In this document: positions 1-47,086 of the stretch, in pieces
Layout: each line of letters starts with the position of its first letter
How positions within the stretch are numbered: the stretch's first letter is position 1
NCBI GenBank assembly: GCA_020364185.1
Contig: GCA_020364185.1_4846.1
Length of the DNA stretch: 47,086 nucleotides
Source of the DNA: a phage
Direction: 5' to 3' (one strand)
Made by a program: the position numbers and the translations under genes
The notes under the pieces: generated by a model
The model's input: the letters and a program-made list of their open reading frames with translations, nothing else
What the model was told of the DNA's origin: nothing
Databases searched by the model: none

Positions 1-94
1 AAAAAAAATTTTCGTCAAGGTATTGCGTTTACCAACACGTTGACGTATCTTTAAGTCACACCAGCGATATGCTGAGTTAAATCGAGAGGACACT

Positions 95-937
95 ATGAGC
101 TTATCAATGATTCAAAAACCAAAACCAGCAGCGCCAATCATAACATTGGTTGGTACTCCAGGTGTAGGCAAGACAACTCTTGCGGCGCTATTCCCAAACC
201 CAGTGTTTATTCAGGCTGAAGAGATCACTGGTGTTTTTGATGACTGGGATGATGAAAAGAAACCAGATTCATTTCCTGTACTGAAGCGAGCTGATGCTAA
301 ACGCAAAACAAGCACAAAGGATGATTTGCTGTCACAGCTACGCGCATTAATTACTGAGGAACATAATTACAAAACGCTTGTAATTGACTCAATCACAAGC
401 CTGCATTCAATGTTTGAGCATGAGGTTTGTGAAAATTACGGTGTTGACAACGTAGGTTCTGCGGCTGGTGGTTACAACAAAGGATATATTGTTGTTTCTG
501 AAATGCACGCTGAAATAATAAATGCATGTAAGTATCTTCGCAAAGAAAAAGGGATGAGCATTATTTATCTTGCACACGCAGGTGTTAAAAAGATGAAAAA
601 TCGCCCTGATGCTGATGAATACACTGTTTACACACTTGACATGCATGATGCTTCTGTTTCTGGCTATGTGAATCTTAGCGATGCTGTTATTTACATCAGG
701 AATGAGGAGTTCGTTAAAGGAACTGAGACTGATAAGAAAGGGCAGGTGACCAAGTTTGGAAAGGTTGTTCAGACTGGTCAGCGAGTTCTTATTACATCTG
801 GCGATGGTAGAGTTGGATATGTTAATGCAAAAAACAGATACAACCTTGAGCCTGAAATTCCTTTTGAAAAAGGTGAGAACCCACTTTTGAGTGAGATTAA
901 ATATTATGCATCTCTACGAGATAACCAAGCAGCTTAA
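95..937 (+). CDS. Sak4-like recombination ATPase (AAA_24 / RecA-like P-loop)
   Basis: 280-aa ORF with Walker A GTPGVGKTT near N-terminus and hydrophobic strand followed by D (Walker B-like LVIDSITS); ATG at 95 preceded by GAGAGGA RBS; first gene of a replication operon. Confidence 0.8.
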   Translation: MSLSMIQKPKPAAPIITLVGTPGVGKTTLAALFPNPVFIQAEEITGVFDDWDDEKKPDSFPVLKRADAKRKTSTKDDLLSQLRALITEEHNYKTLVIDSITSLHSMFEHEVCENYGVDNVGSAAGGYNKGYIVVSEMHAEIINACKYLRKEKGMSIIYLAHAGVKKMKNRPDADEYTVYTLDMHDASVSGYVNLSDAVIYIRNEEFVKGTETDKKGQVTKFGKVVQTGQRVLITSGDGRVGYVNAKNRYNLEPEIPFEKGENPLLSEIKYYASLRDNQAA

Positions 938-944
938 TGAACTG

Positions 945-1385
945 ATGGCGATGGAGGATATTCCACGGGAGCAGATTGAAGATACCATCAATCTTATTGA
1001 AGAGGAGTTTGAAGGAAAAGCTGAAATGGTCGCTGCTTACATTCGTGAGCTTGAAGCTGATGAAGCTGGACTTAAATCCGAGATTGACCGTCTTTCTGAG
1101 CGTAAGCGTGTTTTAGTTGCGAAGATTGATAACCTTAAAGATTATCTTCGTCAGAACATGATGGCGTCAGGAAAGACAAATATCAAAGGTAAGTTGTTCA
1201 GTATCACTCTTGGCAAAATGTCACCAGTTCTTGATGTGTTTGTCCCTGTTGAACAGCTTCCTGAGCAGTACCGCGTTGTGAAAGTGTCGGCAGATAACGC
1301 AGCAATTAAAAATGCGATAAAAGCCGGGATTGAAATTAAGGGTTGTGCCATCACCGACGGCAAACCAAAACTGATCATCAAATAA
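945..1385 (+). CDS. Gp157-family-like coiled-coil protein (Sak4-associated); start ambiguous (track start 891 overlaps upstream gene)
   Basis: ORF immediately after Sak4-like gene; charged coiled-coil N-terminal half (EEEFEGKAEMVAAYIRELEADEAGLKSEIDRLSERKR); ATG at 945 is first in-frame ATG after upstream stop at 935-937. Confidence 0.45.
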   Translation: MAMEDIPREQIEDTINLIEEEFEGKAEMVAAYIRELEADEAGLKSEIDRLSERKRVLVAKIDNLKDYLRQNMMASGKTNIKGKLFSITLGKMSPVLDVFVPVEQLPEQYRVVKVSADNAAIKNAIKAGIEIKGCAITDGKPKLIIK

Positions 1386-1402
1386 ATCGAGAGGACACAA
1401 AA

Positions 1403-1924
1403 ATGGGTTTCTGGAATCTTTCTGACGGTAAAGCTGTTGAATCTAAATCTGAATTTGAACTGGGTGGTGGTTTCGAAGTAATTCCTGATGGTAGTCGTGT
1501 TCTTGCTGCCGTTGAAGAATGTAAAGACGACCAGTGGGAAGGTGAGCGATTCTTCAATCTTAAGTGGCGAATCCTTGAGGGTGAGTATAAAAATCGCATC
1601 ATCTTTCAGAAGCTGAAAGTATTTAGCTCAAAAGAAAAGCAGCGCGACAATGCTATCACTATGCTTGCAGCAATTGACGCAAACGCCGGTGGCAAGCTGA
1701 TGGCTTCAGGTAAAGAGCCGACTGATTTTGCTATTGCCAGTGCGCTTGCAAATCGCCCAATGATTCTTCTTCTTCGCGTTTGGGAGTCTGAGGATAAGCA
1801 AAAAACTGGTAACTATGTGGCTGGTGTTTTCAGTCGTCAACAGACAAAAGCATCACCTACTCCTAAGCAATCAGCGCCATCTAACGAGCCTCCGATGGAT
1901 TTCGAAGAAGACGTTCCGTTTTGA
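1403..1924 (+). CDS. SSB-like protein with E. coli SSB-type acidic C-terminal tail (putative ssDNA-binding protein)
   Basis: ATG at 1403 preceded by AAATCGAGAGGACAC leader; C-terminus ...SAPSNEPPMDFEEDVPF closely resembles the E. coli SSB tail ...SNEPPMDFDDDIPF (recalled from memory); N-terminal body not obviously canonical. Confidence 0.55.
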   Translation: MGFWNLSDGKAVESKSEFELGGGFEVIPDGSRVLAAVEECKDDQWEGERFFNLKWRILEGEYKNRIIFQKLKVFSSKEKQRDNAITMLAAIDANAGGKLMASGKEPTDFAIASALANRPMILLLRVWESEDKQKTGNYVAGVFSRQQTKASPTPKQSAPSNEPPMDFEEDVPF

Positions 1925-1940
1925 TTTGGATTAGAATTAC

Positions 1941-1966
1941 GGGGCCATTCGTGGCCCTTTTTTATT
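1941..1966 (+). terminator. intrinsic terminator / attenuator between SSB-like gene and helicase
   Basis: GGGCCA-ttcg-TGGCCC perfect 6-bp stem followed by TTTTTTTAT. Confidence 0.55.
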
Positions 1967-1978
1967 CGAGAGGACACT

Positions 1979-3847
1979 ATGAAAGTACAGCTTAGAACAT
2001 ACCAACAAGAAGCTGTTGATTCTGTTATATGTCATATTCGTTCAAGCGTTTCATCGTGCATGATCATCTTGCCTACAGGGTCTGGGAAAAGCGTTGTTGT
2101 TGCATCAATCGCCGATTGGGTATTTAAAAATACTGGCAAGCGCGTTCTGTGCGTTGCCCCAACAAGCGAGTTAGTTGTACAAAACAGGCAGCGTTTTCTT
2201 TCTCTTACCGGCGAGCCAGCCAGCATGTTCAGTGCAAAGGCTGGCCCCAAAAACCTGCGTCACCCGGTAGTGTTTGGTTCACCAGTTACAATCAAGAACT
2301 CAATAGAGATGTTTGGTGATAAGTATGGTGCTGTCATTATTGATGAATGTGATGGAATAACGCCAACCATTAAATTCATTATTAATGAGATGAAGCGTCG
2401 CAATCCAAAACTGCGTGTTATTGGAATGACCGCTACGCCTTACCGCCTTGGAACTGGATACATCTACAAAGAGCATTACCTCGACGGTCCTACAGATGAA
2501 GAAACAGCCATAGACCCATATTACGACAAAGTCGTTTATGAGCTTGAAGCTAAATTTCTCATCGAAAACGGATACCTTACTCCGCCAGTAACAGAGCCTG
2601 TTTTTGACGAGTATGATACGTCTTGTCTTGAAAAGGATAAGTTGGGTCGGTACACGATAGCTTCAGTTGAAAAGGCGATGGTTGGAAAAGGAAGAAAAAC
2701 ATCACGTATTGTTGAAGATATTATCCGTCGCTCTGTTAATCGGCGAGGAACGATGATTTTTGCCAGCACCAAGAAACACGCTATGGAGATAATGGAGTCA
2801 CTTCCTCCCGGTTCTTATAGTTATGTTTTTGGTGATATGCCGACAACGGAACGCAATAAGGCAATATCAGACTTCAAGGCGCAAAAAGTTAAATACATCG
2901 TTAACCAAAATATCCTTACTGTAGGGGTTGATGTTCCTCATTGTGATCACATAGCAGTAATGAGAGCCACAGAATCACCAAGGCTCTATCAGCAAATAAT
3001 TGGCAGGGGGACGCGTCTTTATGAAGGAAAGGAAGATTTTCTTGTCAGCGATTACGCAGGCAACATTCAGCGCCACTTTTCTGCGACTGGGGACTTATTC
3101 ACTCCAGAAATAAAAGCAACAAGGAAAAAACCATCCGTGCCAATGGATGTCAAATGCCCTCTTTGTGGCTTTATTAATGAATTTGGCGTGCGCCCAAATC
3201 CTGAAAATCTTGAAGTTGACAATGAGGGGTACTGGCTTGATCTGGCTGGTGACAGGGTTATGATTGACATTTTTGATAAATCAGGTGAAAAAGTTGGAAG
3301 AAAGCCAATGCCAGCTCATTTTGGCAGGAGGTGTAAAAACTATGTTATGCAAGGACCATTAAGAGAAATGCACAGATGCACTTATAAATGGTCGGTAAAA
3401 GAATGTCCTGATTGTGGATTTGAAAATGATATAGCGGCAAGAAACTGCACATCATGCGGATCTGAAATCATTGACCCAAACCAAAAGCTAAAAGAAGAAG
3501 CTGACAGGCTTGATTCTTCTCCTTATGCAACCAAGCAATCAAGTGTAACCATGATGAATATCATGAAGCATTACGTTTCAAGCGGAGAAGACTTGGTGCA
3601 CGTGAAATTTGCTATTGAGCACAAGCCATTTTTTGTTAGCAAGTTCTACAATCCAAACTCTGAGAAGGAATGGATGAGGAAGGAGTGGGAAGAGTTTTGC
3701 AGTAAGTGCTTTGATGAATCTGACATGTCAATTGATGATGCAATAGCAAAAAGAGATGAGGCTGTCGCGCCATCAGTGATTATGTTCAGAAGAGATAAGG
3801 GTAGTAAATATTTCAACGTTAAAGGCATGTATTGGGGGGTATTATGA
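1979..3847 (+). CDS. SF2 DEAD/DEAH-box DNA helicase with C-terminal Zn-ribbon motifs
   Basis: 622-aa ORF; Walker A LPTGSGKS, DEAD-box-like IIDECD, SAT-like MTATP; two CxxC pairs (CPLCG, CPDCG / CTSCG) in C-terminal region. Confidence 0.8.
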   Translation: MKVQLRTYQQEAVDSVICHIRSSVSSCMIILPTGSGKSVVVASIADWVFKNTGKRVLCVAPTSELVVQNRQRFLSLTGEPASMFSAKAGPKNLRHPVVFGSPVTIKNSIEMFGDKYGAVIIDECDGITPTIKFIINEMKRRNPKLRVIGMTATPYRLGTGYIYKEHYLDGPTDEETAIDPYYDKVVYELEAKFLIENGYLTPPVTEPVFDEYDTSCLEKDKLGRYTIASVEKAMVGKGRKTSRIVEDIIRRSVNRRGTMIFASTKKHAMEIMESLPPGSYSYVFGDMPTTERNKAISDFKAQKVKYIVNQNILTVGVDVPHCDHIAVMRATESPRLYQQIIGRGTRLYEGKEDFLVSDYAGNIQRHFSATGDLFTPEIKATRKKPSVPMDVKCPLCGFINEFGVRPNPENLEVDNEGYWLDLAGDRVMIDIFDKSGEKVGRKPMPAHFGRRCKNYVMQGPLREMHRCTYKWSVKECPDCGFENDIAARNCTSCGSEIIDPNQKLKEEADRLDSSPYATKQSSVTMMNIMKHYVSSGEDLVHVKFAIEHKPFFVSKFYNPNSEKEWMRKEWEEFCSKCFDESDMSIDDAIAKRDEAVAPSVIMFRRDKGSKYFNVKGMYWGVL

Positions 3848-4299
3848 TTTTTCCAGAAGGCGTTAAGGTATATGGTGATTTAGATTACAGAAACAAAAAA
3901 TGCCCGTCAGAAGATGCTGAGCTGGAGACTTTTGTTAATCAGATAAGGAAGATATATCCTGACTTTGCAAGGGTTATGATTCATGTTCCAAATGAAGGCA
4001 AGCGCAAGGGATATGAAGTTGAAAATCTTAAGAAGAAGGGCGCGTTAAATTTCGGAGCATCAGACATTATCATTAACGGAAAGCAATCATTCGTTATGGA
4101 GATGAAGAGAATGGATCATACTTTATCAAAATGGCAGCCCGGTCAAATGGCATACCTAAAGGCGGCAAAAGAATTAGGTTCCTTCGCGTGTGTATGCCTT
4201 GGTTGGGAGGCTGCAATGATGGCATTTAACGACTGGAGAGCAATGAATTACCCAAACTATAAAAAACCATCAGAGCCATTGATATTTGATGGTTTTTAG
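3844..4299 (+). CDS. VRR-NUC domain nuclease (PD-(D/E)xK)
   Basis: ATG at 3844 overlaps helicase stop (ATGA); preceded by GGGGGG; motif GASDIIINGK...FVMEMKR fits D...E-x-K nuclease core; ends with TAG (amber) at 4297-4299. Confidence 0.7.
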   Translation: MIFPEGVKVYGDLDYRNKKCPSEDAELETFVNQIRKIYPDFARVMIHVPNEGKRKGYEVENLKKKGALNFGASDIIINGKQSFVMEMKRMDHTLSKWQPGQMAYLKAAKELGSFACVCLGWEAAMMAFNDWRAMNYPNYKKPSEPLIFDGF

Positions 4300-4419
4300 C
4301 AACAACGCCAGCAATCAGGCCAGCAACCGCAACGACAGCAGCAACAGCGATCAAAACAACAAAGCCCACAAATAGGCAATGAGCCTCCGGTTGGTTTTGA
4401 TGATTCAATACCCTTCTGA
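4300..4419 (+). other. in-frame 39-codon extension after amber stop encoding an SSB-type C-terminal tail (QQRQQSGQQPQRQQQQRSKQQSPQIGNEPPVGFDDSIPF*)
   Basis: direct translation of frame continuing from VRR-NUC TAG; no internal ATG; ends GNEPPVGFDDSIPF then TGA. Confidence 0.4.
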
Positions 4420-4430
4420 TGATAAAACTA

Positions 4431-4458
4431 ACCCCGCCGAAGCGGGGTTTTTGTTGTT
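4431..4458. terminator. bidirectional intrinsic terminator between convergent replication operon and tail module
   Basis: ACCCCGC-cgaa-GCGGGGT stem-loop followed by TTTTTGTTGTT on plus strand and a U-rich tract on minus strand. Confidence 0.65.
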
Positions 4459-4464
4459 ATAATA

Positions 4465-6609
4465 TTAATCAGCGTAAAACATCAAGAACATAATAAGCTC
4501 ATCATAGCGTATTCCGTACCTTACTCCAGCTGGTTTAACCGTTACAACTTCCTCTAACGTTTCTGGATTAATGCTTCTTTCAGAAGATTCTTCCCACTCG
4601 TCCTTGCACCAGAATGCGTAATCCTCTGGTTTAAGTCCATGCTTTGTTAGGATAGAACCAACGGTTTGCGCACCAACACCGAAGTGTGTCCGTGCAGACT
4701 CTTTTCCCTTAAGTTCTATAGCGTCAGTAAACTTATAGCGAATAATATTCTTGCGAATTTCATTGGCCGCTTCCCTTTCCGCACTCTCGTTTGTTGCCTG
4801 GGCTTTTACCTTCAGCGTTTCATCCGATGTGCTTATTGTGCCCGTGGCAGCATAGACAACAGACCATCTATTTGATGTATATCCTAATACGGTCGCATTG
4901 TCTGTATCAGGCATGAATCCATTGTATCCACTAATCTTAAGGTCGCCATTTGGGTTTCCTGATGATGTTTTACCATCATGGCTGGTCAGGGTTACTCCTT
5001 TTGTCCCGGTAGCGGTTGTTATCAAGATACCGGCGTGGGTAGCACCCAGAAGCTGAATTTCGCTATTATCGTTGCGTAAATCCTGCGCAGGTGCCTCTAG
5101 CACAGATGACGTGAATTTCCATTTCGTATCAGAAAAAAGTTCGACCGGTTGTACGCCATCCTTCTGATACATAATGGCTTTAACCCCGGAGTCCTTGCGT
5201 CTTACACCGATGGCATTTGGTTGCGACCCGGACCAGTTAGACGCGAAAGTAAACCCGTCAAATTCCACCAATGACTCATAAGGATTGCTGGTATCGTTAT
5301 TGATGGGTTCTGTAATAAAAATCCATCCCCAGTCGAAATAGTTATTATAAGTCCCTACGTTAGCATCTATCTGATACGCCCGGGTGCATACCCCCCCATA
5401 GTAACCGTAGAATCTCAGGTTCCCGGCAACTTGTGAGTCGGAGCTTACGGTTTTAACCACGCGCACACCACACGGCACATCTGCGGGACCCGTCGTTTTG
5501 GTTATATTCTCACAAGAGCCGCCAAACACCCGAAGTGAGTCCGTGCTTTCAATCCAGAACGCACAGTTTCCCGTTACGTGAACTGGGTTGTAAATAGTGA
5601 TTCTGGTATTGTTGTTGTCACCTGAAACACTCCGATTGAATCTAAACCCGCAGTCAACGTTTTCAAATACTGGATTTTTTATGGTGTGGTAATACGCGCC
5701 GCTGTTAGCCCCAGAAACTGTTGGTCCTGGTTGCAGTAACACCCCTACAGACACGTCTGTCGCTTTTGGGTTGTTAAGCTGACAAAACTGTTGCGATACA
5801 CGCGTAGTAGTTTGTGTAAGATCTTCTGGGCTTATTGCGTATGCCACTACCTCTGTGAAACCATCTGGATTTATTACCGCAGGGTTGGTTACGATACAGA
5901 AATCATGACTCATTCGTAGACATGTTATGCCAGAAGCTCCTGCTACGATTGTCGTACCAGTGAAATCAATATACCTTGTAGATGTAACATCCTGCGTATA
6001 CGAGCCATCGAACTTCATCACAAGACTTTGTGTTATGCGATATCTCGCACCTACTCTTCCTGTTAATTTACCAAACGGCACCCCTTCCAACCACGACAAT
6101 GCCGCCAGCATCGCGGAGGTATCATTAGTTACCCCGTCGCCAATGGCACCGAACTCTTCAAATGACTTTATTGTCGTAACTCGATGGGCAATCTGGTCAA
6201 TTGTTGCACCATGCTTTGTTAGATCAGTTCTAATAGACGCATCACCAACACTAACCCACGCTCCCAGACCAATGCCACCGGAAGTTTCAGGAGCTGAGCC
6301 AGATGGTACGGTTTTAGGAAACGCACCATCCCAACGGTAATATTCTCCGGTAGCTTCATAACGCAAAACCTGATTTGGTAGTGTCAGTGTCGCCCCATCT
6401 TCAAAGCTATCCATTGTTATGTAGCCATAATTACGGATAGCCTCTTCTGCGGTGTACTGAAAACCAGCAATTGTCCAGCGGCGTACACCGAATCGGTCGG
6501 TGTAGTAATGCGCGTCAGAGTTGACAACTTCGTCAATTTTCCCTGCATTAAATTTCAGGTCTCGCGGGTCTTCTGACGGAATTGGTTTATTGGTTGGTGT
6601 GGTAGACAT
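4465..6609 (-). CDS. tail fibre / tailspike with C-terminal intramolecular chaperone (peptidase S74-like) domain
   Basis: 714 aa from ATG at 6609 (AAGGAG RBS 9 nt upstream); Gly/Ser/Thr-rich beta-rich body; C-terminal region ...SNRWSVVYAATGTISTSDETLKVKAQ...IRYKFTDAIELKG... resembles autocleaving chaperone of endosialidase-type fibres. Confidence 0.7.
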   Translation of the reverse strand: MSTTPTNKPIPSEDPRDLKFNAGKIDEVVNSDAHYYTDRFGVRRWTIAGFQYTAEEAIRNYGYITMDSFEDGATLTLPNQVLRYEATGEYYRWDGAFPKTVPSGSAPETSGGIGLGAWVSVGDASIRTDLTKHGATIDQIAHRVTTIKSFEEFGAIGDGVTNDTSAMLAALSWLEGVPFGKLTGRVGARYRITQSLVMKFDGSYTQDVTSTRYIDFTGTTIVAGASGITCLRMSHDFCIVTNPAVINPDGFTEVVAYAISPEDLTQTTTRVSQQFCQLNNPKATDVSVGVLLQPGPTVSGANSGAYYHTIKNPVFENVDCGFRFNRSVSGDNNNTRITIYNPVHVTGNCAFWIESTDSLRVFGGSCENITKTTGPADVPCGVRVVKTVSSDSQVAGNLRFYGYYGGVCTRAYQIDANVGTYNNYFDWGWIFITEPINNDTSNPYESLVEFDGFTFASNWSGSQPNAIGVRRKDSGVKAIMYQKDGVQPVELFSDTKWKFTSSVLEAPAQDLRNDNSEIQLLGATHAGILITTATGTKGVTLTSHDGKTSSGNPNGDLKISGYNGFMPDTDNATVLGYTSNRWSVVYAATGTISTSDETLKVKAQATNESAEREAANEIRKNIIRYKFTDAIELKGKESARTHFGVGAQTVGSILTKHGLKPEDYAFWCKDEWEESSERSINPETLEEVVTVKPAGVRYGIRYDELIMFLMFYAD

Positions 6610-6648
6610 TATAATAAATGCTCCTTTGTGAATTTGATGCATATTGTA

Positions 6649-9977
<3,329 letters not shown>

Positions 9978-9989
9978 TTATACCTCTCG

Positions 9990-11360
9990 TCAGATGTTGA
10001 ATTTTATTGTTGTGATGTACTTACTACCCCACGCAGAATCAGCTTGCGGGATAGTCGCGTAATCATCTACAGACGGAACGTTTACCACAGTTCCGTCGGA
10101 ATAGGTAATGTCAATGCTTGTTGCGCCATTCATTACTACTTTTGCTGATGTCGTTGGTCTGATTACCGGTGACGCCTCTGTTACTATCGGGGATGTGGCA
10201 AACGGTGATTTTTCTATTTGCATCGCGCACGCTAATATCCCGCTAACCCCGTCACCGGCGAATGAAGCAACAGCTGAGTTGTTGTATACCCATGACGCTA
10301 AAAGCAGAGAAGACGCGCCGCCCGGGCGTATAACTACCGTTTCTGTAAATCGATACCAACCATCACCAAGCTCTGTTATATCGCTACCAGAGCCGCCCGC
10401 GTAAATAGTCCCGGTCGATAAACCAGCAACACAATCCGCGATAAACCCCGCATCATCAGCGGCGCGAAGTCTCGCATAATTATAACCATAAGCCTTAGCA
10501 ACGTAACTGAGGGTGTATACATCACCATCCGCAAAAGCAGAAGACACTGATTGTTGTACGATATGGTTGCCATTTGTCGCGGTCGGAACTAGTGAGAACG
10601 TACCGCCGTTTAGAATTCCGTCAACTGCGTCTGACACTGTTGTGCTAGTTTTTGACCACGATGCGTCGGATAATTTCGACGATTTAATCAGGATATTGCT
10701 GGATGCAGGTTCCGGCGGCACGCGCCCAACGGCAACCCCATCAATAAACGTAAGAGGCCATTCATTAGTGGCGGACTGCACAAGATTGCCGTTGCGGTTG
10801 ATGTAGTATACCTGCGGACCATCGTAAACAATGCGACTATCAAGCGTAGATGACAGCATGTTAATTGGCATATGCAGTATCGGTGTCATATAGACTTGCG
10901 GGAGTTCACGGTTAACAACTTCGTCAAGCCAGCTATACCATCTGTAATCCAGTTCGACAAGAACATCATCGAACTCATCCATCGTGTTATTGAGTTTCTT
11001 GGCGATGACATTGCCGGTCCACGTCACTACGCCGCCATCAATGCTGGTCTGTACAGGGTAATCGGTAAAGTGCAGCGTCTGCTCCTGCAATCCGCTGCCG
11101 CCGAGGTCAATCATCATGGTGAACCAGTTATTACATTTGTTGAGGTAACTCGGACTACGCAACCACTGGATAAATGCACGCTCCTCCGCCAGTGTAAAAA
11201 TCCACGTCAGACTCCATGTGGCTGCAATGTCAGTCGTTAATTTTTGAAATATCGGCGCCCCAACGGCTGGGGTATCCTTCCTGAAAGGGGTCTGAAACGT
11301 AAGGTTTTTGCTAGATCTTTGCGCCAAAGGCAGCCAGTCAGGGTATTTGATGATAGCCAT
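9990..11360 (-). CDS. minor tail protein (distal tail-like)
   Basis: 456-aa ORF immediately downstream of tape measure gene (start codon shares a base with the TMP stop codon at 11360). Confidence 0.45.
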   Translation of the reverse strand: MAIIKYPDWLPLAQRSSKNLTFQTPFRKDTPAVGAPIFQKLTTDIAATWSLTWIFTLAEERAFIQWLRSPSYLNKCNNWFTMMIDLGGSGLQEQTLHFTDYPVQTSIDGGVVTWTGNVIAKKLNNTMDEFDDVLVELDYRWYSWLDEVVNRELPQVYMTPILHMPINMLSSTLDSRIVYDGPQVYYINRNGNLVQSATNEWPLTFIDGVAVGRVPPEPASSNILIKSSKLSDASWSKTSTTVSDAVDGILNGGTFSLVPTATNGNHIVQQSVSSAFADGDVYTLSYVAKAYGYNYARLRAADDAGFIADCVAGLSTGTIYAGGSGSDITELGDGWYRFTETVVIRPGGASSLLLASWVYNNSAVASFAGDGVSGILACAMQIEKSPFATSPIVTEASPVIRPTTSAKVVMNGATSIDITYSDGTVVNVPSVDDYATIPQADSAWGSKYITTIKFNI

Positions 11361-13735
11361 TATTCGGTTGCTCTCCGGTTTGCTGAGTAGTTGCGGCTAA
11401 TGCTTTGCCCAATGGGGCCGTTGTTTTCTATGTCACTAACGATAGTCTCAATTGTCACGCTGCCATCACCATTATCTCTGGCGCTGCTGCTGACCTGAGC
11501 GGAGCTATTGTTGATAACGCTATTATAAACCACAACGCCACTACCACCTCCGGTAATGTCTTTGTTGCTGATAACTGAGCCATCGTTGCCTGGAATCATG
11601 TACTGGCGACCGTTGGACGCCTGGAATATCTCAGGCAAGCCATTCTCTCCCACTTCGTACATGCTTCCGGCACTAACAGGGCCACCATTTTTACGCTTGC
11701 CAGCGATACCCATCGCTAGTGCCCCTAGAACGGCACCTACCCCAATTGCAGCCGCTCCACCGAATGAGCCGATTGATGCTACGATTGCTGCCGGAGTCCA
11801 TGCTGCGGTAGTGGTTGCTGCCGCCGCCGTGGATGCTGCTGTTGTGGTTGCCAGTCCTGCCGTTTGCGCCGCTGTGGTTGTCGCTGTGGCTGCAACCTGT
11901 GCAGTCTGCCCCATAACCGCAGATTTTACCCACTGCACGCCCATTTCGACGAAGCTGTTTACCAGCGAGTTAAGCACCGTAGAGCCGAGGCTACGCATGG
12001 CATCCTGAACGCTCATTGTACCTGTCAGCAATCCGGTAATACTGTTTGAGGCTGTGCTCATCGCGGAATCCAGTGCGGTTCCGAACAGTTGCGCTCCGAG
12101 GCTTTGCTGCTGCCATTCAGCCCACATGGCATCCATTCTCTGCTGGCGGTATTGTGCTTCAATGGACGCGCGAGTCTGTTCAATCTCTGTAATTTTTTGC
12201 GGGTACGCAGCAGCATAGGCTTCAAGGTCAGCCATGCGTTGCTGGTATTCGCTATCAATGCCAGACGTTGGCGATGCAATGGCGCGCAGTCCCTGATATG
12301 ATTTTTCTACACGCTGCCTTTCCTTCTCCGCTTCTGCCTGCTCCTTCAACGCATTCTTCTGGTCCCAAATCTTAGCGGCGTATTCTCCAGCCAGCTTTAT
12401 CTGCTCCTGAGTTGCCGCCTTGCCAAGTGATTGCTGAGCATTGAGAATGGCTTGTTCACGGGATAGTTCGCTGGTAGATGTAGCATTAAGCATGGTCTGC
12501 TGGCGTAACTTCTCCAGCTTTTCAGCGATTGATTCAGCTTGTCGTTCTTCGGCGCTTTTTCCCTTTCCTTTGCCTTTTTTGTCTTTGGTTGGTGCTTGTG
12601 CAATCTTCAGGTGTTTTGTTGCTTCAGCCTGCTTCTTTGTCTGCTCGTAACCTTCAGCGGATGCCTTAACAAATCGCTCAACCTGATCGTTGTATTGTTT
12701 TTGCTTTTCAATGTCGTCATCACCGAAAAGCGCATCCACCCCCATCTGAGCCCATGCGCCGGGGTTTAATTTCGAAATTACGGTTGCAAGAGAGAGAATC
12801 TTATCGCTTGTGCTGGTTGATTTATCGCCGAGAAAATCAATGTATTTTGCCAGTTGGTCGATAATCTCTACCGCTGTTTTTGATGCACCAGTAGCATCGT
12901 TAACGGCAACCACAAGTTTTGAGAATGAAACTTCAAGCGAGCCAACAGCCTGATCCATTGTGCGAGGGAGTTTTTCAAACTCAGCATTAACGACGCTTGT
13001 CCTGTCCTGAATGGCATTTAACGCATCCTCAGCAGTCAGTTTCCCGTCGAGCATTCTGGCGCGGAGTTCACCCATTGAAATGCCAAGTCCCGCTGCAATC
13101 TGGCGAGCAAGTTCCGGCATCTGTTCAAGGATAGAGTTAAATTCTTCGGCGCGGATTGTGCCAGAAGCGATTGACTGACCGAACTGACGCAGTGCGTTCG
13201 CCATTTCCTCAGTTGAAGAGCCTCCGATTCGACCTATTTTTTGTAGTGTATCGGTGAGGTTAAGCACCTGCGCATTCGTCGCGCCAGCCTCTTTCAGTGA
13301 TGATGTTAACGTTTCCCATAACTTCGTTGTATCACTGAGGCTTGCGCCAGTCGTTGATGCGATATTTGCCAGTGAGCTAAATGTTTCGTTCGCAGTTTTT
13401 GCATCAGTTGACAGGCGAGCAATTCTTGCCTGAAGCTGTGTCATGTTATCAGCAACCTCAAGGAATCTTTTCCCCCATTCGATAATCAACGACACGGATA
13501 TTGCACCAGCCAACATGGATATGCTGGTTTTAAGCCCTGAAGCTGCACCGCCAGCATTCTTCATTCCGCTGCCAGCATTGCGTGCGCCTTTGTCCAGTTT
13601 GTTAAGCTCACCAGTGGTTTTATTCAGTGATGATTCAAGGTCATCCAGAGTCTTGTTGGCTGTTGTCGCGCCAGCTTTCAGGCCTTTAACATCCATCCCA
13701 ACTTCATAAACAATTCCGCCGACTTCTTCAGCCAT
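11360..13735 (-). CDS. tail tape measure protein
   Basis: 791 aa, long alpha-helical/coiled-coil N-terminal two thirds, Ala/Gly/Thr-rich hydrophobic segment (AATATTTAAQTAGLATTTAASTAAAATTTAAWTPAAIVASIGSFGGAAAIGVGAVLGAL); between chaperone and minor tail genes. Confidence 0.8.
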   Translation of the reverse strand: MAEEVGGIVYEVGMDVKGLKAGATTANKTLDDLESSLNKTTGELNKLDKGARNAGSGMKNAGGAASGLKTSISMLAGAISVSLIIEWGKRFLEVADNMTQLQARIARLSTDAKTANETFSSLANIASTTGASLSDTTKLWETLTSSLKEAGATNAQVLNLTDTLQKIGRIGGSSTEEMANALRQFGQSIASGTIRAEEFNSILEQMPELARQIAAGLGISMGELRARMLDGKLTAEDALNAIQDRTSVVNAEFEKLPRTMDQAVGSLEVSFSKLVVAVNDATGASKTAVEIIDQLAKYIDFLGDKSTSTSDKILSLATVISKLNPGAWAQMGVDALFGDDDIEKQKQYNDQVERFVKASAEGYEQTKKQAEATKHLKIAQAPTKDKKGKGKGKSAEERQAESIAEKLEKLRQQTMLNATSTSELSREQAILNAQQSLGKAATQEQIKLAGEYAAKIWDQKNALKEQAEAEKERQRVEKSYQGLRAIASPTSGIDSEYQQRMADLEAYAAAYPQKITEIEQTRASIEAQYRQQRMDAMWAEWQQQSLGAQLFGTALDSAMSTASNSITGLLTGTMSVQDAMRSLGSTVLNSLVNSFVEMGVQWVKSAVMGQTAQVAATATTTAAQTAGLATTTAASTAAAATTTAAWTPAAIVASIGSFGGAAAIGVGAVLGALAMGIAGKRKNGGPVSAGSMYEVGENGLPEIFQASNGRQYMIPGNDGSVISNKDITGGGSGVVVYNSVINNSSAQVSSSARDNGDGSVTIETIVSDIENNGPIGQSISRNYSANRRATE

Positions 13736-14450
13736 TATGTATTCCTCGCTTTTTCGCTTTGCGTTCAGCCAGTGCCTTCATGCGCTCCCGGTCTGCTTTA
13801 GCCTGATCGTACTCTGCCGCGCGCTCTTCTTTTGTCAGCCCTTTCGGCTCAGGATATTTATTCTTAATCATCATCTGAAACTCTGTCATGGACAGATTCT
13901 CTGCCTCATCGCGCGACATATCGAAATGCGTGCGTGCCGAGATGATGTATTGCGACGCATGAAACTCGTTTGTGGTTTTCTTGCCCTGCTCCTCCAGACG
14001 CTCAGGCACCTTGAGTGGTGACTTGCCAATGATGCCGTGCTGCATCAGGTTGCGCGCAATAATAATAATGTCGCTCACTGGCATGATGCCTGGAACGTAT
14101 CGCACTCCGCGCGGTGTTGGTTTCCAGCCACCAATCAGCACGGAAGCATCATCTTCACAGCATGACTGCATGACGATATAGGCAGCACTCAGCACGTGGC
14201 GACCATAAGCAGGCTTGCTGATGGTCTTCATAACCTGCATCTGTGCGCCAAATGGCAGGTATTCGACGTGCTGCAATGGCGCAACATAATCAATGCCATT
14301 GAGCTTAGCGTACACCTCGACGATTTCCTTTGGTGTGCCAATTTCGTTCATGGCGCGGAATGATGGCTTAAAGAAAAAACTCTTATCAGCCAGCGAGATG
14401 CGCATCTCCCCGATTTCTGTTAGTGGCGTGCGATTGCTCATGTTTTGCAT
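13728..14450 (-). CDS. tail assembly chaperone (putative)
   Basis: 240-aa ORF between major tail protein side and tape measure gene; basic/acidic C-terminal tail; no frameshift partner examined. Confidence 0.4.
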   Translation of the reverse strand: MQNMSNRTPLTEIGEMRISLADKSFFFKPSFRAMNEIGTPKEIVEVYAKLNGIDYVAPLQHVEYLPFGAQMQVMKTISKPAYGRHVLSAAYIVMQSCCEDDASVLIGGWKPTPRGVRYVPGIMPVSDIIIIARNLMQHGIIGKSPLKVPERLEEQGKKTTNEFHASQYIISARTHFDMSRDEAENLSMTEFQMMIKNKYPEPKGLTKEERAAEYDQAKADRERMKALAERKAKKRGIHNG

Positions 14451-14490
14451 CCTGAATTTGACTGATGTTGATTATATCATCTCAGTGGTG

Positions 14491-14519
14491 TTGACACCTG
14501 CGGGGAGGTGATGTAGATT
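14491..14519 (+). promoter_or_regulatory. sigma70-like promoter (TTGACA - 17 bp - TAGATT) for plus-strand moron cassette
   Basis: TTGACA at 14491-14496, 17-bp spacer, TAGATT at 14514-14519, then GAGGTGAG RBS and ATG at 14555. Confidence 0.5.
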
Positions 14520-14554
14520 CAATTCATCGAAACGAGATATGAATGAGGTGAGTT

Positions 14555-14749
14555 ATGGATGTTGTTATTTTGTTGTTTTTCGCTGGGTTGGTGATATTTG
14601 CTTATCTTCTCCAATCATTTGTGGCATTGCAAAGAAAGCACACAAATACGACCGCAATCTGTGTGCTGAATATTCTTGTAGGGTGGAGCTTTATTGGGTG
14701 GGTTGCAGCACTTGTTTGGTCATTAGTTAACAGTGGCGACAAGAAATGA
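14555..14749 (+). CDS. small membrane protein resembling superinfection-immunity (Imm-type) proteins
   Basis: 64 aa, two hydrophobic helices; motif NILVGWSFIGWVAALVWSL resembles conserved GW-x-IGW core recalled for small Imm-like membrane proteins. Confidence 0.45.
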   Translation: MDVVILLFFAGLVIFAYLLQSFVALQRKHTNTTAICVLNILVGWSFIGWVAALVWSLVNSGDKK

Positions 14750-14889
14750 ACGAACAAACAAAAGCTGACCTGATTTTCTACACTGATTTGTATGTCGATG
14801 CAGGTTACGATTACGAAGAAGCAGAGCGCATGGCCAAAGACTTGCTTCGTGTGATTGGTGTGATTTTTGATAAGGATAAGGTGATATGA
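14746..14889 (+). CDS. hypothetical protein (47 aa), translationally coupled
   Basis: hand-translated ORF MNEQTKADLIFYTDLYVDAGYDYEEAERMAKDLLRVIGVIFDKDKVI; ATG overlaps upstream stop and its stop overlaps downstream ATG. Confidence 0.3.
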   Translation: MNEQTKADLIFYTDLYVDAGYDYEEAERMAKDLLRVIGVIFDKDKVI

Positions 14890-15230
14890 AAAATTATGAA
14901 GACATGAGTGATTTTGAGATTAACTGCGAAGTACTTGCATTGTTTGAGCCAGATGTTAATCACATGTGCCTTAGTGAAAGTAAGGGGTATTTCTATGACT
15001 GTGGACCAGTAGGTGATGGGTGGCATCAAATAGATATCCCTGACTACTGCAATAACCCGGAATACGCATTACCGATTATTTTAGCCAATCGAATTGGAAT
15101 GCTGCCATCAGAAATGAAGTGCAAAGAGCAGTGGATTTCAACTTCTGGTAAGGGCCAGTTCGAATATCATGAGAACCCTTTACGCGCCGCCATGATCGTC
15201 TTCCTGAAAATGAATGAGGATAAATTATGA
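14886..15230 (+). CDS. hypothetical protein
   Basis: 114-aa ORF in plus-strand cassette; ATGA overlaps with flanking ORFs. Confidence 0.45.
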   Translation: MKNYEDMSDFEINCEVLALFEPDVNHMCLSESKGYFYDCGPVGDGWHQIDIPDYCNNPEYALPIILANRIGMLPSEMKCKEQWISTSGKGQFEYHENPLRAAMIVFLKMNEDKL

Positions 15231-15427
15231 GCCAGTGGATTAAGTGCAGTGATAGGATGCCTGAAGAAGGTCAAATGGTTCTCACGTCGTTTCGTGGTGT
15301 TGTTAGAACAGCAGTATGCAAAACAGTCGATGGAATTGGAAGCAAGATATTTGTTAGTGAATTAGACCGCTGTCACGGCATTCCAGCTACCCATTGGGCC
15401 AATACACCAGAGCCACCACAAGAATAA
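15227..15427 (+). CDS. DUF551-like small protein
   Basis: 66 aa with W-x-K/C-x-D-x-MPEE...VL...THWA..PEPP pattern, paralogous in style to 19864-20127 (WIDVNDELPE...VL...THWMYLPELP). Confidence 0.45.
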   Translation: MSQWIKCSDRMPEEGQMVLTSFRGVVRTAVCKTVDGIGSKIFVSELDRCHGIPATHWANTPEPPQE

Positions 15428-15430
15428 AAC

Positions 15431-15457
15431 AAAGCCCCTTTCGGGGCTTTTTCTTTA
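15431..15457. terminator. bidirectional intrinsic terminator
   Basis: AAGCCCC-tttc-GGGGCTT stem-loop followed by TTTTCTTTAT; sits between plus-strand cassette end and minus-strand major tail gene end. Confidence 0.65.
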
Positions 15458-16174
15458 TCAGGATACGGTGCAAGCCGTGCTGATGATAATTTCCGGGTCA
15501 GTAGATGAGTCCGTGACCGTGACGGTATACACGCCAGCGGTAGGGCTTGCCAGTGTTGCGCCAGACTCACCACCAACAACTACGCCATCTTTGCGCCATA
15601 CATAAGTGTAAGGAGCGACGCCACCCTCAACAGCAACGGTTAACGGGCTGCCAGTGCTGCCAGTTGATTGCAGGTCGGTAGTGAACGTCAGAGGTTCAAG
15701 GCTTTCTACGGTAACGCTATCTGAATCGTAAACCTTGAACTCAAGGCTGCCGGTTACGATGTCGTTTGTGCCGCCTTCGTAGCTGATGCTGGTAATGTTA
15801 CAGTACGCAGTAACGATAGTCGCGCCAGTTACTTCACGCACCCACAAGGAAGGCTGGCGACGCGCTTTCAGTTCAGTGGCGTAAATCTCAACCAGACGAT
15901 GGAAGCCAAACTCATCGCTAGGGTCATTCTTGCGGATTTCAACCTCTGCGCTGATGGTCATATCAGAGCTGGTAACGAGAGTGGAAACAAAGCCACCAGC
16001 GGTATCCGCTTCCGACGTGGTGGTCTGCGGAGAGTAGTCAACGCCTTTACTGGTGGTTGATCCTAAATACTTCCAGTCTCCTGCTTCCGGAACTGCGTCG
16101 CCGCACCCTTCAGCAAGGAACAGTCGGGTCATGCGACCGACCAGAACGCCTTTATCATTTGCACAAATAGCCAT
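15458..16174 (-). CDS. major tail protein with C-terminal Ig-like domain
   Basis: 238 aa; C-terminal segment PLTVAVEGGVAPYTYVWRKDGVVVGGESGATLASPTAGVYTVTVTD is a typical phage Ig-like domain signature; located upstream of chaperone/TMP as expected. Confidence 0.6.
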   Translation of the reverse strand: MAICANDKGVLVGRMTRLFLAEGCGDAVPEAGDWKYLGSTTSKGVDYSPQTTTSEADTAGGFVSTLVTSSDMTISAEVEIRKNDPSDEFGFHRLVEIYATELKARRQPSLWVREVTGATIVTAYCNITSISYEGGTNDIVTGSLEFKVYDSDSVTVESLEPLTFTTDLQSTGSTGSPLTVAVEGGVAPYTYVWRKDGVVVGGESGATLASPTAGVYTVTVTDSSTDPEIIISTACTVS

Positions 16175-16225
16175 TTCGATCTCCGAATTGTGTTAGCTGC
16201 TAACGTGGTGATTATATCACAGGTG

Positions 16226-16254
16226 TTGACAGTGATTATTTTGTGGTGTAGATT
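16226..16254 (+). promoter_or_regulatory. sigma70-like promoter (TTGACA - 17 bp - TAGATT) heading the tRNA-containing plus-strand unit
   Basis: TTGACA 16226-16231, 17-bp spacer, TAGATT 16249-16254; region homologous to the 14467-14519 promoter cassette. Confidence 0.5.
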
Positions 16255-16520
16255 AAGATTTAACAGAGATTGGCTCCCTGATTTCATTTAATTACATCCA
16301 ATCCTTCAATTACAATTAGCGGTCGAAAGGCGCCGGACGCGTAACCGGCATACAACAGGTAAGAGCATTGGCGCATATCAGCGGAACTCGAACCCATTGC
16401 GCAGGCGACACAGACGTGTGTTTCAGTGTTCTTTCCGTTGTGGTAATGCCATATTGATTATTTGGATAGGTTTGCATCCATTGTTATGCCAGTTTCAGTT
16501 AATCGCGAAACGCCACAACA

Positions 16521-16586
16521 CTTAATATCCAGCATTATCGCAATCATATGTAGGGGTATGTATGGGTTACGGCGCTGGATATTAAG
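16521..16586. repeat. perfect 13-bp inverted repeat (CTTAATATCCAGC / GCTGGATATTAAG) enclosing a 40-nt loop
   Basis: read directly: left arm 16521-16533, right arm 16574-16586, in ORF-free leader upstream of the tRNA. Confidence 0.6.
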
Positions 16587-16620
16587 AAAGCACGCTGGCA
16601 ATGCTTAAACCAGCACTTAT

Positions 16621-16697
16621 GGACGCGTAGCTTAATTGGTTAAAGCAACCGACTCATAATCGGCTGATTGAAGGTTCAAATCCGTCCGTGTCCACCA
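16621..16697 (+). tRNA. tRNA-Met (anticodon CAU; could be initiator/elongator Met or lysidine-modified Ile2)
   Basis: manual fold: 7-bp acceptor stem (one G-U), U8, D-arm GCTT/AAGC with GG in loop, anticodon loop CUCAUAA, T-loop TTCAAAT, discriminator A and encoded CCA; two stem mismatches. Confidence 0.6.
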
Positions 16698-16702
16698 AAT
16701 TA

Positions 16703-16730
16703 AAAGCCGCTTCATGCGGCTTTATTTATT
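16703..16730. terminator. intrinsic terminator after tRNA (also at 3' end of convergent minus gene)
   Basis: AAGCCGC-ttcat-GCGGCTT stem-loop followed by TATTTATTT. Confidence 0.55.
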
Positions 16731-17133
16731 TCACGACCCGCAAAAGCAACTCATGCACAGGCCGCTTCTCTTCCGTCAACATCGGCCTCCCGAGTGGTGC
16801 CTGCAACTGGATGTAGTTAGCGCATGAATCAATCGGATGTGTCTTGATGTATTCGATAATCTCATTGGCTTTATCGTCAACATCCGACACGTTATACTGC
16901 CCATGTTTGCCGACAATATACAATGAGAAATAGAAGTCACCGCCGAGGCCATCCATCACCTGCGTGCCACCATTGGATTGCAGAACAATAAATTGCTCGT
17001 TGCCATCTCCGGTGTCACTCCAGAACTGTAGCTGCGATGTCCAACCATCATACAATCCCGCATCCTGAAGATATGCGTCAACCAGTTCAAGCGTGTTCAT
17101 ATTAAACCCCAATATTGCAATATCGATGCACAT
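16726..17133 (-). CDS. putative tail completion / neck protein; start uncertain (ATG at 17133 or 17100; track start 17142 is GTG)
   Basis: ORF between HK97 gp10-like gene and major tail gene; function by position only. Confidence 0.35.
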   Translation of the reverse strand: MCIDIAILGFNMNTLELVDAYLQDAGLYDGWTSQLQFWSDTGDGNEQFIVLQSNGGTQVMDGLGGDFYFSLYIVGKHGQYNVSDVDDKANEIIEYIKTHPIDSCANYIQLQAPLGRPMLTEEKRPVHELLLRVVK

Positions 17134-17272
17134 ATCATACACTACCTATGTCACGTAGGCGTGGAACCCGAAACGACACACAAGCAACAATGAATTTAAC
17201 GCCCTTGTCAGTATGGTTTTGTTGCAACCATGTTCCACCTGACAGGGGCGTTACCTTTTTGGAGGCGAGTAA

Positions 17273-17764
17273 ATGATTTCAGAGCGTGATTACATAGCAA
17301 TCGCGTCAAGAGTTAAATACGACCCGATTACCGGATTGTTCACCTGGGCTGTAAGTTGCGGGAAAATATCAAAAGGTGATATTGCAAACTATCACAACGA
17401 CGCAGGATACATAACCCTTGGGAAGAAAAGATTAAGGGCGCACCGAGTGGCTTGGTTTATCCATTATGGATATGTCCCTGAGCATGAAATTGATCACATA
17501 AACAATATTCGTGATGACAATAGAATTTCAAATCTGAGGGAGGCCAGTGACTGCGAGAACGCAAGGAACACAAAGATATCTAAATCAAACACGTCTGGAT
17601 ATAAAGGAGTTCATTTTTGCAAGTGCACTGGGAAATGGAGAGCCACGGTAAAGATGCATGGGAAAACCTATCATCTTGGTAGGTTTTCAGACAAAGAAGC
17701 AGCCCATAAAGCCTATTGCAAAAAAGTAGATGAACTGTTTTTGGAGTTCGCAAACCACGGCTAA
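17273..17764 (+). CDS. HNH homing endonuclease with AP2-like DNA-binding domain
   Basis: GGAGG RBS then ATG 17273; motifs RLRAHRVAWFIHYGYVPEHEIDHINNIRDDNRISNLREAS (HNH) and SGYKGVHFCKCTGKWRATVKMHGKTYHLGRFSDKEAAHKAY (AP2-like); opposite strand to surrounding structural genes. Confidence 0.75.
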   Translation: MISERDYIAIASRVKYDPITGLFTWAVSCGKISKGDIANYHNDAGYITLGKKRLRAHRVAWFIHYGYVPEHEIDHINNIRDDNRISNLREASDCENARNTKISKSNTSGYKGVHFCKCTGKWRATVKMHGKTYHLGRFSDKEAAHKAYCKKVDELFLEFANHG

Positions 17765-18159
17765 ATCTTCATTTCTTTTTTTACCACTGAATCAACGAGG
17801 CTGCGAGTTTTATCGGCAGCCTTTGTTAAGAATCTAGGTTCAGCATTCGGCGACCAGTACGTGCTATTGCCATTGCTGCGCGGTTTACCTGCAAGTTTTC
17901 CGCTGGCGTTATGGACGTACAGTGCATATTTCGCAGAATAACCAACTTTGCCGGTGATTCGCGTCCCGTTAACTTCCACGGTATCAAACTGACTGTTAAT
18001 CAGCGTTGAAGTATCAATTGGCGTTAACGTGGCTGATTCGGTGCGGATGATGTGTGTCGCTGACTTCAGGGCGCGCACAGCTTTTGTGGCGATTATCTCA
18101 TCCACAATTTGCGAAGTTCTCTCTACGGCCTGCCTGACACCTCTTAATTTCGCTGGCAT
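17761..18159 (-). CDS. HK97 gp10-family tail component
   Basis: 132 aa; motif GKVGYSAKYALYVHNASGKLAGKP...YWSPNAEPRFLTKA matches the conserved core recalled for HK97 gp10-family proteins. Confidence 0.5.
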   Translation of the reverse strand: MPAKLRGVRQAVERTSQIVDEIIATKAVRALKSATHIIRTESATLTPIDTSTLINSQFDTVEVNGTRITGKVGYSAKYALYVHNASGKLAGKPRSNGNSTYWSPNAEPRFLTKAADKTRSLVDSVVKKEMKI

Positions 18160-18500
18160 TATGTCACCAGTGCAAAGTCAGGTGGCTCAGCGCGATTGAA
18201 CGTATTGCCGTAGTTAATCACATTCAGAATCTGGTTTGCACCAGCCGCCAGCGGGTCAGCTTCTGTCACTGTGCCAATCATGATGTAATCACCAACATTA
18301 GCGCCAGTGTACTCTGTCCAGAAGGTATTCTTCTGCACAATCTCATTACCTTTCGCATCGGTAGATACATCATCATTAAAGCCGTAATCACACATAATGC
18401 CCACTGGCGCGTCAAAAGTTGGCTTGCCGTACTTGTCAGTGCCGCCTTTGTGCCAGATGGTGCATGGTTGAGTGTAGGAGAACCGAGCCAGCGAAGTCAT
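18159..18500 (-). CDS. putative head closure / head-tail joining protein
   Basis: ATG at 18500 overlaps upstream stop (ATGA); small protein in connector gene block. Confidence 0.4.
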   Translation of the reverse strand: MTSLARFSYTQPCTIWHKGGTDKYGKPTFDAPVGIMCDYGFNDDVSTDAKGNEIVQKNTFWTEYTGANVGDYIMIGTVTEADPLAAGANQILNVINYGNTFNRAEPPDFALVT

Positions 18501-18889
18501 TTGCACTTGCTCCCGCGCACAACCGCAAACCACGGCTTTCCGCTTCCGTCAGGGTCTTCCACCAAATCGCCAGTGCATCCGGCTGTATCCAGTAGCTTCA
18601 TCTGATTGTACAGTGCCACCCACGGCTTACTGCCATACGCGAATGATTGAGATGCCCCAGATGGTGCGCTCTGACTGGTAACGTAGCGCCCTGCGGTATT
18701 TGCGCTAATCAGGATGGAAGCCCACAGCATGATCGCATTTTGTCGGCATTCATCATCAGGATAGTTCAGCTCAAGGCAATCGCTGATTGATGCCACAAGG
18801 CACAGAATGCCAGACGCATCCGTCGTTGTGATGGTCATCCCGCGCGACGCCATCTGACTGACCAGTTCTTCAGGTGTTGGTGCTGCCAT
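18497..18889 (-). CDS. putative head-tail adaptor
   Basis: ATG at 18889 preceded by GGGAG; N-terminus MAAPTPEELVSQ...; position within connector block. Confidence 0.4.
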   Translation of the reverse strand: MAAPTPEELVSQMASRGMTITTTDASGILCLVASISDCLELNYPDDECRQNAIMLWASILISANTAGRYVTSQSAPSGASQSFAYGSKPWVALYNQMKLLDTAGCTGDLVEDPDGSGKPWFAVVRGSKCK

Positions 18890-19154
18890 TTTTCTTTGAC
18901 TCCCGGACTTTCCACCACATTTCAAACAGATTCTTTATCACCAGAGACAGAGCGCCGAGGATTGACGCTACTGCCGCCCACTCTGTCAGGCTGTGTGGAA
19001 TCATAGTCTCAAAATAAGATTGCGTGACAGGTGTTTGCTCTGCAACTTTTAGGCCAATGCCGGTTCCAATAGAAGCATATCCAGCCTTATCAATCACCTG
19101 CCCTGTCGTCCCGCTTATAATCTGCTCTGCGACTTGTCTTAGTGCTCCGTTCAT
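18870..19154 (-). CDS. hypothetical protein with C-terminal hydrophobic helix
   Basis: 94 aa; segment EWAAVASILGALSLVIKNLF is a probable transmembrane helix. Confidence 0.35.
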   Translation of the reverse strand: MNGALRQVAEQIISGTTGQVIDKAGYASIGTGIGLKVAEQTPVTQSYFETMIPHSLTEWAAVASILGALSLVIKNLFEMWWKVRESKKNGSTNT

Positions 19155-19186
19155 TGCGTGTCTCGCTGATGATATGTTTCCAGCAC

Positions 19187-19627
19187 TTATAGATTTGAAT
19201 CAGCGAAAAAACAATGGCGACCACGCCAAGAATAATGTCCAATTTCGCCGCCCCATTTAAAAGTGATGGAAAGGATGAACAGATGGATGCCGATAATAAT
19301 AAATGCGTACTGCGCATGAAGCGGCGTTTCTACAGGCGTGATAAATTCCCATACGAATGACTCTATCGCAACCAGCCATTCGTAAAGGCTCATCGTCAGC
19401 ACGCAGAGCGCCATCTTTGTATTTTTGCGCAGCGCAATAGCCGGAAACAACCAGACCATAGACTGCGCAAGGTAATACAGATATTCGGCGGGAAATGAAT
19501 CAACAAGCACCCATCCAAGATACACAGACATCACCATTGCCGGAATGAACACCAGAAAAGCGACCATGCCCGTGCAGGCAAAACCAAGCACATACATGAT
19601 CATGATGGAAATGTCTGCGCCGAACAT
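19187..19627 (-). CDS. multi-pass membrane protein
   Basis: 146 aa with at least four long hydrophobic segments; preceded by a 39-aa basic ORF (19629-19748, hand-translated). Confidence 0.45.
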   Translation of the reverse strand: MFGADISIMIMYVLGFACTGMVAFLVFIPAMVMSVYLGWVLVDSFPAEYLYYLAQSMVWLFPAIALRKNTKMALCVLTMSLYEWLVAIESFVWEFITPVETPLHAQYAFIIIGIHLFILSITFKWGGEIGHYSWRGRHCFFADSNL

Positions 19628-19793
19628 TATTTCTTACCGCGCGATGGTGAGCGGGTGGAACCGTTTGGCTTCACTGCGCCAGTTTTGCCACCAGTTTTGG
19701 TGTTGCCAGTGGCTCGTGAACGAGACGGACCGTTTGTTGAACCCATGTTTAAATCTCCTGTTGTTTGATTAGCATGATTTTAGCATATTCCTG

Positions 19794-19823
19794 TTGACGT
19801 AGATTGATGAGGTGTTTATAGTT
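19794..19823 (+). promoter_or_regulatory. promoter (TTGACG - 17 bp - TATAGT) with embedded TTGACGTAGATT motif
   Basis: TTGACGTAGATT at 19794-19805, TATAGT about 17 bp downstream of the -35; followed by conserved GAGGTGATAAAAATG leader and ATG 19864. Confidence 0.45.
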
Positions 19824-19863
19824 AGTGGCGTAGAAACAACAATAAATGTTAGAGGTGATAAAA

Positions 19864-20127
19864 ATGGAAATGCGATGGATTGATGTAAACGACGAATTGC
19901 CAGAATCGAAAGACGACTCCGTATTGGTATGCTCTGTTGATGGAAGCAAATACGATGAGAATGGTTTCCCGGAGGGCGGCATTGATATGGTTCATATCCA
20001 AGACTATTTTGATGATATTACTGCTGGTCTTGATGAAAACGGCAATCAGCTTTATACGAAGCGTTACATCGAAATGGGGATAACACATTGGATGTATCTT
20101 CCTGAGTTGCCAGTTTCTGTGAAGTGA
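19864..20127 (+). CDS. DUF551-like small protein
   Basis: 87 aa from ATG 19864 (GAGGTGA RBS); WIDVNDELPE ... VLVC ... THWMYLPELP pattern. Confidence 0.5.
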   Translation: MEMRWIDVNDELPESKDDSVLVCSVDGSKYDENGFPEGGIDMVHIQDYFDDITAGLDENGNQLYTKRYIEMGITHWMYLPELPVSVK

Positions 20128-20149
20128 TAATAAATATTGAGGTGATGAA

Positions 20150-20410
20150 ATGTTTGATATTGATAACCCAAGTGATGACAAAGCCAAGCTGATTGATGCG
20201 GTCGCTTGCAGTTTCGCATCTTGCCAGACAGAAGGTGAATATCAGGTTGTAAAAATGTGCATTGTTGAGTTCTTCTCAGCAATCAACATTCCTGATGATG
20301 AGGCTGTTGATATTCTGCTTAGTGCCGCTGGTAATTGCGCTGAGGCGGACGAATGCATTGATGAACTCGTTGAAGAGTTTGGCGGCATTTTTCAGGGTGA
20401 TGAGGAATAA
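20150..20410 (+). CDS. highly acidic small protein (candidate DNA mimic)
   Basis: 86 aa with about 22 Asp/Glu and 3 Lys; ATG 20150 preceded by GAGGTGATG. Confidence 0.5.
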   Translation: MFDIDNPSDDKAKLIDAVACSFASCQTEGEYQVVKMCIVEFFSAINIPDDEAVDILLSAAGNCAEADECIDELVEEFGGIFQGDEE

Positions 20411-20413
20411 ACA

Positions 20414-21223
20414 ATGAAAACACTAAGCAAAATCTATTCAGACAAAGAAACGCGCAACGGCATCGCTGTGAACAAAACCTATCTCGTGCCAGTTGAACAA
20501 ATCTATCTTGAGCCTGGATACAACATCCGTGAAGCAGATGAGCAGCACGTTGAATATTTCGCGCAGTGCTGGGAATCAGGTCAGCCATTGCCAGCGCTAA
20601 CAGTTATTCCTGATGAGAAAGGAATCCGCATTCTTGATGGTCAGCATCGTTATCTCGGTGCATTGCGTGCCATTGAGCGTGGAGCGCCAATCGTTCGCAT
20701 TGAGTGTAAGGACTTCACTGGCGATGAGGCTGACAAAATTGCTTTCATGGTGTCATCTAGCCAGGGTAAGCAGCTTGACCCGTTTGAACGTGCAAAGGCA
20801 TATACCAGACTGAAAGGCTTTGGCTGGACTAACGAAGAAATCGCCAAGAAGGTAGGCCGCTCAGTATCCGATGTGCAGATGCACCTGTCATTGGGTGATG
20901 TGCCAGCGGAAGTTAAAGCGCGAATCAATGCCGGGCAAATCAGTTATGCAAATGCCGTTGCGGTAACGCGTGAGCATGGCGATGATGCGGTTAAAGTTAT
21001 CGACGAGGCAGTGGAAGAAGCCAAAGCGCAAGGCAAAGATAAAGTCACGGCAAAAGTGCTTAAGTCGAAAAAGGTTAAGCCGGTTGACCGTCTTATTGAG
21101 TTACTCAAACTAGCAGACCATGTGATTCTTCCCGCTGGTCATGTAGTGGCAGAGGATGAGGAATTTATTCAGATTCCTGTTGCTGATATTCACGAGGTTA
21201 TGGCAATTCTGGAGAAGATGTGA
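20414..21223 (+). CDS. ParB-like nuclease domain protein with HTH
   Basis: 269 aa; ParB N-terminal domain signature IRILDGQHRYLGALRA and a central helix-turn-helix-like segment (TNEEIAKKVGRSVSDVQMHL). Confidence 0.7.
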   Translation: MKTLSKIYSDKETRNGIAVNKTYLVPVEQIYLEPGYNIREADEQHVEYFAQCWESGQPLPALTVIPDEKGIRILDGQHRYLGALRAIERGAPIVRIECKDFTGDEADKIAFMVSSSQGKQLDPFERAKAYTRLKGFGWTNEEIAKKVGRSVSDVQMHLSLGDVPAEVKARINAGQISYANAVAVTREHGDDAVKVIDEAVEEAKAQGKDKVTAKVLKSKKVKPVDRLIELLKLADHVILPAGHVVAEDEEFIQIPVADIHEVMAILEKM

Positions 21224-21426
21224 TGAATGAGCGTGATGACAAGTTAATTGCAGGATGGGGCGACCCACTACTGTCTAAGAAGGTTCACTATTTCCGCGAC
21301 GGGAAAATTATCAGTGAATGTGGTAAGTGGATGTTTGGCGGAGGAAGAGAAGATATATCAGCATGGAAGCCTGATGCAATATGCAAACAATGCCTAAGGA
21401 AATTTGAGAAGATGGAGAAGATTTGA
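21220..21426 (+). CDS. hypothetical protein (possible Cys-rich Zn-binding)
   Basis: 68 aa; ATGA overlap with ParB-like gene; Cys spacing ...ECGKW...CKQC. Confidence 0.4.
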   Translation: MMNERDDKLIAGWGDPLLSKKVHYFRDGKIISECGKWMFGGGREDISAWKPDAICKQCLRKFEKMEKI

Positions 21427-21599
21427 TGACGCCAGAACAATTCATCGAAAAACACCTCCGCGTAAAGCTGCCTGACATAGACCAGATGGCAATTGATGCG
21501 GCAATCCAGTATTACAAGCGCAATCAGAGCGCAAAGAAGGGTGGCATTTTTGAAGAATGCCTTAAGGTTGCAAAACAGCACATGATTAAGGTGAAGTGA
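21426..21599 (+). CDS. hypothetical protein (57 aa), translationally coupled
   Basis: hand-translated MTPEQFIEKHLRVKLPDIDQMAIDAAIQYYKRNQSAKKGGIFEECLKVAKQHMIKVK; start codon shares a base with the upstream stop (TGATG at 21424-21428) and its stop TGATG-overlaps the downstream ATG (21597-21601). Confidence 0.3.
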   Translation: MTPEQFIEKHLRVKLPDIDQMAIDAAIQYYKRNQSAKKGGIFEECLKVAKQHMIKVK

Positions 21600-22138
21600 T
21601 GAAACTAAAAATCAGCAAATTATTACTTGAATCAGCATTAATATTTCAGGCGCGCAATGATGTGCGTTACTACCTGAATGGTATCTGCTTCATGCCTGAT
21701 GGCCGCATTGCCTCAACTGACGGTCATCGCGCATTTATTGGTGGCAGCCATGACAACGAGATTGCTGAAAATATAATTGTAAAGGTAAGCAAGTCTCCGA
21801 CAAAGAAATATAACCATGCGATCATCGATACAAAATCTGGAATCGTTACTTATCATTTCGGTCATATAGACACAATGGTTGGTGCTGGTATCTGCGAAGA
21901 GATTGACGGAAGATTCCCTGATATTGATCGCGTGATACCAAAGGAAACGAAAGCAGCAGAGGAAATTGGCTTCAATGCTGGCTATCTGGTTGATATTGAG
22001 AAAGTGGCGAAGCTGTTTAATCCTAAGTTCTGTGGAGTAAAATTTGAACTGAATGGGAACACAAATGCTGCAGTTTGCTGTCTTAGTGCGCCATCTGGCG
22101 AGGCTGCGAAGATTGTTGTTATGCCGATGCGTCTGTAG
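21599..22138 (+). CDS. truncated DNA polymerase III beta sliding-clamp (DnaN) homologue lacking domain I and the middle of domain III
   Basis: 179 aa; colinear matches to E. coli DnaN C-terminal two thirds: NDVRYYLNGICF, STDGHRAF, IDGRFPDIDRVIPK, KFCGVKF and terminal IVVMPMRL (host protein ends YVVMPMRL, from memory). Confidence 0.65.
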   Translation: MKLKISKLLLESALIFQARNDVRYYLNGICFMPDGRIASTDGHRAFIGGSHDNEIAENIIVKVSKSPTKKYNHAIIDTKSGIVTYHFGHIDTMVGAGICEEIDGRFPDIDRVIPKETKAAEEIGFNAGYLVDIEKVAKLFNPKFCGVKFELNGNTNAAVCCLSAPSGEAAKIVVMPMRL

Positions 22139-22143
22139 CAATA

Positions 22144-22172
22144 AAAAGCCCCTTCACGGGGCTTTGTTTTTA
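22144..22172. terminator. bidirectional intrinsic terminator
   Basis: AAGCCCC-ttcac-GGGGCTT stem-loop followed by TGTTTTTAT; between plus operon end (22138) and minus gene end (22173). Confidence 0.65.
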
Positions 22173-23021
22173 TCACGCCAGATAAGTATCATCCTCAAAC
22201 CACGAGACATACGCATTGATATTCTGCGTCGAAGTATCCAGTGATGTTATGCGAAGCAGATACGTCGTATTTGGTGCCATGATAATTTGCTCGCCGAGTT
22301 TCGCCTGCGAGTTACCCTGCCCTTGATTCGATGCGTTACCCTCGCTATATGTTGCTGCGACCGTAAGCTGCCCGATGTTTGTCACAGTAGCGCCAGTAAG
22401 TAGCTGCGCTGTAGCTGCCTGCGGCGTTATGTCGTTTGGGTTGTTAATCTCTGCCGCCGTACCTCCGGTGACAACTGCGCCGCGATAGATTGACGCAATA
22501 ACACCTTTCCCTGTATAACCAATGATGCGCTGGTTGAATATCACCTGTTTTGTTCCGGTGATAAAGATGCTGTCAAGGTTTGAGCCACCTGCAACATCAG
22601 TTACTCTGCGCGACGCGGTGAATAGCTTTCCTTGCTTGTTGGCGCGCTCAATATATGATTGCGTGGTTATATCGCTTAGCGCCACATCAGGATGAAGGTT
22701 TACTACCGATTGCGGAGACACACCAGCGCGCCACACCGAAACGCGCAGCGAGTTTACTGCGGCTGGCAATTCCGTTTTGATTATCTTCAGGCGCAGCGCT
22801 ACGCCGTAATAATTATTATTGTTGACGTCAATCCAGTAGTTGCCAGATTCAAATGGCGACACCTTCACGGACACGGTTCCGCTAACCAATGGCGTGTATG
22901 CACCAGATGAATCAAGTGGCATCACGTTAACCTGCAGCGCCGTCCAGTCAGCAGACATCAGTTCATCAAGCATCACCTCGCCGTCATCCCGCGTGGTGAA
23001 TATGTCGTATCTTACAGCCAT
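22173..23021 (-). CDS. putative virion structural protein (Ser/Thr/Asn/Gly-rich)
   Basis: 282-aa ORF downstream of capsid gene block, flanked by terminators; composition typical of beta-rich structural proteins. Confidence 0.4.
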   Translation of the reverse strand: MAVRYDIFTTRDDGEVMLDELMSADWTALQVNVMPLDSSGAYTPLVSGTVSVKVSPFESGNYWIDVNNNNYYGVALRLKIIKTELPAAVNSLRVSVWRAGVSPQSVVNLHPDVALSDITTQSYIERANKQGKLFTASRRVTDVAGGSNLDSIFITGTKQVIFNQRIIGYTGKGVIASIYRGAVVTGGTAAEINNPNDITPQAATAQLLTGATVTNIGQLTVAATYSEGNASNQGQGNSQAKLGEQIIMAPNTTYLLRITSLDTSTQNINAYVSWFEDDTYLA

Positions 23022-23030
23022 AGAACCCCC

Positions 23031-23056
23031 AATAAAAAACCCGCATAATGCGGGTT
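23031..23056 (-). terminator. intrinsic terminator / attenuator directly upstream of the 282-aa gene RBS
   Basis: 8-bp stem AACCCGCA-taa-TGCGGGTT followed on minus strand by UUUUAUU. Confidence 0.5.
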
Positions 23057-23060
23057 CAGT

Positions 23061-23258
23061 TTACTCTGTTTTCTTTTTCTTTGTCGTCTTTTGTTGTGGT
23101 GTTGCGACTTCGAAAGACTTTTCCAGCTCTGGCATGATGCGCAGCTTTGGTAGCAGATGCTCGTCTGGTTCGGTAATCACCTCGCCAAGCTGCAACTCAC
23201 GAATCTTGCCTTTCTCTTTAACAAAGATTCCGCGAGCGATGACTTCGTATTTAGCCAT
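23061..23258 (-). CDS. hypothetical small protein
   Basis: 65-aa ORF with Lys-rich C-terminus, GAGGTG RBS before ATG at 23258. Confidence 0.35.
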   Translation of the reverse strand: MAKYEVIARGIFVKEKGKIRELQLGEVITEPDEHLLPKLRIMPELEKSFEVATPQQKTTKKKKTE

Positions 23259-23279
23259 TATTCACCTCAAATTCATAAA

Positions 23280-23298
23280 GGGGCTTTCGCCCCTTTTT
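23280..23298. terminator. GC stem-loop with T-run immediately 3' of capsid gene
   Basis: GGGGC-tttc-GCCCC followed by TTTTT on plus strand; on minus strand lies just after the capsid stop codon. Confidence 0.45.
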
Positions 23299-23299
23299 A

Positions 23300-24370
23300 T
23301 TACTGCGGAGTTTGCGTACCGTAGCCGTTGAACACTTTGGACTTGCCAGTAAAATCCTTACGTACCTGGAGGCCAAAAGCAGACCATACCATAAAGTTAA
23401 AGTTATCGTGCGGATTGTCACGGGCTGCCGCGTAGGTGGAAACAGGCTGAGCAACACGCGGTCGGATGTACATGTCGTTGCGAACGTAGCCAACGAAATG
23501 GTTACCAGTCAGCAGGAAGTTGGTGCCAATCTTGCCGATGCGACCATTACCAAACTGCGTGATGTACTGCTCAACTGTGCCACCTTTGAAGCCTGCCGCA
23601 TCAGAATACGGACGCATGAAGCTGCGACGTACTGCCGGGGAAACCCACAGAGTCACCTGCTCAAATACGTTCTGCGCATCAAGAATAGCCTGGAAATCCT
23701 GATTGAAGAATGTCACGATTTCATCTGGCGTTGCAGTTTGCAGGTCGATATTCAGACCACCGGAAGCATTCAGGTTAACCTGAACAGTGTTTGGGTGGTT
23801 GGTGATACCGTAGCCAGTGTAAACGCCGTTCACGTTCAGAGTCTGGTCGCCAGTCAGCAGGTACTGAGCCATGTCGGAACGCAGGTTAAAGGTGACGTTA
23901 GCCTGATCGTCCAGCAGTGGGTCAAAACCTTCAGACTGCATACCCAGCAGTTCGCGCCATTCGCGGCTGTAGCCAGTTTTGAAGATTGGAATCACATCGC
24001 CAGTGTAATCGTAGCGAGTTTTATCCAAATCTTCCGGCTCCTGACCAGACAGAGTGCGGACGACCTTGCCAGCATCGGAAGCAATGCGGCTGATTGCCAC
24101 AGTCTTACCAATGTTGATGTTTGCCGCGATACCCATCAGGTCAGCCATCATGTCCTGACCAGCTTCGTTACGAAAAACTCGGGTGGTGACGTTGTCCACG
24201 TCGCGCCAGTAATCTTTCGTTACCAGAGCGGTGGCGTTAACGCCATAAGTTTTCGCCAGTTCAGCTTCTGCATTGCAGAACACCTTGCGGTCGATGGTGA
24301 GATGTTTCCACTGGTCAGCCACTACTGCGGAGTTAGCTACCAGGTCTTTGGTAAAAATAATCTTTTCCAT
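23300..24370 (-). CDS. major capsid protein (putative)
   Basis: 356-aa ORF following scaffold-like and decoration-like genes and followed by a stem-loop; assignment by size and position only. Confidence 0.55.
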   Translation of the reverse strand: MEKIIFTKDLVANSAVVADQWKHLTIDRKVFCNAEAELAKTYGVNATALVTKDYWRDVDNVTTRVFRNEAGQDMMADLMGIAANINIGKTVAISRIASDAGKVVRTLSGQEPEDLDKTRYDYTGDVIPIFKTGYSREWRELLGMQSEGFDPLLDDQANVTFNLRSDMAQYLLTGDQTLNVNGVYTGYGITNHPNTVQVNLNASGGLNIDLQTATPDEIVTFFNQDFQAILDAQNVFEQVTLWVSPAVRRSFMRPYSDAAGFKGGTVEQYITQFGNGRIGKIGTNFLLTGNHFVGYVRNDMYIRPRVAQPVSTYAAARDNPHDNFNFMVWSAFGLQVRKDFTGKSKVFNGYGTQTPQ

Positions 24371-24372
24371 TA

Positions 24373-26126
<1,754 letters not shown>

Positions 26127-26462
26127 CGCGTAGCTCCACGGTTAGTTTGTGGTCGAATTATAACACAGGGAGATATAGCACCATGAGGCGGTAGCCAGTG
26201 CAAATAATGGCGAATCAGTGAGCGCGTATAGCGTGAGAAAGTAAGTGATAGGGATTATGTTCATGGGCCACCTCCTGCTTAAATGATAGCAGCCCATGAT
26301 GAACAAAAGATATACAGTGTTAGTCTGAAATCACATCATCCATGAATGCGAGTGCGGCACCTGAAAGACAAAACAGAGCGCCATAGCAAATCATCTGGTA
26401 CAGAGTATCAGCCTCAAATACCCTCGCGAATGCGTAGGCTGATAATATCCACAGCAATGGAA

Positions 26463-26651
26463 TCATGGTCTACCCCTGTTTTCTTTGTAGAGTGCATCGC
26501 AGATTTTTTGATACTCCCTCTGAAACCAGTCTATGTTCCTGTTGTAATCACTGCCTATTGCCTCAATCTTCTTTGTCGCCATTGCACTTGCTGCATTAAT
26601 CAATGCAACCTGAACCTCAACAGGAAGCTCTGGAAATTTTGGGGTGTTCAT
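26463..26651 (-). CDS. hypothetical protein
   Basis: 62-aa ORF in minus-strand small-gene block, overlapping stop/start with neighbour. Confidence 0.3.
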   Translation of the reverse strand: MNTPKFPELPVEVQVALINAASAMATKKIEAIGSDYNRNIDWFQREYQKICDALYKENRGRP

Positions 26652-26974
26652 AACCCAGCCTCCTGTTTTGCGCGATGCACGTATGACATAAACTTGCCAA
26701 TAGGCATTTCCTTGCGTATTTGCGCCAGAATCGCCCCGTGAAGCACCCTTTCCTCACCAAAATACAGCTTATCGAGTCGCGTTTTGATGAGTGCTCGCGT
26801 GCGCTTCATGTGGTCGCGTGCTTTAAGTGCTTTCTCATGCCAGACGCGATCATTCTTCTTATCCGCATATTGCAGTTGGCGCTCAACGGTTTCGATTTCA
26901 AACGCCAGTTGCATGTCATAATCTTCAAGCTGAATGATGTCCGCTTTCATAATGTCGTTTAACTGGATAATCAT
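26648..26974 (-). CDS. hypothetical protein
   Basis: 108-aa ORF, ATGA overlap with neighbours. Confidence 0.4.
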   Translation of the reverse strand: MIIQLNDIMKADIIQLEDYDMQLAFEIETVERQLQYADKKNDRVWHEKALKARDHMKRTRALIKTRLDKLYFGEERVLHGAILAQIRKEMPIGKFMSYVHRAKQEAGL

Positions 26975-27222
26975 TTTTTCACCTTTAAGTTGTGTTTTGT
27001 TAATTCATCAATGACATCATTTTGATCGCACAGCAGCAAATGCATATTGCTTAGGTCAACCTCAATTGCTGCACGGGATGCCTGCCACGCCATCCATGCG
27101 AGATTTGTTTGATGGCATTTGTACTGCTGGTCATCCCATTCAGTCATTGGATATTCCGTGCGCCATAAATCAAATCCTGTTTCTTCCTTAATCCACTTTT
27201 CAAACTGCTCTCTACTCGTCAT
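26971..27222 (-). CDS. hypothetical protein
   Basis: 83-aa ORF, overlapping stop/start coupling. Confidence 0.4.
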   Translation of the reverse strand: MTSREQFEKWIKEETGFDLWRTEYPMTEWDDQQYKCHQTNLAWMAWQASRAAIEVDLSNMHLLLCDQNDVIDELTKHNLKVKK

Positions 27223-27445
27223 CTTCTAAATCCTCATCATCTCCTTCTAAATTTACAGTCCATCCATACTCGTCACACCACATGCAAGTATAATGAATGT
27301 AAGGCCATCCTCCGCTGCTAACCCACTCGTGGTCACACTCAACTTCCTCCACTATCCAGCCCATCTTTCTACGGTTATTGGCAATAAACTCATCCGATGT
27401 TTCAAACAGAGTTCTGCCGGATTTGTGCTTAATAGCCCATCTCAT
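27212..27445 (-). CDS. hypothetical protein with acidic C-terminus
   Basis: 77-aa ORF ending ...EGDDEDLEDDE. Confidence 0.4.
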   Translation of the reverse strand: MRWAIKHKSGRTLFETSDEFIANNRRKMGWIVEEVECDHEWVSSGGWPYIHYTCMWCDEYGWTVNLEGDDEDLEDDE

Positions 27446-27570
27446 TTAGTACGTCCTCAGCAAGTTTGCGGAACATAATTTGCACTCTTGCCACCTTTCG
27501 CCACTCCGCCTCGGTGAGAATCACATCCTCCCGTTGCGGCATTCCTGACATTTCGCATGGTGGTAGCGGT

Positions 27571-28059
27571 TCATACTCTTGCTTCTTGCGTTTGGCTTTT
27601 CCCATGCTGACCTCTTGCGCTGCGAAGGAGTGAATTAAACAGTTTGCTCACGTTTACTTCCTGCTCCTGCCATGAGTAACGCCATAGCTTCTTGTGGTGG
27701 TCATAGCTTCGCGTCGCATCGCCGTTATGAAACATGATGCGGATGCGGCTTTTCACGATGCGGTAATCCAATCCAGTGGCTGCGCTAATTTCTTTCACCT
27801 CTGCGCCAGCGTTATCAATCAGGTGACACTTGATTGCATCATCAATTCCTGCAGAATCATCGGAGATGAAATACTTGTACTGCCACTTGCCGCCGCGAAT
27901 CACCGACTTCTCTCGGCGAATGAAGCCAAGAGCAAGCATCTCATGCAAACGATGCGTTGTGGTGCTTGAATGCTTACCGCCGCAATGCTTTTCAATATAT
28001 GCACGCGTTGCTCCGGGATGGTTGAGAATCACGCGCATGATTTGCGATTTATAGTCCAT
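27571..28059 (-). CDS. putative DNA-binding protein; start uncertain
   Basis: ORF downstream of HNH gene; basic helical N-terminal region; start at ATG 28059 chosen to avoid long overlap with HNH gene. Confidence 0.35.
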   Translation of the reverse strand: MDYKSQIMRVILNHPGATRAYIEKHCGGKHSSTTTHRLHEMLALGFIRREKSVIRGGKWQYKYFISDDSAGIDDAIKCHLIDNAGAEVKEISAATGLDYRIVKSRIRIMFHNGDATRSYDHHKKLWRYSWQEQEVNVSKLFNSLLRSARGQHGKSQTQEARV

Positions 28060-28570
28060 AATCGCGCTCCGCTGCTGCCTGATTGAAGTCGTCGGCGGTG
28101 TAGAGGTGTCCGTGATTCTGAAATTCACCTTGTATTTTGTTTCTGTATTCTATCAATGCATTAATTGCTTGTTCTTTTGTTTTAAAGTAACCAAGCGTCT
28201 TTCTCATACAGTCTGCACGCCATTTCATTCGCTTTTGTACAAACCTTACTCCTTTTGCTCCTGATTTATTTGAGGATGGCTGTGGCTTATTCCATTCATT
28301 TTGACTTCTTGTTGCCTTTCTCAGATTGCAAATTCTGTTGTCATCCTTTACACCGTTAATGTGATCTATTTCATGTTCAGGCCATTCACCGTAAACATAA
28401 AACCATGCCAATCTATGAGCCAATCTCTTTTTTCCTAGCAGCCTTATGTGTATATATCCACTGGATGTTTTTGTTCCGCATGCATTACCGTTCTTTCTCC
28501 TAAACTCACCTGTGTCCGTATTATAGTGAATTAACTGTAATACAGTATCGTGATTAAGATCGCATTTCAT
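28049..28570 (-). CDS. HNH homing endonuclease with AP2-like DNA-binding domain (paralogue of 17273-17764)
   Basis: KKRLAHRLAWFYVYGEWPEHEIDHINGVKDDNRICNLRKATRSQNEWN (HNH) and SGAKGVRFVQKRMKWRADCMRKTLGYFKTKEQA (AP2-like). Confidence 0.75.
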   Translation of the reverse strand: MKCDLNHDTVLQLIHYNTDTGEFRRKNGNACGTKTSSGYIHIRLLGKKRLAHRLAWFYVYGEWPEHEIDHINGVKDDNRICNLRKATRSQNEWNKPQPSSNKSGAKGVRFVQKRMKWRADCMRKTLGYFKTKEQAINALIEYRNKIQGEFQNHGHLYTADDFNQAAAERDYGL

Positions 28571-28806
28571 TAGTATTCACCCTCAAAATCACTATCTTTA
28601 TAAGTAAACCCCCCTCTTGTATTCCATGACTTCACCGCCGAATCTGCGTGAAGCCACTCATCAGTACCGCACCCGCACTGCGAACAAGCAACGTAATAGC
28701 CATGAATATTTTTGTCATTGTAAGCATCGTTGCAGCCACAGAATGGGCACTCCAGCAATCCTTCATCATTCATCATCGGCATATGTGGCGCTGTCATTTT
28801 AACCAT
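28570..28806 (-). CDS. Lar-family restriction alleviation-like protein
   Basis: 78 aa; LECPFCGC...HGYYVACSQCGCGTDEW...AVKSWNTRGG resembles the Zn-ribbon pattern recalled for Lar-type restriction alleviation proteins. Confidence 0.55.
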   Translation of the reverse strand: MVKMTAPHMPMMNDEGLLECPFCGCNDAYNDKNIHGYYVACSQCGCGTDEWLHADSAVKSWNTRGGFTYKDSDFEGEY

Positions 28807-29012
28807 TCTCCTAGGTTGTTAAATTTAGGCGTATCGCCAGACCAGTCGATAACATCCTTCTGCTGACTGCGCTTGCATTGCAGGCGGTTGCGCACCTCGC
28901 GAAGTTCGCACTCCAGCCATTCGCGTGTGCGCTCAACTTCATTCAGTCGCTGAATTAACGATTTTTCGTACAGTTCATCAGTTGTCATTGTGTGCTCCTC
29001 AAAATTTACCAA
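28794..29012 (-). CDS. hypothetical protein
   Basis: 72-aa ORF in minus-strand block. Confidence 0.35.
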   Translation of the reverse strand: MVNFEEHTMTTDELYEKSLIQRLNEVERTREWLECELREVRNRLQCKRSQQKDVIDWSGDTPKFNNLGEWLK

Positions 29013-29232
29013 CCGTTGCCATTCTCAGCAGTTCAGGAAGCACCCCGGTCGAGTAATCTACCCGCCCCTGATGATACCCTTCAAGGACCGCGTTTGTGAG
29101 ATGCGTAAGACACAGGTCAATGTCTTCAGCGCTTAATCCGCGAGCTTCAAGCATGGAGCGTAAATACTCACATCTTTCTGCTATTACTTTTTCTGCACTC
29201 ATTTCCACATCACCTTTTTCGTTGTGGTACAA
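28999..29232 (-). CDS. hypothetical protein
   Basis: 77-aa ORF, first gene downstream of divergent promoter region. Confidence 0.35.
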   Translation of the reverse strand: MYHNEKGDVEMSAEKVIAERCEYLRSMLEARGLSAEDIDLCLTHLTNAVLEGYHQGRVDYSTGVLPELLRMATVGKF

Positions 29233-29270
29233 TCTACGTCAATAAGTATTGACTAAATGATGTAGATTGG
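29229..29270. promoter_or_regulatory. divergent promoter/operator region carrying TTGACGTAGATT (minus) and TGATGTAGATT (plus)
   Basis: AATCTACGTCAA at 29231-29242 and TGATGTAGATTGGTCAA at 29258-29274 between divergently oriented ORFs. Confidence 0.45.
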
Positions 29271-29302
29271 TCAACAATAATTTTCGAGAAGGAGTAGTAA
29301 AT

Positions 29303-29512
29303 ATGCCAAGACCACGACGCGAGCCGATGGACATTATCACCAGCATTGTGGAGAAGCGGCAGCCGCTGACACTCCGTGATGTTCGCTACTTTGCCCGTTG
29401 CTATGTGGCGCTGGCTGATATGCCTAAAGATGAGATGTATGATTTGATTCGTGAGAATTTTAATGTTGATGAGTATAACCGCGTCACAATGCCGCGACGC
29501 GAAAATGATTAA
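29303..29512 (+). CDS. hypothetical protein
   Basis: 69 aa from ATG 29303 with AAGGAG RBS. Confidence 0.4.
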   Translation: MPRPRREPMDIITSIVEKRQPLTLRDVRYFARCYVALADMPKDEMYDLIRENFNVDEYNRVTMPRREND

Positions 29513-29524
29513 GTGGAGAAAGTG

Positions 29525-30016
29525 ATGAGTAATTGGGAATATCTGAAGGGTTGCGAGAAGGATTTTGATGGTCATAAAACGGCTTCCGTCGTAGTTAAGT
29601 CAGGACTCACAGGTATAATTTACTACCTGAGTCACTATTACGTAGGGAAAGTCAGCACCATCGAAGGTGCAGGAGATATCGTAATTGCTATTCGCATACC
29701 GGTGAGTGACGAACAAGACCTCAACGATTGCATTGGCGCGCCGGAAGCTGATGCAACAGAGCAACTCATCACCGAACGCGGCAACCGTTACGGCAAATTC
29801 AAAGACGGCGCCGCAATCATGCAGGAACTGAAATTTGTCATGCGCGAAGTTGACGGCTGGCACAACCTGACGCCAAGTCAGCGGGAAGCGCTCGACATGA
29901 TTCAGCACAAGATTGGTCGCATCCTGAATGGCGACCCGGCTTATGATGATAGCTGGAAGGATATTGCTGGCTATGCGACGTTAATTGTTAATGAACTGAA
30001 TGGAGAGATTAAATAA
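29525..30016 (+). CDS. hypothetical protein
   Basis: 163 aa from ATG 29525 (GGAG RBS). Confidence 0.45.
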   Translation: MSNWEYLKGCEKDFDGHKTASVVVKSGLTGIIYYLSHYYVGKVSTIEGAGDIVIAIRIPVSDEQDLNDCIGAPEADATEQLITERGNRYGKFKDGAAIMQELKFVMREVDGWHNLTPSQREALDMIQHKIGRILNGDPAYDDSWKDIAGYATLIVNELNGEIK

Positions 30017-30324
30017 TGGCATTCTGCGACATCACAATCGCGCAACGAAACGCGAACTATACCAACATTGCTGACACATCAGCGCAACTGGTATCACTGA
30101 ACAGCGACGGTAGCGCAGTGCTGAAAATTGGCACCGAAACAGCACAGTTCATCGTGCAGAATCTGTCGCAGGCGAACGCGAAACAGGTGCTGATTAGCAC
30201 GGGCAGCGTTCTGTTTCTGGCTGGTAATTACAATGCGCCGAACCTTGAGTGTTCACTGGTGCGCATCGTTGAAACTGCGGTCGAGGAATCTGTTGATGAG
30301 TCAGCGACCTTGCCAGCAGAGTGA
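30016..30324 (+). CDS. hypothetical protein
   Basis: 102-aa ORF whose start codon overlaps the upstream stop (TAATG). Confidence 0.4.
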   Translation: MAFCDITIAQRNANYTNIADTSAQLVSLNSDGSAVLKIGTETAQFIVQNLSQANAKQVLISTGSVLFLAGNYNAPNLECSLVRIVETAVEESVDESATLPAE

Positions 30325-30451
30325 GCCACCAAAACCATCGGCATGGTGTGAGCAAATGGAGCGCAATGCGAAAGATGGTGATGAGGCGTATACTTATTTT
30401 CAGCTGAAACAGATGTGGAAGCAGAGAGAAAACTCAGAGCAAGCCAATTAA
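30296..30451 (+). CDS. hypothetical protein (51 aa)
   Basis: ATG 30296 preceded by GAGGA; overlaps upstream ORF end; followed by terminator. Confidence 0.3.
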   Translation: MSQRPCQQSEPPKPSAWCEQMERNAKDGDEAYTYFQLKQMWKQRENSEQAN

Positions 30452-30454
30452 AAA

Positions 30455-30482
30455 CAAGCCCCATTACGGGGCTTTTTTATTG
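30455..30482. terminator. bidirectional intrinsic terminator
   Basis: AAGCCCC-attac-GGGGCTT followed by TTTTTAT. Confidence 0.65.
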
Positions 30483-30955
30483 CGTAATGAGTTGTACTGC
30501 GCCTCACACATCAATCCCGCCTCCCTTGCCCTGTCAGCGTAATCTGCCAGCTGTCGATTTCTTTCGACAGATTTGCTGAGCACGTCTCCAAGCAAAACCC
30601 CGGTTTCTGCGGCTGGATTGCCAATGGACTCAGCGGCGGAATATCCGACGAGCTGCTTGCGGATGTTTGCGAGTTGTTGCTGCAACCTGCCAGACTTAGC
30701 AGCAGCGTTAACAGCATCATTACGCGCAGCATCAACCCTTTGCTGGGCGTCGGCCTGAATCTTCTGTAGTTCCGCATTGCGTCGTTGCTCCTCTTTCTCG
30801 TTGGCAGCCTTTTGTTCGGCTACAGCCGTTGCGTACCCGTCGTTATATCTCCGCTCGCCATAGCTGGATACCTTGTTGACAACCCACAACGCGCAGATAG
30901 CGACAATTATAATAATTGCCAGCGGTCGCCAGTATTTAATGAGAGTTGCCATCAT
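30464..30955 (-). CDS. i-spanin (Rz-like)
   Basis: 163 aa; N-terminal TM helix (WRPLAIIIIVAICALWVV) then charged coiled-coil periplasmic domain; contains embedded Rz1-like ORF. Confidence 0.6.
   Translation of the reverse strand: MMATLIKYWRPLAIIIIVAICALWVVNKVSSYGERRYNDGYATAVAEQKAANEKEEQRRNAELQKIQADAQQRVDAARNDAVNAAAKSGRLQQQLANIRKQLVGYSAAESIGNPAAETGVLLGDVLSKSVERNRQLADYADRAREAGLMCEAQYNSLRNKKAP
30511..30732 (-). CDS. o-spanin (Rz1-like lipoprotein) embedded in alternate frame of Rz-like gene
   Basis: signal MLRVMMLLTLLLSLAGC with lipobox L-A-G-C, Pro-rich mature part; entirely within 30464-30955 in another frame. Confidence 0.5.
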   Translation of the reverse strand: MLRVMMLLTLLLSLAGCSNNSQTSASSSSDIPPLSPLAIQPQKPGFCLETCSANLSKEIDSWQITLTGQGRRD

Positions 30956-31175
30956 CGCGCAGCCTCCGGTTTTCTTTGCGCATCACGTTCATCTTGCCGA
31001 GGATGCCAACCAGCATGATGGAGTAGCTCACGCCTTTAACCACGATTGGCGGTAGCGCCGCTTTCAGGTCGTCAGGCATCATTACCCACACATGCATCAT
31101 TGCATCTGGCCATAGCTGCAACAGCGAGCAGAATGAAATCCACGCACCGAGCAGCCAGTTGCTTAGCTTTTTCAT
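30936..31175 (-). CDS. putative class II holin
   Basis: 79 aa with two hydrophobic helices and charged C-terminus; ATGA overlap with endolysin stop. Confidence 0.45.
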   Translation of the reverse strand: MKKLSNWLLGAWISFCSLLQLWPDAMMHVWVMMPDDLKAALPPIVVKGVSYSIMLVGILGKMNVMRKENRRLRDDGNSH

Positions 31176-31636
31176 GCCACAGCCCCGCCAGCCTCTTTGT
31201 ATACCTGAATCAGCTTATCCAGCTTCTGCTCGTGCTGACCATAACCAGCACCCGGCAATGAAGCCCAGCGGGAGCGGCATTTATGGATGGCATCAGCAAT
31301 GCGCCCAGCCTCAATATCTGCGGTTGCTTTGCATTCACGGATTAGCTGCATTGCAATAGCGTCCTGCGATGCGGGGGAGAAGTCAGGCAGGCGCAGTTGC
31401 TTTTTGTACGCATCGTAAAACTTAGCCAGCACCTGATAGCGTCCGGCGGCAGTGGATTTGATACCCAGCTTAGGCAGGCTGACCAGCTTTCGCGGGTGGT
31501 CGGAATAATCAGTAAACAGCGAGCCACCAACAATCACATCGTAGCCATGATTATTGGTCTTCTGCCTGCCATTGTCCGTACCCTCACTGTACGCCAGCAT
31601 ATCCAGAAACGCTTTCATGTTTTTGCTAATAGCCAT
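31172..31636 (-). CDS. endolysin, lambda R-like lytic transglycosylase
   Basis: from ATG 31636 (AAGAGG RBS): KAFLDMLAYSEGTDNGRQKTNNHGYDVIVGGSLFTDYSDHPRKLV...AGRYQ...WASLPGAGYGQHE closely matches lambda R as recalled. Confidence 0.8.
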   Translation of the reverse strand: MAISKNMKAFLDMLAYSEGTDNGRQKTNNHGYDVIVGGSLFTDYSDHPRKLVSLPKLGIKSTAAGRYQVLAKFYDAYKKQLRLPDFSPASQDAIAMQLIRECKATADIEAGRIADAIHKCRSRWASLPGAGYGQHEQKLDKLIQVYKEAGGAVA

Positions 31637-31904
31637 ACCAGTAAACCTCTTTTTCAGCTTTGCGTTTTGCTTTATCGCCAGTCTTCTCTCCCCACACGAT
31701 GAAATGCGCAACAGCACATGAGAAGCAGCGAAGGTTATGTTTCTTCAGAAGTGTTGATTTACGGAACACGTCAATGCCAATGTCGGTGGCAAGACTTGTC
31801 AGTGCATCAAACTGATTCTGTGTTGTCTCGGTAGTGATGTAAGGCGATATATCTACGGCATCGGTGACGCCAAGCGTCTCAGAGCCGCGTTGCGATAGTT
31901 TCAT
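31626..31904 (-). CDS. hypothetical protein upstream of endolysin
   Basis: 92-aa ORF, not convincingly hydrophobic; first gene after promoter region. Confidence 0.4.
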   Translation of the reverse strand: MKLSQRGSETLGVTDAVDISPYITTETTQNQFDALTSLATDIGIDVFRKSTLLKKHNLRCFSCAVAHFIVWGEKTGDKAKRKAEKEVYWYGY

Positions 31905-31932
31905 ACTGCCTCCTGTTCAAACAATAATTAAT

Positions 31933-31988
31933 TCTATCACAATGGCTATTGACGTAGATTGAGTGGTGGTGCATAGTATCTACATCAA
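31933..31988. promoter_or_regulatory. divergent promoter region (plus TTGACGTAGATT; minus TGATGTAGATA and extended -10 TGATAGAAT)
   Basis: TTGACGTAGATT 31949-31960; ATCTACATCA 31978-31987; ATTCTATCA 31931-31939. Confidence 0.45.
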
Positions 31989-32009
31989 ATGATGAGTGAG
32001 GTGATAAAA

Positions 32010-32171
32010 ATGAATCCGCGTGACGTTACTTTTTGCAGTGAGTCAAATCCGAAGGCTGCGAAGGTTGCCAACAGAAAGGCAAAGGTGAAGCAATTGATGG
32101 ACGCCGGTCACACCAAGAAAGCAGCTCAACGCATGGTCAAAGAAATGAAATGGATGAGTGCAAAATGGTAA
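32010..32171 (+). CDS. hypothetical basic protein
   Basis: ATG 32010 preceded by GAGGTGATAAAA leader identical to that at 19852-19866. Confidence 0.35.
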   Translation: MNPRDVTFCSESNPKAAKVANRKAKVKQLMDAGHTKKAAQRMVKEMKWMSAKW

Positions 32172-32308
32172 TGGTCAAATTCAAAGAAAACGGACGCTGC
32201 TCAGTGTTAAGCCTTGAGCAAATCAAAATCCGTCCGTGCGGTAAAGTGGTTGCGCCATTTGGTCTGGTGCAGATGCGTGAAGTTGAGATTATTGAATATA
32301 TTAAGTGA
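32171..32308 (+). CDS. hypothetical protein (45 aa)
   Basis: hand-translated ORF coupled by TAATG overlap. Confidence 0.3.
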   Translation: MVKFKENGRCSVLSLEQIKIRPCGKVVAPFGLVQMREVEIIEYIK

Positions 32309-32316
32309 GGTTGGTG

Positions 32317-32607
32317 ATGGAAGAATTTAAAGGTACGCCGGGTCCGTGGTTTTTTGATGAGGCATTTAATGTTTATGAAGGTGACAGGGATGGACACATT
32401 TGCACTGTCACGTCATGGCTTGATGAGCCAACTGCGGATGCTAATGGCTTCTTGCTTGCGGCATCTCCTGACCTGTTATCCTCGCTCCAGCAGCTTCTGG
32501 AAATCTACGACGACCACTCCGGCAAAGTCTGGACAACATCAAGCAAGCGCCGCGCTCTGGATAATGCGCGTGCGGCGGTTAATAAGGCATTGGGAGAAAC
32601 AAAATGA
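32317..32607 (+). CDS. hypothetical protein
   Basis: ATG 32317 after GAGG RBS; ATGA overlap with next gene. Confidence 0.4.
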   Translation: MEEFKGTPGPWFFDEAFNVYEGDRDGHICTVTSWLDEPTADANGFLLAASPDLLSSLQQLLEIYDDHSGKVWTTSSKRRALDNARAAVNKALGETK

Positions 32608-33176
32608 AACTTATCGACCTGTTAGTTCAAGAATTACCTAAGCGTGGCGGGTGGCCTGATGGTGCAATTTATATCTGCACAGAAAAAGATGGCACTCCAC
32701 GCATTGTTGGTTCTGGTTGGCACGATAATAAATCATTATCATCATTTAAAGTTAATGATGACAAAAGCATAATTGACTTCGATCAATACGAGTCTGCGCT
32801 CGCCGCATCGCAAAAGCAGACATGGAACGGCGAAGGCCTGCCTCCGGTTGGGTGTGAGTGTGAATATCTCGACAACAACGGCAAGTGGTATCCGGTAACA
32901 ATTAAATACGCGTCAAACCAACTGGTTGTTATTTCTGGAATAACTAAAATCCTCGGCGTAGAGCAGGGCACGGAAATAGCAAAAGATATCATCATCGACA
33001 AACCGCAGTTCCGCCCACTACGCACAGAATCAGAGAGGAGGCATGAGGCTGTACTTGAATCTATCTGCGCGGTATTAGAGATGGCAGATCAGGATTACAA
33101 GCGCAGAGATGAGGCCAAACTCATTTATGAAGCCATCGCGGCAGGCAAGATTCCCGGCGTGAAACTGGATGATTAA
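32604..33176 (+). CDS. hypothetical protein
   Basis: 190-aa ORF, last gene of plus cassette before terminator. Confidence 0.45.
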   Translation: MKLIDLLVQELPKRGGWPDGAIYICTEKDGTPRIVGSGWHDNKSLSSFKVNDDKSIIDFDQYESALAASQKQTWNGEGLPPVGCECEYLDNNGKWYPVTIKYASNQLVVISGITKILGVEQGTEIAKDIIIDKPQFRPLRTESERRHEAVLESICAVLEMADQDYKRRDEAKLIYEAIAAGKIPGVKLDD

Positions 33177-33253
33177 AACAATATTCAGCATCCTAGAGAT
33201 ATTGTGCTATGCGATAATAATATTTGTTCTGTGTATGCTGATAAGATAAAACC

Positions 33254-33282
33254 AAGCCCTCACTTCGAGGGCTTTTTGTTTA
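33254..33282. terminator. intrinsic terminator
   Basis: AGCCCTC-acttc-GAGGGCT followed by TTTTTGTTT. Confidence 0.6.
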
Positions 33283-34210
33283 CCGATTGCCATGCTTCAC
33301 GCTGCTTATCAAGTCTTTCCTGCGACGACTCAAGAATGACTGGTCTACCATCCATTAATAACGCAGGAGTTTGTGCGCAATGACAATTATATCTGTTGCC
33401 ATTCTCGCTATAGAACGTGTCAATCTCTTCTGGCGTATAAAACCGTCCGTGTCGCGCCGCGTGCGTCTGGCGGGTTGTGCGCATCAATGCTGACTGCCAC
33501 AGCATCACCGTCTCAATACCTAATTCCTCGCGTGCCTCAATGACTTCCCGCCTGTTAGCCTGCCGCAGTGTTCCGGTGATTTCAGTCTGCGCCAGCTGCT
33601 TAGCGTAGCTGTGAGACACATCGACACGCTTAACGATATCAGCTTCAACATCACGAGGATTAGCGCCACGGGCAATACCTTCCATAATGACAGATGCCAG
33701 TTGCTGGCGGGAATAGTCGCTCAATCCGCGCCAGTCGGAATAGCCAGCGGCATAGGCCAGCTGGAGTCGATTCAGGTAAGGCTCACTGTAGAGTATCGCG
33801 GCAATCGGCCTCTGCTCAGCATAAACCGGAGACAGGCTTGACAGTTCTGAGTTAGCCTTCTGTGTTCCGGCCTGATACGCATCACCGATGAACACATTAG
33901 CCCACATCCTGCCGTGACCGAAATCATCACCTTCCAGCAGAATCTCGTCAATCAGCGCCTGCAACTCATCCATGAAAGTAGCAGCCCGCGCGCTACTGAA
34001 ATCGTAGAAATACAATCCGCTCGATTCCGCGTTAGCCTGACTATGCGGAATGGTGCGGAACGACTCAAGCGCACGAGCCCTGAGTTGTTTGTATTTGCGC
34101 GTTATCACTTTGTCCATCTTTGACAGTCTGGTTGCAGCGCCCAGCGGGTCGGTCAGACTCTGCGATATGCGCGGTTGAGGTAGCCTTGCGTTAAACCGGA
34201 GTATCTTCAT
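33260..34210 (-). CDS. minor head (head morphogenesis) protein, Mu F / SPP1 gp7-like
   Basis: start moved to ATG 34210 (track N-terminal extension overlaps portal by 250 nt); C-terminal half matches the conserved region recalled for Mu F-like proteins (...AQTEITGT...[12 protein letters not shown]...NCHC...). Confidence 0.6.
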
Positions 34211-35603
34211 TTTCGTCTTCCGGCGGTGTGTCTTCGCGGTAGCTTTCGTCAAGTTCAATCGGCTCCATACCAACCATGCCGCGAGCCTCATCGACGCTAA
34301 GTAGCGCAGATTGACCAGCATCAAAGAATGACTTGTTCGCAGTGGCGAGTTTAGCCAGCAATTCAGCCTTATCCAGTTCAGATGGTGCCAGCAAGTCATC
34401 CCACTTAACCTTGTAGCCATTTTCCGGCGCTTTATCGACAATGCCGAACTGAATCATGCGTTCAACGAACATTGAAATAACATAGTCAACCCATGTTTCG
34501 CGGCGCTGCTTGGCGGTCATTGCCTCCTGCATCTTGTCTTCGTCGCTCGCAAGGCGTCCGGTTTGCTGACCAAAAATGACGGTGAAAGGAAGTGCCATTG
34601 ATGCAGCGAACTGGTTGGCGGCCACTTCCCATGTTGGTTTTGGGTCTGCCGGGGTTACAGCCAGAACCTTCGCATCGGCCCCCATCGTGAACATAGCGGC
34701 ATCAATCCCTGAGTTGAGAGCCTCAATGTTCTCATTCATGATGTCGGTGAGTTCTTCAATGTCGACACCCATCGACTGCGCAAGGCTTGCTGGCGTTACG
34801 TTATCCTTCGTGTAGTTAACCGCCAGCTGGCGACTGGCATTTTTCAGGAAGCCCTCCGCAGAGCTACCGGAAACCTTCGCCATGTCGATAAGGCTGTTGT
34901 AGCCAGCACGTAGCATCGGGATGCCACTGAACATGCTTCCATCAAAGCTACCCTCAGCCAGAATGATGATGCGGTCTGGATGAATCTGCACGGAACGCTC
35001 AGGCTTGCCGTCGCTGTCGAAGTCTTCCACGGCGCTCTCCTGATATTCGTACATCTCAGGCATTCCGTAGTCTTCGCTGGTTTCGTTGTTATTCCACGCA
35101 CTGACTTTGAGCTGCTCCTCCCATACCGGAATAAAGCGGACGATGGATTTATCTTTAATGCGGCGGGTTTTGGTGATATCTACCGGCTCACTCCACTTGC
35201 GACCATCCCGGATTTGCAGGATAACGGCGGAATAGCGGTTGATAGCATTGCGCTTATCGGCTTCCTTGATGAACGGGTAGGCGCGCTTCATCATGTTGTT
35301 GATGGACAACTCCCACGTCGTTGAGTTCTTGTCATCCTCGCCATCTTCGACCACTTCGGGGTATTTCTGCCAACATTTATTAATAATGCGGTTAATGCCA
35401 GCTGCGGCTGCTGGGTGCCGTTCGTAGGCATAGCGGAACATCTCAGCGGTGATTTCCTGCGGGTATCCGCATTCCTGCCACAACCTGTCATGTTTCTGGT
35501 CAAGATTCTTCCCTCCAGCGCAAAGCCGTTGTTGCTGAAGTGCCCGGTTATTGTTCGCCACGCGGTCGCGTATGTAGGCGTTTAGTGCATCAATTTTTGA
35601 CAT
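34191..35603 (-). CDS. portal protein (putative)
   Basis: 470-aa ORF between large terminase side and Mu F-like gene; acidic C-terminus; assignment by size and synteny. Confidence 0.55.
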
Positions 35604-35610
35604 ATGTCAC

Positions 35611-35640
35611 CAATAAAAATCCCATCACGTTGGATGGGAT
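35611..35640 (-). terminator. stem-loop / attenuator immediately upstream of portal RBS
   Basis: 8-bp stem ATCCCATC-6 nt-GATGGGAT followed on minus strand by UUUUAUUG. Confidence 0.45.
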
Positions 35641-35660
35641 TATAGCATTAACTAGTAAAT

Positions 35661-35888
35661 TTAATCTTCATCGTCGTCATCGTCGTCATCATAGTCGCAT
35701 CGTTCCATCAGCGGATTCATGCGAGTTGATACCGACCTTGCATATCCATTGCGGCATAAATTATGTAACACGCCGTAAATTTCAAACATTTCAGTTCTTT
35801 CATCTCCCACATCAAGATTACAAGCCAATGCGTGGCACTCTGCTGCGAGAGACGATATTTTTTGCATCAGTTCAATTTTATTCATCAC
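35661..35888 (-). CDS. small protein with poly-Asp C-terminal tail
   Basis: 75 aa ending DYDDDDDDDED. Confidence 0.4.
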   Translation of the reverse strand: MMNKIELMQKISSLAAECHALACNLDVGDERTEMFEIYGVLHNLCRNGYARSVSTRMNPLMERCDYDDDDDDDED

Positions 35889-36070
35889 TCCACCTTTTCC
35901 AGTTTATCAATGATAACGTCGTAGCCTTTTATTTCGTATTTTGCAACCAATTCGCAACCCAAAAACCAATCGAACGCTTCATTGGCGTTTGATGTCGTAG
36001 CTGTCGCGCAAACCTTAGTAACAACATCGCCGCCATCAAGCACCTCAGCATGAATAAAATAAACGCTCAT
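35885..36070 (-). CDS. hypothetical protein
   Basis: 61-aa ORF with ATGA overlaps on both sides. Confidence 0.35.
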   Translation of the reverse strand: MSVYFIHAEVLDGGDVVTKVCATATTSNANEAFDWFLGCELVAKYEIKGYDVIIDKLEKVE

Positions 36071-36237
36071 TGCTCAATCTCCTCGCCATCAACCCAGCGT
36101 TGCAGAACTTCGATTAGTTGCGTGGCTTGGTGTTTGTCGATAACTACAATGTGCGTATCTTGGCAAATCATGCCGCCATCAGTAACACCGCCGCACATAA
36201 CATCAATATCAGGATACTCTTCGCTTTCAATAATCAT
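36067..36237 (-). CDS. hypothetical protein (56 aa)
   Basis: hand-translated MIIESEEYPDIDVMCGGVTDGGMICQDTHIVVIDKHQATQLIEVLQRWVDGEEIEQ. Confidence 0.3.
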   Translation of the reverse strand: MIIESEEYPDIDVMCGGVTDGGMICQDTHIVVIDKHQATQLIEVLQRWVDGEEIEQ

Positions 36238-36241
36238 CACA

Positions 36242-36448
36242 TCACCCTCTCAAAAAATCATTCTTGCAGCAGATACCCTTGTACCCGCGCTTCTCTTGCA
36301 GGTTAACGAAAACATCATCCAGAACGCGCAGCAGGAAATCCTCGTCGATGCCATACCGACGGCAAATCACCTCATCAGGCACGCCAGCCCGTGCCAGTGA
36401 ATAAACCTGTTCTTTTTCCTCCTGTGTGAATCCTGCATAGCTGCGCAT
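36242..36448 (-). CDS. hypothetical protein
   Basis: 68-aa ORF, first gene after promoter cluster. Confidence 0.35.
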   Translation of the reverse strand: MRSYAGFTQEEKEQVYSLARAGVPDEVICRRYGIDEDFLLRVLDDVFVNLQEKRGYKGICCKNDFLRG

Positions 36449-36468
36449 AGTGATATCTCCGATAATCC

Positions 36469-36599
36469 TGATGTAGATATACTATGCGCTCGGTGTAGAT
36501 TGGTCAAGTGTGGTGATGCGGATTTATTAACAGTAATAATAAATGTTGACGTAGATATCTACCGGTCGTAACATGAGTGATGTAGATATGAGAAAGGAG
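36469..36599 (+). promoter_or_regulatory. cluster of four GTAGAT-core motif copies plus RBS in front of PAPS-reductase-like gene
   Basis: TGATGTAGATAT 36469-36480, GTGTAGATTGGTCAA 36493-36507, TTGACGTAGATAT 36546-36558 (GTAGATATCTAC palindrome), TGATGTAGATAT 36578-36589, AAGGAG 36594-36599. Confidence 0.45.
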
Positions 36600-36607
36600 C
36601 GATGGAT

Positions 36608-37483
36608 ATGAATCAAGTTATTAGCTTTTCAGGCGGCAGGACTTCAGCGTTTATGACACTTGAGGTGCTAAAGATACACCCAGAAGCAGAGGTTATCTTT
36701 ATGGACACTGGAGCAGAGCACCCAAAAACGTATGAGTTTATTCGCAACTTCGCAAAGCACTTCAATGTCGCCGTGACATGTCTTCGTGTGGTGCCAAATC
36801 ATGAGATGCGCAAAGCAAGTACGTATGAGCAGTTAACCGTCGATGAGATTGGCCCGGACCTTGAGCCATGGCGTAGAATGTTGCGCAAGTACGGTCACCC
36901 ATATGTTGGTGGGGCGTTCTGCACTGACCGCATGAAAACAGTCCCATTCACAAAATACTGCAATGAAAAATACGGGAAGAGCAATTATGAGAGATGGCTT
37001 GGTATCAGGGTTGATGAACAAAATCGGTTAAAGAATAGAGGTGACGGTTTTCATTACCTTGCAGACATCAGTGACTTTGAAAAGCAGGATATCCTTGACT
37101 GGTGGTCAATGCAAGAGTTCGACCTTGGCATTAAGGAGCATCTTGGCAATTGCGTTTTCTGCATCAAGAAGAGTCTGCAGAAGGTTGCGCTTGCTGCAAA
37201 GGATGAGCCTGAACTTGCCGCTGAATTTTGGCAGATGATTCAGGCTGAAGATAAAAAATCAGACAAGATAATGTATCGTTCAAACAGAAGCCTTGGCGAC
37301 GTTATAGCTTTATTTAACGATGCAAGCAGGGATGAACTGGCATCACGGATGACGTCAATGCGCCAGTACGATACTGGCTCATGCAGTGAGAGCTGCGAGG
37401 CGTTTGGTGGGACCGAGAATTCAATGAAGCATTACTTAAATGACGCTGGTGATGATTATGAAAATCGTGGCGATGACTCATGA
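36608..37483 (+). CDS. PAPS reductase-like PP-loop ATPase family protein
   Basis: N-terminal ISFSGGRTSA PP-loop; start at ATG 36608 (8 nt after AAGGAG) preferred over 36602. Confidence 0.7.
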   Translation: MNQVISFSGGRTSAFMTLEVLKIHPEAEVIFMDTGAEHPKTYEFIRNFAKHFNVAVTCLRVVPNHEMRKASTYEQLTVDEIGPDLEPWRRMLRKYGHPYVGGAFCTDRMKTVPFTKYCNEKYGKSNYERWLGIRVDEQNRLKNRGDGFHYLADISDFEKQDILDWWSMQEFDLGIKEHLGNCVFCIKKSLQKVALAAKDEPELAAEFWQMIQAEDKKSDKIMYRSNRSLGDVIALFNDASRDELASRMTSMRQYDTGSCSESCEAFGGTENSMKHYLNDAGDDYENRGDDS

Positions 37484-37698
37484 ACAACGAAAAGCACGAC
37501 GATGGCTCCATTTCTATAGATACCAATGATGGAAGGCATTTCTTTGCTCATTTCATTAATGGCTCATACAACTTAATAGAGGTTGTATCTGGTGGTTGCG
37601 TGGGAATCGGCAGAATTGAAGATGAGGGAAGCATTAATCACATAATATTGAGGTGGATTGAACTTAATCCAGTGGCCCCAAGCGCCGAACTATTCTAA
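37480..37698 (+). CDS. hypothetical protein
   Basis: 72-aa ORF, ATGA-coupled to upstream gene. Confidence 0.4.
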   Translation: MNNEKHDDGSISIDTNDGRHFFAHFINGSYNLIEVVSGGCVGIGRIEDEGSINHIILRWIELNPVAPSAELF

Positions 37699-37703
37699 AA
37701 ACA

Positions 37704-37730
37704 AGCCCTCATTCGAGGGCTTTATTTTTA
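37704..37730. terminator. bidirectional intrinsic terminator
   Basis: AGCCCTC-attc-GAGGGCT followed by TTTATTTTTAT. Confidence 0.65.
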
Positions 37731-39152
37731 TCTCCTGCGCCTGATTAGCATTCCGCTGCCGCGCTGGACGATGTGGTCATTAAGTGCGTAGCGAACCGCA
37801 TCCCAGTAATGGTTAAATGCATCAACAATATCTGTCAGCACATTGCCAGTCAGCTTATCCACCTTATAGCTGTACATTGCGGCCTCATTCTGCATTTCCT
37901 TGCATCTGTCATGAATAATGATACTGTCGCAGCCACGAAGCCACGTCACACCATCCTCAACGCTTCCCGGCCATTTTGTGCATGGATGAATATCGAATCC
38001 AGAGCGCTTGATGTGGCTGATGGTTTCAGGTCGAGCGCAGTCTGCATACCATCGCGCGCGCTTAGCCATCGGGAATGATTGCTCCATCGCGGCTGGTGTA
38101 TCGGTAATTTCAAGCCCCACCTTGCCGTACTCGCGATTAATATAAATGTTGCGTCGCCCGCCCGGTAATTCTTCGATGTAAACCTCAACCATTGCGGTAG
38201 GATCGGTGGAAAAACCAAAATCCATCCCGAAGTATGGGCCGTGCCATTCAGGTTTGACCTCAAAGTTATCAATGCGCCACTTGCCTCCGAAGACCTGCTC
38301 GTCGCTGCGTTTGTTAAATTTTCCTTCCCATATCCACATGTAGCGATCGAAATCGACGCGCTTCATTTGCTCCATAGCAGACGGCAGAGGTGTATCCCAG
38401 AACCACGGATTGTCTGAATAGTTACATTCGATAATCAGGATTTCATCATTTTCGAATATGCCATCAACCATCTGTGAGTGATATGGGGCAATCCAGTTTT
38501 TCCATGTTGGGTCTGTATCTTTGTTGGGGTTGAATGAGCACCACAATTCGGAATTGGCAGCACGGATGGTAGGAACGAGAATATCCCAGCTTGTCTGGCT
38601 GACGTTCTCTGCTTCCTCTACCCAGCCGACGGTAATGCCAGCAAAACCCTTAACGGTTGTCTGATTGCGATACAGCCCCTTAAAGCGAAATTTAGCCTTA
38701 GTCTTCTTGTGTGTTATCTCGTTGTTGATAACGCGAAACTCTGCCGATTCGCCCTTGCGCGCTATTTCGTCGCACAATTCCTGGTAGCTTGAGTCTTCAA
38801 TGGATTGCTGAATCTCACGAAAGCAGGCAAAGCGGTCAGGTCGAAACCTTGCACGTTCAGTAAGTATAGTGATAATAGTTCTCGTCTTCCCTGACCCACG
38901 GCCGCCGTAGACAAACTTAAAACGCTTCGGGTAAAGCAGTCGCTCCAGCTTTGCGGGAATCAGGTGGTCGGCATCGGTGGTTGCGTTGGTTACGTCATCA
39001 ACGCCAGTGGCTGTCATCCTTAACCGCTTGATGACGTTTTTCTGCATGTCACAGATACCAAAAATGGCAGACTCTGCAACATCCGTCATCGCATCATCAA
39101 TCTGAGCTTCCAGTTTTTCAATTGCCAGAGCGGATAGGCGTTTACGAGCCAT
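37728..39152 (-). CDS. terminase large subunit
   Basis: Walker A FVYGGRGSGKT near N-terminus, about 475 aa, acidic nuclease-type C-terminal half; ATG 39152 chosen (track start 39170 is TTG). Confidence 0.8.
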   Translation of the reverse strand: MARKRLSALAIEKLEAQIDDAMTDVAESAIFGICDMQKNVIKRLRMTATGVDDVTNATTDADHLIPAKLERLLYPKRFKFVYGGRGSGKTRTIITILTERARFRPDRFACFREIQQSIEDSSYQELCDEIARKGESAEFRVINNEITHKKTKAKFRFKGLYRNQTTVKGFAGITVGWVEEAENVSQTSWDILVPTIRAANSELWCSFNPNKDTDPTWKNWIAPYHSQMVDGIFENDEILIIECNYSDNPWFWDTPLPSAMEQMKRVDFDRYMWIWEGKFNKRSDEQVFGGKWRIDNFEVKPEWHGPYFGMDFGFSTDPTAMVEVYIEELPGGRRNIYINREYGKVGLEITDTPAAMEQSFPMAKRARWYADCARPETISHIKRSGFDIHPCTKWPGSVEDGVTWLRGCDSIIIHDRCKEMQNEAAMYSYKVDKLTGNVLTDIVDAFNHYWDAVRYALNDHIVQRGSGMLIRRRR

Positions 39153-39297
39153 GACGCGAAGTCCCAACAATAGTAATTATTGTCGCCGTCAGCATGAACA
39201 TGCATCCCCATATCGCGAAAGCGGTAGCTCCTGAAATACCACCAGCGATAAACATCAACATTGCAAGCGCCATGCTTGAGAGTGCCAGCTTAAGCAT
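39142..39297 (-). CDS. small hydrophobic ORF (51 aa), possible membrane peptide
   Basis: hand-translated MLKLALSSMALAMLMFIAGGISGATAFAIWGCMFMLTATIITIVGTSRHGS between terminase genes. Confidence 0.25.
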   Translation of the reverse strand: MLKLALSSMALAMLMFIAGGISGATAFAIWGCMFMLTATIITIVGTSRHGS

Positions 39298-39300
39298 TAT

Positions 39301-39426
39301 TCACCTCGGCTTAAATTGAGAATAAATAGCCATTGACAGAACAAACAGCCAACAAATGACATGTGAGATGATGTTGTCCGCGGCAAAGAATCCAGCCATT
39401 GCCATCATGCCGCCAATAGTAAACAT
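39301..39426 (-). CDS. small hydrophobic ORF (41 aa), possible membrane peptide
   Basis: MFTIGGMMAMAGFFAADNIISHVICWLFVLSMAIYSQFKPR from internal ATG of track ORF 39301-39561. Confidence 0.25.
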   Translation of the reverse strand: MFTIGGMMAMAGFFAADNIISHVICWLFVLSMAIYSQFKPR

Positions 39427-39430
39427 AAAG

Positions 39431-39850
39431 TCACGCATTCTGCTGCTCCAGCAATTTCTCCAGTCGCTCAAGTCGCGCGGCGAGTTCGGTAACTTCGGCG
39501 ATATCCAGTCCTGTCCTGATAACTTCAGCAAATGTCTTGCCAATGTCCACAGGTATAACACCAGCGGCTATACCACGAATGACGGCATCAATCTTCTGCA
39601 CTGGAGTTCCGTCATCAGGGAAGTCAACCTCAAAAACTGGGGCCACCGGTTTAGGTAGCGGACTGAATCGAACGATTAGTTCCTTCATCATCGCCGTGTC
39701 ACGTTCAATCATCGCCATCTCGACGATGGTGTCATAGAGCTTTTCCTCACTAAATCCCTTTCTCTCAAGAGCCTCAACGAGCAACTTGCGCTTATCTTTC
39801 CCGCGTTTGTTTTGCGGTTGATTTTCTTTACTGAATAGCTTTTTAGCCAT
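39431..39850 (-). CDS. terminase small subunit (putative)
   Basis: 139-aa ORF upstream of large terminase; basic N-terminus, C-terminal coiled coil; positional inference. Confidence 0.4.
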   Translation of the reverse strand: MAKKLFSKENQPQNKRGKDKRKLLVEALERKGFSEEKLYDTIVEMAMIERDTAMMKELIVRFSPLPKPVAPVFEVDFPDDGTPVQKIDAVIRGIAAGVIPVDIGKTFAEVIRTGLDIAEVTELAARLERLEKLLEQQNA

Positions 39851-40330
39851 AGATAAAACCTATCAATATTCCGCTATTTTTCCGTTATTCGATATTGTAA
39901 CAGATTCTACACCATGGCGTTAATGGCAAAAAAGAACCCGCACAAGGCGGGTAAAAGGTTGAGTGATGATATGAGTGAAAGCAATGGTGGTTATGTGCTT
40001 ATTGTACACCATCATTATCACGCTTGCCAGCATAGCACCATGCGTTTTCTGTTCGCGTCTGCACATGGACGATTTCAAGCGCATCAGGGAATGTCTTTGC
40101 TACCTTCGCGATAAAATCGTCCAATTCGTGCTGCTTTGCGAGCTGCCAGACTTTCTGTTTAGTGGTTTGCATTATCAAAAGCCCTCGTTGAGCACATGTA
40201 CTTAATGTCGTGCACGCCGTTATCCGGAACAACTTCAATGCGATTACTGAGCTGCACCATCATGTAATGACAGGTCATCATGCCGTCCCAGTAACGTTTC
40301 CACATGAATTCCATTGCCTCATTGATATCG

Positions 40331-40702
40331 TCAAACATAATGCTTCCACTCCCTTTTAACCCACGCTATGCGATTCTTGTTGGTGTGAATTGCTCCGTTA
40401 ATAGATTCCAAACGATATGAGTTATCTGCGTTATTAAACGGGTAATCACGGCTGAGTCCGGCCTTAATGAATTGCGATTTCATTAACTGCAACGCCATAT
40501 CACTTATCGGGAATTTGCAACCCTTGATTGCAAGGTATGAACATAAAGAGCCGCAAAGCCCGACGCGACGACTAAATGGCTCTCGCTCTGGCGCTCCGGA
40601 ATCAATCCAGTCGGAATATGCTTCATAAAACTCAGCTAATTGATTAAACATAATGCACAACTCCCGCAATAGCTGCCACCAATGACAGCACATATACGAC
40701 AA
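40331..40702 (-). CDS. hypothetical protein
   Basis: 123-aa ORF in minus-strand small-gene block. Confidence 0.35.
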   Translation of the reverse strand: MSYMCCHWWQLLRELCIMFNQLAEFYEAYSDWIDSGAPEREPFSRRVGLCGSLCSYLAIKGCKFPISDMALQLMKSQFIKAGLSRDYPFNNADNSYRLESINGAIHTNKNRIAWVKREWKHYV

Positions 40703-40743
40703 GAAAGATTTTAGCGCCAGTGGTGTATCGGCGTCGTTGGTAT

Positions 40744-41127
40744 TTAGTAATCATCGCTATCATCATCATTGTATTCGATGAACTTTCCAAGGCGCTGCAA
40801 TTCTGCGCCAGCCATGAAGTAACCAAGCGCTTCAGCTCGCTCCGAGTCACTCTTAAATTCAGAAAGCGGATAACGCTCGTAGAATTTGTTAATCAAAAAC
40901 GCCTGGTCGAATTTAGTTGCGTCGTACTTTTCTTCGTCATTCTCCCGCCCGAGGTATGAAAGAGATGTAACTGCTGAGGCTATGAAGCCATCACGATTTA
41001 TTAAACTTTTAAGCACCTCAAGGTCTTCTTGTGATTTAATCCTGAAGTTAAGCTGCGCAATTCCTGACATTGAAGCTGCACCACCTCTTGTTACAGCGTG
41101 GTAATGATAAACATATCTGTTATTCAT
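40744..41127 (-). CDS. hypothetical protein with acidic C-terminus
   Basis: ORF ending ...EYNDDDSDDY; start at ATG 41127 assumed. Confidence 0.35.
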   Translation of the reverse strand: MNNRYVYHYHAVTRGGAASMSGIAQLNFRIKSQEDLEVLKSLINRDGFIASAVTSLSYLGRENDEEKYDATKFDQAFLINKFYERYPLSEFKSDSERAEALGYFMAGAELQRLGKFIEYNDDDSDDY

Positions 41128-41190
41128 GCATACATCTCCCACAAAGCGTGCGCCACGTAGAGCGCACTGATAATTAAGATGAACGGGTAG

Positions 41191-41538
41191 CTATTCACTT
41201 TTCAGGCACTCTACGCAAGTGCCATTGATGAAGTGATGCTTGTGGTTGCTTAGGCTTTCAAATTGCTGCGCGGTAGTATCAAACTGAACCAGTTTAACTA
41301 CATCATCAAACAGAACGAAGTCACCATCATTGTCTTCAGTCATGTCAGCGCCACAATCCTGACCGCACGAGTCACAACCACCCATATCAAGTTCGTATCG
41401 CTTGAGTTTTGCGATATCTGATAAATTCAGCGCCAGTACAGCTAGGTCATAAACCTCGTCAGCGGTATAGCCTGCACCATGCCCATACATTTCAATGCGG
41501 GATATGATTTCTTCTACACGTTGTTTTGTGATTGTCAT
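41191..41538 (-). CDS. hypothetical Cys-rich protein
   Basis: 115-aa ORF with CDSCGQDCG and CVEC motifs. Confidence 0.4.
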   Translation of the reverse strand: MTITKQRVEEIISRIEMYGHGAGYTADEVYDLAVLALNLSDIAKLKRYELDMGGCDSCGQDCGADMTEDNDGDFVLFDDVVKLVQFDTTAQQFESLSNHKHHFINGTCVECLKSE

Positions 41539-41783
41539 ACCCTTACCCCCATAATTTCTTCGTAATAACCATCTTCTTCAAACTCAATCTTAGCGATTTT
41601 CATCGCATCCTCATCAGTGATGTCAACCGCTTTGAATTTGCACTTTGCCAGCACCATGCATCCTGATAGCAATAGCCACTTGTTCCACCAGCATGCTCGC
41701 TTGATTGTTCTTGACGAGTACATTTTGTTTTGCACAAACCAGTACTCGTATTTTTTTACTTTTGCCACATCATCACCAGTCAA
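41535..41783 (-). CDS. hypothetical protein (possible lipoprotein signal LLSGC)
   Basis: 82-aa ORF; internal segment KWLLLSGCMVLA resembles a lipobox context. Confidence 0.3.
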   Translation of the reverse strand: MTGDDVAKVKKYEYWFVQNKMYSSRTIKRACWWNKWLLLSGCMVLAKCKFKAVDITDEDAMKIAKIEFEEDGYYEEIMGVRV

Positions 41784-42420
41784 AATAAACGCGCTGAATC
41801 GAGGTCAGAACACAATAATCAGCTCATCCATTACTCTTCGCTTGCCTTCACCGTTAAACACACGCACAACACGATTTACGCGGATAGATTTCATTGCATT
41901 GCGCGCCTTCTTGCTCATAAAGTTCTGCGCGCCAACGTGACCGAGTTCCGGCTCCAGTTTCTCGCGACGATAGATAGTTTTTGCCATGTATTATTTCTCC
42001 ACGTGCACCTGATACATTGCTTGCCAGATTAACACAACAGCATCGCTTAGCTCATCATCAGTAAGGTAGTCGATATCGAAGTTTTCAATAACTTCACGAA
42101 TACCCGCCTCAATCATTTCTTCTGTTGGTTGGATTGGTTTGTTGCTCATTTTGTTACTCCTTATACCCTGATTTAGAAACTGCCACTGCGATAATGATGA
42201 ATGCCACGATAACCAGACTGGCGATAAGTTCGAATGTTGCGCCTGTCATTTGCTTAACCCATACGCTGAGATTAAAGCCTGCATTGCTGCGTTCCAGAAT
42301 GCTTCTGCGGGAATGCTGTTGTTGGTGCGCTCAACTGCAATGCGTGCCATAGCCTGTGCATCTTCAAATTCTTCACGTTCTTTGATTTTCATATCTTCAC
42401 CCTCGTTTGTTTCGATGAAT

Positions 42421-42451
42421 TCAATCTACATCAATGAAGATTCTACGTCAA
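42421..42451 (-). promoter_or_regulatory. promoter region with TTGACGTAGAAT and TGATGTAGATT on minus strand
   Basis: GATTCTACGTCAA 42439-42451 and TCAATCTACATCA 42421-42433. Confidence 0.45.
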
Positions 42452-42479
42452 TATACAGAGAAAGAAAAAACACAACCAA

Positions 42480-42660
42480 ATGTTAGTGTACGCTAGCTAA
42501 CATATATAGTTACATATATTACTAATAGTAACCTTTGTTTATTAACTCTATAAAGTATATTAAGATCTTCTTTATATTTATTATAGATATTAACACCTTA
42601 CGCTACAGAAACACGAAAACCAGCAATTAAGCTGGTTTATTTGTTAATGAATTTAGTTAA
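42480..42660. other. AT-rich low-complexity region (possible DNA-unwinding element)
   Basis: runs such as CATATATAGTTACATATATTACTAATAGTAACC and TTTATATTTATTATAGATATTAAC; no ORF of 60 aa or more. Confidence 0.4.
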
Positions 42661-42674
42661 TTTTGAATCCCAAG

Positions 42675-42940
42675 TTATCGGGAAGCCAAATTCCTTTTGT
42701 TTTCAGTATTTTCCGTTCGCTTCCCAGCTTCCCGAAAATACCCCACCCTTTTTTTTATGATGAGCTTTTGTTTATCCATTTTTTTTGACTCGGGAAGCGA
42801 ACACCTAAACTATTGATTTTGCTTAATATTGGCTTCCCGAGAATTTTTCTCATTTACCTGTATACTATTGAAAGATAAAGGAAAAATTAAGCTCTGAAAT
42901 ATTAATACGCTTTTTCGGGAAGCGTGTCAACTCAGGAAGC
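42675..42940. repeat. iteron-like array: five copies of TCGGGAAGC in alternating orientation plus two degenerate copies
   Basis: TCGGGAAGC at 42678-42686, 42790-42798, 42915-42923; GCTTCCCGA at 42727-42735, 42832-42840; degenerate at 42719-42727 and 42932-42940. Confidence 0.6.
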
Positions 42941-43046
42941 AAAGTATGTAGGTTGCTATTAAGTGTTGCTTCTCTTACTTGCTGAATTATAGAAAAGTTG
43001 ATATATTAAATTGAGTTTACTGCTAATTGATTGTCTGGAGGTTGTC

Positions 43047-43262
43047 ATGTACAGGTTTGGTAGCGCAATGGCTGAGGTGTATGAGTTTGTTAGCGGGATG
43101 TCGATTGGAGAGGTGCGATTTTTTGTGGTAGATGATTTCCGTGCCAATAACAGTATTGAAAAATTCAGGGCGAGCCTGTGCTGTGTTGCGAAAGATAATT
43201 CGTGGCTTTTTGTAACCAGAAAGATGGAAGAAGGCGAAGTGTCTGTTCGGAGGATTAAATGA
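43047..43262 (+). CDS. hypothetical protein
   Basis: 71 aa from ATG 43047 (GGAGG RBS); stop overlaps primase start (ATGA). Confidence 0.4.
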   Translation: MYRFGSAMAEVYEFVSGMSIGEVRFFVVDDFRANNSIEKFRASLCCVAKDNSWLFVTRKMEEGEVSVRRIK

Positions 43263-45592
43263 TGATTGGTTATGAAGATTACCGCAAATGTGGCTTCCCT
43301 ATTATTGGAATCCATGCAATGGATATCGACCGCAATTGCACATGCGGTGATCCAGAATGCAATGCTGCCGGTAAGCATCCGGTTATGAGTAACTGGCAGC
43401 TTGGAGTTATATGGGCTGATGACCAGATTGAAAATATGGCTGAATATGGTCAATTGCAGTCATTCGGTGTCCTTGTGAATGGTTATCTGGTAGTTGATAT
43501 TGATCCACGCAACGGAGGTAATGATGGATATGAATCACTTTGTGATGCCTTAGACGTAGAGCTTGCTGACGAAGCTGGCTTTACTGTTAAGACTGGTGGT
43601 GGTGGTCGCCACATCTATTACAAACTTCCTGAAGGAATAAAGCTGCGCTCTCATGACAGAAGGTTTAAGGGTATTGACTTTAAATCATCTGGTTTTGTTG
43701 TTGGCTGCGGCTCATTCCATAAGTCAGGTAACTTTTATGAAGCTGAGCATGGCTCTCCTTCAGAGATAACTGAATGCCCTTCTGAACTTATTGAGCTTTT
43801 GTTGCGTCCTGAGAGAACGGAAGACGAGGTTTTCACGCTTGATAGTAAAAATTACAGCATTGCCGAAATGGAGGATATGCTCAAATACATCAAAGATGGT
43901 GATGAGTATGACCCATGGCTTCATGTGGGCATGGCTATCCACGAAGCTACAGAAGGCAATGGTTTTGAACTTTGGGATAGGTGGTCATCGCAGTTCAGCA
44001 AGTACAGAGCTGAAGAAATGGACGCAAAATGGCATTCCTTTGGAAAGGACGGTGTTAACGAAAAGATAACCGAAGCAACGCTGGTTTATCTCGCGCAAGA
44101 GGGAGGGTGGGTAAGGCAAGTAACTTTTGAGGCTACTCCAGAGGAAATTGAGAAACTTGAGTCTTTCGAACGAGAGATGGCAATGGGTGTTGGTGAATGC
44201 CCTGTAGAGTACAAAAGTGTTGATGTCCGTTATCCGCCTGGATTTGTTGGTCGCCTTACGGCGTGGATTAATAAGAACTGTGCAGAGAAGCGAGAGAATA
44301 TTGCAGCACTTGCTGCATTGCACGCTGCATCCATGATTTGTGGGGCGTCATCTGATATTTATCTTACAAACAGGAAAGCCTTACCAAACCTGTTTGCTGT
44401 TGGTATAGCTGGTTCAGGTTCAGGTAAGGGTGATGTCCTTGCTGCGCTACAAAAGATAATTGATTGCTCAGGATTGAGTAAGACTGTCGCCGGTAAGATA
44501 CGTTCAGAGCGTGCGATATATGAAGGTCTTTGCGCTAACCAGATGTTTAATATCATCATGGATGAGATTGGGATAAAACTTGGGAGTGTTGTTGGTCAGA
44601 AAGTAAGCGAGTACAACATGGCAACCGCTGGTGCGATCATGGAGGCTTACACGTCAGAAGTTCTTTATTGTGACCAGCGGGTTACTGAGGATTTCATTAA
44701 GTCTTTCGAAAAGAGAAAGGCTATGCTGTTGATGGCTATTGAGGAAAATGAGATACAGGCAGACCCCGTTGACATTAAGTGTCAGTTTGATGATGTGATA
44801 AACAGAATTGACGGAGCTATAAGGAATCCATTTTTTTCAATCTTTGGTGTGTCTACTGATGATCAGTTTAAGCGACTTATTACTGAAGAAAACATTAAGT
44901 CAGGTCTTATGGGTCGTGCAATGATTATGCAGGAGTTACAGGAGATTGCTGACGAAAACGAAAACGTCAACTACTGTGATCTACCTATGGATATGCAACT
45001 GACCATAAAAACAATAATAAATGGAGGAACAGCTGGGCACAAAAACTGGACAGACTCAATAATCAGTCAAAAAGAAAGACGGATTATAAAAGCTACGCCT
45101 GAAGTTTCTCAGCTCGCTAAGGAGTTCTTCTCATGGATTAAAACCGTTGCAAGAAAGCATGTAGAAAATGGTACTGGTTATCACCCATTGATAAACAGAT
45201 GCGCCGTGAAGGTGGCAAAGATTGCTGGCATTCTCGCGTGCGATACTGGCGTCATAACCATGGAGCACTTGAGGTATGCGGTAGCATTAACAATTAAATC
45301 AACAAGCGATCTGATGATGCGTGCTGACAGTATCGCCGGAGCGAAGTCTAAAGCTATGGAAGAACGAATTGAAGGTATTTTCTCCATGGTTAAAGAATAT
45401 GTGAAGCGTGGAATGACCAAAACAGCAATGGTTAGAGGGGTAGCAAAAGAAGGTGGGTATAAACGTGCTGATGTCGAGAGGTGCGTAGAGAAGTTGTTAT
45501 CAGATGGTATTATTTGCATTGATGAAAATGCAAAAAGAACATCTCACAACGTAATAATTTACAAATTAACAAATGATGAGGTTGAGATATGA
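43259..45592 (+). CDS. primase-polymerase (AEP-type) replication protein with central P-loop NTPase region
   Basis: 777 aa; N-terminal Prim-Pol-like motifs (VVDIDPRNGG, TVKTGGGGRHIYYKLP, GIDFKSSGFVVGCGSFHKSGNFYE), PriCT-like WLHVGMAIH...LWDRWS, Walker A GIAGSGSGKG. Confidence 0.65.
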   Translation: MMIGYEDYRKCGFPIIGIHAMDIDRNCTCGDPECNAAGKHPVMSNWQLGVIWADDQIENMAEYGQLQSFGVLVNGYLVVDIDPRNGGNDGYESLCDALDVELADEAGFTVKTGGGGRHIYYKLPEGIKLRSHDRRFKGIDFKSSGFVVGCGSFHKSGNFYEAEHGSPSEITECPSELIELLLRPERTEDEVFTLDSKNYSIAEMEDMLKYIKDGDEYDPWLHVGMAIHEATEGNGFELWDRWSSQFSKYRAEEMDAKWHSFGKDGVNEKITEATLVYLAQEGGWVRQVTFEATPEEIEKLESFEREMAMGVGECPVEYKSVDVRYPPGFVGRLTAWINKNCAEKRENIAALAALHAASMICGASSDIYLTNRKALPNLFAVGIAGSGSGKGDVLAALQKIIDCSGLSKTVAGKIRSERAIYEGLCANQMFNIIMDEIGIKLGSVVGQKVSEYNMATAGAIMEAYTSEVLYCDQRVTEDFIKSFEKRKAMLLMAIEENEIQADPVDIKCQFDDVINRIDGAIRNPFFSIFGVSTDDQFKRLITEENIKSGLMGRAMIMQELQEIADENENVNYCDLPMDMQLTIKTIINGGTAGHKNWTDSIISQKERRIIKATPEVSQLAKEFFSWIKTVARKHVENGTGYHPLINRCAVKVAKIAGILACDTGVITMEHLRYAVALTIKSTSDLMMRADSIAGAKSKAMEERIEGIFSMVKEYVKRGMTKTAMVRGVAKEGGYKRADVERCVEKLLSDGIICIDENAKRTSHNVIIYKLTNDEVEI

Positions 45593-46011
45593 TCAATTAC
45601 AAGTATCTGGTGATGAGAGGTTTGTATGACTATTTTGAGTCAGAAAATCCTGAGCGCGCACATGATAACGCAATATCCATGATGACAGGGAAACACCTGA
45701 TGGAAGTTTACTACTGGAAAATGCCCGTATTCCGCTGCAATATGGGTATCTGCATTGATGATGACGTACTGTTTTGTCGAATACAATATGAAAACAATGT
45801 AGGTATAGTGACAGCATCGTACAGGGATGTTGCAAGAAAATCCGGGAACTGGCATCCAAGCGAAGTTTTTGCGGGTGACGCACTATTTAATTTCTGTAAG
45901 GCGTTTGGTGTTTTGTATGAGGATGTAAGCAAAGAGTATAGCGGAAGGCGTGAGAAAGATAGCTTGAGTTCTAAAGGTGTTACTAACTACAAGGATAAAA
46001 ACCATGTGTAA
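45589..46011 (+). CDS. hypothetical protein
   Basis: 140-aa ORF, ATGA overlap with primase gene. Confidence 0.4.
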   Translation: MINYKYLVMRGLYDYFESENPERAHDNAISMMTGKHLMEVYYWKMPVFRCNMGICIDDDVLFCRIQYENNVGIVTASYRDVARKSGNWHPSEVFAGDALFNFCKAFGVLYEDVSKEYSGRREKDSLSSKGVTNYKDKNHV

Positions 46012-46207
46012 CACAATGAGAACAATATCAGGCGAACTTTGCCGCTCAGAAGGTTCATGGCATTTCAGACCGCATGGTTATTCGACGTGGTTTTTCTGGA
46101 GTGGGATTAACAAAGTATGGCTTCGCTCTAATTACCACGAGCTTGATGATTACTGGCACAGATTTTGTGTTGGTCAAGTTGATATTTCAAAGTTGATGAT
46201 TAAGTGA
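46004..46207 (+). CDS. hypothetical protein
   Basis: 67 aa from ATG 46004 overlapping upstream stop. Confidence 0.35.
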   Translation: MCNTMRTISGELCRSEGSWHFRPHGYSTWFFWSGINKVWLRSNYHELDDYWHRFCVGQVDISKLMIK

Positions 46208-46217
46208 GGGTAAGGAA

Positions 46218-46472
46218 ATGGATGTGAAGGATAAAGTTTTATATGTGATGAGAAAGAGAAAATCTATTGAGGAGGAACTTGGGATTTGTGGCAAGTTCTC
46301 CGTGGCTACGTGGAGTTTGCGTCTATCTATGGTGAATGAATTTCCTGATGATGAATGGACAGCAGCAAAGTTACGGAAGGTTCTGATTTCTCTTTGTAAT
46401 GATGGGGTTGTATCAAATGATTTAAATAATAGTCGTATTGGTAATTCAGTTTGGGTTCTGGAGGAAAACTGA
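46218..46472 (+). CDS. hypothetical protein (possible winged-helix)
   Basis: 84-aa ORF with GGTAAGG RBS. Confidence 0.4.
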   Translation: MDVKDKVLYVMRKRKSIEEELGICGKFSVATWSLRLSMVNEFPDDEWTAAKLRKVLISLCNDGVVSNDLNNSRIGNSVWVLEEN

Positions 46473-46777
46473 TGGCTAACTTGCAACTTGCCGTAAAAGG
46501 TGAATACTTCGATGCCATGATTCGCGGGGAGAAAACGGAAGAGTATCGCCTTTTCAATGACTACTGGAAGAAACGCCTTATTAACTTTAAAGATAGCGGA
46601 CAGATTGGAAGGAAGTACGAAAGGTTAATTATCACAAAAGGATATCCAAAGAAGGACGATAAATCCAGGCGTATTGATATACCATACGATGGATGGACGG
46701 TTAAAACCATCACACACCCTCACTTCGGCCCTAACCCAGTGGAAGTGTTCGCAATAAAAGTTAACATCAAAGCATAA
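46472..46777 (+). CDS. ASCH/PUA-like domain protein (tentative)
   Basis: 101 aa from ATG 46472 (GGAGGA RBS); pattern L.VKGEYFDAMIRGEKTEEYR....W.KRL resembles ASCH-like small beta-barrel proteins. Confidence 0.4.
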   Translation: MANLQLAVKGEYFDAMIRGEKTEEYRLFNDYWKKRLINFKDSGQIGRKYERLIITKGYPKKDDKSRRIDIPYDGWTVKTITHPHFGPNPVEVFAIKVNIKA

Positions 46778-46782
46778 CAAAA

Positions 46783-46810
46783 AGCCCGCAAACGCGGGCT
46801 TTATTATTTA
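46783..46810. terminator. bidirectional intrinsic terminator
   Basis: AGCCCGC-aaac-GCGGGCT followed by TTATTATTT. Confidence 0.6.
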
Positions 46811-47076
46811 ACAATCCATTTTGTGACAGCTGGCCTTAAATCTTCCTTTCTGAAAACTCCACCAGTAAGCGCCTCGGCATCAATTGCTGCTGTAGCGCTA
46901 ATTCTGCCTCTTGACACCCACTGATTAACAGCCTGTTTTGACACACCAAGAAACCTTGCCAGTTGTGATTGCCCTCCAACATAATCAATCAGCTCTGACA
47001 GCTTCGTCTGTTCCATTTCTCTTATCTGTTCTGCGATGCTTTTCATGTGTTTACCTCTGCTATCTGTATGCAGCAA
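46804..47076 (-). CDS. Cro/YdaS-family helix-turn-helix DNA-binding protein
   Basis: 90 aa; LIDYVGGQSQLARFLGVSKQAVNQWVSRGRIS is a classic HTH with downstream ...GVFRKEDLRP as recalled for YdaS/Cro-like proteins. Confidence 0.55.
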   Translation of the reverse strand: MLHTDSRGKHMKSIAEQIREMEQTKLSELIDYVGGQSQLARFLGVSKQAVNQWVSRGRISATAAIDAEALTGGVFRKEDLRPAVTKWIVK

Positions 47077-47086
47077 TAATGAACTC

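Follow-up and report, generated by a model that had tools for sequence, protein, structure and literature searches.

Class II holins (Pfam Phage_holin_2_1 and the related HP1 and T7 holin families) include the pinholin S of phage 21 (S21 68/71), whose antiholin is translated in the same frame from a start further upstream. In phage P2, the lysis membrane genes (Y, K, lysA, lysB and lysC) lie inside the late morphogenetic operon, between L/X and R/S and thus flanked by genes for head and tail completion, and one of their products, LysA, is a nonessential, polytopic protein of 141 aa annotated as affecting lysis timing. The Rz/Rz1 spanins are two membrane-associated proteins encoded in differing overlapping frames, in a lysis context. 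Small inner-membrane phage proteins on movable islands, such as T4 Imm, HK97 gp15 and P22 SieA, often exclude other phages, and proteins of this kind are expressed early or from prophages. Finally, in cluster F1 mycobacteriophages, two distinct small transmembrane (TM) proteins, LysF1a and LysF1b, are reported to regulate the lysis event jointly (PMC13056207).

The locus analyzed here lies in a stretch of 47,086 nucleotides (the window) from a Skatevirus-like siphovirus of Salmonella/E. coli. A module of four small genes, whose starts and stops are chained by overlaps, heads the connector operon on the minus strand, and the features of the region are as follows.

Gene 1, 19627..19746, minus strand: very basic, hydrophilic 39-aa peptide (ORF; phrog_34767, E = 1.1e-25)
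Gene 2, 19187..19627, minus strand: 146-aa polytopic inner-membrane protein with 4–5 TM helices (phrog_14688, E = 3.9e-95; alignments; AlphaFold2 model)
Gene 3 (orfX), 19090..19242, minus strand: 50-aa protein with a TTG start and one TM helix (open frame, homologous ORFs and selection; unannotated)
Gene 4, 18870..19154, minus strand: 94-aa protein (phrog_13738, E = 3.2e-60; alignments; AlphaFold2 model)
Head-tail adaptor gene, 18497..18889, minus strand: DUF7370 (Pfam E = 3.9e-36; phrog_786), context outside the module
Divergent intergenic region, 19747..19845, no strand assigned: start of the minus-strand transcription unit (sequence reading and promoter scan)

An earlier, sequence-only reading of this DNA had noted three minus-strand ORFs, of 39, 146 and 94 aa, just upstream of the adaptor gene, and all three are present and conserved. 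Each matches one PHROG family end to end (E = 1e-25, 4e-95 and 3e-60, respectively), tblastn retrieved 103 phage records with the 146-aa protein and 205 with the 94-aa protein, and alignments of these two proteins are still colinear at 43–44% identity; together, these comparisons confirm that the three ORFs are genuine genes and not chance. The adaptor gene, whose "head-to-tail adaptor" label comes from one related record, begins with an ATG at 18889, inside gene 4 (overlap 20 nt). A sigma-70-like site found by promoter scan in the intergenic region (19794–19822, plus strand) serves the opposite-strand early block, and the same sigma-70 scan returned no consensus promoter for the module. In the papers searched, we found no functional, proteomic or other experimental information on these genes.

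The sequence-only reading overlooked the fourth gene, orfX, which lies in another frame across the junction of the 146- and 94-aa genes. Its product, MDIILGVVAIVFSLIQIYKCWKHIISETRNERSTKTSRRADYKRDDRAGD, consists of a single N-terminal TM helix followed by a charged, net-basic tail, and its frame, which differs from those of its neighbors, shares 56 nt with the 3' end of gene 2 and 65 nt with the 5' end of gene 4. The frame is open in 86/86 related loci (30 distinct sequences), with the TTG placed exactly 88 nt 5' of the gene 4 ATG throughout, and it alone shows purifying selection (dN << dS): comparison of the window with L072 gave dN = 0.12 and dS = 1.50, against 0.25/0.12 and 0.32/0.15 for the other two frames. 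The GGGGCGGCGAAATTG context of orfX is conserved, also where gene 2 is missing. Yersinia phage P400 and Klebsiella phage ZX4, the latter without a gene 2, carry homologous ORFs, and every remote lineage examined has an equivalent small TM ORF across the start of its 94-aa-family gene. By these sequence criteria, orfX is a real, conserved and previously unannotated protein-coding gene. It is missing from the records of all six relatives checked (Bas77, 64795_sal3, ZX4, P400, Vi II-E1 and Skate), though the 94-aa gene that it straddles occurs in the 205 phage records counted above; the phages concerned include members of the BASEL reference collection and others proposed for biocontrol of Salmonella and Klebsiella.

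Gene 1 encodes MGSTNGPSRSRATGNTKTGGKTGAVKPNGSTRSPSRGKK, from an ATG at 19746–19744, preceded by GGAG 8 nt upstream, to a TAA at 19629–19627. The earlier description of this peptide as very basic holds (net charge +9, with four Arg, five Lys and neither Asp nor Glu), while the coordinates given for it, 19629–19748, were 2 nt off. The gene 1 stop and the gene 2 start overlap (TAATG), and in 40 of 43 loci carrying the polytopic gene a gene-1-type ORF likewise ends at the polytopic start, with a conserved C-terminal motif, VKPNGS..SPSRG(K/R). Basic peptides of analogous type precede the polytopic gene in P400 and JLT2, in L092 and L094, in L099 and L100, and in L107 (L numbers are our own labels for related phages).

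For gene 2, the multi-pass membrane topology proposed from the sequence was borne out by an AlphaFold2 model with five helices (residues 2–19, 22–42, 48–65, 70–96 and 104–129; mean pLDDT 72.7) and by the record of the Vi II-E1 orthologue, which lists four TMHMM helices. Conserved acidic and aromatic motifs (EY..QS..W and YEW..ESFxW..PVE) run through the protein; among the acidic residues in predicted helices, E48 and E83 are invariant and E89 nearly so, and a further invariant residue, E100, sits in the loop directly after helix 4. The C-terminal tail (129–146), which overlaps orfX, is disordered and variable. A frameshifted gene 2 with its true C-terminus in the alternative frame was considered and rejected, because the annotated frame is conserved to its KWGGEIGY motif and the alternative frame is a separate, TTG-initiated gene that is present where the 146-aa gene is absent.

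Many records label the 146-aa protein a "lipoprotein", a wrong label that traces to a PROSITE PS00013 pattern match in the Vi II-E1 record. We rejected this identity, as the supposed lipobox residue, Cys18, is not conserved (of 14 aligned homologues, 6 have V/I at this site and that of P400 has L) and the residues before it (MFGADISIM...) include no positive charge; the label is an annotation artefact.

No relative of known function was detected for the 146-aa protein, either by fold search with the model, which matched only uncharacterised phage proteins in BFVD (a fold group of 140–170 aa) and nothing in the PDB, or by hhalign comparison with P22 SieA (probability 0.5%) and P2 LysA (0.1%). 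Direct homology to the polytopic proteins of JLT2 and L090 was likewise not demonstrable. A weak colinear match connects the protein to its polytopic counterpart in L094 (PHROG E = 0.004; hhalign P = 1e-3), which in turn matches the L090 type (E = 4e-19); homology is shown through this L094 intermediate only.

The 94-aa protein begins with an N-terminal helix, followed by an invariant, Gly-rich and weakly hydrophobic segment (GQxIDKxGYxSIGxGxG), a variable linker, a TM helix at about residues 57–80 that contains an IKN motif, and, at the end, a basic tail. The C-terminal hydrophobic helix noted from the sequence is modeled confidently by AlphaFold2 (helix 44–88, pLDDT 83–91 across residues 61–80), and this second TM segment (TM2) and the basic tail are clear in both the alignments and the model. 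The first hydrophobic segment spans some 12–15 residues between charged positions, which is short for a TM helix, has pLDDT below 50, and among the family members passed through a simple hydropathy scan was called TM in P0261 only. In the predicted structures of the 146- and 94-aa proteins, TM helices were found and no soluble fold, in agreement with the earlier suggestion that these are membrane proteins rather than connector parts.

A profile of the 94-aa family retrieved 28 proteins at E <= 1e-3 among 1.84 billion representatives. No family model matched above its curated threshold, and an NCBIfam search gave scattered single-member matches only; every annotated secondary family match, in turn, is a holin. 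Thus, Pfam Phage_holin_2_1 (PF04971) matched the window protein at E = 0.068 (13.6 bits, cut-off 26) and 7 of 17 family members at a best E of 0.001, and the best remote member reached 19.5 bits (E = 9.8e-4) over HMM positions 7–61 of 64, covering both TM segments. Further matches of family members were to phrog_20 (four members, best E = 1.4e-6), phrog_4237, phrog_1350 and phrog_920, and to Phage_holin_2_3 and Phage_holin_2_2. Aligned by hhalign with the phage 21 S family, the 94-aa family gave probabilities of 55–63% (P = 7e-5 to 1e-4), or 47–63% across all runs, over TM2 and the tail only; the score of 24.9 exceeded those of all 81 composition-matched controls (9.6 for the one reversed sequence, 19.4 at most for the 80 shuffled ones), and the P2 holin Y, of similar composition, gave a probability of 3%. 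These weak, sub-threshold but reproducible signals, which exceed background yet fall short of what is usually taken as homology, suggest that the 94-aa family may be distantly related to class II holins of the phage 21 S type. A single TM helix with a charged tail can also arise by convergence.

The same layout, namely a basic peptide, a polytopic protein (130–165 aa), an overlapping small TM protein (39–59 aa) and a 94-aa-family protein (85–118 aa), recurs in about 15 divergent phage lineages, and the gene order is kept where the 94-aa-family protein is only 21–44% identical to that of the window. The four genes are conserved as a unit with membrane character. The small TM gene and the 94-aa-family gene are found in every lineage examined, including those that lack the polytopic gene, and the polytopic protein and the polycationic peptide are frequent but dispensable additions. 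In the window, P400, L094, L096, L104 and L108, which share the same set of capsid, adaptor and terminator genes, the module has the capsid gene on one side and the adaptor gene following it on the other, away from the lysis genes; L113 has it at a similar head-to-completion position. In other phages it is found away from any connector gene, and it forms a distinct accessory system, as the sequence-only reading had supposed. In four separate lineages, the module adjoins an endolysin-type gene, each time of a different enzyme family.

JLT2 and L092: DUF5675
L099: Peptidase_M15_4, together with a GTA_holin_3TM holin
L110 and L111: Amidase_2
L112: Phage_lysozyme

The window itself encodes a full canonical holin-endolysin-spanin cassette at 30464–31904, about 11 kb from the module, and we therefore rejected the module as the primary lysis cassette. 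This cassette comprises a soluble, lambda R-type endolysin (31172–31636, about 12 kb from the 94-aa gene, which does not adjoin it), a 79-aa holin (phrog_13249), and Rz with an embedded, lipobox-bearing Rz1 (30464–30955). Klebsiella phage ZX4 also keeps a complete canonical cassette elsewhere.

Taken together, these data favor, at about an even chance, a role of the module as an accessory lysis-control device of the holin/antiholin type that works beside the canonical cassette. A lysis-type role is suggested by the holin-only secondary matches, by a phage 21 S score above every control, and by the adjacency to endolysins in four lineages; an accessory rather than a primary role is suggested by the full cassettes that the window and ZX4 each keep elsewhere. 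Holins are late genes, which matches the position of the module in the late morphogenetic operon. The module is a self-contained, four-gene inner-membrane system, with an invariant core made up of the pinholin-like 94-aa protein and the single-pass orfX product of about 50 aa, and it would act in the cytoplasmic membrane late in infection. The holin-like protein would build up in the membrane, where orfX and/or the polytopic protein may restrain or adjust it, much as an antiholin or immunity protein does; the result would set the time of membrane depolarization, which in turn would set the firing of the canonical cassette. We infer late expression, C-termini that by the positive-inside rule face the cytoplasm, an interaction of the four products with one another, and an effect on lysis timing.

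Several observations weigh on the other side of a lysis role: the holin models match below threshold, the hhalign similarity covers TM2 and the tail only, the first segment is short, and the module is distant from the lysis genes in six lineages. In addition, the endolysin of this phage is soluble, and therefore a pinhole could not release it.

The sequence-only reading had favored an exclusion or injection-related function. Superinfection exclusion, in which the inner-membrane proteins would stop delivery of a second phage's genome or sense superinfection, could account for the isolated islands that the module forms in L100 and L106, surrounded by early genes of the opposite strand, for the PHROGs category of the 94-aa family ("moron"), and for the size of the polytopic protein, which is close to that of P22 SieA (164 aa). 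We nevertheless consider it unlikely, since similarity to SieA, a Pfam superinfection-exclusion family and a PADLOC match were all looked for and none was found, and the family-level hints all point to holins. Moreover, in a virulent phage, genes that head a late structural operon would probably be expressed too late to be useful for exclusion, and neither the deep retention within the structural operon nor the repeated adjacency to endolysins would be expected.

A more direct part in lysis, with the 94-aa protein and orfX as a two-component holin forming the real or a co-essential hole, and the 79-aa protein as a second holin or regulator, is improbable in our judgment. The orfX/94-aa core is universal across lineages, and in JLT2 the module sits exactly at the holin place, immediately 5' of the sole cell-wall-enzyme-like gene, with no other endolysin or holin annotated in that phage; furthermore, the "holin" label of the 79-aa protein rests on its phrog_13249 membership and position, and Pfam assigns it to DUF7940. 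Against this stand the typical two-TM holin between endolysin and spanin in the window, ZX4 and Bas77, the GTA_holin_3TM holin recognized next to the module of L099, and another, unassigned membrane protein in the cassettes of JLT2, L110 and L112. A GTA_holin_3TM identity for these three extra proteins was not supported by BLASTP or Pfam, and L099 is the only lineage with a recognized GTA_holin_3TM beside the module.

We attach a similarly slim chance to some other late host takeover, such as an ion-conducting viroporin complex or a membrane counter-defence device. The residues E48, E83, E89 and E100 of the polytopic protein are suggestive of ion or substrate binding, its fold group is wholly uncharacterised, and a Tad2-like anti-defence gene lies a few genes from the module in L099 and L112; positive support is lacking, however, and the holin similarity and endolysin adjacency would be left unexplained. 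A virion-assembly function at the membrane, for instance anchoring or organizing head-tail joining, would fit the place of the module in six lineages, where it is flanked by the genes for the major capsid protein and the DUF7370 adaptor and the 94-aa gene contains the adaptor start, as well as the similar placement in L113, but it is very unlikely, as the gene set shared by those six lineages means that the synteny may have been inherited once, the module occurs elsewhere without any morphogenetic neighbor, and we know of no siphovirus that needs membrane proteins for head-tail joining.

Accessory lysis control remains the reading that we prefer, and if the module does tune lysis timing, it would provide a new, genetically tractable system for the phage lysis clock; lysis timing and burst size matter for phage production and therapy. 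More tentatively, the module could be an unrecognized, mobile, multi-protein membrane machine, in which a domesticated pinholin is gated by an obligatory overlapping-frame partner and joined by a polycationic peptide and, optionally, by a polytopic, "immunity-like" subunit, and which would act as an independent membrane-potential switch. Such a switch, if real, could serve as a new kind of lysis clock or, late in infection, close the door to superinfecting phages, and would differ from the holin/antiholin pairs known to date.

Of the described systems, the phage 21 pinholin resembles the 94-aa protein in being small and in having a first segment that is weakly hydrophobic and rich in Gly/Ala/Ser, a TM2 beginning (S/T)x(E/Q)WAA and a K/R-rich cytoplasmic tail (..K(I/V)RE..(K/R)K). 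The 94-aa protein differs in having about 20 extra N-terminal residues, a longer linker between the segments, and invariant IDKxGY and IKN motifs that are absent from S21. Moreover, the endolysin of the window is non-adjacent and soluble rather than of the signal-anchor-release (SAR) type, and the 94-aa gene comes in every case with an overlapping small TM gene, a partner that S21 does not have. P2 resembles the window in housing lysis membrane genes within a morphogenetic operon, and its LysA is near the 146-aa protein in size; however, we found no similarity of the 146-aa protein to LysA or of the 94-aa family to holin Y, and P2 keeps holin and endolysin in one block, whereas in the window about 11 kb separate the module from the canonical cassette.

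LysF1a and LysF1b are likewise two small TM proteins, a likeness in description; their genes lie inside a lysis cassette, in phages of a mycobacterial host, and the abstract of that study mentions neither genes in overlapping frames nor a polytopic partner or basic peptide (PMC13056207). As in Rz/Rz1, two membrane-associated proteins of the module are encoded in differing overlapping frames, but orfX has neither lipobox nor signal peptide, no long coiled coil extends into the periplasm from the 94-aa protein, and the orfX overlap is a partial straddle rather than an embedded gene. With P22 SieA, T4 Imm and HK97 gp15, the module shares the encoding of small inner-membrane proteins on accessory, movable genes; direct comparison with P22 SieA revealed no detectable homology, and no exclusion family of Pfam was matched. 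Unlike these exclusion proteins, the module resides in a late operon and is tied to lysis genes elsewhere.

All three minus-strand ORFs that the sequence-only reading had placed ahead of the adaptor gene were recovered in the window, together with a further gene, orfX, that overlaps the junction of the second and third:

19627-19746, minus strand: gene 1, a 39-aa peptide with nine basic residues and zero acidic ones
19187-19627, minus strand: gene 2, a 146-aa polytopic membrane protein
19090-19242, minus strand: gene 3 (orfX), 50 aa; a single TM helix at the N-terminus, then a charged tail that is net basic
18870-19154, minus strand: gene 4, a 94-aa protein

The first ORF exists and is strongly basic, as had been noted, whereas the span proposed for it (19629-19748) was off by 2 nt. 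The peptide is internally repetitive: GSTNGPSR, close to the N-terminus, recurs as GSTRSPSR close to the C-terminus. In the basic peptide of Yersinia phage P400, GSSNGPSR is repeated at both ends. Topology prediction bore out the multi-pass character of the 146-aa protein, with five helices in an AlphaFold2 model (mean pLDDT 72.7; tail disordered from residue 129) and four TMHMM helices given in the record of its orthologue in Salmonella phage Vi II-E1. Likewise, the C-terminal hydrophobic helix ascribed to the 94-aa protein corresponds to a confidently modeled long helix (residues 44-88) that spans the hydrophobic stretch and is followed by a basic tail. Its neighbor, read as a head-tail adaptor, is a DUF7370 protein named head-to-tail adaptor in one related record, and the gene starts 20 nt inside the 94-aa gene. 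Each of the three ORFs has a full-length match to a PHROG family of its own; the 146-aa protein is present in 103 phage records and the 94-aa protein in 205, and both can be aligned down to 43-44% identity (P400). A BFVD search with the 146-aa model returned several phage proteins of 139-171 aa with a matching fold (e.g., A0A088C438, A0A385E273 and A0A6B9JAW6; Foldseek probability about 1.0, TM-score about 0.6), a hint that small polytopic membrane proteins of this kind form a broader fold family among phages.

In databases, the 146-aa protein is labeled a "lipoprotein", which goes back to a PROSITE lipobox pattern match within the first TM helix of the Vi II-E1 protein. We rejected this label in favor of a polytopic membrane protein: Cys18, the supposed lipid-attachment residue, is replaced by V or I in six of 14 aligned homologues and by L in one more, and no positively charged signal-peptide N-region lies ahead of it.

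The overlapping gene is read in an alternative frame across the 146/94 junction (LDIILGVVAIVFSLIQIYKCWKHIISETRNER...). Klebsiella phage ZX4 has no 146-aa gene at all and carries MDIAIGVIVMALSLVQVYRCWKFIIRRIINERR at the same place, directly upstream of its 94-aa homologue, and the P400 counterpart is MDILIPILTIAAAGYGIYSAWRQIIKGWKNER. In 86/86 fetched loci of the phage group (30 distinct sequences), a TTG with an open frame behind it precedes the 94-aa ATG by exactly 88 nt. Substitution patterns single out this frame: between the window and locus L072, dN was 0.12 and dS 1.50 in the orfX frame vs 0.25/0.12 and 0.32/0.15 in the other two, and between L072 and the Klebsiella-type locus L037 the values were 0.34/1.40 vs 0.51/0.26 and 0.46/0.61. 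Third codon positions of orfX changed about twice as often as first or second positions. The context GGGGCGGCGAAATTG is kept even in loci without the 146-aa gene, which points to a probable ribosome-binding site and start for orfX. This role may partly account for the invariance of the KWGGEIG motif in the 146-aa protein, after which the tail is variable and disordered. No orfX annotation is present in the records of Bas77, 64795_sal3, ZX4, P400, Vi II-E1 or the carefully annotated Skate. Two further elements lie in and near these genes:

19215-19228, minus strand: terminator-like hairpin, TGGCGTGGTCGCCA then TTGTTTTTTC, just inside orfX, where the tail of the 146-aa gene overlaps
19794-19822, plus strand: sigma-70-like site (TTGACG, 17-nt spacer, TATAGT; 10/12 matches), directed off the module and to the early block

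The hairpin could be fortuitous, or could serve as an attenuator that separates the polytopic gene from the orfX/94-aa core pair. A promoter scan of 19747-19845 found no consensus promoter on the module's own strand.

A search of 1.84 billion representative proteins with a 94-aa family profile retrieved no more than 28 at E <= 1e-3. Some twenty of them are full-length remote members (76-118 aa), which have in common an IDKxGYxSIGxGxG segment, then a variable linker, then a TM helix that opens with (T/S)(D/E)W and closes with IKN, and lastly a charged tail. Their genomic contexts show in each lineage a small TM ORF (39-59 aa) lying across the family gene's start; several of these ORFs share the motif (I/V)Y(K/N)C(W/V)KH(I/V)I with orfX. 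A polytopic protein of 130-165 aa lies directly upstream in most lineages. That of locus L094 matches the L090 type at E 4e-19 and the window family weakly but colinearly (PHROG E 0.004, hhalign P 1e-3, via W..A(L/I)(E/D)..P(V/N)ET); for the type of Paraglaciecola phage JLT2, no link by sequence was found. In many lineages the polytopic start is in turn overlapped by the stop of a gene for a small polycationic peptide, and a VKPNGS/SPSRG-type motif is shared by the peptides of the window group, L094, L101 and L108. Since these three genes recur with the family gene, the window genes are one copy of a conserved four-gene module, of which orfX and the 94-aa protein form the invariant core.

A 2-kb stretch around the module genes is matched by 191 phage records at 80-99% identity, among them Salmonella phages 64795_sal3, Seszw, Skate and Vi II-E1, E. 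coli phages Bas77-81 and Klebsiella phages; the BASEL paper classes these virulent 45-48-kb "small siphoviruses" as Skatevirus and relatives. In the fully annotated Bas77, terminase, portal and head genes, a separate lysis cassette and capsid genes are followed by an opposite-strand early block (RusA, methylase, ParB-like, anti-restriction) and an operon that begins with the module genes and runs on through connector and tail genes. The corresponding features of the window are:

19846-22138, plus strand: early-type block between the capsid genes and the module (DUF551 and the anti-restriction PHROG verified in the window; ParB-like and other genes named after the Bas77 annotation)
17273-17764, plus strand: 163-aa ORF that breaks into the minus-strand connector/tail operon

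The tail-terminator gene (16726-17142) and an HK97 gp10-like gene (17761-18159) flank the latter; 64795_sal3 has an annotated HNH endonuclease at the orthologous position, and the ORF looks like a homing-endonuclease insertion.

The module lies between the major capsid gene and the DUF7370 adaptor gene in the window, P400, L094, L096, L104 and L108, which have one capsid/adaptor/terminator set, so that this order may have been inherited just once. The P400 module directly follows the major capsid gene with no early block between, which suggests that the Skatevirus block was inserted later and divided the late operon. Elsewhere, the module is found upstream of terminase genes (L097), or as an isolated same-strand island among opposite-strand genes or among early-type genes (L100, L106, L089-L091). 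The module moves as a unit. An assembly role linked to the adaptor gene is contradicted by the many contexts without morphogenetic neighbors and is highly improbable.

In four separate lineages, the module directly adjoins a peptidoglycan-hydrolase gene, each of a different enzyme family: DUF5675 (YkuD/Tlde1-like fold; JLT2 and L092), Peptidase_M15_4 (L099, which also has a recognized GTA_holin_3TM holin), Amidase_2 (L110 and L111) and Phage_lysozyme (L112). The DUF5675 proteins (113-114 aa; gp30 of JLT2, L088 4273-4614; L092 3752-4096) show a weak Tlde1-domain match and an H..SxGC motif at the endolysin position. In JLT2, gp30 is the sole annotated gene that resembles a cell-wall enzyme, and no other endolysin or holin is annotated. 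These DUF5675 proteins may represent an unrecognized endolysin type. A further small TM ORF (MLPPRRKQEPY... / MLPPNAKPEPY...) is kept across two unrelated contigs, L110 (1269-1382, nested in a called 116-aa ORF that comes after a 152-aa membrane protein) and L112 (4314-4442, with the cassette's 163-aa membrane protein on one side and the module on the other).

Away from the module, the window also encodes a complete canonical lysis cassette of endolysin, holin and Rz/Rz1, with a further ORF next to the endolysin:

31172-31636: soluble lambda R-type endolysin
30936-31175: 79-aa, two-TM holin (phrog_13249, E 3.7e-50)
30464-30955, minus strand: Rz
30511-30777, minus strand: Rz1-type ORF with a LAGC lipobox, embedded in the Rz gene in a different frame
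31626-31904, minus strand: 92-aa ORF just upstream of the full-length endolysin, matching endolysin PHROGs (phrog_10457, E 1.9e-42)

Rz/Rz1 is a second instance of overlapping membrane-protein genes in this genome. The 92-aa ORF, a second "endolysin" in the Bas77 annotation, is too short for a complete enzyme and may be what is left of a domain, or a small protein in its own right. ZX4 has the same full cassette, so in both phages the module is additional to a holin, and not the sole one.

The window 94-aa protein matches Pfam Phage_holin_2_1 (phage 21 holin S) below threshold (E 0.068). Seven of 17 close members match it (best E 0.001), as does remote member P0249 (E 9.8e-4) over HMM positions 7-61 of 64, covering both TM segments. 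Among 27 members, the annotated secondary PHROG matches are all holin families (phrog_20, with four members and best E 1.4e-6; phrog_4237; phrog_1350; phrog_920), and HP1-type and T7-type holin models gave weak Pfam matches. Compared with a profile of genuine S21 homologues, recovered and then aligned, the family scored 55-63% probability (P about 1e-4) over ..(S/T)x(E/Q)WAA..LG.L.....(K)(I/V)RE..(K/R)K. In a local control, the real score of 24.9 compared with 9.6 for the reversed template and maxima of 14.2 and 19.4 over 40 column and 40 block shuffles, respectively; P2 holin Y, likewise a TM helix with a charged tail, reached 3% probability. The likeness to class II holins thus appears real but weak, tentatively suggesting that the 94-aa protein is a distant pinholin-like relative, which we do not class as a family member.

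Because these are small, presumably late membrane proteins of a virulent phage, holin-related and recurrently beside endolysins, a function in lysis timing is the simplest reading. In our working model, which we hold about as likely to be right as wrong, the 94-aa protein would act as a hole-former or depolarizer with its C-terminus in the cytoplasm. Restraint or tuning would come from orfX, placed N-out and C-in by the positive-inside rule, and from the polytopic protein in those lineages that have it; altered membrane potential would then trigger or delay the main holin. The analysis establishes gene structure, conservation, membrane character, likeness to holins and gene context, and the mechanism as a whole is inferred. 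Speculatively, the weak TTG start of orfX would suit a sub-stoichiometric regulator. Superinfection exclusion, as proposed from the sequence-only reading, would suit moron-like islands; it is unlikely, being without sequence support (Pfam, P22 SieA comparison, PADLOC) and a poor fit to the late position and endolysin association. JLT2 points to a primary or co-essential holin, against which the L099 and Skatevirus cassettes speak, making this quite unlikely. Some other membrane takeover function, which the uniformly uncharacterized relatives of the polytopic protein would accommodate, is similarly improbable.

The ORFs were in databases as hypothetical, "membrane" or "lipoprotein" genes, and our literature search found no functional study of them. 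What is new is an overlapping gene that had stayed hidden, the recognition that the four genes form a conserved and mobile module, the tie of this module to class II holins and lysis cassettes, and the corrected lipoprotein label. The system is directly testable in the BASEL phages. Together, the module resembles accessory holin-type lysis genes, and what is noteworthy about it is the universal overlapping partner gene and its mobility as a unit.

Follow-up and report, generated by a model that had tools for sequence, protein, structure and literature searches.

Bacterial replication and repair have their central docking site in the pocket of the beta clamp, which is also an antibiotic target and which phages attack with motif-bearing proteins. 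A short form of the E. coli clamp, beta*, reportedly described by Skaliter, Paz-Elizur and Livneh in 1996, is said to be UV-inducible, to arise from an internal start in dnaN and, with its complete domain III, to oligomerise into an active clamp. Morons and the accessory-gene islands of tailed phages represent a concept that is said to go back to Juhala and Hendrix. The residues of beta that form the pocket for the clamp-binding motif and the I272/L273 dimer interface have been reviewed (PMC11139829), and a preprint reports that overexpression of the MuC protein of phage Mu leads to over-initiation of host replication (PMC12867686, preprint). In the present analysis a phage DNA stretch of 47,086 nucleotides, here called the window, was found to contain, at 19794-22172, a plus-strand transcription unit that is surrounded by minus-strand structural genes and that encodes, among six proteins, a half-size relative of the beta clamp which we refer to as mini-beta (Table 1).

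Table 1. Elements of the plus-strand cassette, with their positions in the window and the principal evidence for each.
Feature	Position	Strand	Evidence
Sigma-70-type promoter	19794..19822	+	TTGACG-17-TATAGT; consensus scan 10/12 matches
-35 hexamer TTGACG	19794-19799	+	spacer to -10 of 17 nt
-10 hexamer TATAGT	19817-19822	+	
5' leader with Shine-Dalgarno GAGGTGATAAAA, followed by the first-gene ATG	19836..19863	+	invariant in relatives
DUF551 protein, 87 aa	19864..20127	+	Pfam PF04448 3.1e-8, 34.8 bits (cut-off 22)
Acidic protein, 86 aa	20150..20410	+	phrog_14587 "anti-restriction", 1e-46
ParB/KorB-like DNA-binding protein, 269 aa, core	20414..21223	+	phrog_1033 3e-90
67-aa protein with Cys residues	21223..21426	+	phrog_2358 2e-24; TGATG overlap with the ParB-like stop
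57-aa protein, core	21426..21599	+	phrog_4439 2e-22
Mini-beta (DnaN-like), 179 aa, core	21599..22138	+	E. coli beta 1mmi 2e-12
Bidirectional intrinsic terminator	22145..22172	both	AAAGCCCC-TTCAC-GGGGCTTT, T-runs on each strand

The first-pass annotation of this DNA had proposed a plus-strand unit with a promoter, leader and terminator of its own, and each of these elements was recovered in place. The sequence TTGACGTAGATT which it singled out consists of the -35 hexamer and a conserved extension, and the hexamer falls within a phage-wide motif, TTGACGTAGAT, that occurs with at most one mismatch at 7 sites, 4 of them exact, as compared to 0.69 expected. The pattern TTGACR-N17-TAKAKT is present four times in the window against an expectation of 0.08, and the genome carries at least 5 promoters of the TTGACGTAGAT type, that of the cassette among them. 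Of 27 distinct relatives, 26 carry both hexamers unchanged and at a constant distance from the neighbouring gene, with a spacer of variable sequence. The leader is retained in relatives irrespective of the identity of the first gene, and the longest first ORFs of these relatives all start with MLEVxKM; within the window the leader is duplicated at 31982-32012, and GAGGTGATAAAAATG, located at 19852-19866, has a second exact copy at 31998. The terminator hairpin (22145-22165; 8-bp stem, -17.8 kcal/mol, z = -3.58) retains its stem in relatives while its loop varies, and it is shared, closing both the cassette and the convergent minus-strand gene at 22173-23021. Conservation of the promoter hexamers and of the terminator stem extends to approximately 40 related Salmonella, Escherichia and Klebsiella siphophages. 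The six genes are tightly packed, possess ribosome-binding sites and each match a PHROG family, with a GC content of 0.41-0.48 as compared to 0.48-0.53 in the flanking genes; minus-strand ORFs within the cassette matched no family and were treated as spurious. The gene overlaps that had been noted were seen at the last three junctions (ParB-like/67-aa, 67-aa/57-aa and 57-aa/DnaN-like), each of which is a TGATG with a one-base overlap, and the 57-aa gene, which shares one base with either neighbour, is translationally coupled to mini-beta. The cassette is a genuine, conserved transcription unit, complete in itself. Its earlier description as inserted was not sustained: the cassette occupies the same site in every relative examined and is not a recent insertion. 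Further promoter-terminator islands, with unrelated cargo, are located at 14491-15450 and 31949-33176.

Comparison of 39 related loci established that the ParB-like, 57-aa and DnaN-like genes constitute a core, present at all 39 in constant order, whereas the DUF551 gene was found at 3, the acidic 86-aa gene at 12 and the 67-aa gene at 5 of these loci. The 57-aa gene was tblastn-positive in all complete relatives and lies immediately 5' of mini-beta in most. Across the relatives at least 20 different gene clusters occupy the cargo slots, among them DNA methyltransferases of three kinds (N6/N4, C5 and EndoVII-fused), endonucleases of the HNH and homing type and further small genes, and presence/absence polymorphism affects the cargo genes and neither the whole cassette nor its three core genes. 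As the DUF551, acidic and 67-aa genes are exchangeable, half of what had been called a coordinated module rather than random morons behaves like morons.

The same data bear on the possibility that there is no functional coupling in this operon, which would then be a permissive early-promoter landing pad for unrelated morons, the ParB-like and mini-beta genes being joined by descent only. Three of the six genes are indeed variable, the two other islands hold unrelated cargo, and mini-beta is found in at least 5 other genera as a lone opposite-strand gene within structural modules. In addition, no other cassette gene, the ParB-like and 57-aa genes included, lay near mini-beta in any of 11 distant carriers, a result which rules out ParB and mini-beta as a universal pair, so that the co-occurrence of the two genes, put forward for checking by comparative genomics, is complete across the 39 related loci and does not represent a general pairing in distant carriers. 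Conversely, mini-beta was present at 2 of 8 distant ParB-like loci sampled, those of Pseudomonas phage D14E and Burkholderia phage AH2, where both genes share one operon, as against a frequency of about 0.6% of phage records for each. This recurrence, the core order, which has stayed fixed while the cargo in between was turned over intensely, and the one-base overlap of the 57-aa and mini-beta genes all argue for coupling, and an assembly by descent only is in our estimation rather improbable.

The ParB-like core protein matches HTH_ParB (1.5e-11, 44.8 bits, cut-off 22.6) and KorB (1.2e-6, 28.8 bits, cut-off 22.3), and its PDB matches comprise Spo0J (1vz0, 6e-13) together with ParB, Noc and KorB structures. 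Its N-terminal region aligns with that of Spo0J, the position of the GERR box included, and the CTP-binding boxes are degenerate, with GQHR for GERR and SSSQG for ENLQR; TIGR00180 scored 40 bits, under its cut-off of 58.45, and PF02195 was not reported. Its initial designation as a ParB-like nuclease-domain protein is thus upheld with regard to the ParB-type helix-turn-helix, which exceeds the Pfam cut-off, while the term nuclease is unsupported. Most relatives are 97-99% identical in this protein, the Klebsiella-type ones 82-83%, in line with strong purifying selection. Neither a ParA, among the phage ORFs scanned, nor a parS site was identified. The motif TGAYGTAGAT, which is repeated at promoters, represents a candidate site only for this protein. 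A pairing of the DGQHR-bearing ParB-like protein with the PAPS-reductase-like gene at 36602, in the manner of DndB/DndC or IbrA/IbrB, was considered and rejected, the two genes being 15 kb apart; no PAPS reductase was found near four distant ParB-like loci with informative annotation.

With respect to the cargo, the first gene had been called DUF551-like, and its PF04448 match exceeds the gathering score; another DUF551 gene is located at 15227-15427. The 86-aa protein contains 22 Asp/Glu as compared to 3 Lys residues (net charge approximately -19 by hand count), is predicted to fold as a four-helix bundle (AF2 pLDDT 82) and is represented, in a database of 5.8 billion sequences, by just 18 protein clusters. 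Pfam returned nothing above noise, a PDB sequence search nothing below E = 0.2, and the best Foldseek match in the PDB (E = 0.8) is unrelated, and the BFVD fold search retrieved only the homologue from 64795_sal3 and, weakly, an uncharacterised protein of phage SeSz-2. No match to Ocr, ArdA, ArdB/KlcA or characterised anti-defence proteins was obtained in Pfam, the PDB or BFVD. High acidity alone is the trait that this protein has in common with DNA mimics, and its portrayal as DNA-mimic-like was not borne out by sequence or fold in these three resources. PADLOC defence models matched none of the six cassette proteins.

These results are relevant to the anti-defence role that had been suggested for the cassette, in which the acidic protein would act as a DNA mimic blocking restriction or BREX-type systems, and the ParB-like protein and mini-beta would neutralise or decoy host immune proteins. 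What stands of this suggestion is the methyltransferase cargo of the relatives, of three kinds in the same operon, to which may be added the "anti-restriction" label of phrog_14587, the charge of the 86-aa protein, the lower GC of the cassette relative to the flanking genes, and the faster evolution of mini-beta, the mean identity of which is 85% as compared to 96% for the ParB-like protein in the same genomes. Set against this are the empty PADLOC result and the lack of any characterised anti-defence counterpart of the 86-aa protein in Pfam, the PDB or BFVD, the fact that the acidic and DUF551 genes are missing from most relatives, the strong purifying selection on the ParB-like protein, which does not resemble an arms race, and the location of mini-beta homologues elsewhere in replication modules. 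We accordingly consider a dedicated anti-defence module unlikely. Methyltransferase genes are found 1-2 genes from mini-beta in Skarpretter, XM1, D14E and 8 relatives; such a link is suggestive and is not claimed here, methyltransferases being common in early regions.

The third core gene had been described as a truncated DnaN homologue, which is correct insofar as mini-beta is a half-size clamp derivative. Its residues 7-155 align with beta 136-289 and its residues 119-179 with beta 313-366, so that its counterpart in beta is domain II plus the second half of domain III (about 136-250 and 311-366), and an alignment from seven genera revealed that beta 251-311 is absent from all members. Domain I and the dimer interface are therefore missing, the lost 251-311 segment being the one that contains I272/L273. 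The three-domain DnaN architecture is absent and scores remain under the family cut-offs, at 35 bits for TIGR00663 (cut-off 137.65) and at 16 and 15 bits for Pfam beta_2 and beta_3 (cut-off 27), with no match to the N-terminal domain. The AF2 model has a pLDDT of 97 and a pTM of 0.91, and the top 50 Foldseek matches in the PDB are all beta clamps (E ~1e-7, probability 1.0, query TM-score ~0.65), those of E. coli being the best. A channel-lining helix that beta possesses in the second half of domain II is absent from the predicted secondary structure.

The pocket for the clamp-binding motif (subsites I and II) has been preserved: using the list of E. coli beta residues from a review (PMC11139829), 16 of 18 are identical at the sequence level, with an overall identity of ~30%. 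These are R23, L26, T40, G42, H43, R44, P107, R111, V112, N126, Y129, V173, M175, P176, M177 and R178, the exceptions being beta L177, replaced by A45, and V344, replaced by T155, a position which itself varies among clamps. The pocket residues are nearly invariant among close relatives, pocket columns of the family alignment have a conservation of 0.73 as compared to 0.39 elsewhere, and among the 15 best conserved columns in an alignment of 82 divergent family members, 10 belong to the pocket (p = 2e-6); the homologues were gathered by sequence similarity, and in DnaN generally it is also the pocket that is conserved best, so that part of this conservation reflects ascertainment. Mini-beta is a 1.5-domain DnaN derivative which has lost the ring-forming parts and kept the hydrophobic pocket that receives the clamp-binding motif of all clamp partners, and a head-to-tail dimeric ring is very unlikely.

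A ring of another kind is conceivable, in which mini-beta would oligomerise (a tetramer of three beta-alpha-beta-beta-beta units is one option), much as is reported for beta*, and act as a processivity clamp for the polymerase of the host or of a phage. Mini-beta shows similarity to phrog_947, "DNA polymerase processivity factor" (3e-10), its homologue in PhiXhv-5 lies between a helicase and a DNA polymerase, and its N-terminus aligns from beta residue 136, close to the start of beta* at about residue 135. The missing domain I and 251-311 segment, the modelled loss of the channel-lining helix and the low TIGR00663 score all weigh against a ring, as does the phage gene content, in which neither a clamp loader of its own nor, among ORFs of at least 450 aa, a DNA polymerase was detected. 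A ring-forming clamp is, on this evidence, quite improbable.

The term fragment proved to be inappropriate. A phmmer search of 1.8 billion representatives returned approximately 150 top matches that are nearly all 170-210 aa in length, which argues for a family and not a pseudogene, and mini-beta is itself intact and belongs to a large phage family, so far uncharacterised, of ~180-aa proteins. RefSeq and PHROG label this family "RusA-like Holliday junction resolvase" (phrog_3007). No RusA domain was matched in Pfam (E <= 1) or NCBIfam (E <= 0.1), and its absence, combined with the beta-clamp fold, rules out a RusA identity; phrog_3007 has been mis-annotated. A further homologue follows a helicase and a nuclease in Nafs113, and the contexts outside the present group point, on gene neighbourhood, to replication no less than to anti-defence. 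A literature search for truncated, decoy or DnaN-like phage clamps and for related phages found no functional study of the family.

Taken together, we assign about even odds (a probability of roughly 0.5) to the reading that the cassette is an early replication and host-takeover operon in which mini-beta acts as a soluble, off-ring pocket for proteins bearing the clamp-binding motif. Embedded antisense to the late structural genes of this virulent siphophage, the unit would be transcribed by host RNA polymerase, probably early. It combines an invariant core of ParB/KorB-like protein, 57-aa protein and mini-beta with hot-swappable cargo slots, and the ParB-like protein and mini-beta may be functionally linked. 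Rather than encircling DNA, mini-beta probably captures host replication proteins, for which Pol III alpha, the clamp-loader delta subunit, Hda and repair or translesion factors are candidates, and the outcome could be either recruitment of the host replicase to phage DNA or titration of these partners from the host clamp. Titrating Pol III partners, an objection to the decoy idea, would also harm a Pol III-dependent phage. The replication genes identified in this phage are those for a primase, a helicase, SSB, Sak4 and Gam, and no DNA polymerase was detected among its ORFs of at least 450 aa. Scans for the clamp-binding motif gave no credible site in the proteins of the phage itself and none in the two neighbours of the PhiXhv-5 homologue, the DNA polymerase and the helicase; the sole motif match in the phage proteins, QMHLSL, lies inside the ParB HTH recognition helix, where it reflects the LRLL motif of that family, and was rejected. 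A broader proposal, that mini-betas are widespread, unrecognised host-takeover factors which, as soluble mimics of the interaction hub, intercept the bacterial clamp interactome from early antisense islands, accompanied here by a KorB-like regulator that recognises TGAYGTAGAT, is advanced as speculation which we would at present bet against.

If the off-ring reading is correct, a phage-encoded pocket would reverse the motif-bearing strategy, would explain how polymerase-less enterobacterial siphophages engage the host replicase, and would supply a naturally occurring pocket module, compact at 179 aa and highly foldable, with which to study or titrate clamp partners. The RusA-like mis-annotation corrected here, which has been propagated in RefSeq and PHROG, affects hundreds of phage genomes, and the cassette maps a cargo hot spot at which methyltransferases and other counter-defence candidates are exchanged.

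Among the closest known systems is the E. coli beta clamp itself (PDB 2POL/1MMI): mini-beta is homologous to its domain II and to the C-terminal half of its domain III, and shares with it the 16 pocket residues, the C-terminal MPMRL included. At 179 aa as compared to 366 aa, however, mini-beta is devoid of domain I, the first half of domain III and the dimer interface, and one channel-lining helix is missing in its model. Both beta* and mini-beta are N-terminally truncated clamps without domain I, yet residues 251-311 are additionally absent from mini-beta. The ParB, Spo0J, Noc and KorB proteins are CTP-dependent DNA clamps and regulators with which the phage protein shares the HTH and KorB domains, whereas its CTP-binding boxes are degenerate and it is carried by a virulent phage. 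Like morons, the cassette has its own promoter and terminator, is located inside a conserved late module and is characterised by a lower GC content and rapid cargo turnover; morons, however, are single genes present in some genomes and absent from others, while the cassette is a multigene unit with a core that is conserved group-wide. MuC (PMC12867686, preprint) and clamp-binding-motif peptides (PMC11139829), examples of how phage and toxin proteins exploit the clamp, use the same motif and pocket surface as a lever on host replication control, but these bear the motif and bind the host clamp, whereas here it is the phage that encodes the pocket, which would bind motif-bearing partners.

The 179-aa DnaN-like product of the last gene of the cassette, the plus-strand unit of six genes, had been read in the first-pass annotation as a truncated DnaN homologue; it is, however, no decaying fragment. 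A phmmer search against PDB sequences retrieved the E. coli sliding clamp (beta) at 2e-12, residues 7-155 and 119-179 aligning with beta 136-289 and 313-366, respectively, the latter segment up to the clamp C-terminus VVMPMRL, and the same two segments were recovered by BLAST against the E. coli beta sequence. Alignment with MAFFT of homologues from seven phage genera with beta 133-366 left one clean gap over beta 251-311, which, together with the aligned segments, indicates that this protein, here termed the mini-clamp, represents domain II and the second half of domain III, the first half of domain III being absent, as is domain I. Residues I272 and L273, mutated in a monomeric beta-clamp variant (PMC11139829), fall in the missing half of domain III. 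When 1.8 billion representative proteins were scanned in full with HMMER, 2,122 hits were obtained, and among the best 150 of these almost all were 170-210 aa in length, with just three full-length clamps. The AlphaFold2 model obtained with an 82-member alignment reached a pLDDT of 97 and a pTM of 0.91, and all 50 top Foldseek hits in the PDB were beta clamps. The name 'RusA-like Holliday junction resolvase' carried by RefSeq and phrog_3007 was rejected, as no similarity to RusA was found and the fold is that of a beta clamp; this misnaming has spread over many phage records, including NC_054637 and NC_031924, and recurs in many rows of the tblastn listing.

The clamp pocket comprises subsite I (R152, L155, T172, G174, H175, R176, L177, P242, R246, V247, V360 and M362) and subsite II (H175, N320, Y323, V344, M362, P363, M364 and R365), V344 itself not being conserved (PMC11139829). 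In the mini-clamp of the window 16 of the 18 pocket positions are identical to beta, the exceptions being L177 (Ala) and V344 (Thr), with an overall identity of ~30%. Across 82 divergent family members the mean frequency of the top residue was 0.73 in pocket columns as compared to 0.39 in the rest (Mann-Whitney p = 2e-6), and 10 of the 15 most conserved columns were pocket residues, a signal that derives in part from the collection of homologues, as the same motifs make a sequence recognisable as DnaN. Among close relatives the mini-clamp shows a mean identity of 85%, as compared to 96% for the ParB-like protein of the cassette, with the mini-clamp pocket almost invariant. Judged by these alignments, the partner-binding pocket appears to be retained. 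As a family, the pocket-only mini-clamps are a genuine oddity that lends itself to testing, constituting a new sliding-clamp variant that is mis-annotated in databases.

In addition to a primase and a helicase, the phage encodes an SSB, a Sak4-like annealase and a Mu-Gam-like protein. Among its scanned ORFs of at least 450 aa none was found to encode a DNA polymerase, and on this basis the phage must depend on host Pol III; a 791-aa ORF outside the scanned set is located where the tape-measure gene of a relative is annotated. Off-ring binding of proteins with a clamp-binding motif is the best explanation for the mini-clamp, and for this we infer both the peptide binding and the identity of the partners: with its pocket kept, yet unable to encircle DNA, it would act away from the ring, either as an adaptor recruiting the host's replicase or its clamp loader to phage DNA, or as a sponge drawing partners away from the host clamp. 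No clamp-binding motif that would denote a built-in partner was found in the phage proteins scanned, and our literature search yielded no functional study of these proteins. In other phages the mini-clamp gene is situated between helicase and DNA polymerase (PhiXhv-5), after helicase and nuclease (Nafs113), or among methyltransferases, dUTPase and primase (Skarpretter), while in five other genera (Dhillonvirus EP23, Bcep43, Proteus phage Isfahan, a Kagunavirus and the ~42-kb Salmonella phage SaI_NFG_5577) it is a lone opposite-strand gene in head or tail modules, an arrangement that would be expected of a gene needing early expression within late DNA. These contexts fit an early role in DNA metabolism.

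All six plus-strand ORFs of the cassette are preceded by a Shine-Dalgarno sequence and match a PHROG family, and the proposed overlaps between several members were located at the last three junctions (one base, TGATG); five minus-strand ORFs (89-142 aa) inside the cassette had no family match. For comparison, the six proteins were located by tblastn in 40 related loci from IMG/VR and two annotated loci, and the chained plus-strand ORFs between the flanking genes were clustered, all counts referring to the 39 complete loci. The ParB-like, 57-aa and DnaN-like genes were present in the same order in 39/39, the 57-aa gene in most cases immediately preceding the DnaN-like gene. Ahead of the ParB-like gene, the slot is occupied by the DUF551 gene in 3 loci and by the acidic 86-aa gene in 12, alternatives being genes for a ~110-aa protein (15 loci), a 63-aa acidic protein (10) and a 207-aa protein (9). 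Between the ParB-like and 57-aa genes the 67-aa gene was found in 5 loci, other occupants being a zinc-ribbon protein, an N6/N4 methyltransferase, a C5 methyltransferase, a methyltransferase-endonuclease VII fusion and an HNH-AP2 homing endonuclease. The cassette is a conserved operon scaffold with exchangeable cargo, matching neither a coordinated module of all six genes nor an arbitrary set of morons, and the earlier view of a coordinated module is borne out in part. Viewed as an operon, it is a neat but otherwise ordinary accessory island, probably early. An HNH-AP2 homing endonuclease gene also lies inside the minus-strand head-tail genes of the window, and its family recurs between the ParB-like and mini-clamp genes of two relatives (loci L018 and L030). 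DNA methyltransferase genes are found one or two genes away from the mini-clamp gene in 8 close relatives as well as in Skarpretter, Vibrio XM1 and Pseudomonas D14E, and in Shigella phage EP23 (L043; 3998-5356) a plus-strand island between head genes pairs the mini-clamp gene with one for Nmad5 (nucleotide modification associated domain 5). A link of the mini-clamp to DNA modification is possible.

The 3-kb cassette region is 88-91% identical in nucleotide sequence to virulent ~47-kb siphophages (194 matching records), among them Escherichia phages Sa179lw, swi2 and C1, Shigella phage Sf11, Salmonella/Klebsiella phage IME207 and many Salmonella phages. The described plus-strand cassette between minus-strand structural genes was found with all of its listed elements; it had also been taken for an insertion, but annotated relatives carry the same block between two minus-strand genes, a 282-aa gene after that for the major capsid protein and a 'lipoprotein' gene before the head-tail genes, so that it is ancestral to the group and not a recent insertion. 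GC content is 0.41-0.48 within the cassette as compared to 0.48-0.53 in the flanks. As the start of the 'lipoprotein' gene is overlapped by a minus-strand gene of 39 aa (phrog_34767), the divergent intergenic region is reduced to 117 nt, which must hold the cassette promoter plus whatever drives the downstream late genes.

Scanning for consensus promoters gave no more sites than in shuffled sequence, and a lone consensus match therefore means little. The stricter pattern TTGACR-N17-TAKAKT, in contrast, occurs 4 times in the window as compared to 0.08 expected, and 26 of 27 distinct relatives keep both hexamers of the cassette promoter unchanged and at the same distance from the adjoining gene, with free variation in the 3' half of the spacer, a signature of selection on the promoter. 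The terminator stem GCCCC/GGGGC is likewise kept in relatives while its loop changes, and the leader ATGTTAGAGGTGATAAAAATG is kept irrespective of the first gene, which implies that cargo is exchanged right at the ribosome-binding site. The promoter, conserved leader and strong terminator claimed for the cassette are thereby borne out.

Features of the window discussed in the text
Feature	Coordinates	Strand	Details
Helicase gene	1979-3847		
Third promoter-terminator island	14491-15450		between tail genes
T4 Imm-like superinfection immunity protein	14555-14749		third island
NinX-like protein	14886-15230		third island
Second DUF551 protein	15227-15427		third island
Bidirectional terminator	15431-15450		end of third island
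Promoter, leader and tRNA unit	16226-16723		TTGACA-17-TAGATT, near consensus
tRNA-Met	16621-16697		CAT anticodon, after ~370-nt leader
Terminator	16703-16723		after tRNA-Met
HNH-AP2 homing endonuclease gene	17273-17764	+	
39-aa gene	19627-19746	-	
Divergent intergenic region	19747-19863		
Cassette	19794-22172	+	
Cassette promoter	19794-19822	+	TTGACG-17 nt-TATAGT, 10/12 consensus positions
Mini-clamp gene	21599-22138	+	
Terminator hairpin	22145-22165	both	-17.8 kcal/mol, z = -3.6
Second island	31946-33176	+	ORFs of 60, 100 and 190 aa (phrog_7798), among minus-strand head genes
Duplicated promoter and leader	31946-32012		75-77% identity
PAPS-reductase-like gene	36602-37483		
Primase gene	43259-45592		
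TGAYGTAGAT sites	14509, 16244, 19795, 29232/29258, 31950/31978, 36469/36547/36578, 42424/42442		

The cassette promoter belongs to a family: with no more than one mismatch, TTGACGTAGAT was found at 7 sites (4 exact) as compared to 0.69 expected, and the promoter and leader are duplicated, with the same GAGGTGATAAAAATG, before a second plus-strand island. The cassette, described as self-contained, does possess its own promoter and terminator, but is probably co-regulated with other early units and not uniquely autonomous. The 10-nt sequence TGAYGTAGAT clusters, often in pairs, at seven promoter-like intergenic sites (19 hits at no more than one mismatch, 4.1 expected), corresponding at some to the -35 hexamer with its conserved extension (TTGACGTAGAT) and overlapping the -10 (TAGATT) at others; it could serve throughout the phage as an early-promoter or operator element, for which the KorB-like (ParB-like) protein of the cassette is a candidate binder. 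At a further promoter ~370 nt devoid of a convincing ORF precede tRNA-Met; this stretch had no Rfam family match and is a candidate tRNA precursor leader or non-coding RNA.

The acidic 86-aa protein (22 acidic residues and 3 basic ones, counted by hand) is confined to this phage group (18 protein clusters) and is predicted to form a four-helix bundle (pLDDT 82). No significant sequence or fold match to solved structures or named viral proteins was obtained, and 'anti-restriction' (phrog_14587) is accordingly a label only; of the proposed DNA-mimic-like character the acidity stands, and by its charge the protein is possibly a DNA mimic. DUF551 is a bona fide Pfam match, and a second copy is present in the neighbouring third island.

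The ParB-like protein (269 aa) had been assigned a nuclease domain, which is unsupported, the domains above Pfam cut-offs being ParB-type HTH and KorB. It is the most conserved cassette protein (97-99% identity in most relatives, 82-83% in Klebsiella-type phages), which is more in keeping with a housekeeping function in DNA binding or regulation than with an arms race. Co-occurrence with the mini-clamp is not general: none of 11 distant mini-clamp loci had a ParB-like gene within 3.5-4 kb, whereas 2 of 8 distant ParB-like loci had a mini-clamp in the same operon. As each gene is present in only ~0.6% of phage records, the association is facultative and probably not pure chance. The mini-clamp of Pseudomonas phage D14E (E = 2.5e-24) adjoins a C5 methyltransferase, and that of Burkholderia phage AH2 (E = 5e-7) has a degenerate pocket. 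Behind another TTGACGTAGAT promoter, 15 kb from the ParB-like gene, a PAPS-reductase-like gene was observed. The ParB-like protein aligns with Spo0J, ParB, Noc and KorB structures, but where Spo0J has GERR it has GQHR, and SSSQG replaces the ENLQR of ParB. The GERR and ENLQR boxes serve CTP binding in ParB proteins, and these replacements render canonical CTPase activity doubtful. The combination of a PAPS-reductase-like protein with a DGQHR-type ParB-like protein recalls DndB/DndC or IbrA/IbrB, and by this analogy hints at DNA modification or regulation.

Follow-up and report, generated by a model that had tools for sequence, protein, structure and literature searches.

The stretch of DNA analysed here (the window: 47,086 nt; GenBank assembly GCA_020364185.1, contig GCA_020364185.1_4846.1) belongs to a Skatevirus-like siphophage, and the region considered below is about 90% identical to that of Skatevirus-, Buchananvirus- and Cedarrivervirus-type siphophages of Salmonella, E. 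coli, Shigella and Klebsiella. In this region a 2.3-kb operon on the plus strand is lodged between the minus-strand tail and head modules, and displays the following order: a promoter, a gene with a DUF551 domain, a gene coding for a highly acidic protein of 86 aa, a gene coding for a ParB/KorB-like protein, two small genes coding for proteins of 68 and 58 aa, a gene coding for a beta-clamp (DnaN)-like protein, and a hairpin (Table 1). Thus, the gene order of the window agrees with the earlier note, which had described the acidic gene as the second in an operon that also encodes the ParB-like and DnaN-like proteins. The promoter, TTGACG-17-TATAGT, is predicted to drive the operon; it is kept in the related phages Sa179lw and Sf11, and its TATAG core is still recognisable in the more divergent VLCpiS13f. 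The genes are tightly packed: the ParB-like gene starts 3 nt past the stop codon of the acidic gene, both in the window and in the Skatevirus seszw, and the stop and start codons of the 68-aa and 58-aa genes overlap.

Table 1. The operon and its elements, with positions counted from the first letter of the window
Feature	Position	Strand	Evidence
Sigma-70-like promoter TTGACG-17-TATAGT	19794..19822	+	Consensus scan, 10/12 matches
DUF551 accessory gene	19846..20127	+	Pfam DUF551, E 3.9e-8
Ribosome-binding site GAGGTG of the acidic gene	20140..20146	+	Sequence; junction alignment
Gene for the 86-aa acidic protein (PHROG 14587 family)	20150..20410	+	ORF, composition, PHROG match, AlphaFold2 model, purifying selection
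ParB/KorB-like DNA-binding protein gene	20414..21223	+	Pfam HTH_ParB, E 1.5e-11; KorB, E 1.2e-6; PHROG 1033, E 3e-90
Two small genes (68 aa and 58 aa)	21220..21599	+	ORFs; PHROGs 2358 and 4439, function unknown
180-aa beta-clamp (DnaN)-like gene, last of the operon	21596..22138	+	TIGR00663 dnaN, E 7e-9, below the curated cut-off
Bidirectional terminator-like GC-rich hairpin closing the operon	22145..22165	.	Terminator scan, both strands

The last gene of the operon deserves a comment of its own. Its 180-aa product carries the name “RusA-like Holliday junction resolvase” in PHROG 3007 as well as in RefSeq, and apart from that label the only similarity we recovered for it is to the beta clamp of DNA polymerase III, including weak matches to the Pfam DNA_pol3_beta models for clamp domains 2 and 3 in addition to the dnaN match. 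It may therefore be a half-size clamp-like protein, and the RusA-like label is possibly wrong.

The acidic gene begins with an ATG preceded, 5 nt upstream, by a GAGGTG Shine–Dalgarno sequence; no earlier start is available to it, because an in-frame stop codon lies at 20138–20140. Its product had been singled out for an extreme negative charge, and the composition confirms this: 11 Asp and 11 Glu (22 acidic residues) stand against 3 Lys, with no Arg and no His, giving a net charge of -19 and a computed pI of about 4.05. Of the 135 ORFs with 60 aa or more, counted over the six frames of the window, it is the most acidic, with a charge per residue of -0.22 versus -0.16 in the next most acidic ORF. 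Random 86-mers drawn from the phage’s own amino-acid composition reach a net charge of -19 or below with a frequency of 7.5e-5, and a scan of 86-aa windows across the long ORFs found none below -16; the acidity of the protein thus exceeds chance expectation. The charge is also lopsided, with residues 1–43 contributing a net -5 and residues 44–86 a net -14. At the nucleotide level, the window copy and that of phage Bas77 differ by no non-synonymous change at a pS of 0.17, and dN/dS is 0.02 relative to Sa179lw and 0.07 relative to a 72%-identical copy from a Klebsiella phage. By these comparisons the gene is real and under strong purifying selection.

Two further small acidic ORFs are encoded on the minus strand of the window. 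One (35661–35885) codes for a 74-aa protein of net charge -11 that ends in DDDDDDDED (PHROG 4220, function unknown), for which a single-sequence AlphaFold2 model yields a helical hairpin with a pLDDT of 72; the other (27212–27445) codes for a 77-aa protein of net charge -12 ending in DDEDLEDDE, with weak matches to PHROGs of unknown function.

Sequence searches place the 86-aa protein in a single, narrowly defined family. It matches the PHROG 14587 profile with an E-value of 1.2e-46, residues 1–82 aligning with positions 1–82 of the 82 in the profile, and an identical protein is present in many deposited phages, including those of Salmonella and E. coli. An HMM search of 1.84 billion cluster representatives recovered 33 relatives, nearly all of 68–90 aa. 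In an alignment of 30 diverse members, which share 23–98% identity with the window protein, every sequence is acidic (net charge -7 to -20, mean -12), and A17, C25, E40, A44, E51, G61, D67 and D71 are invariant or nearly so; of the acidic positions among these, D67 is invariant, and E40, E51 and D71 are nearly invariant. Searches of Pfam, NCBIfam, PADLOC models and PDB sequences, with the single sequence or a profile of the 30, returned no match to the protein; a Pfam LRV_FeS hit at E 0.12 was set aside as noise. We also considered metal or Fe–S binding by the five cysteines and rejected it, as only C25 and C20 are conserved, C37 shifts its position, and C63 and C69 are not conserved.

The family is encoded in disparate genomic contexts. 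Virulent Skatevirus-like phages make up most of the carriers in the phage collection. A second set of homologues comes from lambdoid phages and prophages, such as HK446, ECP1 and Kapi1, and as a prophage gene the family occurs in 58 of 5426 complete E. coli genomes (about 1%), where PGAP names the product “hypothetical protein”. The lambdoid homologues of HK446 and ECP1 lie in the N–cIII interval, where lambda has ral, and the same two small genes, annotated as cIII and kil in HK446, are found directly downstream in 28/28 lambdoid IMG/VR loci. Other prophage homologues adjoin RecT, YqaJ or Erf modules; in one such case a DUF551 gene lies two genes upstream, and one homologue opens a leftward operon and lies immediately upstream of RecT. 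Beyond these, a Jedunavirus homologue follows the primase gene, an Autographiviridae homologue is an ORF without annotation that lies some 2.2 kb in from the left genome end, an Aeromonas phage carries a further copy, and some homologues reside in small opposite-strand cassettes inside tail modules. Clustering of the neighbours in 40 IMG/VR loci found no neighbour common to the siphophage and lambdoid contexts.

An AlphaFold2 model based on a 16-sequence alignment predicts a compact four-helix bundle (pLDDT 83.9, pTM 0.72), with amphipathic helices spanning residues 7–23, 28–44, 49–59 and 64–76, followed by a disordered acidic tail (83–86). In helix 4 (A64–E76), the sequence and DSSP assignment together show hydrophobic positions 66, 69, 70, 73, 74 and 77 alternating with acidic positions 65, 67, 68, 71, 72, 75 and 76. 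A Foldseek search of the PDB with this model gave no match with E < 0.5. The equivalent fold search of BFVD recovered the protein itself and one 74-aa protein of the related phage SeSz-2, and no known DNA mimic or anti-defence protein was among the fold matches listed. The idea that the SeSz-2 match corresponds to the 74-aa poly-Asp protein of the window was dropped, since hhalign showed no sequence relationship.

Comparison with related phages reveals that the acidic gene occupies a slot of exchangeable content at the head of the operon. The blastn alignments break sharply at about 19860 and 20406, with the ParB-like gene serving as the conserved downstream anchor, and the flanks of the slot are 91–94% identical in Sa179lw, Sf11 and Bas77–81, and 73–79% identical in the more distant VLCpiS13f. 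Its contents fall into the following configurations: the DUF551 and acidic genes in the window; the acidic gene alone in seszw; the acidic gene with one or two small genes in Sa179lw, Bas77 and VLCpiS13f; and unrelated genes coding for 111–207 aa in Sf11 and Bas78–81. In Sa179lw, Bas77, seszw and VLCpiS13f the acidic gene comes first behind the promoter. This placement, first or second behind a promoter and in a slot whose content is swapped, is typical of host-takeover and counter-defence genes.

In an alignment that covered the window and three relatives, the sequence AATAAATRTT(A)GAGGTGATRAA(A)ATG, a junction some 24 nt long, marks the borders of the slot. The junction carries the ribosome-binding site and may be a recombination site. 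As it is repeated before both the DUF551 and the acidic genes, the DUF551 gene looks to have been inserted ahead of the acidic gene, an arrangement peculiar to this phage among the Skatevirus-group slots compared. The same alignment bears on gene starts: the true start of the DUF551 gene is likely the ATG at 19864, 6 nt after GAGGTG, and the annotated or longest-ORF starts of the first gene in the slot (beginning MLEV(I/M)KM, in Sf11 as well) are probably wrong. We had considered the MLEV(M/I)KM shared by the DUF551 ORF of the window and Sf11 gp32 as a recombination point inside the coding sequence; this was rejected because the alignment shows it to be an in-frame reading of the leader and ribosome-binding site, which are conserved.

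On the other side of the ParB-like gene, Bas77–80 and VLCpiS13f carry a gene for a DNA methyltransferase (17676–18473 in Bas77; 3909–4625 in VLCpiS13f), and at this position small genes without known function stand in the window and in Sa179lw; in the window these are the 68-aa and 58-aa genes. The pairing of ParB and methyltransferase genes recalls the anti-defence leading regions of conjugative plasmids.

A genome-reduction experiment on seszw offers a view of the acidic gene under selection. By CiPGr, a CRISPR-based reduction procedure, 53 of the 81 genes of this phage were found to be removable, and 69 mutants were sequenced (PMC9825161). We found the acidic gene at full length and at least 99% nucleotide identity in 70 seszw-lineage records, and the ParB gene in an equal number; the carriers include genomes reduced to 36.5 kb, and all reduced mutants in the collection keep the acidic gene. 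In three late mutants (250S, 280L and 210S) the gene has changed: C19G (P7A) is present in all three and C142T (P48S) in one of them. Each substitution hits the first C of a CCN, which on the opposite strand corresponds to the G critical for the NGG PAM of SpCas9; GG/CC dinucleotides hold 14% of the positions of the gene, and two hits would land there by chance with a probability of about 0.02. This suggests that the phage escaped Cas9 by mutating the PAM instead of losing the gene, from which it would follow that the gene is worth keeping on the Salmonella host of seszw. Thus, it appears to matter for growth on Salmonella Typhimurium, although its retention could also stem from poor targeting or from polar effects on ParB.

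Databases already attach a function to this family. PHROG 14587 is labelled “anti-restriction protein”, a label repeated in RefSeq phage records and Pharokka-style annotations, and the GenBank record of ECP1 calls its homologue “antirestriction protein ral”, the sole “ral” label that we found. Profile comparisons lend this no support: hhalign of the family against lambda Ral (NC_001416) gave a probability of 0.1%, against Ocr and Gam 0.2% each, and against all four of Ral, Ocr, Arn and Gam at most 0.3%, while a Pfam scan at E <= 1 returned no match to Ocr (PF08684), ArdA (PF07275), ArdB/KlcA (PF03230) or Antirestrict models. The negative profile comparisons make it most likely that the label was assigned by position and then propagated, and the “ral” of ECP1 may likewise be positional. 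Our search of the literature found no published test of the PHROG 14587 family as such.

Published plating data nonetheless speak to the matter, since the BASEL phage Bas77 (ClaudiaMuster, PQ850598) encodes the identical 86-aa protein and its relatives Bas78–81 carry other genes in the slot. In the raw data (S1 Data), which concern the gene in its native phage context, the plating efficiency of Bas77 was 0.04–0.1 on EcoKI (10- to 25-fold restriction) and about 1e-3 on EcoCFT_I and, on the type II and III systems, 1e-5 to 5e-5 on EcoRI, 1e-7 to 2e-6 on EcoRV, 1e-6 to 7.5e-6 on EcoCFT_II and 1e-5 to 5e-5 on EcoPI, and Bas78–80, which lack the acidic gene, are indistinguishable from it on these six systems (PMC11990801). 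Going by the available portion of the same source, Bas77 apparently has only 1 recognition site for EcoKI and 2 for EcoCFT_I. [quoted passage not shown] On RexAB, PifA and Fun/Z, Bas77 and Bas78–80 alike plate at about 1, and their sensitivity to Old varies without tracking the acidic gene (PMC11990801). The lambdoid branch of the family is represented by the HK446 homologue (AFH20664.1), which was included as UDP0194 in a library of 200 accessory genes (bioRxiv 10.1101/2023.04.06.535777, Supplementary File 3); it goes unnamed in the text of the study and is not among the confirmed counter-defence, cell-death or pull-down genes of that screen, which recovered Ocr, Ral and ArdA (Silas et al., bioRxiv 10.1101/2023.04.06.535777). 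In E. coli K-12 assays, classical restriction–modification (R-M) enzymes are thus effectively excluded as targets, and the “anti-restriction” label appears both to lack support from homology and to be at odds with published phenotypes. As a separate observation, the window encodes a Lar-like restriction alleviation protein on its minus strand (28570–28806; Pfam PF14354, E 6.8e-12, above the curated cut-off), and Bas77, which also has a gene annotated as Lar-like, is restricted by EcoKI all the same.

The best reading of the 86-aa protein, which we favour tentatively and with somewhat less than even confidence, is that of an acidic protein that inhibits, or serves as a decoy for, a protein binding DNA or RNA. 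Under this proposal, the protein would be made early from a host-type promoter and would bind its target through a conserved acidic surface formed mainly by helices 3 and 4 and the tail, so as to block stoichiometrically a basic protein, encoded by the host or by a competing element, that would probably be one that binds nucleic acids. It would act as a charge decoy, possibly through DNA mimicry, and its target would be something other than a classical type I, II or III R-M enzyme. What the family conserves is a compact, helical scaffold with a negative surface; stoichiometric binding to a basic target offers the most economical mechanism. The earlier note had proposed a DNA mimic that inhibits restriction enzymes or other DNA-binding defence proteins. 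The conserved acidity, the promoter and the slot keep it plausible that the protein belongs to a class of small, acidic, early accessory inhibitors; restriction enzymes as the target class are contradicted for the tested systems, on which Bas77 is restricted just like Bas78–80.

A bolder version of the decoy proposal, unlikely in so specific a form, is that the family represents a new fold class among phage counter-defence proteins, a four-helix acidic decoy directed against a widespread enterobacterial DNA-targeting system outside classical R-M. Candidate targets would be systems such as BREX, Dnd/Ssp phosphorothioate restriction, type IV restriction, Gabija, Wadjet/MukBEF-like SMC complexes and RecBCD-linked systems. 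It would explain both why the gene was never lost from seszw, propagated on a clinical Salmonella isolate, and its horizontal movement between at least five phage lineages.

The alternative that survives best, which we regard as less likely but as a serious rival, is that the protein modulates a host protein through protein–protein contacts, without mimicking a nucleic acid; a protease, a division protein, an RNA polymerase subunit or a nucleoid protein could be such a partner. In its favour, all 28 lambdoid loci have the gene directly upstream of those annotated in HK446 as cIII and kil, which are modulators of host physiology. Further, the conservation of individual residues (E40, E51, G61, D67 and D71) goes beyond bulk charge, the small globular bundle is unlike the elongated known mimics, and retention in the reduced seszw genomes suggests a basic role in propagation as opposed to a strain-specific defence conflict. 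However, no one host pathway can be linked to the protein, unrelated genes freely replace it in the slot, which speaks against a core role in physiology shared by the Skatevirus group, and the conserved negative charge most simply points to a basic, nucleic-acid-binding target.

The proximity of the ParB-like gene raises the prospect that the ParB-like protein, or some other protein made from the operon, has in the acidic protein a dedicated partner, chaperone or antagonist. The 3-nt gap in the window and seszw and the keeping of both genes in the same 70 seszw-lineage records are consistent with this, and an acidic protein could conceivably occupy the DNA-binding face of a ParB/KorB-type protein. 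However, ParB genes of about 91% identity accompany unrelated slot genes in Sf11 and Bas78–81, other small genes intervene in Sa179lw, Bas77 and VLCpiS13f, and no ParB gene is found near the lambdoid, prophage, Jedunavirus and Autographiviridae loci inspected. Being confined to one phage group, and to a slot that is exchangeable even there, such a partnership is very unlikely.

We give similarly little credence to the possibility that this is a moron-type gene, which would protect the infected cell or lysogen against other phages by superinfection exclusion or defence. Such a role would fit those homologues that, like classical morons, sit in small opposite-strand cassettes of tail modules, and the presence of the gene in prophages of about 1% of complete E. 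coli genomes. It fits poorly with the predominance of virulent Skatevirus-like carriers in the phage collection and with the nature of the product, a soluble 9-kDa acidic protein devoid of enzymatic or membrane features and hence an unlikely defence effector; nor was the homologue reported as protective in the accessory-gene screen, where Imm and Cor were detected.

[quoted passage not shown]

These results have a corrective and a constructive side. The “anti-restriction” label appears to be without basis and is contradicted for type I–III R-M by the plating data; it matters that carriers of the gene include phages proposed for biocontrol. The notion of a DNA mimic coincides with an existing database label, and the sequence itself has already been deposited many times. 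On the constructive side, gene retention and PAM escape in seszw provide a modest positive lead. If the protein inhibits another defence system or a host DNA-handling system, it would found a structurally new family of acidic phage inhibitors; for comparison, of the 268 anti-defence proteins in the EVADES catalogue, 11 are DNA mimics. Bas77 with its natural gene-swap relatives Bas78–81, and the seszw mutant collection, are ready tools for pursuing this.

Among known systems, the obvious point of reference is T7 Ocr (gp0.3), a DNA-mimic inhibitor of type I R-M and BREX. Like Ocr, the 86-aa protein is small, predicted to be all-helical, very acidic and furnished with an acidic C-terminal tail, and it would probably be expressed early; the two are comparable in size and in charge per residue. 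[quoted passage not shown] Known DNA mimics of the Ocr/ArdA type are elongated dimers with surface carboxylates that follow the phosphate backbone of B-DNA, whereas the four-helix model is small and globular. Lambda Ral shares with the lambdoid homologues, though not with the window gene, a place in the N–cIII interval of the pL operon; Ral is a Cys-rich protein of 66 aa that is not notably acidic, and on present comparisons the resemblance is positional only. Another parallel is offered by two DNA mimics that inhibit RecBCD, T7 gp5.9 and lambda Gam, as small early proteins, early timing being predicted for the acidic protein: the homologue upstream of RecT occupies the place of gam in lambda, and HK446 has its homologue together with Abc2, an anti-RecBCD protein. 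Inhibition of RecBCD has been tied to P2 Old sensitivity, which among Bas77–80 varies independently of the acidic gene. JSS1_004, an anti-Dnd protein of a Salmonella phage, was considered as a relative and rejected, being an unrelated T7 gp0.7-like kinase. A physical analogy to the proposed decoy comes from the colicin DNase immunity proteins Im7 and Im9. These are helical, acidic, four-helix proteins of about 86 aa that block a nuclease; they are stoichiometric inhibitors of a basic DNA-binding enzyme, and they have the same size, helicity and acidity as the protein described here.

Follow-up and report, generated by a model that had tools for sequence, protein, structure and literature searches.

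The window, namely the whole stretch of 47,086 nucleotides that was analyzed, encodes a 179-aa protein that is a truncated homologue of the bacterial beta sliding clamp (DnaN). Domain I is absent, the native ring interface is lost and the pocket that accepts clamp-binding motifs appears to be retained. Our preferred reading, to which we assign a probability of about 0.5, is that of a non-ring pseudo-clamp, probably a homodimer, which would dock host proteins bearing clamp-binding motifs and most plausibly recruit host replication enzymes to the phage DNA. The gene (Table 1) adds one more member to a large and old phage family that is known and annotated but uncharacterized.

The similarity of the 179-aa protein with E. 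coli DnaN is far beyond chance (BLASTP, E-value = 2e-14) and, when all PDB chains were searched with phmmer, the best matches were all beta clamps (E-values from 8e-13 to 2e-12). The original prediction of a truncated DnaN homologue devoid of domain I is thereby supported. In the phmmer alignment, residues 7-155 of the query fall on DnaN 136-289, while a second stretch comprising residues 119-179 falls on DnaN 313-366. Concerning the profile models of DnaN, the expected similarity was recovered by TIGR00663 in terms of E-value (7e-9) but not in terms of score (35 bits, under the cutoff of 137.65). The Pfam domains PF02767 (16.4 bits) and PF02768 (15 bits) are also both under their cutoffs of 27, and the model of the DnaN N-terminal domain had no match in the 179-aa protein in the Pfam search. 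The protein consequently falls outside DnaN when this is defined as a three-domain protein of ~366 aa scoring above the curated cutoffs. The phage-specific family phrog_3007 was matched along the entire protein (E-value = 9.8e-61; residues 1-179 span positions 1-186 of the 190 in the profile), and the match with the processivity-factor family phrog_947 was weak. At the level of structure, a Foldseek search with the predicted model returned only clamps (E-value = 1.6e-13, probability 1.0), pointing to the DnaN fold that had been proposed. Furthermore, the BFVD monomer models of other family members, which are independent of ours, fit one copy of the prediction with TM-scores of 0.79-0.84. Sequence and predicted fold therefore both place the protein among the homologues of clamp domains.

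Residues 116-155 of the query can be aligned in two competing ways, since each clamp domain consists of paralogous halves. We placed residues 116-179 on DnaN 313-366, because three sources agree on it, namely the MAFFT alignment with family members, the Pfam coordinates (the C-terminal part occupies positions 68-121 of the 121 positions of DNA_pol3_beta_3) and the motif matches of query to DnaN (EIGFNAGYLVD to EIGFNVSYVLD and VVMPMRL to VVMPMRL). The predicted secondary structure leads to the same placement. It follows that, as far as the alignments can tell, the missing piece of domain III is its N-terminal half (DnaN ~251-312, ~62 residues). This revises the view that ~55 residues had been lost from the middle of that domain, and the second helix of domain II (alpha2) has to be added to the losses, since a loop of 9 residues (query 64-72) takes its place in the AlphaFold2 (AF2) model. 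Likewise, the pairing of KFCGVKF with KFRGVRL that had been proposed stems from the other possible alignment, in which the paralogous first half is matched. Each copy in the AF2 model is composed, in order, of a strand (2-6), a helix (7-15), three strands, a strand (59-63), the loop (64-72), three strands, the linker and a C-terminal half-domain III formed by a strand (122-126), a helix (127-140) and three strands. The model thus describes a protein of three structural half-domains, in which one channel-lining helix is lost as well. Of the pocket motifs, DVRYYLNG (21-28), TDGHR (40-44) and the first residues of DGRFPD (103-108) are found in the domain II part, and IGFNxxYL (123-130) and VVMPMRL (173-179) in the half-domain III.

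Table 1. Positions of the short beta-clamp homologue gene, its parts and the surrounding operon elements in the window.
Feature	Position	Strand	Evidence or remarks
Short beta-clamp homologue gene, 179 aa, stop codon included	21599..22138	+	ORF; DnaN homology; phrog_3007; dN/dS
TGATG overlap of the start codon with the stop codon of the 58-aa ORF upstream (21423..21599)	21597..21601	+	
Residues 1-109, equivalent of DnaN domain II (DnaN ~130-244)	21599..21925	+	
Inter-domain linker, residues 107-115, PDIDRVIPK	21917..21943	+	Pocket equivalents of P242, R246 and V247
Residues 116-179, C-terminal half of DnaN domain III (DnaN 313-366)	21944..22135	+	Pfam, phmmer, MAFFT, AF2
Intrinsic terminator, bidirectional: hairpin (AAAGCCCC-loop-GGGGCTTT) with a T run on each strand	22145..22165	both	
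Upstream part of the rightward operon	19794..21599	+	Promoter-like site, small ORFs, ParB-like HTH gene, 68-aa and 58-aa ORFs
Promoter-like site	19794-19822	+	Consensus match only
ParB-like HTH protein gene	20414..21223	+	HTH_ParB and KorB domains, phrog_1033

The partner-binding pocket of the E. coli clamp comprises subsite I (R152, L155, T172, G174, H175, R176, L177, P242, R246, V247, V360, and M362) and subsite II (H175, N320, Y323, V344, M362, P363, M364, and R365) (PMC11139829). When these positions were mapped through the family alignment, 16 of the 18 distinct residues were found to be identical to E. coli. The two differences are L177 to A45 and V344 to A157, with V344 being one of the two pocket positions that are non-conserved among clamps (PMC11139829). 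In an alignment of 131 sequences (the query and 130 representatives of clusters at 50% identity), the equivalents of R152, L155, T172, G174, H175, P242, Y323, M362, and P363 are each conserved in at least 90%. No columns of the family alignment are better conserved than those of the pocket motifs, and selection is therefore centered on the pocket. These data speak, on the basis of residue identity, for the predicted retention of the pocket. The HC6 orthologue (locus L001, 20001-20537), which is the closest relative with 93% identity, carries the substitutions H43R and R111H at two pocket positions (H175 and R246 in E. coli) that show strong conservation elsewhere in the family.

In the native ring, I78 and F106 with I272 and L273 form the hydrophobic core of the interface (PMC11139829). 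All four residues align to gaps in the family alignment and the regions that contain them are absent. Since both faces of the native head-to-tail interface are missing, a canonical beta ring can be neither formed nor joined through it, in agreement with what had been predicted. The suggestion that the fragment might cap host beta monomers through the native interface becomes unlikely for the same reason, as the interface residues are missing. Compared with E. coli DnaN (PDB 2POL/1MMI; PF00712/PF02767/PF02768; TIGR00663), the phage protein is homologous in sequence and fold to domain II and to the second half of domain III, including the pocket and the MPMRL end. It differs from the 366 aa of DnaN in lacking domain I, the first half of domain III and the second helix of domain II, in lacking the hydrophobic residues of the dimer interface, in scoring under the thresholds of all DnaN models and in belonging to a basic family, whereas DnaN is acidic.

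The oligomeric state was approached with AF2 on linker-joined copies with paired alignments. For two copies, pTM was 0.80, with pLDDT of ~90 per copy and <50 in the linker. For four copies, pTM was 0.46 with lower pLDDT (from an alignment of 22 sequences only), values close to those expected of two separate dimers. The modeling indicates a dimer that is placed with confidence and no confident tetramer, although joining by linkers may bias the packing and the dimer is judged from pTM and pLDDT. Regarding charge, the median pI of the family is 8.1, that of the query is 7.6 and that of E. coli beta is 5.25. Lysine or arginine is conserved in the family alignment at positions 19, 65, 69, 135, 138, and 143. 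The helix 127-140 is amphipathic, with residues 135 and 138 on its polar face, and the corresponding helix of beta is among those lining the DNA channel. Kazlauskas and Venclovas (PMC3201878) used a raised pI to recognize those clamp homologues that bind directly to DNA and need no loader.

The ORF, its TGATG overlap and all the peptides on which the original prediction was based (NDVRYYLNGICF, STDGHRAF, IDGRFPDIDRVIPK, KFCGVKF, and IVVMPMRL) are present. The TGA of the 58-aa ORF occupies 21597-21599 and the ATG of the gene begins at 21599, with a Shine-Dalgarno-like AAGGTGA directly 5' of the ORF. The ORF list also contains an alternative GTG start, 3 bases 5' of the ATG. The stop and start codons of the 68-aa and 58-aa ORFs overlap too. 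A perfect terminator hairpin closes the operon 7 nt 3' of the stop codon and divides this rightward operon from the leftward capsid operon. Comparison of the gene with its HC6 and swi2 orthologues gave dN/dS values of 0.11-0.16 (dS 0.30-0.55), showing that the gene is live and under purifying selection. Translational coupling, the terminator and the low dN/dS together make the gene look expressed and selected, as had been argued against a dead remnant. The two small upstream ORFs were considered as carriers of the missing half-domain and rejected by inspection, as from their sequences one looks helical and the other cysteine-rich, and they are not conserved beside the gene elsewhere. A sigma-70-like site is found inside the gene at 21750-21777 (+) (ATGACA, 16 nt spacer, TATAAT; 11 of 12 positions). 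It is probably a chance occurrence, the count of such sites in the region being no higher than in shuffled sequence. The operon also includes the ParB-like gene, and Pseudomonas phage TC7 likewise has a "chromosome partitioning protein" upstream of its short-clamp homologue (locus L009, 1910-2776).

The window is a complete-looking siphovirus genome of ~47 kb, near Escherichia phage HC6 and Swiduovirus swi2. Its replication/recombination module extends over the window ends (95..4299 and 43259..46011, + strand) and encodes a Sak4-like ATPase, Gp157, a DUF669 SSB, an SF2 helicase and a PrimPol/D5-type primase-helicase. No DNA polymerase was detected among the nine replication-type ORFs scanned in the window, and none is annotated in the relatives swi2 and Skarpretter. 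The phage should therefore depend on the host polymerase. In other carriers, the homologue adjoins phage replication, nuclease or polymerase genes (LIET2, BcepC6B, Skarpretter, and yong1). Specifically, in the lambdoid Hafnia phage yong1 it is established between cII and the O/P-like replication genes, while in one Acinetobacter phage and one Vibrio phage it is located among tail genes. There is no neighbor gene common to the nine contexts compared. The Dhillonvirus phages and BcepC6B carry PolA, which rules out that carriers always lack a polymerase. A search with PADLOC gave no hits that would link the gene to anti-phage defense, and blastn found no nucleotide match in 5,426 E. coli genomes, so that the gene is neither a recent acquisition from the host nor one that is common among E. 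coli prophages.

By tblastn, homologues were found in 291 of 50,697 phage records, with hosts including Salmonella, Escherichia, Vibrio, Klebsiella, Acinetobacter, Burkholderia, Pseudomonas, and others. The records label them as "DNA polymerase III beta subunit," "hypothetical protein" or "RusA-like Holliday junction resolvase," the first of which is used in GenBank for Swiduovirus, Dhillonvirus, Skarprettervirus, Lietduovirus, and other members of this same family. Among 1.84 billion cluster representatives there were 2,122 matches, and 130 of the best 150 of these are 160-225 aa long and aligned end to end. Among the matches listed, DnaN-sized full-length proteins first appear near an E-value of 1e-12. 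Relatives down to ~30% identity, hundreds of them full-length, keep the length, the ends and the architecture, and the 179-aa protein shares with the short family its size (~165-225 aa) and its composition of domain II plus half-domain III. It belongs with the short phage homologues of the Pol III beta subunit (PHROG 3007), which were already noted in 2011, when 5 of 12 phage beta homologues were found to be shorter (Kazlauskas and Venclovas, NAR, PMC3201878). The novelty that had been attributed to the gene was accordingly overstated. In that survey, the short homologues are said to cover the second and third domains, whereas the present protein has half of domain III and a domain II without one helix. 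Genome papers merely list the gene; the searched literature, consisting of genome descriptions and the 2011 survey, contained no functional or structural study of any family member and no binding, DNA-contact or phenotype data. The corrected architecture, the combination of an almost fully conserved pocket with a lost ring interface and the predicted dimer are not stated in the literature covered, and they make the hypothesis sharper and open to testing. Phage beta-like proteins of intermediate length (217-250 aa) are also found among the BFVD matches, including the "PolIII beta-like processivity factor" of Bacillus phage Sam46, and truncated clamp homologues may come in several architectures.

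Comparison with other viral systems can assist in placing this family. UL42, UL44 and BMRF1, the non-ring processivity factors of herpesviruses, each contain two full clamp domains and associate with the polymerase of their own virus, without detectable sequence relation to the phage protein. According to the models, the latter would nevertheless share with UL42 and UL44 a clamp fold without ring closure, considering its predicted fold, the absent native interface and the lack of a confident tetramer. Other phage proteins that target the host clamp system are Gp168 of Staphylococcus phage Twort, which is bound to beta (PDB 7EVP), as well as ORF240 of phage G1 and gp8 of phage N4 acting on delta. 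They are phage-encoded like our protein, which would likewise act on the clamp/loader network; all three are small, unrelated clamp/loader binders, whereas the short phage protein imitates the clamp itself. Full-length beta clamps are also encoded by phages, often near replication genes, such as KL1 gp28 (386 aa, similar to phage 73 ORF027) and those of Ma-LMM01 and RSL1. They differ from the short protein in having three domains, presumably forming rings, and some are accompanied by clamp-loader genes.

The host proteins that bind in the E. coli beta pocket are Pol III alpha and epsilon, delta, Hda, Pol I, II, IV and V, MutS, and MutL. According to the reading that we prefer, the retained elements (domain II without its second helix, which lines the channel, and the second half of domain III) would be exactly those that build the pocket. 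The protein, unable to build or join a canonical ring, would pair as a probable homodimer, as modeled. Its conserved pocket, judging by its residues, would dock host proteins with clamp-binding motifs, and its conserved basic residues may contact DNA. Host replication enzymes could in this manner be tethered to the phage DNA or replisome without a clamp loader, by analogy with herpesvirus UL42/UL44. Three observations favor recruitment over sequestration, namely the lack of a detectable polymerase in this phage, the proximity of the gene to replication genes in several phages and the basic character of the family. As some carriers (Dhillonvirus, BcepC6B) encode PolA, the role cannot be simply that of replacing the clamp of a missing polymerase. 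Against the pseudo-clamp, the host's own beta clamp is abundant and the gain from a second tether is questionable. Additionally, the position of the gene varies, as shown by its place among tail genes in the Acinetobacter and Vibrio phages, and the pI of the query itself is only 7.6.

A possible, though rather unlikely, alternative is that the pseudo-clamp is a decoy which soaks up host clamp-binding-motif proteins and shuts down host replication or repair that is harmful to the phage. The clamp-loader delta would be its prime target, along with Hda, translesion polymerases and mismatch-repair proteins. Pocket conservation fits this explanation equally well, phages attack the clamp system with other proteins (e.g., Twort Gp168, PDB 7evp), and delta binds monomeric beta ~50 times tighter than the ring (PMC11139829). 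Delta also contacts a five-residue loop of beta, described without residue numbers (PMC11139829). Carriers with PolA could afford to disable host Pol III; the present phage and several other carriers without an annotated polymerase, however, presumably rely on the Pol III holoenzyme of the host and on its loader, which would render sequestration self-defeating. We place the loop contacted by delta in the missing first half of domain III, a further point against delta as the target.

Distinctly unlikely is the explanation by which the protein serves as a hub for a phage-encoded partner, with the pocket receiving a clamp-binding-like motif of a phage polymerase, primase-helicase, nuclease or late-transcription factor. 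Analogous cases are T4 gp45 with gp33/gp55, and MuC of phage Mu, which uses the host clamp for late transcription. The location of the gene next to replication, nuclease or polymerase genes in the four phages named above is consistent with such a partner, and the use of the clamp by Mu is documented (PMC12867686). On the other hand, a strict clamp-binding motif was found in none of the real genes of the window. The strict and loose scans returned only spurious antisense ORFs, plus an N-terminal QVNVL in the structural protein at 24840..26126, which is probably a chance match. The PolA of Dhillonvirus and BcepC6B also had no clamp-binding pentamer, and a loose hexamer pattern matched only a single internal QMDVEL in BcepC6B gp32. 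Moreover, no neighbor is conserved across the nine contexts, and the pocket is nearly identical to that of the host, the latter arguing for ligands of host type instead.

The half-domain count, three per subunit, also raises the idea of a DNA-encircling clamp built anew, in which the orphan half-domains would pair into a pseudo-domain and two dimers would close a 12-half-domain ring of D2 symmetry with pockets on both faces. We regard it as very unlikely: the tetrameric ring is unsupported by the four-copy linker fusion, which is weak negative evidence given its 22 sequences and its linkers, and the protein lacks the second helix of domain II, a helix that borders the DNA channel in beta. A broader and doubtful proposal is that the short beta family constitutes a new architectural class of clamp-fold protein, whose orphan half-domains would self-pair into an open, loader-independent pseudo-clamp or even into a four-subunit ring with pockets on both faces, with which phages would capture the host Pol III holoenzyme by way of the conserved pocket and commit it to phage DNA. 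If true, it would be a takeover of host Pol III through a pseudo-clamp, which has not been described for any phage.

The "RusA-like Holliday junction resolvase" label is carried by swi2 gp73 (locus L010, 17516-18052), BcepC6B gp31 (locus L008, 4058-4573), phrog_3007 and many RefSeq records. The RusA family is absent among the Pfam matches of the protein even at E-values up to 10, and all structural matches are clamps. The label of PHROGs and RefSeq is a propagating annotation error, which our work flags in the RefSeq phage records. That the gene is a captured dnaN in decay, or that it encodes a resolvase of the RusA type, is supported only by this label and by the Pfam clamp-domain scores under threshold, and can be dismissed in view of the purifying selection, the hundreds of full-length relatives of shared architecture, the lack of RusA matches and the lack of nucleotide similarity in the E. 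coli genomes searched.

Many phages that infect Gram-negative bacteria replicate with host Pol III, and the way in which they win this scarce enzyme is poorly understood. A short clamp that keeps the pocket and discards the ring parts is a testable candidate for a takeover factor, by recruitment or by sequestration. The pocket is also an antibiotic target, and a natural, minimal pocket fragment of 179 aa could serve binding assays and structural work.

Three other loci of the window were annotated. An endonuclease gene with HNH_3 and AP2 domains, probably of the homing type, is located at 17273..17764 (+), alone among head and tail genes of the minus strand. The major tail gene region is adjoined at 16621-16697 (+) by a gene for tRNA-Met (anticodon CAT), and a tRNA is established at the same place in HC6 (annotated as Ile) and in swi2 (annotated as Met). 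Finally, the gene at 36602..37483 (+) encodes a 293-aa protein with a PAPS-reductase domain (E-value = 1.5e-10), which may be a DNA or nucleotide modification enzyme.

Follow-up and report, generated by a model that had tools for sequence, protein, structure and literature searches.

The window, by which we mean the whole 47,086-nucleotide stretch of DNA analysed, comes from a virulent siphophage of the Skatevirus-like kind. Over its first 25 kb, the structural half, its identity to Shigella phage Sf11 and E. coli phage Sa179lw is about 91%; around the gene described here, identity to the Salmonella phages Skate, Seszw and gmqsjt-1 is 87–89%. This gene encodes a small Lar-like zinc-ribbon protein. 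Small overlapping ORFs, in the same order as in Skate, form a block that runs leftward from a divergent intergenic region near 29233–29266, and the gene is the third of them. It is interrupted at its 3′ end by an HNH gene, and a MarR-like gene follows (Table 1).

Table 1. Features of the Lar-like locus, in window coordinates; residue numbers are those of the 75-aa protein.
Feature	Position	Strand	Evidence or remark
Upstream small ORF	28794..29012	-	PHROG 15697; translationally coupled to the Lar-like gene
Shine-Dalgarno sequence AGGAGA, 9 nt before M4	28807..28812	-	Read from the sequence
ORF of 78 aa, including three extra N-terminal codons	28570..28806	-	MVKMTAPHMPMMNDEGLLECPFCGCNDAYNDKNIHGYYVACSQCGCGTDEWLHADSAVKSWNTRGGFTYKDSDFEGEY
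Lar-family zinc-ribbon CDS (most likely extent), 75 aa plus stop	28570..28797	-	ORF, PF14354, TIGR03655, PHROG 599, identical NCBI protein
Zinc knuckle 1 (predicted), C17-P-F-C20	28738..28749	-	Invariant Cys columns
Zinc knuckle 2 (predicted), C38-S-Q-C41	28675..28686	-	Invariant Cys columns
W58-N-T-R61 motif, end of helix	28615..28626	-	W, N and R invariant
Surrogate C-terminal tail of the Lar-like protein, GGFTYKDSDFEGEY then stop	28570..28614	-	From the HNH cassette
Inserted cassette (surrogate tail plus HNH), 506 bp	about 28109..28614	-	Insertion relative to Skate
HNH (HNH_3) homing-type endonuclease CDS, 173 aa	28049..28570	-	Pfam, PHROG
Ancestral Lar-like tail remnant, HLYTADDFNQAAAERDYGL then stop, now the HNH C-terminus in frame	28049..28108	-	Matches HNH-less alleles
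MarR-like winged-helix gene, downstream	27571..28059	-	PHROG 1687

A sequence-only reading of this DNA had described a 78-aa product with the motifs CPFCG, YYVxCxxCG and SWNTR. All three are found in the minus-strand ORF 28570..28806, the second as YYVACSQCG, and an ORF of 78 codons does exist there, but translation most likely begins at M4 (28797), giving 75 aa. The first ATG of the ORF (28806) abuts the Shine-Dalgarno sequence AGGAGA with no spacer, while M4, the second in-frame ATG, lies 9 nt downstream of it. The ATG of M4 also shares bases with the TGA that ends the upstream ORF (ATGA at 28794–28797), and the Shine-Dalgarno and ATGA arrangement is the same in phage Skate. The N-terminus is MTAP or MSAP in all homologues, and NCBI holds a 75-aa protein (P0001) that is identical to the window protein and named "Lar family restriction alleviation protein". 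Because of this spacing, this overlap, the homologue starts and the 75-aa NCBI twin, we place the CDS most likely at 28570..28797.

The gene is real, is under purifying selection and is a bona fide member of its family. We found 181 close homologues of the protein in phage contigs of about 45–48 kb, and a single-sequence phmmer search of a library of 1.84 billion representatives gave 360 relatives at E <= 1e-3, many of them with two matched stretches. By tblastn the gene is present in 202 phage records, many of which carry the annotation 'Lar-like restriction alleviation protein'. Codon analysis gave a dN/dS of about 0.14 inside core types (groups of similar zinc-ribbon cores, described below), indicating purifying selection, and for the leader codons a pS of 0.41 against a pN of 0.075.

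Lar-family identity, which had been proposed from the motifs, was borne out by profile matches in three independent libraries, by motifs shared with Lar/RalR of the Rac prophage and by public annotation. The profile search against Lar models, named in advance as the check, was positive throughout: Pfam PF14354 (Lar_restr_allev) scored 45.9 bits against a cut-off of 28.6 (E = 6.8e-12), NCBIfam TIGR03655 (anti_R_Lar) passed marginally at 39.9 bits, 0.3 bits above its cut-off of 39.6, and PHROG 599, 'Lar-like restriction alleviation protein', matched at E = 1.2e-13. The assignment itself is already known and of low novelty, since the identical protein and its orthologues are so labelled in public databases.

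We aligned 34 sequences, 33 homologues plus RalR. The four cysteines C17, C20, C38 and C41 are invariant in all of them, RalR included, as are W58, N59 and R61, which align with W50-N51-K52-R53 (WNKR) of RalR. An AF2 model (pLDDT 83.7, pTM 0.70) has a beta-hairpin at residues 25–38 between the knuckles, a helix at 51–58 leading into WNTR, and a short tail helix. The model is confident, and the predicted fold is thus a zinc-ribbon hairpin plus helix, with zinc binding likewise predicted. A sequence search of the PDB returned chance matches alone (cytochrome c3 and the TFIIIB ribbon; E >= 0.009), and the Elf1-type zinc ribbon is a structural neighbor only. To our knowledge the Lar family has no known structure or mechanism.

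Rac Lar/RalR of E. coli K-12 (b1348, 64 aa) is the founder of PF14354 and TIGR03655. The window protein is 37% identical to it over 54 aa (BLASTP, with RalR translated from NC_000913), and both are small single domains with the pattern C-x2-C ... C-x2-C ... W-N-x-R encoded in a phage accessory-gene context. They differ in that RalR lacks both the conserved N-terminal leader of 16 aa and the C-terminal tail of the window protein, and in their carriers, a virulent siphophage for the window gene and a lambdoid prophage for RalR. Against the RalR equivalog model NF007260 the window protein scores 24 bits and fails the cut-off of 113; judged by this model, it is not a RalR orthologue. The RalA antitoxin sRNA (Rfam RF02694) had no match in the whole window at the gathering threshold, nor at 27500–29600 even at E <= 1, while the positive control in Rac scored 225 bits; the Rfam scan found nothing near the Lar-like gene. 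Six RalR positions have been linked to toxicity, C14, T37, Y39, R49, N51 and K52, and the K52Q mutant lost its DNase activity (Guo et al., 2014; PMC4041452). Three of the six are kept, C14, T37 and N51 corresponding to C22, T45 and N59 of the window protein, and three are changed (Y39 to E, R49 to S, K52 to T); the threonine in place of K52 sits in the near-invariant WNTR of the phage subfamily.

Ral of lambda and P22, likewise a small phage protein and an early one, is a functional analogue only, with no sequence relationship: no Ral family was among the Pfam matches of the Lar-like protein at E <= 1, and Ral and RalR are unrelated according to Guo et al. (PMC4041452). Ral enhances de novo methylation by type IA systems, and its protection is only partial (PMC12707154).

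The HNH gene next to the Lar-like gene had been taken as supporting context. It turned out to be a mobile element inserted in the 3′ end of the Lar-like gene, and no functional partner. Its product matches PF13392 HNH_3 at 60.5 bits (cut-off 24.8) and PHROG 99 at E = 3.9e-59; an AP2-like C-terminal region is weak and, at 17.4 bits, falls below its cut-off. The HNH start overlaps the Lar stop (TAATG). Skate gp29 offers the intact form: it is HNH-less, has 82 aa with the end WNTRNGHLYTAEDFSQAAEERDYVL and shares 11 nt with the MarR-like gene. The Lar-like ORF of the window has the end WNTRGGFTYKDSDFEGEY, and its HNH ORF has NHGHLYTADDFNQAAAERDYGL. The end of the HNH ORF, HLYTADDFNQAAAERDYGL, matches the tails of HNH-less alleles, namely Skate gp29 (ending NGHLYTAEDFSQAAEERDYVL) and P0002/P0005, and keeps the 11-nt overlap with the MarR-like start (28059) that is seen in Skate. 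In the surrogate tail now ending the Lar-like protein, the ancestral motif G-[FH]-x-Y-[TSK]-x-x-D-[FY] is retained. The insertion has given the Lar-like gene a look-alike tail and joined the old one to the C-terminus of the HNH protein, and by that fusion translational coupling to the next gene is preserved.

Besides the window, seven other loci have the HNH gene at this site, following WNTR(G)G (L003–L007, L020 and L025); they comprise metagenomic contig L003, phages 64795_sal3, KpnS_VR6602, Bas78 and MK54, and IMG/VR contigs L020 and L025. The surrogate tail in those carriers reads GGF(V/T)Y(S/K)xxD(Y/F)E..., likewise with the ancestral motif, and that of the window recurs beside the same HNH in L003. 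The HNH gene is absent in Skate and about 40 other loci, and alleles L037–L039 have the same core without it. The cassette is 91–94% identical where its flanks are 59–71% identical (L004 compared with L005/L006). HNH-linked tails occur in three of 30 core clusters and in 12 of 118 representatives (about 10%). From these comparisons the HNH gene is a selfish mobile cassette of homing type, inserted in an ancestral Lar-like gene after WNTR; cleavage and homing by its product are putative. A functional Lar-HNH partnership was considered and rejected, with only 12 of 118 alleles having an HNH-linked tail and the cassette moving independently of its flanks.

Like free-standing phage HNH homing endonucleases such as T4 MobE, the element has an HNH domain and is polymorphic for presence or absence at one site, and like those found at recombination boundaries it is more conserved than its flanks and sits at the border of a variable and a conserved segment. 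Unlike them, it interrupts a coding gene within its 3′ end, brings a substitute tail and captures the old tail in frame. Two reports describe homing endonuclease genes at exchange boundaries in ICP1 (PMC10448857) and an HNH element inserted in frame into a phage methylase (PMC11855218). The window insertion is a tidy case of a selfish element that spares the gene it entered as well as translational coupling downstream.

The Lar-like gene is unannotated in 64795_sal3 (L004, NC_031918.1 9473..10192) and MK54 (L007, NC_071146.1 2751..3674), where a CDS called 'HNH endonuclease' runs upstream across it in another frame. We rejected the possibility that these CDSs, 64795_sal3 ORF21 (239 aa) and MK54 gp10 (203 aa), are Lar-HNH fusions: the Lar-like ORF is intact in a different frame, and both are the HNH frame extended upstream. 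The window also has a second HNH paralogue at 17312..17776 on the plus strand, 42% identical to the product of 28049..28570 (tblastn E = 4e-29). It sits about 600 bp downstream of a tRNA-Met gene (anticodon CAT; 16621..16697, plus strand) that scores 63.4 bits with Rfam and on which ARAGORN agrees.

Among Skatevirus-like relatives (Skate gp29 YP_010053312, IME207, the VLCpiS13 series and Bas78_0029), orthologues share the position, the leader, the zinc knuckles and WNTR, with identities of 45–87%. Most have the ancestral 82-aa form, HNH-less and with the tail GHLYTA(E/D)DF...DYGL, whereas the window has the HNH-interrupted form with its short surrogate tail, found elsewhere only in metagenomic P0013/L003. 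A hypervariable core, from the first Cys to WNTR (28615..28749, minus strand), was seen in the window and in homologues P0001–P0122 and L008–L070. Mean identity among 118 representatives is 79% in the 16-aa leader, 40% in the zinc-ribbon core and 61% in the ancestral tail. It is the protein sequence of the leader, MTAPHMPMMNDEGLLE, that is conserved. At a distance cut-off of 0.45 the cores of the 118 representatives form 30 clusters, and comparisons between core types show saturation at synonymous sites (pS about 0.76). We considered whether the core is under pervasive positive selection and, inside core types, found no support for it (dN/dS 0.14).

One way to read this diversity is that the locus is a hypervariable specificity cassette whose alleles act against different defences and are exchanged by co-conversion associated with HNH homing. 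It would then comprise at least 30 core types set between the 16-aa leader and the G-[FH]-x-Y-x3-D-[FY] tail, and the HNH gene at the core/tail boundary would spread alleles among Salmonella, Escherichia and Klebsiella phages. Taken jointly, we regard these propositions as rather improbable. Beside the family assignment, the HNH gene within a gene and the hypervariable core are of modest interest.

Position was also part of the original argument for an anti-restriction function. A leftward block of small genes is indeed present; the label 'early', however, comes from gene order, and the argument is weak because promoter matches are no better than chance (a promoter and terminator scan of 25500–30500 gave 9 vs 7.4 and 4 vs 4.2). 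From gene order only, we infer an early role. In the same block, the upstream small ORF probably starts at the ATG at 28988, since its PHROG 15697 match begins at residue 9. Its homologue MK54 gp09 carries the name 'tumor suppressor protein', which apparently goes back to a weak APC coiled-coil match (E = 0.0076 for the window ORF). A 77-aa ORF further along the block (27212..27445, minus strand) has a Cys/His-rich stretch, CDHEW...YTCMWCDEYGW, and no Pfam match; from this composition it might be a small metal-binding protein.

By analogy, the Lar-like protein may perform a partial, modification-enhancing restriction alleviation of the Lar/Ral kind, to which we assign a probability of about one half. 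This role is our best guess because the protein is homologous to Rac Lar, the only member tested for such activity. The family's anti-restriction evidence reportedly comes from Rac Lar alone, against EcoKI. For timing, target and mechanism we infer the following course. Expressed from the leftward block of small accessory genes of this virulent Skatevirus-like siphophage, the protein would bind the host type I restriction-modification complex (EcoKI-like, family IA), and the bound complex would be biased to methylate unmodified incoming DNA instead of cutting it. The outcome would be a partial, Ral-like rescue and no Ocr-like block.

Several results limit this role or count against it. We counted type I sites over the whole window (at 36142..36154 and elsewhere), and found one EcoKI site where 7.3 ± 2.3 were expected, no EcoAI site where 4.5 were expected, and five EcoR124I sites where 12.7 were expected. 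EcoBI sites (13 observed, 10.5 expected) and StySB-type sites (five observed, 3.7 expected) were not depleted. The depletion of EcoKI, EcoAI and EcoR124I sites suggests that type I restriction still selects on the window phage, which we count against alleviation, as we do the 30 divergent core types, which seem to exceed the need posed by a handful of type I families. The 0.3-bit margin on TIGR03655, the failed RalR equivalog model and the chance-level promoter matches count on the same side. Bas78 (L006) has an orthologue of the Lar-like gene together with the same HNH. Its efficiency of plating (EOP) is 0.019–0.029 on EcoKI, for which it has one site, and 2–6e-4 on EcoCFT_I, for which it has three (PMC11990801, S1 Data and S2 Table), and phages of its type were termed 'markedly sensitive to RM systems' by the authors (PMC11990801). 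Because this orthologue-bearing phage is still restricted by both systems, any protection that the Lar-like gene gives against type I restriction is at most partial, and a strong block is unlikely.

The restriction of Bas78 by two type I systems also speaks for a possible, if unlikely, alternative: a Lar-fold anti-defence or host-takeover protein whose target is not type I restriction-modification, rather type IV or another variable defence, with the hypervariable zinc-ribbon core setting target specificity. A core of 40% identity in 30 clusters, flanked by a leader at 79% and a tail at 61%, fits such a protein. So does the Lar homologue of the lytic phage Bas63, which was less essential in DH10B than in three other tested strains, DH10B being without type IV restriction systems found in those three (PMC11482910). 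The PhageMaP authors suggest that this homologue may help evade type IV restriction, since two of the strains in which it matters lack an intact type I system (PMC11482910). The strain dependence of this homologue counts for the restriction alleviation role as well. Against an alternative target, EcoKI restriction alleviation is the only anti-defence activity assigned to the family biochemically or genetically, and selection inside core types is purifying, not diversifying (dN/dS 0.14).

More doubtful is a role in regulation or replication, unconnected with host defence, for a generic zinc ribbon that binds nucleic acid or protein, 'restriction alleviation' being then an over-propagated name. 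Its similarities to other ribbons are all below significance, the W-N-x-R motif and the profile scores point to Lar instead, and a phage and prophage distribution with hypervariable alleles is typical of accessory or counter-defence genes. Very improbable, despite membership in the same Pfam and TIGR family, the toxicity of excess RalR, the in vitro degradation of DNA by purified RalR (PMC4041452) and the retention of three of six toxicity-linked positions, is a RalR-like small Mg/Ca-dependent non-specific DNase that damages host DNA as described by Guo et al. (2014).

The Lar label goes back to a single genetic study, from 1995, of a protein encoded by a prophage, the same protein that was later described as a DNase toxin. 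The Skatevirus-like phages form a natural panel for studying Lar-family function, with about 30 core variants, with and without HNH, and the panel includes genetically tractable BASEL phages such as Bas78.

Elsewhere in the window we noted a GC-rich hairpin at 30456..30474 with T-runs on both sides (AAGCCCCATTACGGGGCTT), which has the look of a bidirectional intrinsic terminator. It lies between a convergent rightward block of small genes and a spanin-like ORF (30464..30955), and a terminator is annotated at the equivalent position in Skate.

Follow-up and report, generated by a model that had tools for sequence, protein, structure and literature searches.

Introduction

The lysis genes of Skate-like phages have been published as a cassette in which a class II holin and a transglycosylase endolysin accompany an embedded pair of spanins (PMC6606912) and, for phage swi2, as a holin, lysin1, lysin2 and Rz/Rz1 (PMC8185280). 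Annotations of Skate, Sa179lw, swi2 and RSU-F4K5 list the same set of five genes. A trigger-factor fusion of the swi2 protein ‘lysin2’ killed E. coli by approximately one log, both inside and outside cells, and a similar fusion of the swi2 holin was inactive, a result that is uninformative for a membrane protein. Those assays employed 52-kDa trigger-factor fusions with no accompanying enzymology, and the size of the effect was the same with or without EDTA (PMC8185280). If the killing by ‘lysin2’ were enzymatic, it would contradict a description of that protein as catalytically dead. A separate line of work on T4 lysozyme has shown that its helix A together with residues 75–164 forms a discontinuous subdomain that folds alone (bioRxiv 10.1101/353649).

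The window analyzed here (the entire stretch of phage DNA, 47,086 nucleotides in length) contains, at positions 30464–31904, a lysis cassette of five genes that belongs to a Skate-like (‘Skatevirinae’) Salmonella/E. coli siphophage. This architecture is already annotated in the close relatives Skate, swi2 and Sa179lw, so the cassette itself is known; considered alone it is routine and only confirms annotation. What is new is a reinterpretation of its first gene, which encodes a 92-residue protein (here termed g92).

Genes and layout of the lysis cassette

The five consecutive genes (g92, R, holin, i-spanin and embedded o-spanin) are all located on the minus strand, and every open reading frame described in the initial annotation was found at the coordinates given there. 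The reading frames of g92 and R overlap by 11 nucleotides, those of R and the holin through an ATGA at 31172–31175 (as previously described), and those of the holin and Rz by 20 nucleotides. The cassette lies, as proposed, between the head-morphogenesis and capsid modules, represented by a Mu-F-like gene (33260–34210) and by DUF2213, decoration and capsid genes (23300–26126), in an interval that also contains small genes of mixed orientation (about 4.3 kb plus 1.3 kb). Inspection of the deposited mutant genomes of ∼70 genome-reduced derivatives of phage seszw indicated that the cassette is unaltered in the large majority of them, the 36.6-kb minimal genome included.

R (31172–31636, minus strand) encodes a predicted lytic transglycosylase of the lambda R type (GH104), which is 154 residues long if translation begins at the ATG at 31636; the mechanically defined reading frame reaches a GTG at 31717. 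The strong resemblance to lambda R that had been suggested for this protein is borne out by matches to 1AM7 and 3D3D (E = 3e-62, 69% identity across 149 aligned residues, covering R residues 3–153) and to PHROG 90 (2e-57). The catalytic glutamate is kept, as Glu18 within an SEGT motif (AYSEGTDNG aligned to AWSEGTDNG); we take Glu19 to be the catalytic residue of lambda R. The protein is soluble and carries no signal or SAR sequence (its maximum 17-residue Kyte-Doolittle value is 0.49, and the N-termini of this protein and lambda R align), and it should therefore be dependent on a holin. R is taken to be the working endolysin; its pN/pS is 0.047.

The holin gene (30936–31175, minus strand) is located 3′ of R, as had been noted. 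That order is ancestral across the whole phage group and is thus no local oddity. The 79-residue product matches PHROG 13249 (‘holin’, 4e-50) and Pfam DUF7940, ends in a charged, hydrophilic C-terminus (RKENRRLRDDGNSH) and displays a pN/pS of 0.183. The proposal that it contains two membrane helices is reproduced only in part: residues 44–60 are strongly hydrophobic (Kyte-Doolittle 1.87), and for an N-terminal segment at approximately residues 7–23 a hand calculation gives only ∼1.28. TMHMM is reported to place two transmembrane domains in the orthologues, and the holins of relatives are labeled class II (PMC8185280, PMC6606912).

The Rz-like i-spanin (30464–30955, minus strand; 163 residues) matches Pfam DUF2514 (1e-31) and PHROG 312 (‘Rz-like spanin’, 6e-52), contains an N-terminal transmembrane segment at residues 11–27 (Kyte-Doolittle 2.62), and has a pN/pS of 0.340; it falls outside of the lambda Rz family, PF03245. 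The frame encoding an 88-residue Rz1-like o-spanin prolipoprotein (30511–30777, minus strand; PHROG 11621 ‘Rz-like spanin’, 5e-35) is fully embedded within it in the +1 frame, with the two starts 178 nucleotides apart, and possesses a LAGC lipobox (…LLLSLAGC, with the cysteine at residue 32), both in agreement with what had been reported. A GAGGAG is positioned 10 nucleotides upstream of the embedded ATG, and each of the 36 distinct relatives examined has this frame open and an L[AV]GC lipobox within it. Translation of the Rz1 frame, and formation of an Rz–Rz1 complex, are predicted from these features. The description of the whole cassette as ‘lambda-like’ is thus appropriate for R, but not for the holin (DUF7940 / PHROG 13249) or the i-spanin (DUF2514).

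Transcription and translation signals

The cassette had also been assigned its own promoter, at approximately 31930–31990. A consensus sigma-70 scan of 31930–31990 returned no site on the minus strand, and the total number of matches corresponded to chance. An extended −10 element, TGTGATAGAAT (31931–31941, minus strand, with TG at 31939–31938 and TAGAAT at 31936–31931), is almost invariant in an alignment of 39 relatives whose sequences diverge around it. The scan missed this element because it has no good −35, and the promoter call rests instead on conservation; a promoter at 31941–31931 is therefore plausible, and TGTGATAGAAT is its putative −10. Back-to-back with it is a divergent promoter-like site that the sigma-70 scan did match (TTGACG, a 17-nucleotide spacer and CATAGT; 31949–31977, plus strand). 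This site faces plus-strand genes at 31989–33176, and its −35 coincides with a block, CTACGTCAA, that is conserved in the alignment of relatives.

A Shine-Dalgarno-like AGGAGG, read from the sequence and kept in relatives, is found upstream of the g92 start codon (31909–31914, minus strand). At the opposite end, the terminator that had been proposed corresponds to a bidirectional intrinsic hairpin, AAGCCCCGTAATGGGGCTT (30456–30474), with T-runs on both strands; it overlaps the Rz stop codon and is common to the convergent plus-strand genes, and the GenBank record of Skate likewise has a terminator in the corresponding position. Within the cassette, the R start codon and its AGAGG are contained in the last 25 nucleotides of g92. 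Relative to g92, R is read in the +1 frame, and no slippery site for a g92–R fusion by programmed frameshifting was seen.

In the course of events that we propose, a single transcript would extend from the conserved extended −10 promoter to the hairpin at 30456–30474, as suggested by sequence conservation. Lysis would then follow the canonical three-step route: by homology to well-studied families, the holin would build up in the inner membrane and open holes, soluble R would pass through them and cut murein, and the Rz/Rz1 spanin pair would then break the outer membrane.

The first gene encodes a GH24 protein without its catalytic lobe

The initial annotation saw no obvious holin in the product of the first gene (31626–31904, minus strand) and suggested that it might be a lysis regulator. 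We find instead that g92 is a homologue of GH24 lysozymes that lacks the catalytic lobe: a ‘half-lysozyme’ of 92 residues comprising helix A and the C-terminal lobe. It may have a regulatory or accessory role. The protein matches PF00959 at 4e-10 across only positions 55–114 of the 125 in that profile, PHROG 10457 (‘endolysin’) at 2e-42, and lysozymes in the PDB at 1e-9 and weaker, through C-lobe residues only. Alignment with full-length relatives reveals deletions of 46, 4 and 5 residues in g92, and comparison with those relatives and P22 gp19 indicates that the region containing the Glu-x8-Asp/Cys-x5-Thr residues is deleted. A tblastn search of the whole window with two full-length relatives found no separately encoded N-lobe that would point to a split gene (best E > 1).

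The Skate GenBank note attributes an ‘Ex5Dx8T’ catalytic motif to this protein. We rejected that candidate: its residues vary among orthologues (D15 is replaced by N or E and T24 by S or K, and E9 shifts position), and its spacing is the reverse of that in the GH24 motif. Furthermore, the canonical substrate-contacting [FY]-N pair is changed to T/A-D/S/A in every short form, making a plain retention of murein binding doubtful.

A structure model of g92, calculated with a 30-sequence alignment, displays a pLDDT of 96.2 and a pTM of 0.89, superseding an earlier, poor prediction from an 8-sequence alignment (pLDDT 68). All 92 residues are modeled as an all-alpha protein without a beta-hairpin lobe, and the two-lobe fold with its substrate cleft is absent. 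The BFVD model of the KFS-SE2 orthologue, obtained independently, agrees with ours at a TM score of 0.99, and 88–90 residues superpose on helix A and the C-lobe of enzymes of 146–160 residues. Without the catalytic lobe, g92 should be unable to act as a conventional muramidase.

Probable endolysin displacement among relatives

At the syntenic position in contig L046 and in Klebsiella phage VLCpiS13d, a full GH24 gene (144–145 residues) is followed by a homologous holin, and R is absent. Among 77 IMG/VR loci that encode the holin of the g92 cassette, 36 contain only the C-lobe together with R and 35 contain both lobes and no R; loss of the N-lobe and presence of R coincide without exception across the 77 loci. 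One contig (L058) contains the remnant, then an enzyme with GH108 and PG_binding_3 domains, and then the holin. Relatives in which PF11860 or GH108 endolysins accompany the same holin family contain no remnant. The idea that the holin needs the GH24 C-lobe was also considered, and is weakened by six holin-bearing loci that contain no GH24 remnant.

A scan of 1.84 billion representatives returned many GH24 matches of 89–110 residues. Recurrent evolution of short GH24 proteins was considered as an explanation and rejected, since most of these matches are C-terminal fragments that retain [FY]-N but have no helix A; these probably stem from partial open reading frames and differ in kind from g92. 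Only P0049 and P0050 among the short matches inspected belong to the g92 family, and P0064 and P0171 are possible cases of independent N-lobe reduction. No relatives of P0050, a GH108-linked remnant, were found in IMG/VR or among cultured phages.

The phage group thus displays non-orthologous displacement of an endolysin ‘in the act’, always beside one holin family, in states that comprise a full GH24 enzyme, a remnant with lambda-type R, a remnant with a GH108 enzyme, and a clean replacement by PF11860 or GH108. We believe that g92 is probably the leftover of the group's original GH24 endolysin, whose task another enzyme would have taken over (R here, GH108 in one relative). An internal deletion of ∼46 codons would have removed the catalytic N-lobe of the GH24 gene, leaving exactly the autonomously folding ‘C-terminal subdomain’ of helix A and C-lobe.

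Selection on g92 and alternative explanations

The g92 gene is intact, at 92–93 codons for amino acids, in 41 of 41 loci. Its pN/pS is 0.138 (95% interval 0.078–0.212 by codon bootstrap), declining to 0.083 in the core (residues 28–72), and by these ratios g92 is under purifying selection. Short forms with identities down to 37–58% exhibit the same three indels and common derived residues. Three other explanations for its retention are taken here in decreasing order of probability.

The first holds that g92 is a functionless relic, its frame remaining open only to deliver ribosomes to the R start or to unmask it (translational coupling or polarity). The junction described above, with its 11-nucleotide overlap and with the R start and AGAGG at the very end of g92, is what such coupling would employ. 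Moreover, g92 is frameshifted in one viable seszw clone (100L, MZ375313), so that it is not strictly essential, and two metagenomic variants (P0029 and P0033) contain compensated frameshifts in the C-terminal third of the gene. In clone 100L, R appears to be broken as well as g92; should such a phage truly lyse its host, a further muralytic activity would have to be present. Coupling would, however, keep an open frame rather than the amino acid sequence that the low pN/pS values indicate is kept, and synonymous sites of g92 diverge as fast as those of its neighbors (pS of 0.29 versus 0.32–0.39). The short form is also kept beside two different downstream endolysins with different junctions, and its fold is predicted at very high confidence. 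We consider this explanation unlikely.

Alternatively, g92 might have been recruited outside of lysis (to bind a host or competitor protein, for superinfection exclusion or for counter-defence), its place in the cassette being historical. All short forms have in common a set of derived surface changes (FN lost, G replaced by D, and a Y[WY]YGY tail gained at the C-terminus) that would suit such a recruitment, and g92 alleles assort independently of those of R and the holin: alleles only 53–58% identical occur with an R that is 95–97% identical to that of the window, which argues against a tight, co-evolving g92–R complex. Against recruitment elsewhere, the lysis transcript in every case has g92 as its first gene, and g92 is never found at another place in these genomes, and we regard this explanation as improbable.

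It is very improbable that g92 is a second active muramidase in a phage with two working endolysins, a view that draws on the PF00959 and PHROG 10457 (‘endolysin’) matches, the Skate note (‘endolysin_glycosidase, has Ex5Dx8T motif’), the swi2 name ‘lysin2’ and the ∼1 log reduction of E. coli titres by its fusion (PMC8185280), and against which stand the missing N-lobe with its E-x8-D/C-x5-T residues, the reversed and non-conserved ‘Ex5Dx8T’, the lost [FY]-N cleft residues, and the nature of the swi2 data as EDTA-independent effects of trigger-factor fusions.

That g92 is intact and under purifying selection leads us to infer a non-catalytic, accessory role in lysis. We think it likely that the locus is a canonical five-gene lysis cassette in which g92 is a dead relic of a displaced endolysin, kept for such a role. 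It might, for example, be a binding or modulating protein that is released, or that acts together with R and the holin. The more specific proposal, that g92 is a new non-enzymatic pseudo-enzyme of the lysis cassette, derived from a displaced GH24 endolysin, kept subfamily-wide and modulating lysis, we offer tentatively, as something close to, yet short of, an even proposition. Possible modes of modulation include binding to murein precursors or the sacculus, to the holin, or to another envelope component.

If the pseudo-enzyme reading is true, g92 would be a natural case of a subdomain that has outlived its deleted catalytic partner lobe, and would parallel, in nature, the T4 lysozyme subdomain of protein-folding studies. 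It also offers a candidate for a new accessory function in lysis that is inexpensive and straightforward to test. In GenBank, approximately 140 phage records label proteins of the g92 type as active lysozymes or endolysins, as does at least one experimental study; given the missing catalytic lobe, enzybiotic development of g92 is probably misdirected.

Comparison with known systems

The same five genes, identically ordered and overlapping, are found in Skate (NC_054639, gp15–gp19), swi2, Sa179lw, seszw and KFS-SE2, with DNA identities to the window of 88–90% (g92 is 88–99% identical and R 95–99%). The window nonetheless represents a distinct genome, whose best matches reach ∼90% identity over ∼65% of 25 kb, and does not contain the 142–187-bp insert between the holin and Rz that is found in some relatives. 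Published work treats the 92-residue protein as an active lysozyme, whereas the analysis here shows that its catalytic lobe is absent.

The S-R-Rz/Rz1 cassette of lambda follows the same logic, in which a holin and a soluble endolysin are combined with an embedded spanin of two components, and its R is a true homologue of the R described here. The order differs (endolysin, holin and spanin in the window versus holin, endolysin and spanin in lambda), as do the protein families: the holin and i-spanin of the window belong to DUF7940 and DUF2514, and lambda S and Rz (PF03245) to others. The window holin, unlike that of lambda, has no dual-start motif, and the additional half-lysozyme gene upstream has no equivalent in lambda.

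Roufvirus-like phages (VLCpiS13d, DP01 and the IMG/VR contig L046) have their lysis genes at the syntenic position, downstream of the portal and Mu-F genes, with a holin homologous to that of the window (28–60% identity). The C-lobe of their GH24 lysozyme is 51% identical to g92, including a lineage-specific KHNxxCxxCA motif. In contrast to g92, that lysozyme, at 144–145 residues, has an intact N-lobe and catalytic residues; R is absent and the spanins are of another type.

Two further systems involve parts or reuse of the lysozyme fold. The C-terminal subdomain of T4 lysozyme (residues 1–12 plus 75–164) is a laboratory construct of marginal stability, whereas g92 occurs naturally, as a gene that ∼140 cultured phages have conserved and on which purifying selection acts. 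In SpmX of Caulobacter and Asticcacaulis, a GH24 muramidase domain is reused as a localisation module, but there both lobes are retained within a larger membrane protein, whereas g92 is a free 10-kDa half-domain encoded in a phage lysis operon.

Lysis cassette and its genomic setting

The window is the genome of a Skate-like siphophage; it is ∼90% identical over ∼65% of 25 kb to phages swi2, ECO111 5-P, C1 and Sf11. Re-derivation of its reading frames confirmed the lysis cassette described in the initial annotation, an interpretation that proved largely right and whose coordinates were all correct. Five tightly packed ORFs on the minus strand (30464–31904) encode a 92-residue protein (g92; 31904–31626), a 154-residue endolysin (R; 31636–31172), a 79-residue holin (31175–30936), a 163-residue i-spanin (Rz; 30955–30464) and an 88-residue o-spanin lipoprotein (Rz1; 30777–30511) lying wholly within Rz in the +1 frame. 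The overlaps are 11 nt (g92/R), an ATGA (R/holin) and 20 nt (holin/Rz).

The cassette sits, as originally placed, between head and capsid genes: a Mu-F-like head morphogenesis gene (33260–34210) lies on one flank, with portal and terminase genes beyond, and DUF2213, decoration and capsid genes (23300–26126) on the other; small genes, some on each strand, take up ∼5.6 kb of the same interval. The Skate and Sa179lw records are annotated with the same layout. The cassette in itself had already been described, in publications on Skate (class II holin, transglycosylase endolysin and embedded spanin pair; PMC6606912) and swi2 (holin, lysin1, lysin2 and Rz/Rz1; PMC8185280). In Salmonella phage LPST10 (KY860935 / NC_054645) an HNH homing endonuclease is annotated inside the cassette-matching stretch 32107–34351, and several further relatives (L003, L058 and seszw) have HNH genes beside the cassette.

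R aligns with the lambda lysozyme structures 1AM7 and 3D3D (E = 3e-62; 69% identity over 149 residues) and conserves the catalytic Glu of the SEGT motif, in agreement with its description as lambda R-like. Since hydropathy analysis indicates no hydrophobic N-terminus, it should be a soluble, holin-dependent lytic transglycosylase. The holin, which indeed follows the endolysin, matches PHROG 13249 (‘holin’, 4e-50) and Pfam DUF7940; residues 44–60 are strongly hydrophobic, the N-terminal segment is weaker and the tail is charged. Its orthologues have been described as class II holins (PMC6606912, PMC8185280). Rz belongs to the DUF2514 / PHROG 312 i-spanins, with residues 11–27 as its transmembrane segment, and the embedded Rz1 frame (PHROG 11621; signal ending in LLLSLAGC) is open with L[AV]GC in all 36 distinct relatives. 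About one third of relatives carry a 142–187-bp insert at the holin/Rz junction, holding a small ORF of 53–70 codons (for example L004 4950–5120, and about 3450–3640 in L012, L016, L024 and L027), with no counterpart in the window (30936–30955). These inserts differ in sequence among phages and each ends in a duplicated holin 3′ end (...RLRNDVDSR*), which suggests that small genes have been inserted here repeatedly.

A hairpin (30456–30474) that has T-runs on both strands is predicted to terminate the cassette as well as the convergent plus-strand genes; the Skate record has a terminator at the equivalent place. Between it and a 102-residue plus-strand gene (30016–30324) lie overlapping ORFs of 72–78 codons on both strands (30228–30464, minus; 30233–30451, plus), annotated inconsistently as a minus-strand ORF in Sa179lw and a plus-strand 51-residue gene in Skate. 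At the other end, a consensus promoter scan found no minus-strand site ahead of g92 and no more matches than in shuffled sequence. The 85-bp region (31905–31988) between g92 and a divergent plus-strand gene (31989–32171) is, across 39 relatives, far better conserved than its flanks. It contains an extended −10 element, TGTGATAGAAT (31941–31931, minus strand), almost invariant in those relatives, and a TTGACG-17-CATAGT site (31949–31977, plus strand) facing the plus-strand genes, and appears to hold back-to-back promoters. It is thus reasonable to infer, as was suggested, that the cassette is served by a promoter and a terminator of its own, the promoter being indicated by conservation rather than by consensus.

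A lysozyme without its catalytic half

g92 matches Pfam PF00959 (Phage_lysozyme; 4e-10) at profile positions 55–114 of 125 only, and solved lysozymes align to it solely through their C-terminal lobes. It also matches PHROG 10457 (2e-42), a dedicated group of ∼95-residue ‘endolysins’. Alignment with full-length relatives and P22 gp19 showed that the first seven residues (MKLSQRG) are retained in g92 and that the next ∼46, among them the Glu-x8-Asp-x5-Thr catalytic residues and those of the beta-hairpin lobe, are missing; two further deletions remove 4 and 5 residues. Nowhere else in the window is an N-lobe encoded. AlphaFold2, given a 30-sequence alignment, modeled g92 as a compact all-alpha domain (pLDDT 96.2, pTM 0.89), and an independent BFVD model of the orthologue from phage KFS-SE2 agrees with it (TM 0.99). 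On these grounds g92 is a lysozyme homologue that has lost its catalytic half. The ‘Ex5Dx8T’ motif noted in the Skate GenBank record was rejected, as its spacing is the reverse of the GH24 motif and its residues vary among orthologues.

Within residues 56–63 (KHNLRCFSC; ∼31716–31739), every short form and the full-length Roufvirus-like lysozymes invariably have His56, Cys60 and Cys63 (CxxC). P22 gp19, the sole generic GH24 enzyme compared, lacks them; they may make up a metal or redox site peculiar to this lineage of lysozymes. A 101-residue and a 110-residue metagenomic protein, unrelated to each other (P0064, L057 120–425; P0171, L060 4001–4333), resemble GH24 lysozymes with helix A kept and a shortened N-lobe, and the first of them shares SLTADIGID with g92. 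The N-lobe may have been lost on more than one occasion, the contexts of these two being uninformative.

A probable origin by endolysin displacement

Two Roufvirus-like relatives, IMG/VR contig L046 and Klebsiella phage VLCpiS13d, have the same neighboring genes and a holin homologous to that of the window (28–60% identity), and at the g92 position encode a full-length GH24 lysozyme of 144–145 residues, with no R gene. The C-lobe of these enzymes and g92 show 51% identity and have the lineage-specific KHNxxCxxCA motif in common. Among 77 IMG/VR loci encoding a homologue of the window's holin, 36 carry the C-lobe alone plus R, 35 carry both lobes but lack R, and no locus is mixed. All short forms have the same three indels and derived residues ([FY]-N to T/A-D/S/A, G to D, and a new C-terminal Y[WY]YGY), a pattern that indicates a single origin.

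Other relatives have exchanged the enzyme differently. Metagenomic phage L058 encodes a 98-residue remnant followed by a GH108+PG_binding_3 endolysin and then the holin; elsewhere the replacement is clean, with a PF11860 muramidase or GH108 enzyme upstream of the holin, or a protein downstream of it with a weak, sub-cutoff Pfam match to CHAP. Up to five enzyme types (GH24, lambda-R type, GH108+PG_binding_3, PF11860 N-acetylmuramidase and the weak CHAP match) thus adjoin this one holin family (L127–L129, L131, L136–L137 and L058), a variety that marks the slot as a hotspot of non-orthologous displacement, with g92 the probable relic of a displaced enzyme. The accompanying spanins vary too, being of the DUF2514, the lambda-Rz (PF03245) or a third type.

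Selection on g92

Nei-Gojobori estimates across 34 closely related loci gave a pN/pS of 0.138 for g92 (95% interval by codon bootstrap, 0.078–0.212), against a lower value in R (0.047) and higher ones in the holin (0.183) and Rz (0.340); synonymous divergence is similar across the four genes. The C-lobe core (residues 28–72) is most constrained (0.083) and the N-terminal 27 residues less so (0.30). The ORF is intact, at 92–93 codons, in all 41 loci, and tblastn found the short form in ∼140 cultured-phage records. The Skatevirus seszw has been the subject of a genome-reduction experiment (PMC9825161); at least 52 of ∼70 deposited derivative genomes match the wild-type cassette at 100% identity, a further eight at least show a difference of ∼1 base (the three inspected being single substitutions in Rz or the holin), and g92 is intact in the 36.6-kb minimal genome. 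Constraint, intact frames, spread and retention together argue for a selected protein function, and not for a frame held open merely for translational coupling to R.

Several observations speak against such a function or limit it. That murein binding has simply been retained is doubtful, because the [FY]-N pair of the cleft is lost. g92 also comprises two deeply diverged allele groups (53–58% amino-acid identity; window versus L003–L006 and L042–L044), and in L003–L005 the diverged allele accompanies an R 95–97% identical to that of the window, which speaks against a tightly co-evolving g92–R pair and implies a recombination breakpoint at or near their junction. Some relatives that carry the holin lack the remnant, and compensated g92 frameshifts occur in two metagenomic variants. 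A ‘large-plaque’ seszw derivative, the viable clone seszw_100L (L053, MZ375313.1), has two mutations in its cassette (1501–2186, equivalent to window 31904–31172): a 1-nt deletion at g92 codon 57 fuses residues 1–56 into the R frame, and a 46-nt deletion removes R codons ∼44–59 and creates a stop. Both ‘endolysins’ appear broken in this reportedly viable phage, which could reflect a mixed-population consensus or point to another lytic activity. For the swi2 orthologue, 1-log killing by a trigger-factor fusion was reported, without enzymology (PMC8185280); this is weak evidence of activity, and the effect could be non-enzymatic.

Proposed role and comparison with known systems

By homology the cassette provides a holin, an endolysin and spanins, R being the murein-degrading enzyme; conservation suggests that the extended −10 element drives its expression as a single transcript, which would stop at the hairpin. 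We think it probable, with good though not full confidence, that g92 is a remnant devoid of catalytic activity that has been kept because it assists lysis in some non-enzymatic way; we are far less sure of any particular partner. The value added is the recognition of a gene annotated ‘endolysin/lysozyme’ as a conserved half-lysozyme left by endolysin displacement, a reading that is moderately interesting and easily testable, though not categorically new. The term ‘lambda-like’, applied initially to the whole cassette, holds for R alone, as the holin and i-spanin belong to families different from lambda S and Rz. For g92 the counterpart is in T4 lysozyme, whose discontinuous ‘C-terminal subdomain’, corresponding to helix A plus the C-lobe of g92, folds on its own (bioRxiv 10.1101/353649).

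Follow-up and report, generated by a model that had tools for sequence, protein, structure and literature searches.

The stretch of DNA analyzed here (hereafter the window, 47,086 nucleotides in full) matches, at about 90% identity across about 60% of its length, virulent siphophages of the Skatevirus, Cedarrivervirus, and Swiduovirus types (Salmonella, E. coli, Shigella), and we assign it by sequence to a Skatevirus-like virulent siphophage, i.e., to a phage group that is covered by the BASEL extension (doi 10.1101/2024.09.12.612763). On the minus strand, the genes for TerL (37728-39170) and the portal protein (34191-35603, with its ATG at 35603) enclose four short ORFs of the same orientation, which lie, just as a preliminary description of this DNA had placed them, between a promoter and a hairpin upstream of the portal gene. 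More specifically, these are ORF1 (36242-36448; 68 aa), the invariant leader of the cassette; ORF2 (36067-36240; 57 aa when read from GTG, 56 aa from the ATG at 36237); ORF3 (35885-36070; 61 aa); and ORF4 (35661-35888; 75 aa from GTG, 74 aa from the ATG at 35885), and the GC content of the cassette is 41-48%, against 50-55%. The four ORFs had been described as ATGA-coupled throughout, which holds for the ORF2/ORF3 junction; the ORF1/ORF2 junction is instead a spacer of 1-4 nt and the ORF3/ORF4 junction is GTGA or TGATG. A Shine-Dalgarno sequence precedes every ORF start and is located within the end of the preceding gene, and all three junctions appear tight enough to permit translational coupling. 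The closest database match for the cassette region is OR544125.1 (locus L001), named "Acinetobacter phage vB_AbaM_AB4P2"; its genome resembles that of a Skatevirus-type siphophage, and the host and morphotype label seems doubtful. A megablast search with positions 22087-47086 of the window also matched about 60 Stx-converting and other lambdoid phages, and this half of the window may hold more accessory genes common to temperate phages.

For comparison among relatives, 41 loci were used, namely, the window, three relatives from the phage database, three contigs fetched with ORF4, and 34 IMG/VR contigs fetched with ORF1. Each of the four ORFs matched a PHROG profile over essentially its full length (ORF1, phrog_13301, E = 1.9e-46; ORF2, phrog_13627, E = 4.7e-17; ORF3, phrog_26739, E = 3.9e-24; ORF4, phrog_4220, E = 2.9e-37), and all four profiles are annotated as "unknown function". 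In a codon-level comparison of ORF1 across 40 loci, median pN was 0.013 and median pS was 0.198. Likewise, pN and pS were 0.030 and 0.208 for ORF2 (versus its closest homologue), 0-0.04 and 0.21-0.26 for ORF3 (versus close homologues), and, for ORF4, 0.017-0.034 and 0.115 versus related contigs or 0.19-0.36 and 0.82-0.94 versus prophage copies. ORF1 to ORF4 are real genes rather than chance ORFs, and all are under purifying selection; conservation as intact frames in related genomes, on which the preliminary description had staked its proposal, is borne out. Scans of the four ORFs against Pfam, NCBIfam, and PADLOC yielded no match above threshold, the sole match being a weak one of ORF2 to DUF7189 (E = 0.043, below threshold), and an Rfam scan of positions 34000-38500 revealed no RNA family.

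The leader is preceded by a predicted sigma-70-type promoter on the minus strand (36479..36507), composed of a -35 hexamer TTGACC (36507-36502), a 17-nt spacer, and a -10 hexamer TAGTAT (36484-36479). This TTGACC-17-TAGTAT arrangement was found in 41/41 loci, with at most single-base variants of the hexamers, as well as in Klebsiella and Swiduovirus relatives in which ORF1 is only 52-65% identical. Three exact copies of the motif TCTACRYCA stand at the promoter (36469..36586, minus strand; at 36469-36477, 36547-36555, and 36578-36586), and a copy with one mismatch lies in the promoter spacer (36491-36499); one of the copies covers the predicted transcription start. Across the window, the motif occurs 15 times (at 14509, 16244, 19795, 19826, 29233, 29258, 31950, and 31979 in the first half of the series, and at 36469, 36547, 36578, 36869, 39906, 42425, and 42442 in the second), against 0.76 copies expected by chance, and, except for one copy (36869-36877) within the PAPS-reductase-like gene described below, the other 14 avoid the long ORFs and are found at promoters or between genes. 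Nearly all copies stand as direct or inverted pairs. The motif is also conserved in Klebsiella (Roufvirus-like) and Swiduovirus relatives, and it probably serves as the binding site of a phage regulator (an operator) or belongs to a phage-specific promoter. A DnaA box was considered for this motif and rejected, since the match was poor on inspection.

About 10 candidate extended -10 promoters of the form TGnTAnAAT, devoid of a good -35 element, stand ahead of minus-strand operons on that strand (at 39902, 35647, 31939, 28155, 26165, 19785, 16219, 14479, 9230, and 6651). At four of them, a same-strand copy of TCTACRYCA precedes the promoter by 12-24 nt, as would be expected of an activator site, and at a fifth (39902) a copy lies alongside on the opposite strand. 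Just upstream of the portal gene, a terminator-like hairpin shares its 5' arm with the perfect extended -10 TGCTATAAT (35639..35647, minus strand), which overlaps it and likely drives the portal/head operon. This hairpin, AATCCCATC-CAACGT-GATGGGATT plus a T run (35611..35641, minus strand), has a stem of 9 pairs (within 35641..35618) followed by TTTTTATT, and it forms the core of the minimum-free-energy fold of a 57-nt segment (-15.9 kcal/mol, z = -3.1). Among the relatives, four stem variants were found, all of which pair (CCCATC/GATGGG, CCCTC/GAGGG, CCCC/GGGG, and CCCTTAC/GTGAGGG), and the hairpin thus combines the GC stem-loop, the U run, and the pairing kept across relatives by which Rho-independent terminators are recognized. 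The TGCTATAAT-plus-hairpin element is located at the cassette end in most loci, and TGNTATAAT overlaps the hairpin and T run directly 5' of the portal start in loci with the common portal leader; in CF-SP1, one Swiduovirus relative, the portal-upstream TGNTATAAT/hairpin element was not found. Taken as sequence, the cassette looks like a separate transcription unit with its own predicted promoter and terminator.

Opposite the cassette, on the plus strand, lies a divergent variable slot (36546..37722) with its own promoter-like site (36546-36574), a PAPS-reductase-like gene (36602-37483; Pfam PF01507; PADLOC SspD 2e-12 and BrxP 4e-07), an orphan ORF of 72 aa (37480-37698), and a bidirectional terminator (37703-37722) common to this slot and TerL. 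Throughout L001-L043, the TerL-ORF1 gap constitutes a second hypervariable slot, which is either empty (a gap of 94 bp) or filled by one of at least nine families. Loci with the 94-bp gap have no terminator between TerL and the cassette, and there the cassette may be co-read with the terminase genes.

The preliminary description had regarded small genes inside the packaging/head module as an unusual insertion. Within this phage group, that view is not supported, as a cassette occupies the TerL-portal position in 41/41 Skatevirus-like loci, and a tblastn search of 50,697 phage records found ORF1 in 206 of them, mostly at 95-99% identity, ORF2 in 83, and ORF3 in 48. The insertion polymorphism for which a comparison with relatives had been proposed proved to be strong: the 41 loci hold 1-7 genes each, ORF1 being first in every locus (88-99% identical overall, 94-99% in 39 of the 40 other loci) and followed by 0-6 genes from at least 28 families, whose relative order is conserved when they are present. 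The last slot, the most variable one, is alternately occupied by at least seven families, including the ORF4 family and an HNH homing endonuclease; by their distribution, ORF2 and ORF3 appear to be common occupants of the cassette and ORF4 a rare occupant of its last slot. Elsewhere, the cargo comprises an HslV-family peptidase, a HigA/XRE-like HTH protein, small membrane proteins, and zinc-ribbon proteins, with most genes unannotated. An HslV-family peptidase-like gene (phrog_1040) and a HigA/XRE-type HTH gene are unusual cargo for the packaging region of a virulent phage. These two kinds of cargo were noted in L017, L018, L021, L032, and L039 (a gene of about 163-167 aa after ORF1) and in L029 and L033 (104-106 aa). 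The promoter region and ORF1 form a conserved block (36234..36558, minus strand), delimited by blastn and by the upstream alignment of the 41 loci; in a blastn comparison of the window with eight divergent loci, this block kept 90-96% nucleotide identity, against about 67% for TerL and about 73-77% for the portal. We conclude that, in this phage group, the TerL-portal interval is a universal fixed hotspot of exchangeable accessory genes, with a hypervariable slot.

Deposited mutants of Salmonella phage seszw (L011/L045), a member of the Skatevirus-like group that underwent CRISPR-based iterative genome reduction (PMC9825161), bear on whether the cassette is dispensable. The text of that study names no gene of the TerL-portal region, and a paper on the screening of phage accessory genes does not mention the Skatevirus-like group. 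All 70/70 seszw records (at least 99% identity) match the segment from the promoter through ORF1 and the second gene. Many of the deposited mutants have lost the last-slot HNH gene, precisely its 477 bp, and some (MZ375328, MZ375355) have lost the second cassette gene as well; promoter and ORF1 are kept in every seszw record listed, including the smallest genome, of 35,993 bp. Cargo at the TerL-portal locus is non-essential in the laboratory, the deleted seszw cargo being F5 and the HNH gene, which are different genes from ORF2-4. The retention of ORF1 in the reduced genomes hints, short of proof, that ORF1 matters, and it may possibly reflect the choice of deletion targets instead of essentiality.

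The AlphaFold2 model of ORF1 (pLDDT 83) consists of three helices (residues 9-20, 25-32, and 36-53). Its fold matches in the PDB are mostly HTH DNA-binding domains, at non-significant E values (0.7-5), and include NarL/GerE, CENP-B, ArdK, resolvase/Hin, and IstA. One database record labels ORF1 as "InsA C-terminal domain protein"; a Pfam HTH match was not obtained, and the PDB profile search was also empty. Based on the HTH-like model and on a position behind a motif-laden promoter, ORF1 is probably a regulator of the cassette. In the Klebsiella and Swiduovirus relatives, TCTACRYCA is equally conserved where ORF1 is only 52-65% identical, and with the motif unvarying, these relatives yield no covariation that would link the protein to it. 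The role of small terminase was rejected for ORF1, a 139-aa candidate for that role being located upstream of TerL at 39431-39850.

ORF4 was absent from related phage isolates of the phage database (0/173), and among the 50,697 phage records tblastn detected it in 14, every one of them temperate or plasmid-like and from Klebsiella, Escherichia, or Enterobacter. Three metagenomic relatives of the window of about 46 kb carry it as well, again in the last slot and after an ORF3-family gene. In exhaustive searches, the family amounted to 93 clusters at 90% identity and 51 at 50% identity, with members only from Enterobacteriaceae; when 1.84 billion proteins were searched by profile, it grew to no more than 51 clusters. 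Elsewhere, the family resides in enterobacterial prophages, in early accessory arrays in the nin region or near xis/int, with Ead/Ea22, DUF551, EaA, dATP-dGTP_PPHyd, NinG, and integrase genes as neighbors. In prophages, the gene always overlaps by 8 nt the end of a modular early gene of 220-310 aa carrying DUF551, Ead/Ea22, or dATP-dGTP_PPHyd domains (L004, L006, L049-L056), the overlap being 4 nt in one Enterobacter lineage (L055/L056). Some clusters of the family are fused to Ead_Ea22/DUF551, and these fusions probably represent read-through of the overlapping upstream gene. A conserved 89-aa gene follows the ORF4-family gene in most of the prophage loci (L004, L006, L049-L056). In lambda, comparable genes, those of the exo-xis region, belong to the first to be transcribed (PMC10834534, PMC7093339).

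The family shares a core of about 62 aa with 15 invariant residues, centered on DERTEMFEIYxVLxNLxRxGYA. The C-terminus of ORF4 is CDYDDDDDDDED; it ends DYDDDDDDDED (C-D-Y-DDDDDDD-E-D), and the run of seven Asp reported in the preliminary description is indeed present. The codons for D-Y-D7-E-D (35664..35699, minus strand) contain a 9-nt tandem repeat (35668-35690) that is prone to slippage, and tail length differs among copies that are 93-96% identical. Nearly all members of the family carry such a tail (e.g., DDDEDEEDDDWDEDDD, DEDESDEDDE, and DYDDYDDDDVDYDYD), with length and sequence varying and acidic composition kept. AlphaFold2 modeled ORF4 with helices at residues 3-23, 28-44, 48-56, and 58-62 (pLDDT 84 overall) and with a pLDDT of about 48-57 for tail residues 64-75; core residues 1-63 comprise 8 acidic and 7 basic residues, for a net charge of about -1, to which the tail adds about -10. 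ORF4 had no PDB profile match, and Foldseek found nothing below E = 1 in either PDB or BFVD. A conserved Zn site was rejected, because Cys and His positions are not invariant. As for the interaction surface that the acidic tail had been taken to suggest, conservation of the tail across the family indicates that the tail is probably functional, whereas DNA mimicry of the Ocr/ArdA type fits poorly with a near-neutral core and a disordered tail.

How the cassettes are joined is evident from the nucleotide sequence: ORF1 and the genes of the ORF2 and ORF3 families each have a conserved 3' end, and each such end is followed by many different genes. These ends (...TTGAGAGGGTGA/TGTGATG for ORF1, ...GGTGAGGAGATTGAGTGA/TG for the ORF2 family, and ...GAAAAGGTGGAGTGA/TG for the ORF3 family) form linkers of 15-25 nt, with the ribosome-binding site of the next gene in the last codons and a stop/start overlap (GAGTGATG). 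Because the linkers are conserved, ORF2 relatives are alike only in the C-terminal helix (IDKHQAxQLIEVLQRWVNGEEIE), the N-terminal half being hypervariable, and ORF3 relatives only at both ends (MSVYFIHAE... and ...VIDKLEKVE), the middle being variable. It is plausible that the linkers are sites of homologous exchange of cassettes, as in classical modular phage evolution. In addition, TerL identity classes of about 60%, 85%, and 98% and portal classes of about 68% and 97% occur in all combinations around ORF1 (L010-L043). With ORF1 itself at 94-99% identity, this pattern indicates that the hotspot is a pivot of recombination between the packaging and head modules, and truncated remnants of ORF3 in three loci (L001, L016, and L043) indicate that deletion, too, acts on the array. 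Together with the HNH endonuclease that fills a slot in seszw, these combinations and remnants would also fit a scenario in which ORF1 and the junctions are conserved merely as recombination linkers and the cargo genes are selfish or neutral passengers without benefit to the phage. We consider this scenario unlikely, since changes in ORF1 are mostly synonymous (pN 0.013 versus pS 0.198), so the protein is selected, pN is likewise much lower than pS in ORF2-4, and the ORF4 tail stays acidic despite slippage-driven changes in its length.

The reading that we favor, and regard as reasonably likely with its parts taken jointly, is that the locus is a non-essential host-interaction or counter-defense island, of which ORF1 is the probable regulator and in which the ORF4 tail would serve as a polyanionic competitor. 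According to this reading, the conserved block of about 320 bp would provide a strong sigma-70 promoter and the leader ORF1, and host RNA polymerase would transcribe the unit early, a timing suggested by the promoter consensus and the context of the homologues. ORF1 would bind the TCTACRYCA sites on the promoter and regulate the cassette, in which 0-6 small genes, recruited from among at least 28 families and linked by stop/start junctions, follow the leader. Cassette transcripts would end at the hairpin, and the extended -10 overlapping it would restart transcription for the portal and head genes; transcripts from this promoter would begin inside the stem and be unable to fold the hairpin. 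With the former stopping and the latter starting within the stem, the accessory unit would be insulated from the head operon. ORF2-4 would act on host or defense proteins, and for ORF4 we prefer, as a tentative possibility, a mechanism in which the helical core docks on a target protein and the flexible tail acts as a polyanionic, nucleic-acid-like competitor for the place of nucleic acid on it.

A different joint interpretation would make ORF1 a global HTH switch that binds TCTACRYCA at about eight promoter regions, shutting its own strong early promoter through the motif copies at +1 and within the spacer, and helping to fire extended -10 late promoters through those 12-24 nt upstream, with the hotspot being an Aca-style counter-defense island and the ORF4 family a new class of inhibitors with disordered polyacidic tails, shared by virulent and temperate enterobacterial phages; as a whole, we regard this combination as improbable. 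Quite improbable, too, in our estimation, is the idea that the ORF4 family consists of phage-against-phage exclusion or lysogeny-decision factors, one of which was captured by chance in this virulent phage. The family is indeed overwhelmingly prophage-borne and linked to Ead/Ea22, DUF551, and EaA genes, and exo-xis genes influence the choice between lysis and lysogeny (PMC7093339, PMC10834534), which counts in its favor; however, at least three distinct virulent lineages keep ORF4 intact, under purifying selection and in the same slot each time, and a lysogeny decision is irrelevant to a virulent phage. Finally, we find least probable that the small genes act late, as helpers of morphogenesis or packaging (e.g., head-assembly or terminase accessory proteins) co-transcribed with TerL and portal, for although they lie within the packaging/head module, lack a TerL/ORF1 terminator in relatives with the 94-bp gap, and include a gene, ORF1, that is conserved like a core gene and retained in all reduced seszw genomes examined, their number varies from 1 to 7 among relatives despite near-identical portals, second- and last-slot genes are absent from viable seszw mutants, ORF4 homologues reside in prophage early regions distant from structural genes, and the cassette has its own predicted promoter and terminator.

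Viewed as an accessory island, the locus can be compared with several known systems. Morons of lambdoid phages are accessory-gene units. Accessory-gene hotspots are also known from P2/P4 (PMC9122126). In common with these, the cassette holds a fixed position between conserved core genes with a content that is highly variable among close relatives, presence/absence variation of this kind having been found throughout the 41 loci, and it has a predicted promoter and terminator of its own, a lower GC content, and cargo that proved dispensable in the case of seszw. It differs in residing in a virulent siphophage and in having an invariant HTH-like leader, conserved stop/start linkers, and cargo without known function. 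In acr-aca operons, variable small inhibitors stand beside a conserved HTH autorepressor (PMC7648647). Similarly, the cassette combines a conserved small gene, HTH-like by prediction, with variable small genes and with a strong promoter overlapped by repeated motifs; unlike in acr-aca operons, the HTH gene is first rather than last and the motif, with its 15 copies, is spread over the genome and not limited to the cassette promoter. Searches of Pfam, NCBIfam, PADLOC, PDB sequences, and Foldseek matched none of the ORFs to known defense or anti-defense families, and neither the regulator nor the cargo had homology to Aca, Acr, or anti-defense proteins in these searches.

The exo-xis, ea, and nin arrays of lambdoid phages contain, e.g., Ea22, Orf63, and Orf73/TraR (PMC10834534, PMC10869804, PMC9239242). 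It is in such arrays that ORF4 homologues reside, among small early genes mostly of unknown function; in contrast, ORF4 lacks homology to the characterized members, and the copy in the window lies in a hotspot of a virulent phage's packaging module. Among proteins with pronounced negative charge, Ocr and ArdA are folded DNA mimics, and SSB and T7 gp2.5 have acidic C-terminal tails. Like all four, ORF4 has a region of strong negative charge, which could fill a surface that binds DNA or RNA; it has no sequence or fold similarity to any of them. Unlike that of Ocr and ArdA, its charge lies in a disordered tail and not on a folded surface. Unlike SSB, whose acidic tail is attached to an OB fold, it has an all-helical core and a tail that ends DED, lacking a hydrophobic tip (DDDIPF-like); some ORF4 relatives have W or Y embedded in the tail, but no conserved tip. 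In the siphophage SPP1, genes 3-5 are small genes of unknown function between TerL and portal, and the cassette, compared here by position, is likewise a set of small TerL-portal genes.

The cassette itself is an ordinary accessory-gene island, and it is of value chiefly as a well-defined place to look for small proteins that interact with the host. New host-takeover and counter-defense proteins can be sought efficiently in hotspots that keep a fixed position and are marked by a conserved gene, and in the Skatevirus-like group, which is used in Salmonella biocontrol and present in the BASEL collection, one conserved leader gene marks at least 28 small protein families. The ORF4 family, in turn, ties virulent phages to prophage early arrays, and one experiment on ORF4 could assign a function to genes of many Klebsiella, Enterobacter, and E. 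coli prophages.
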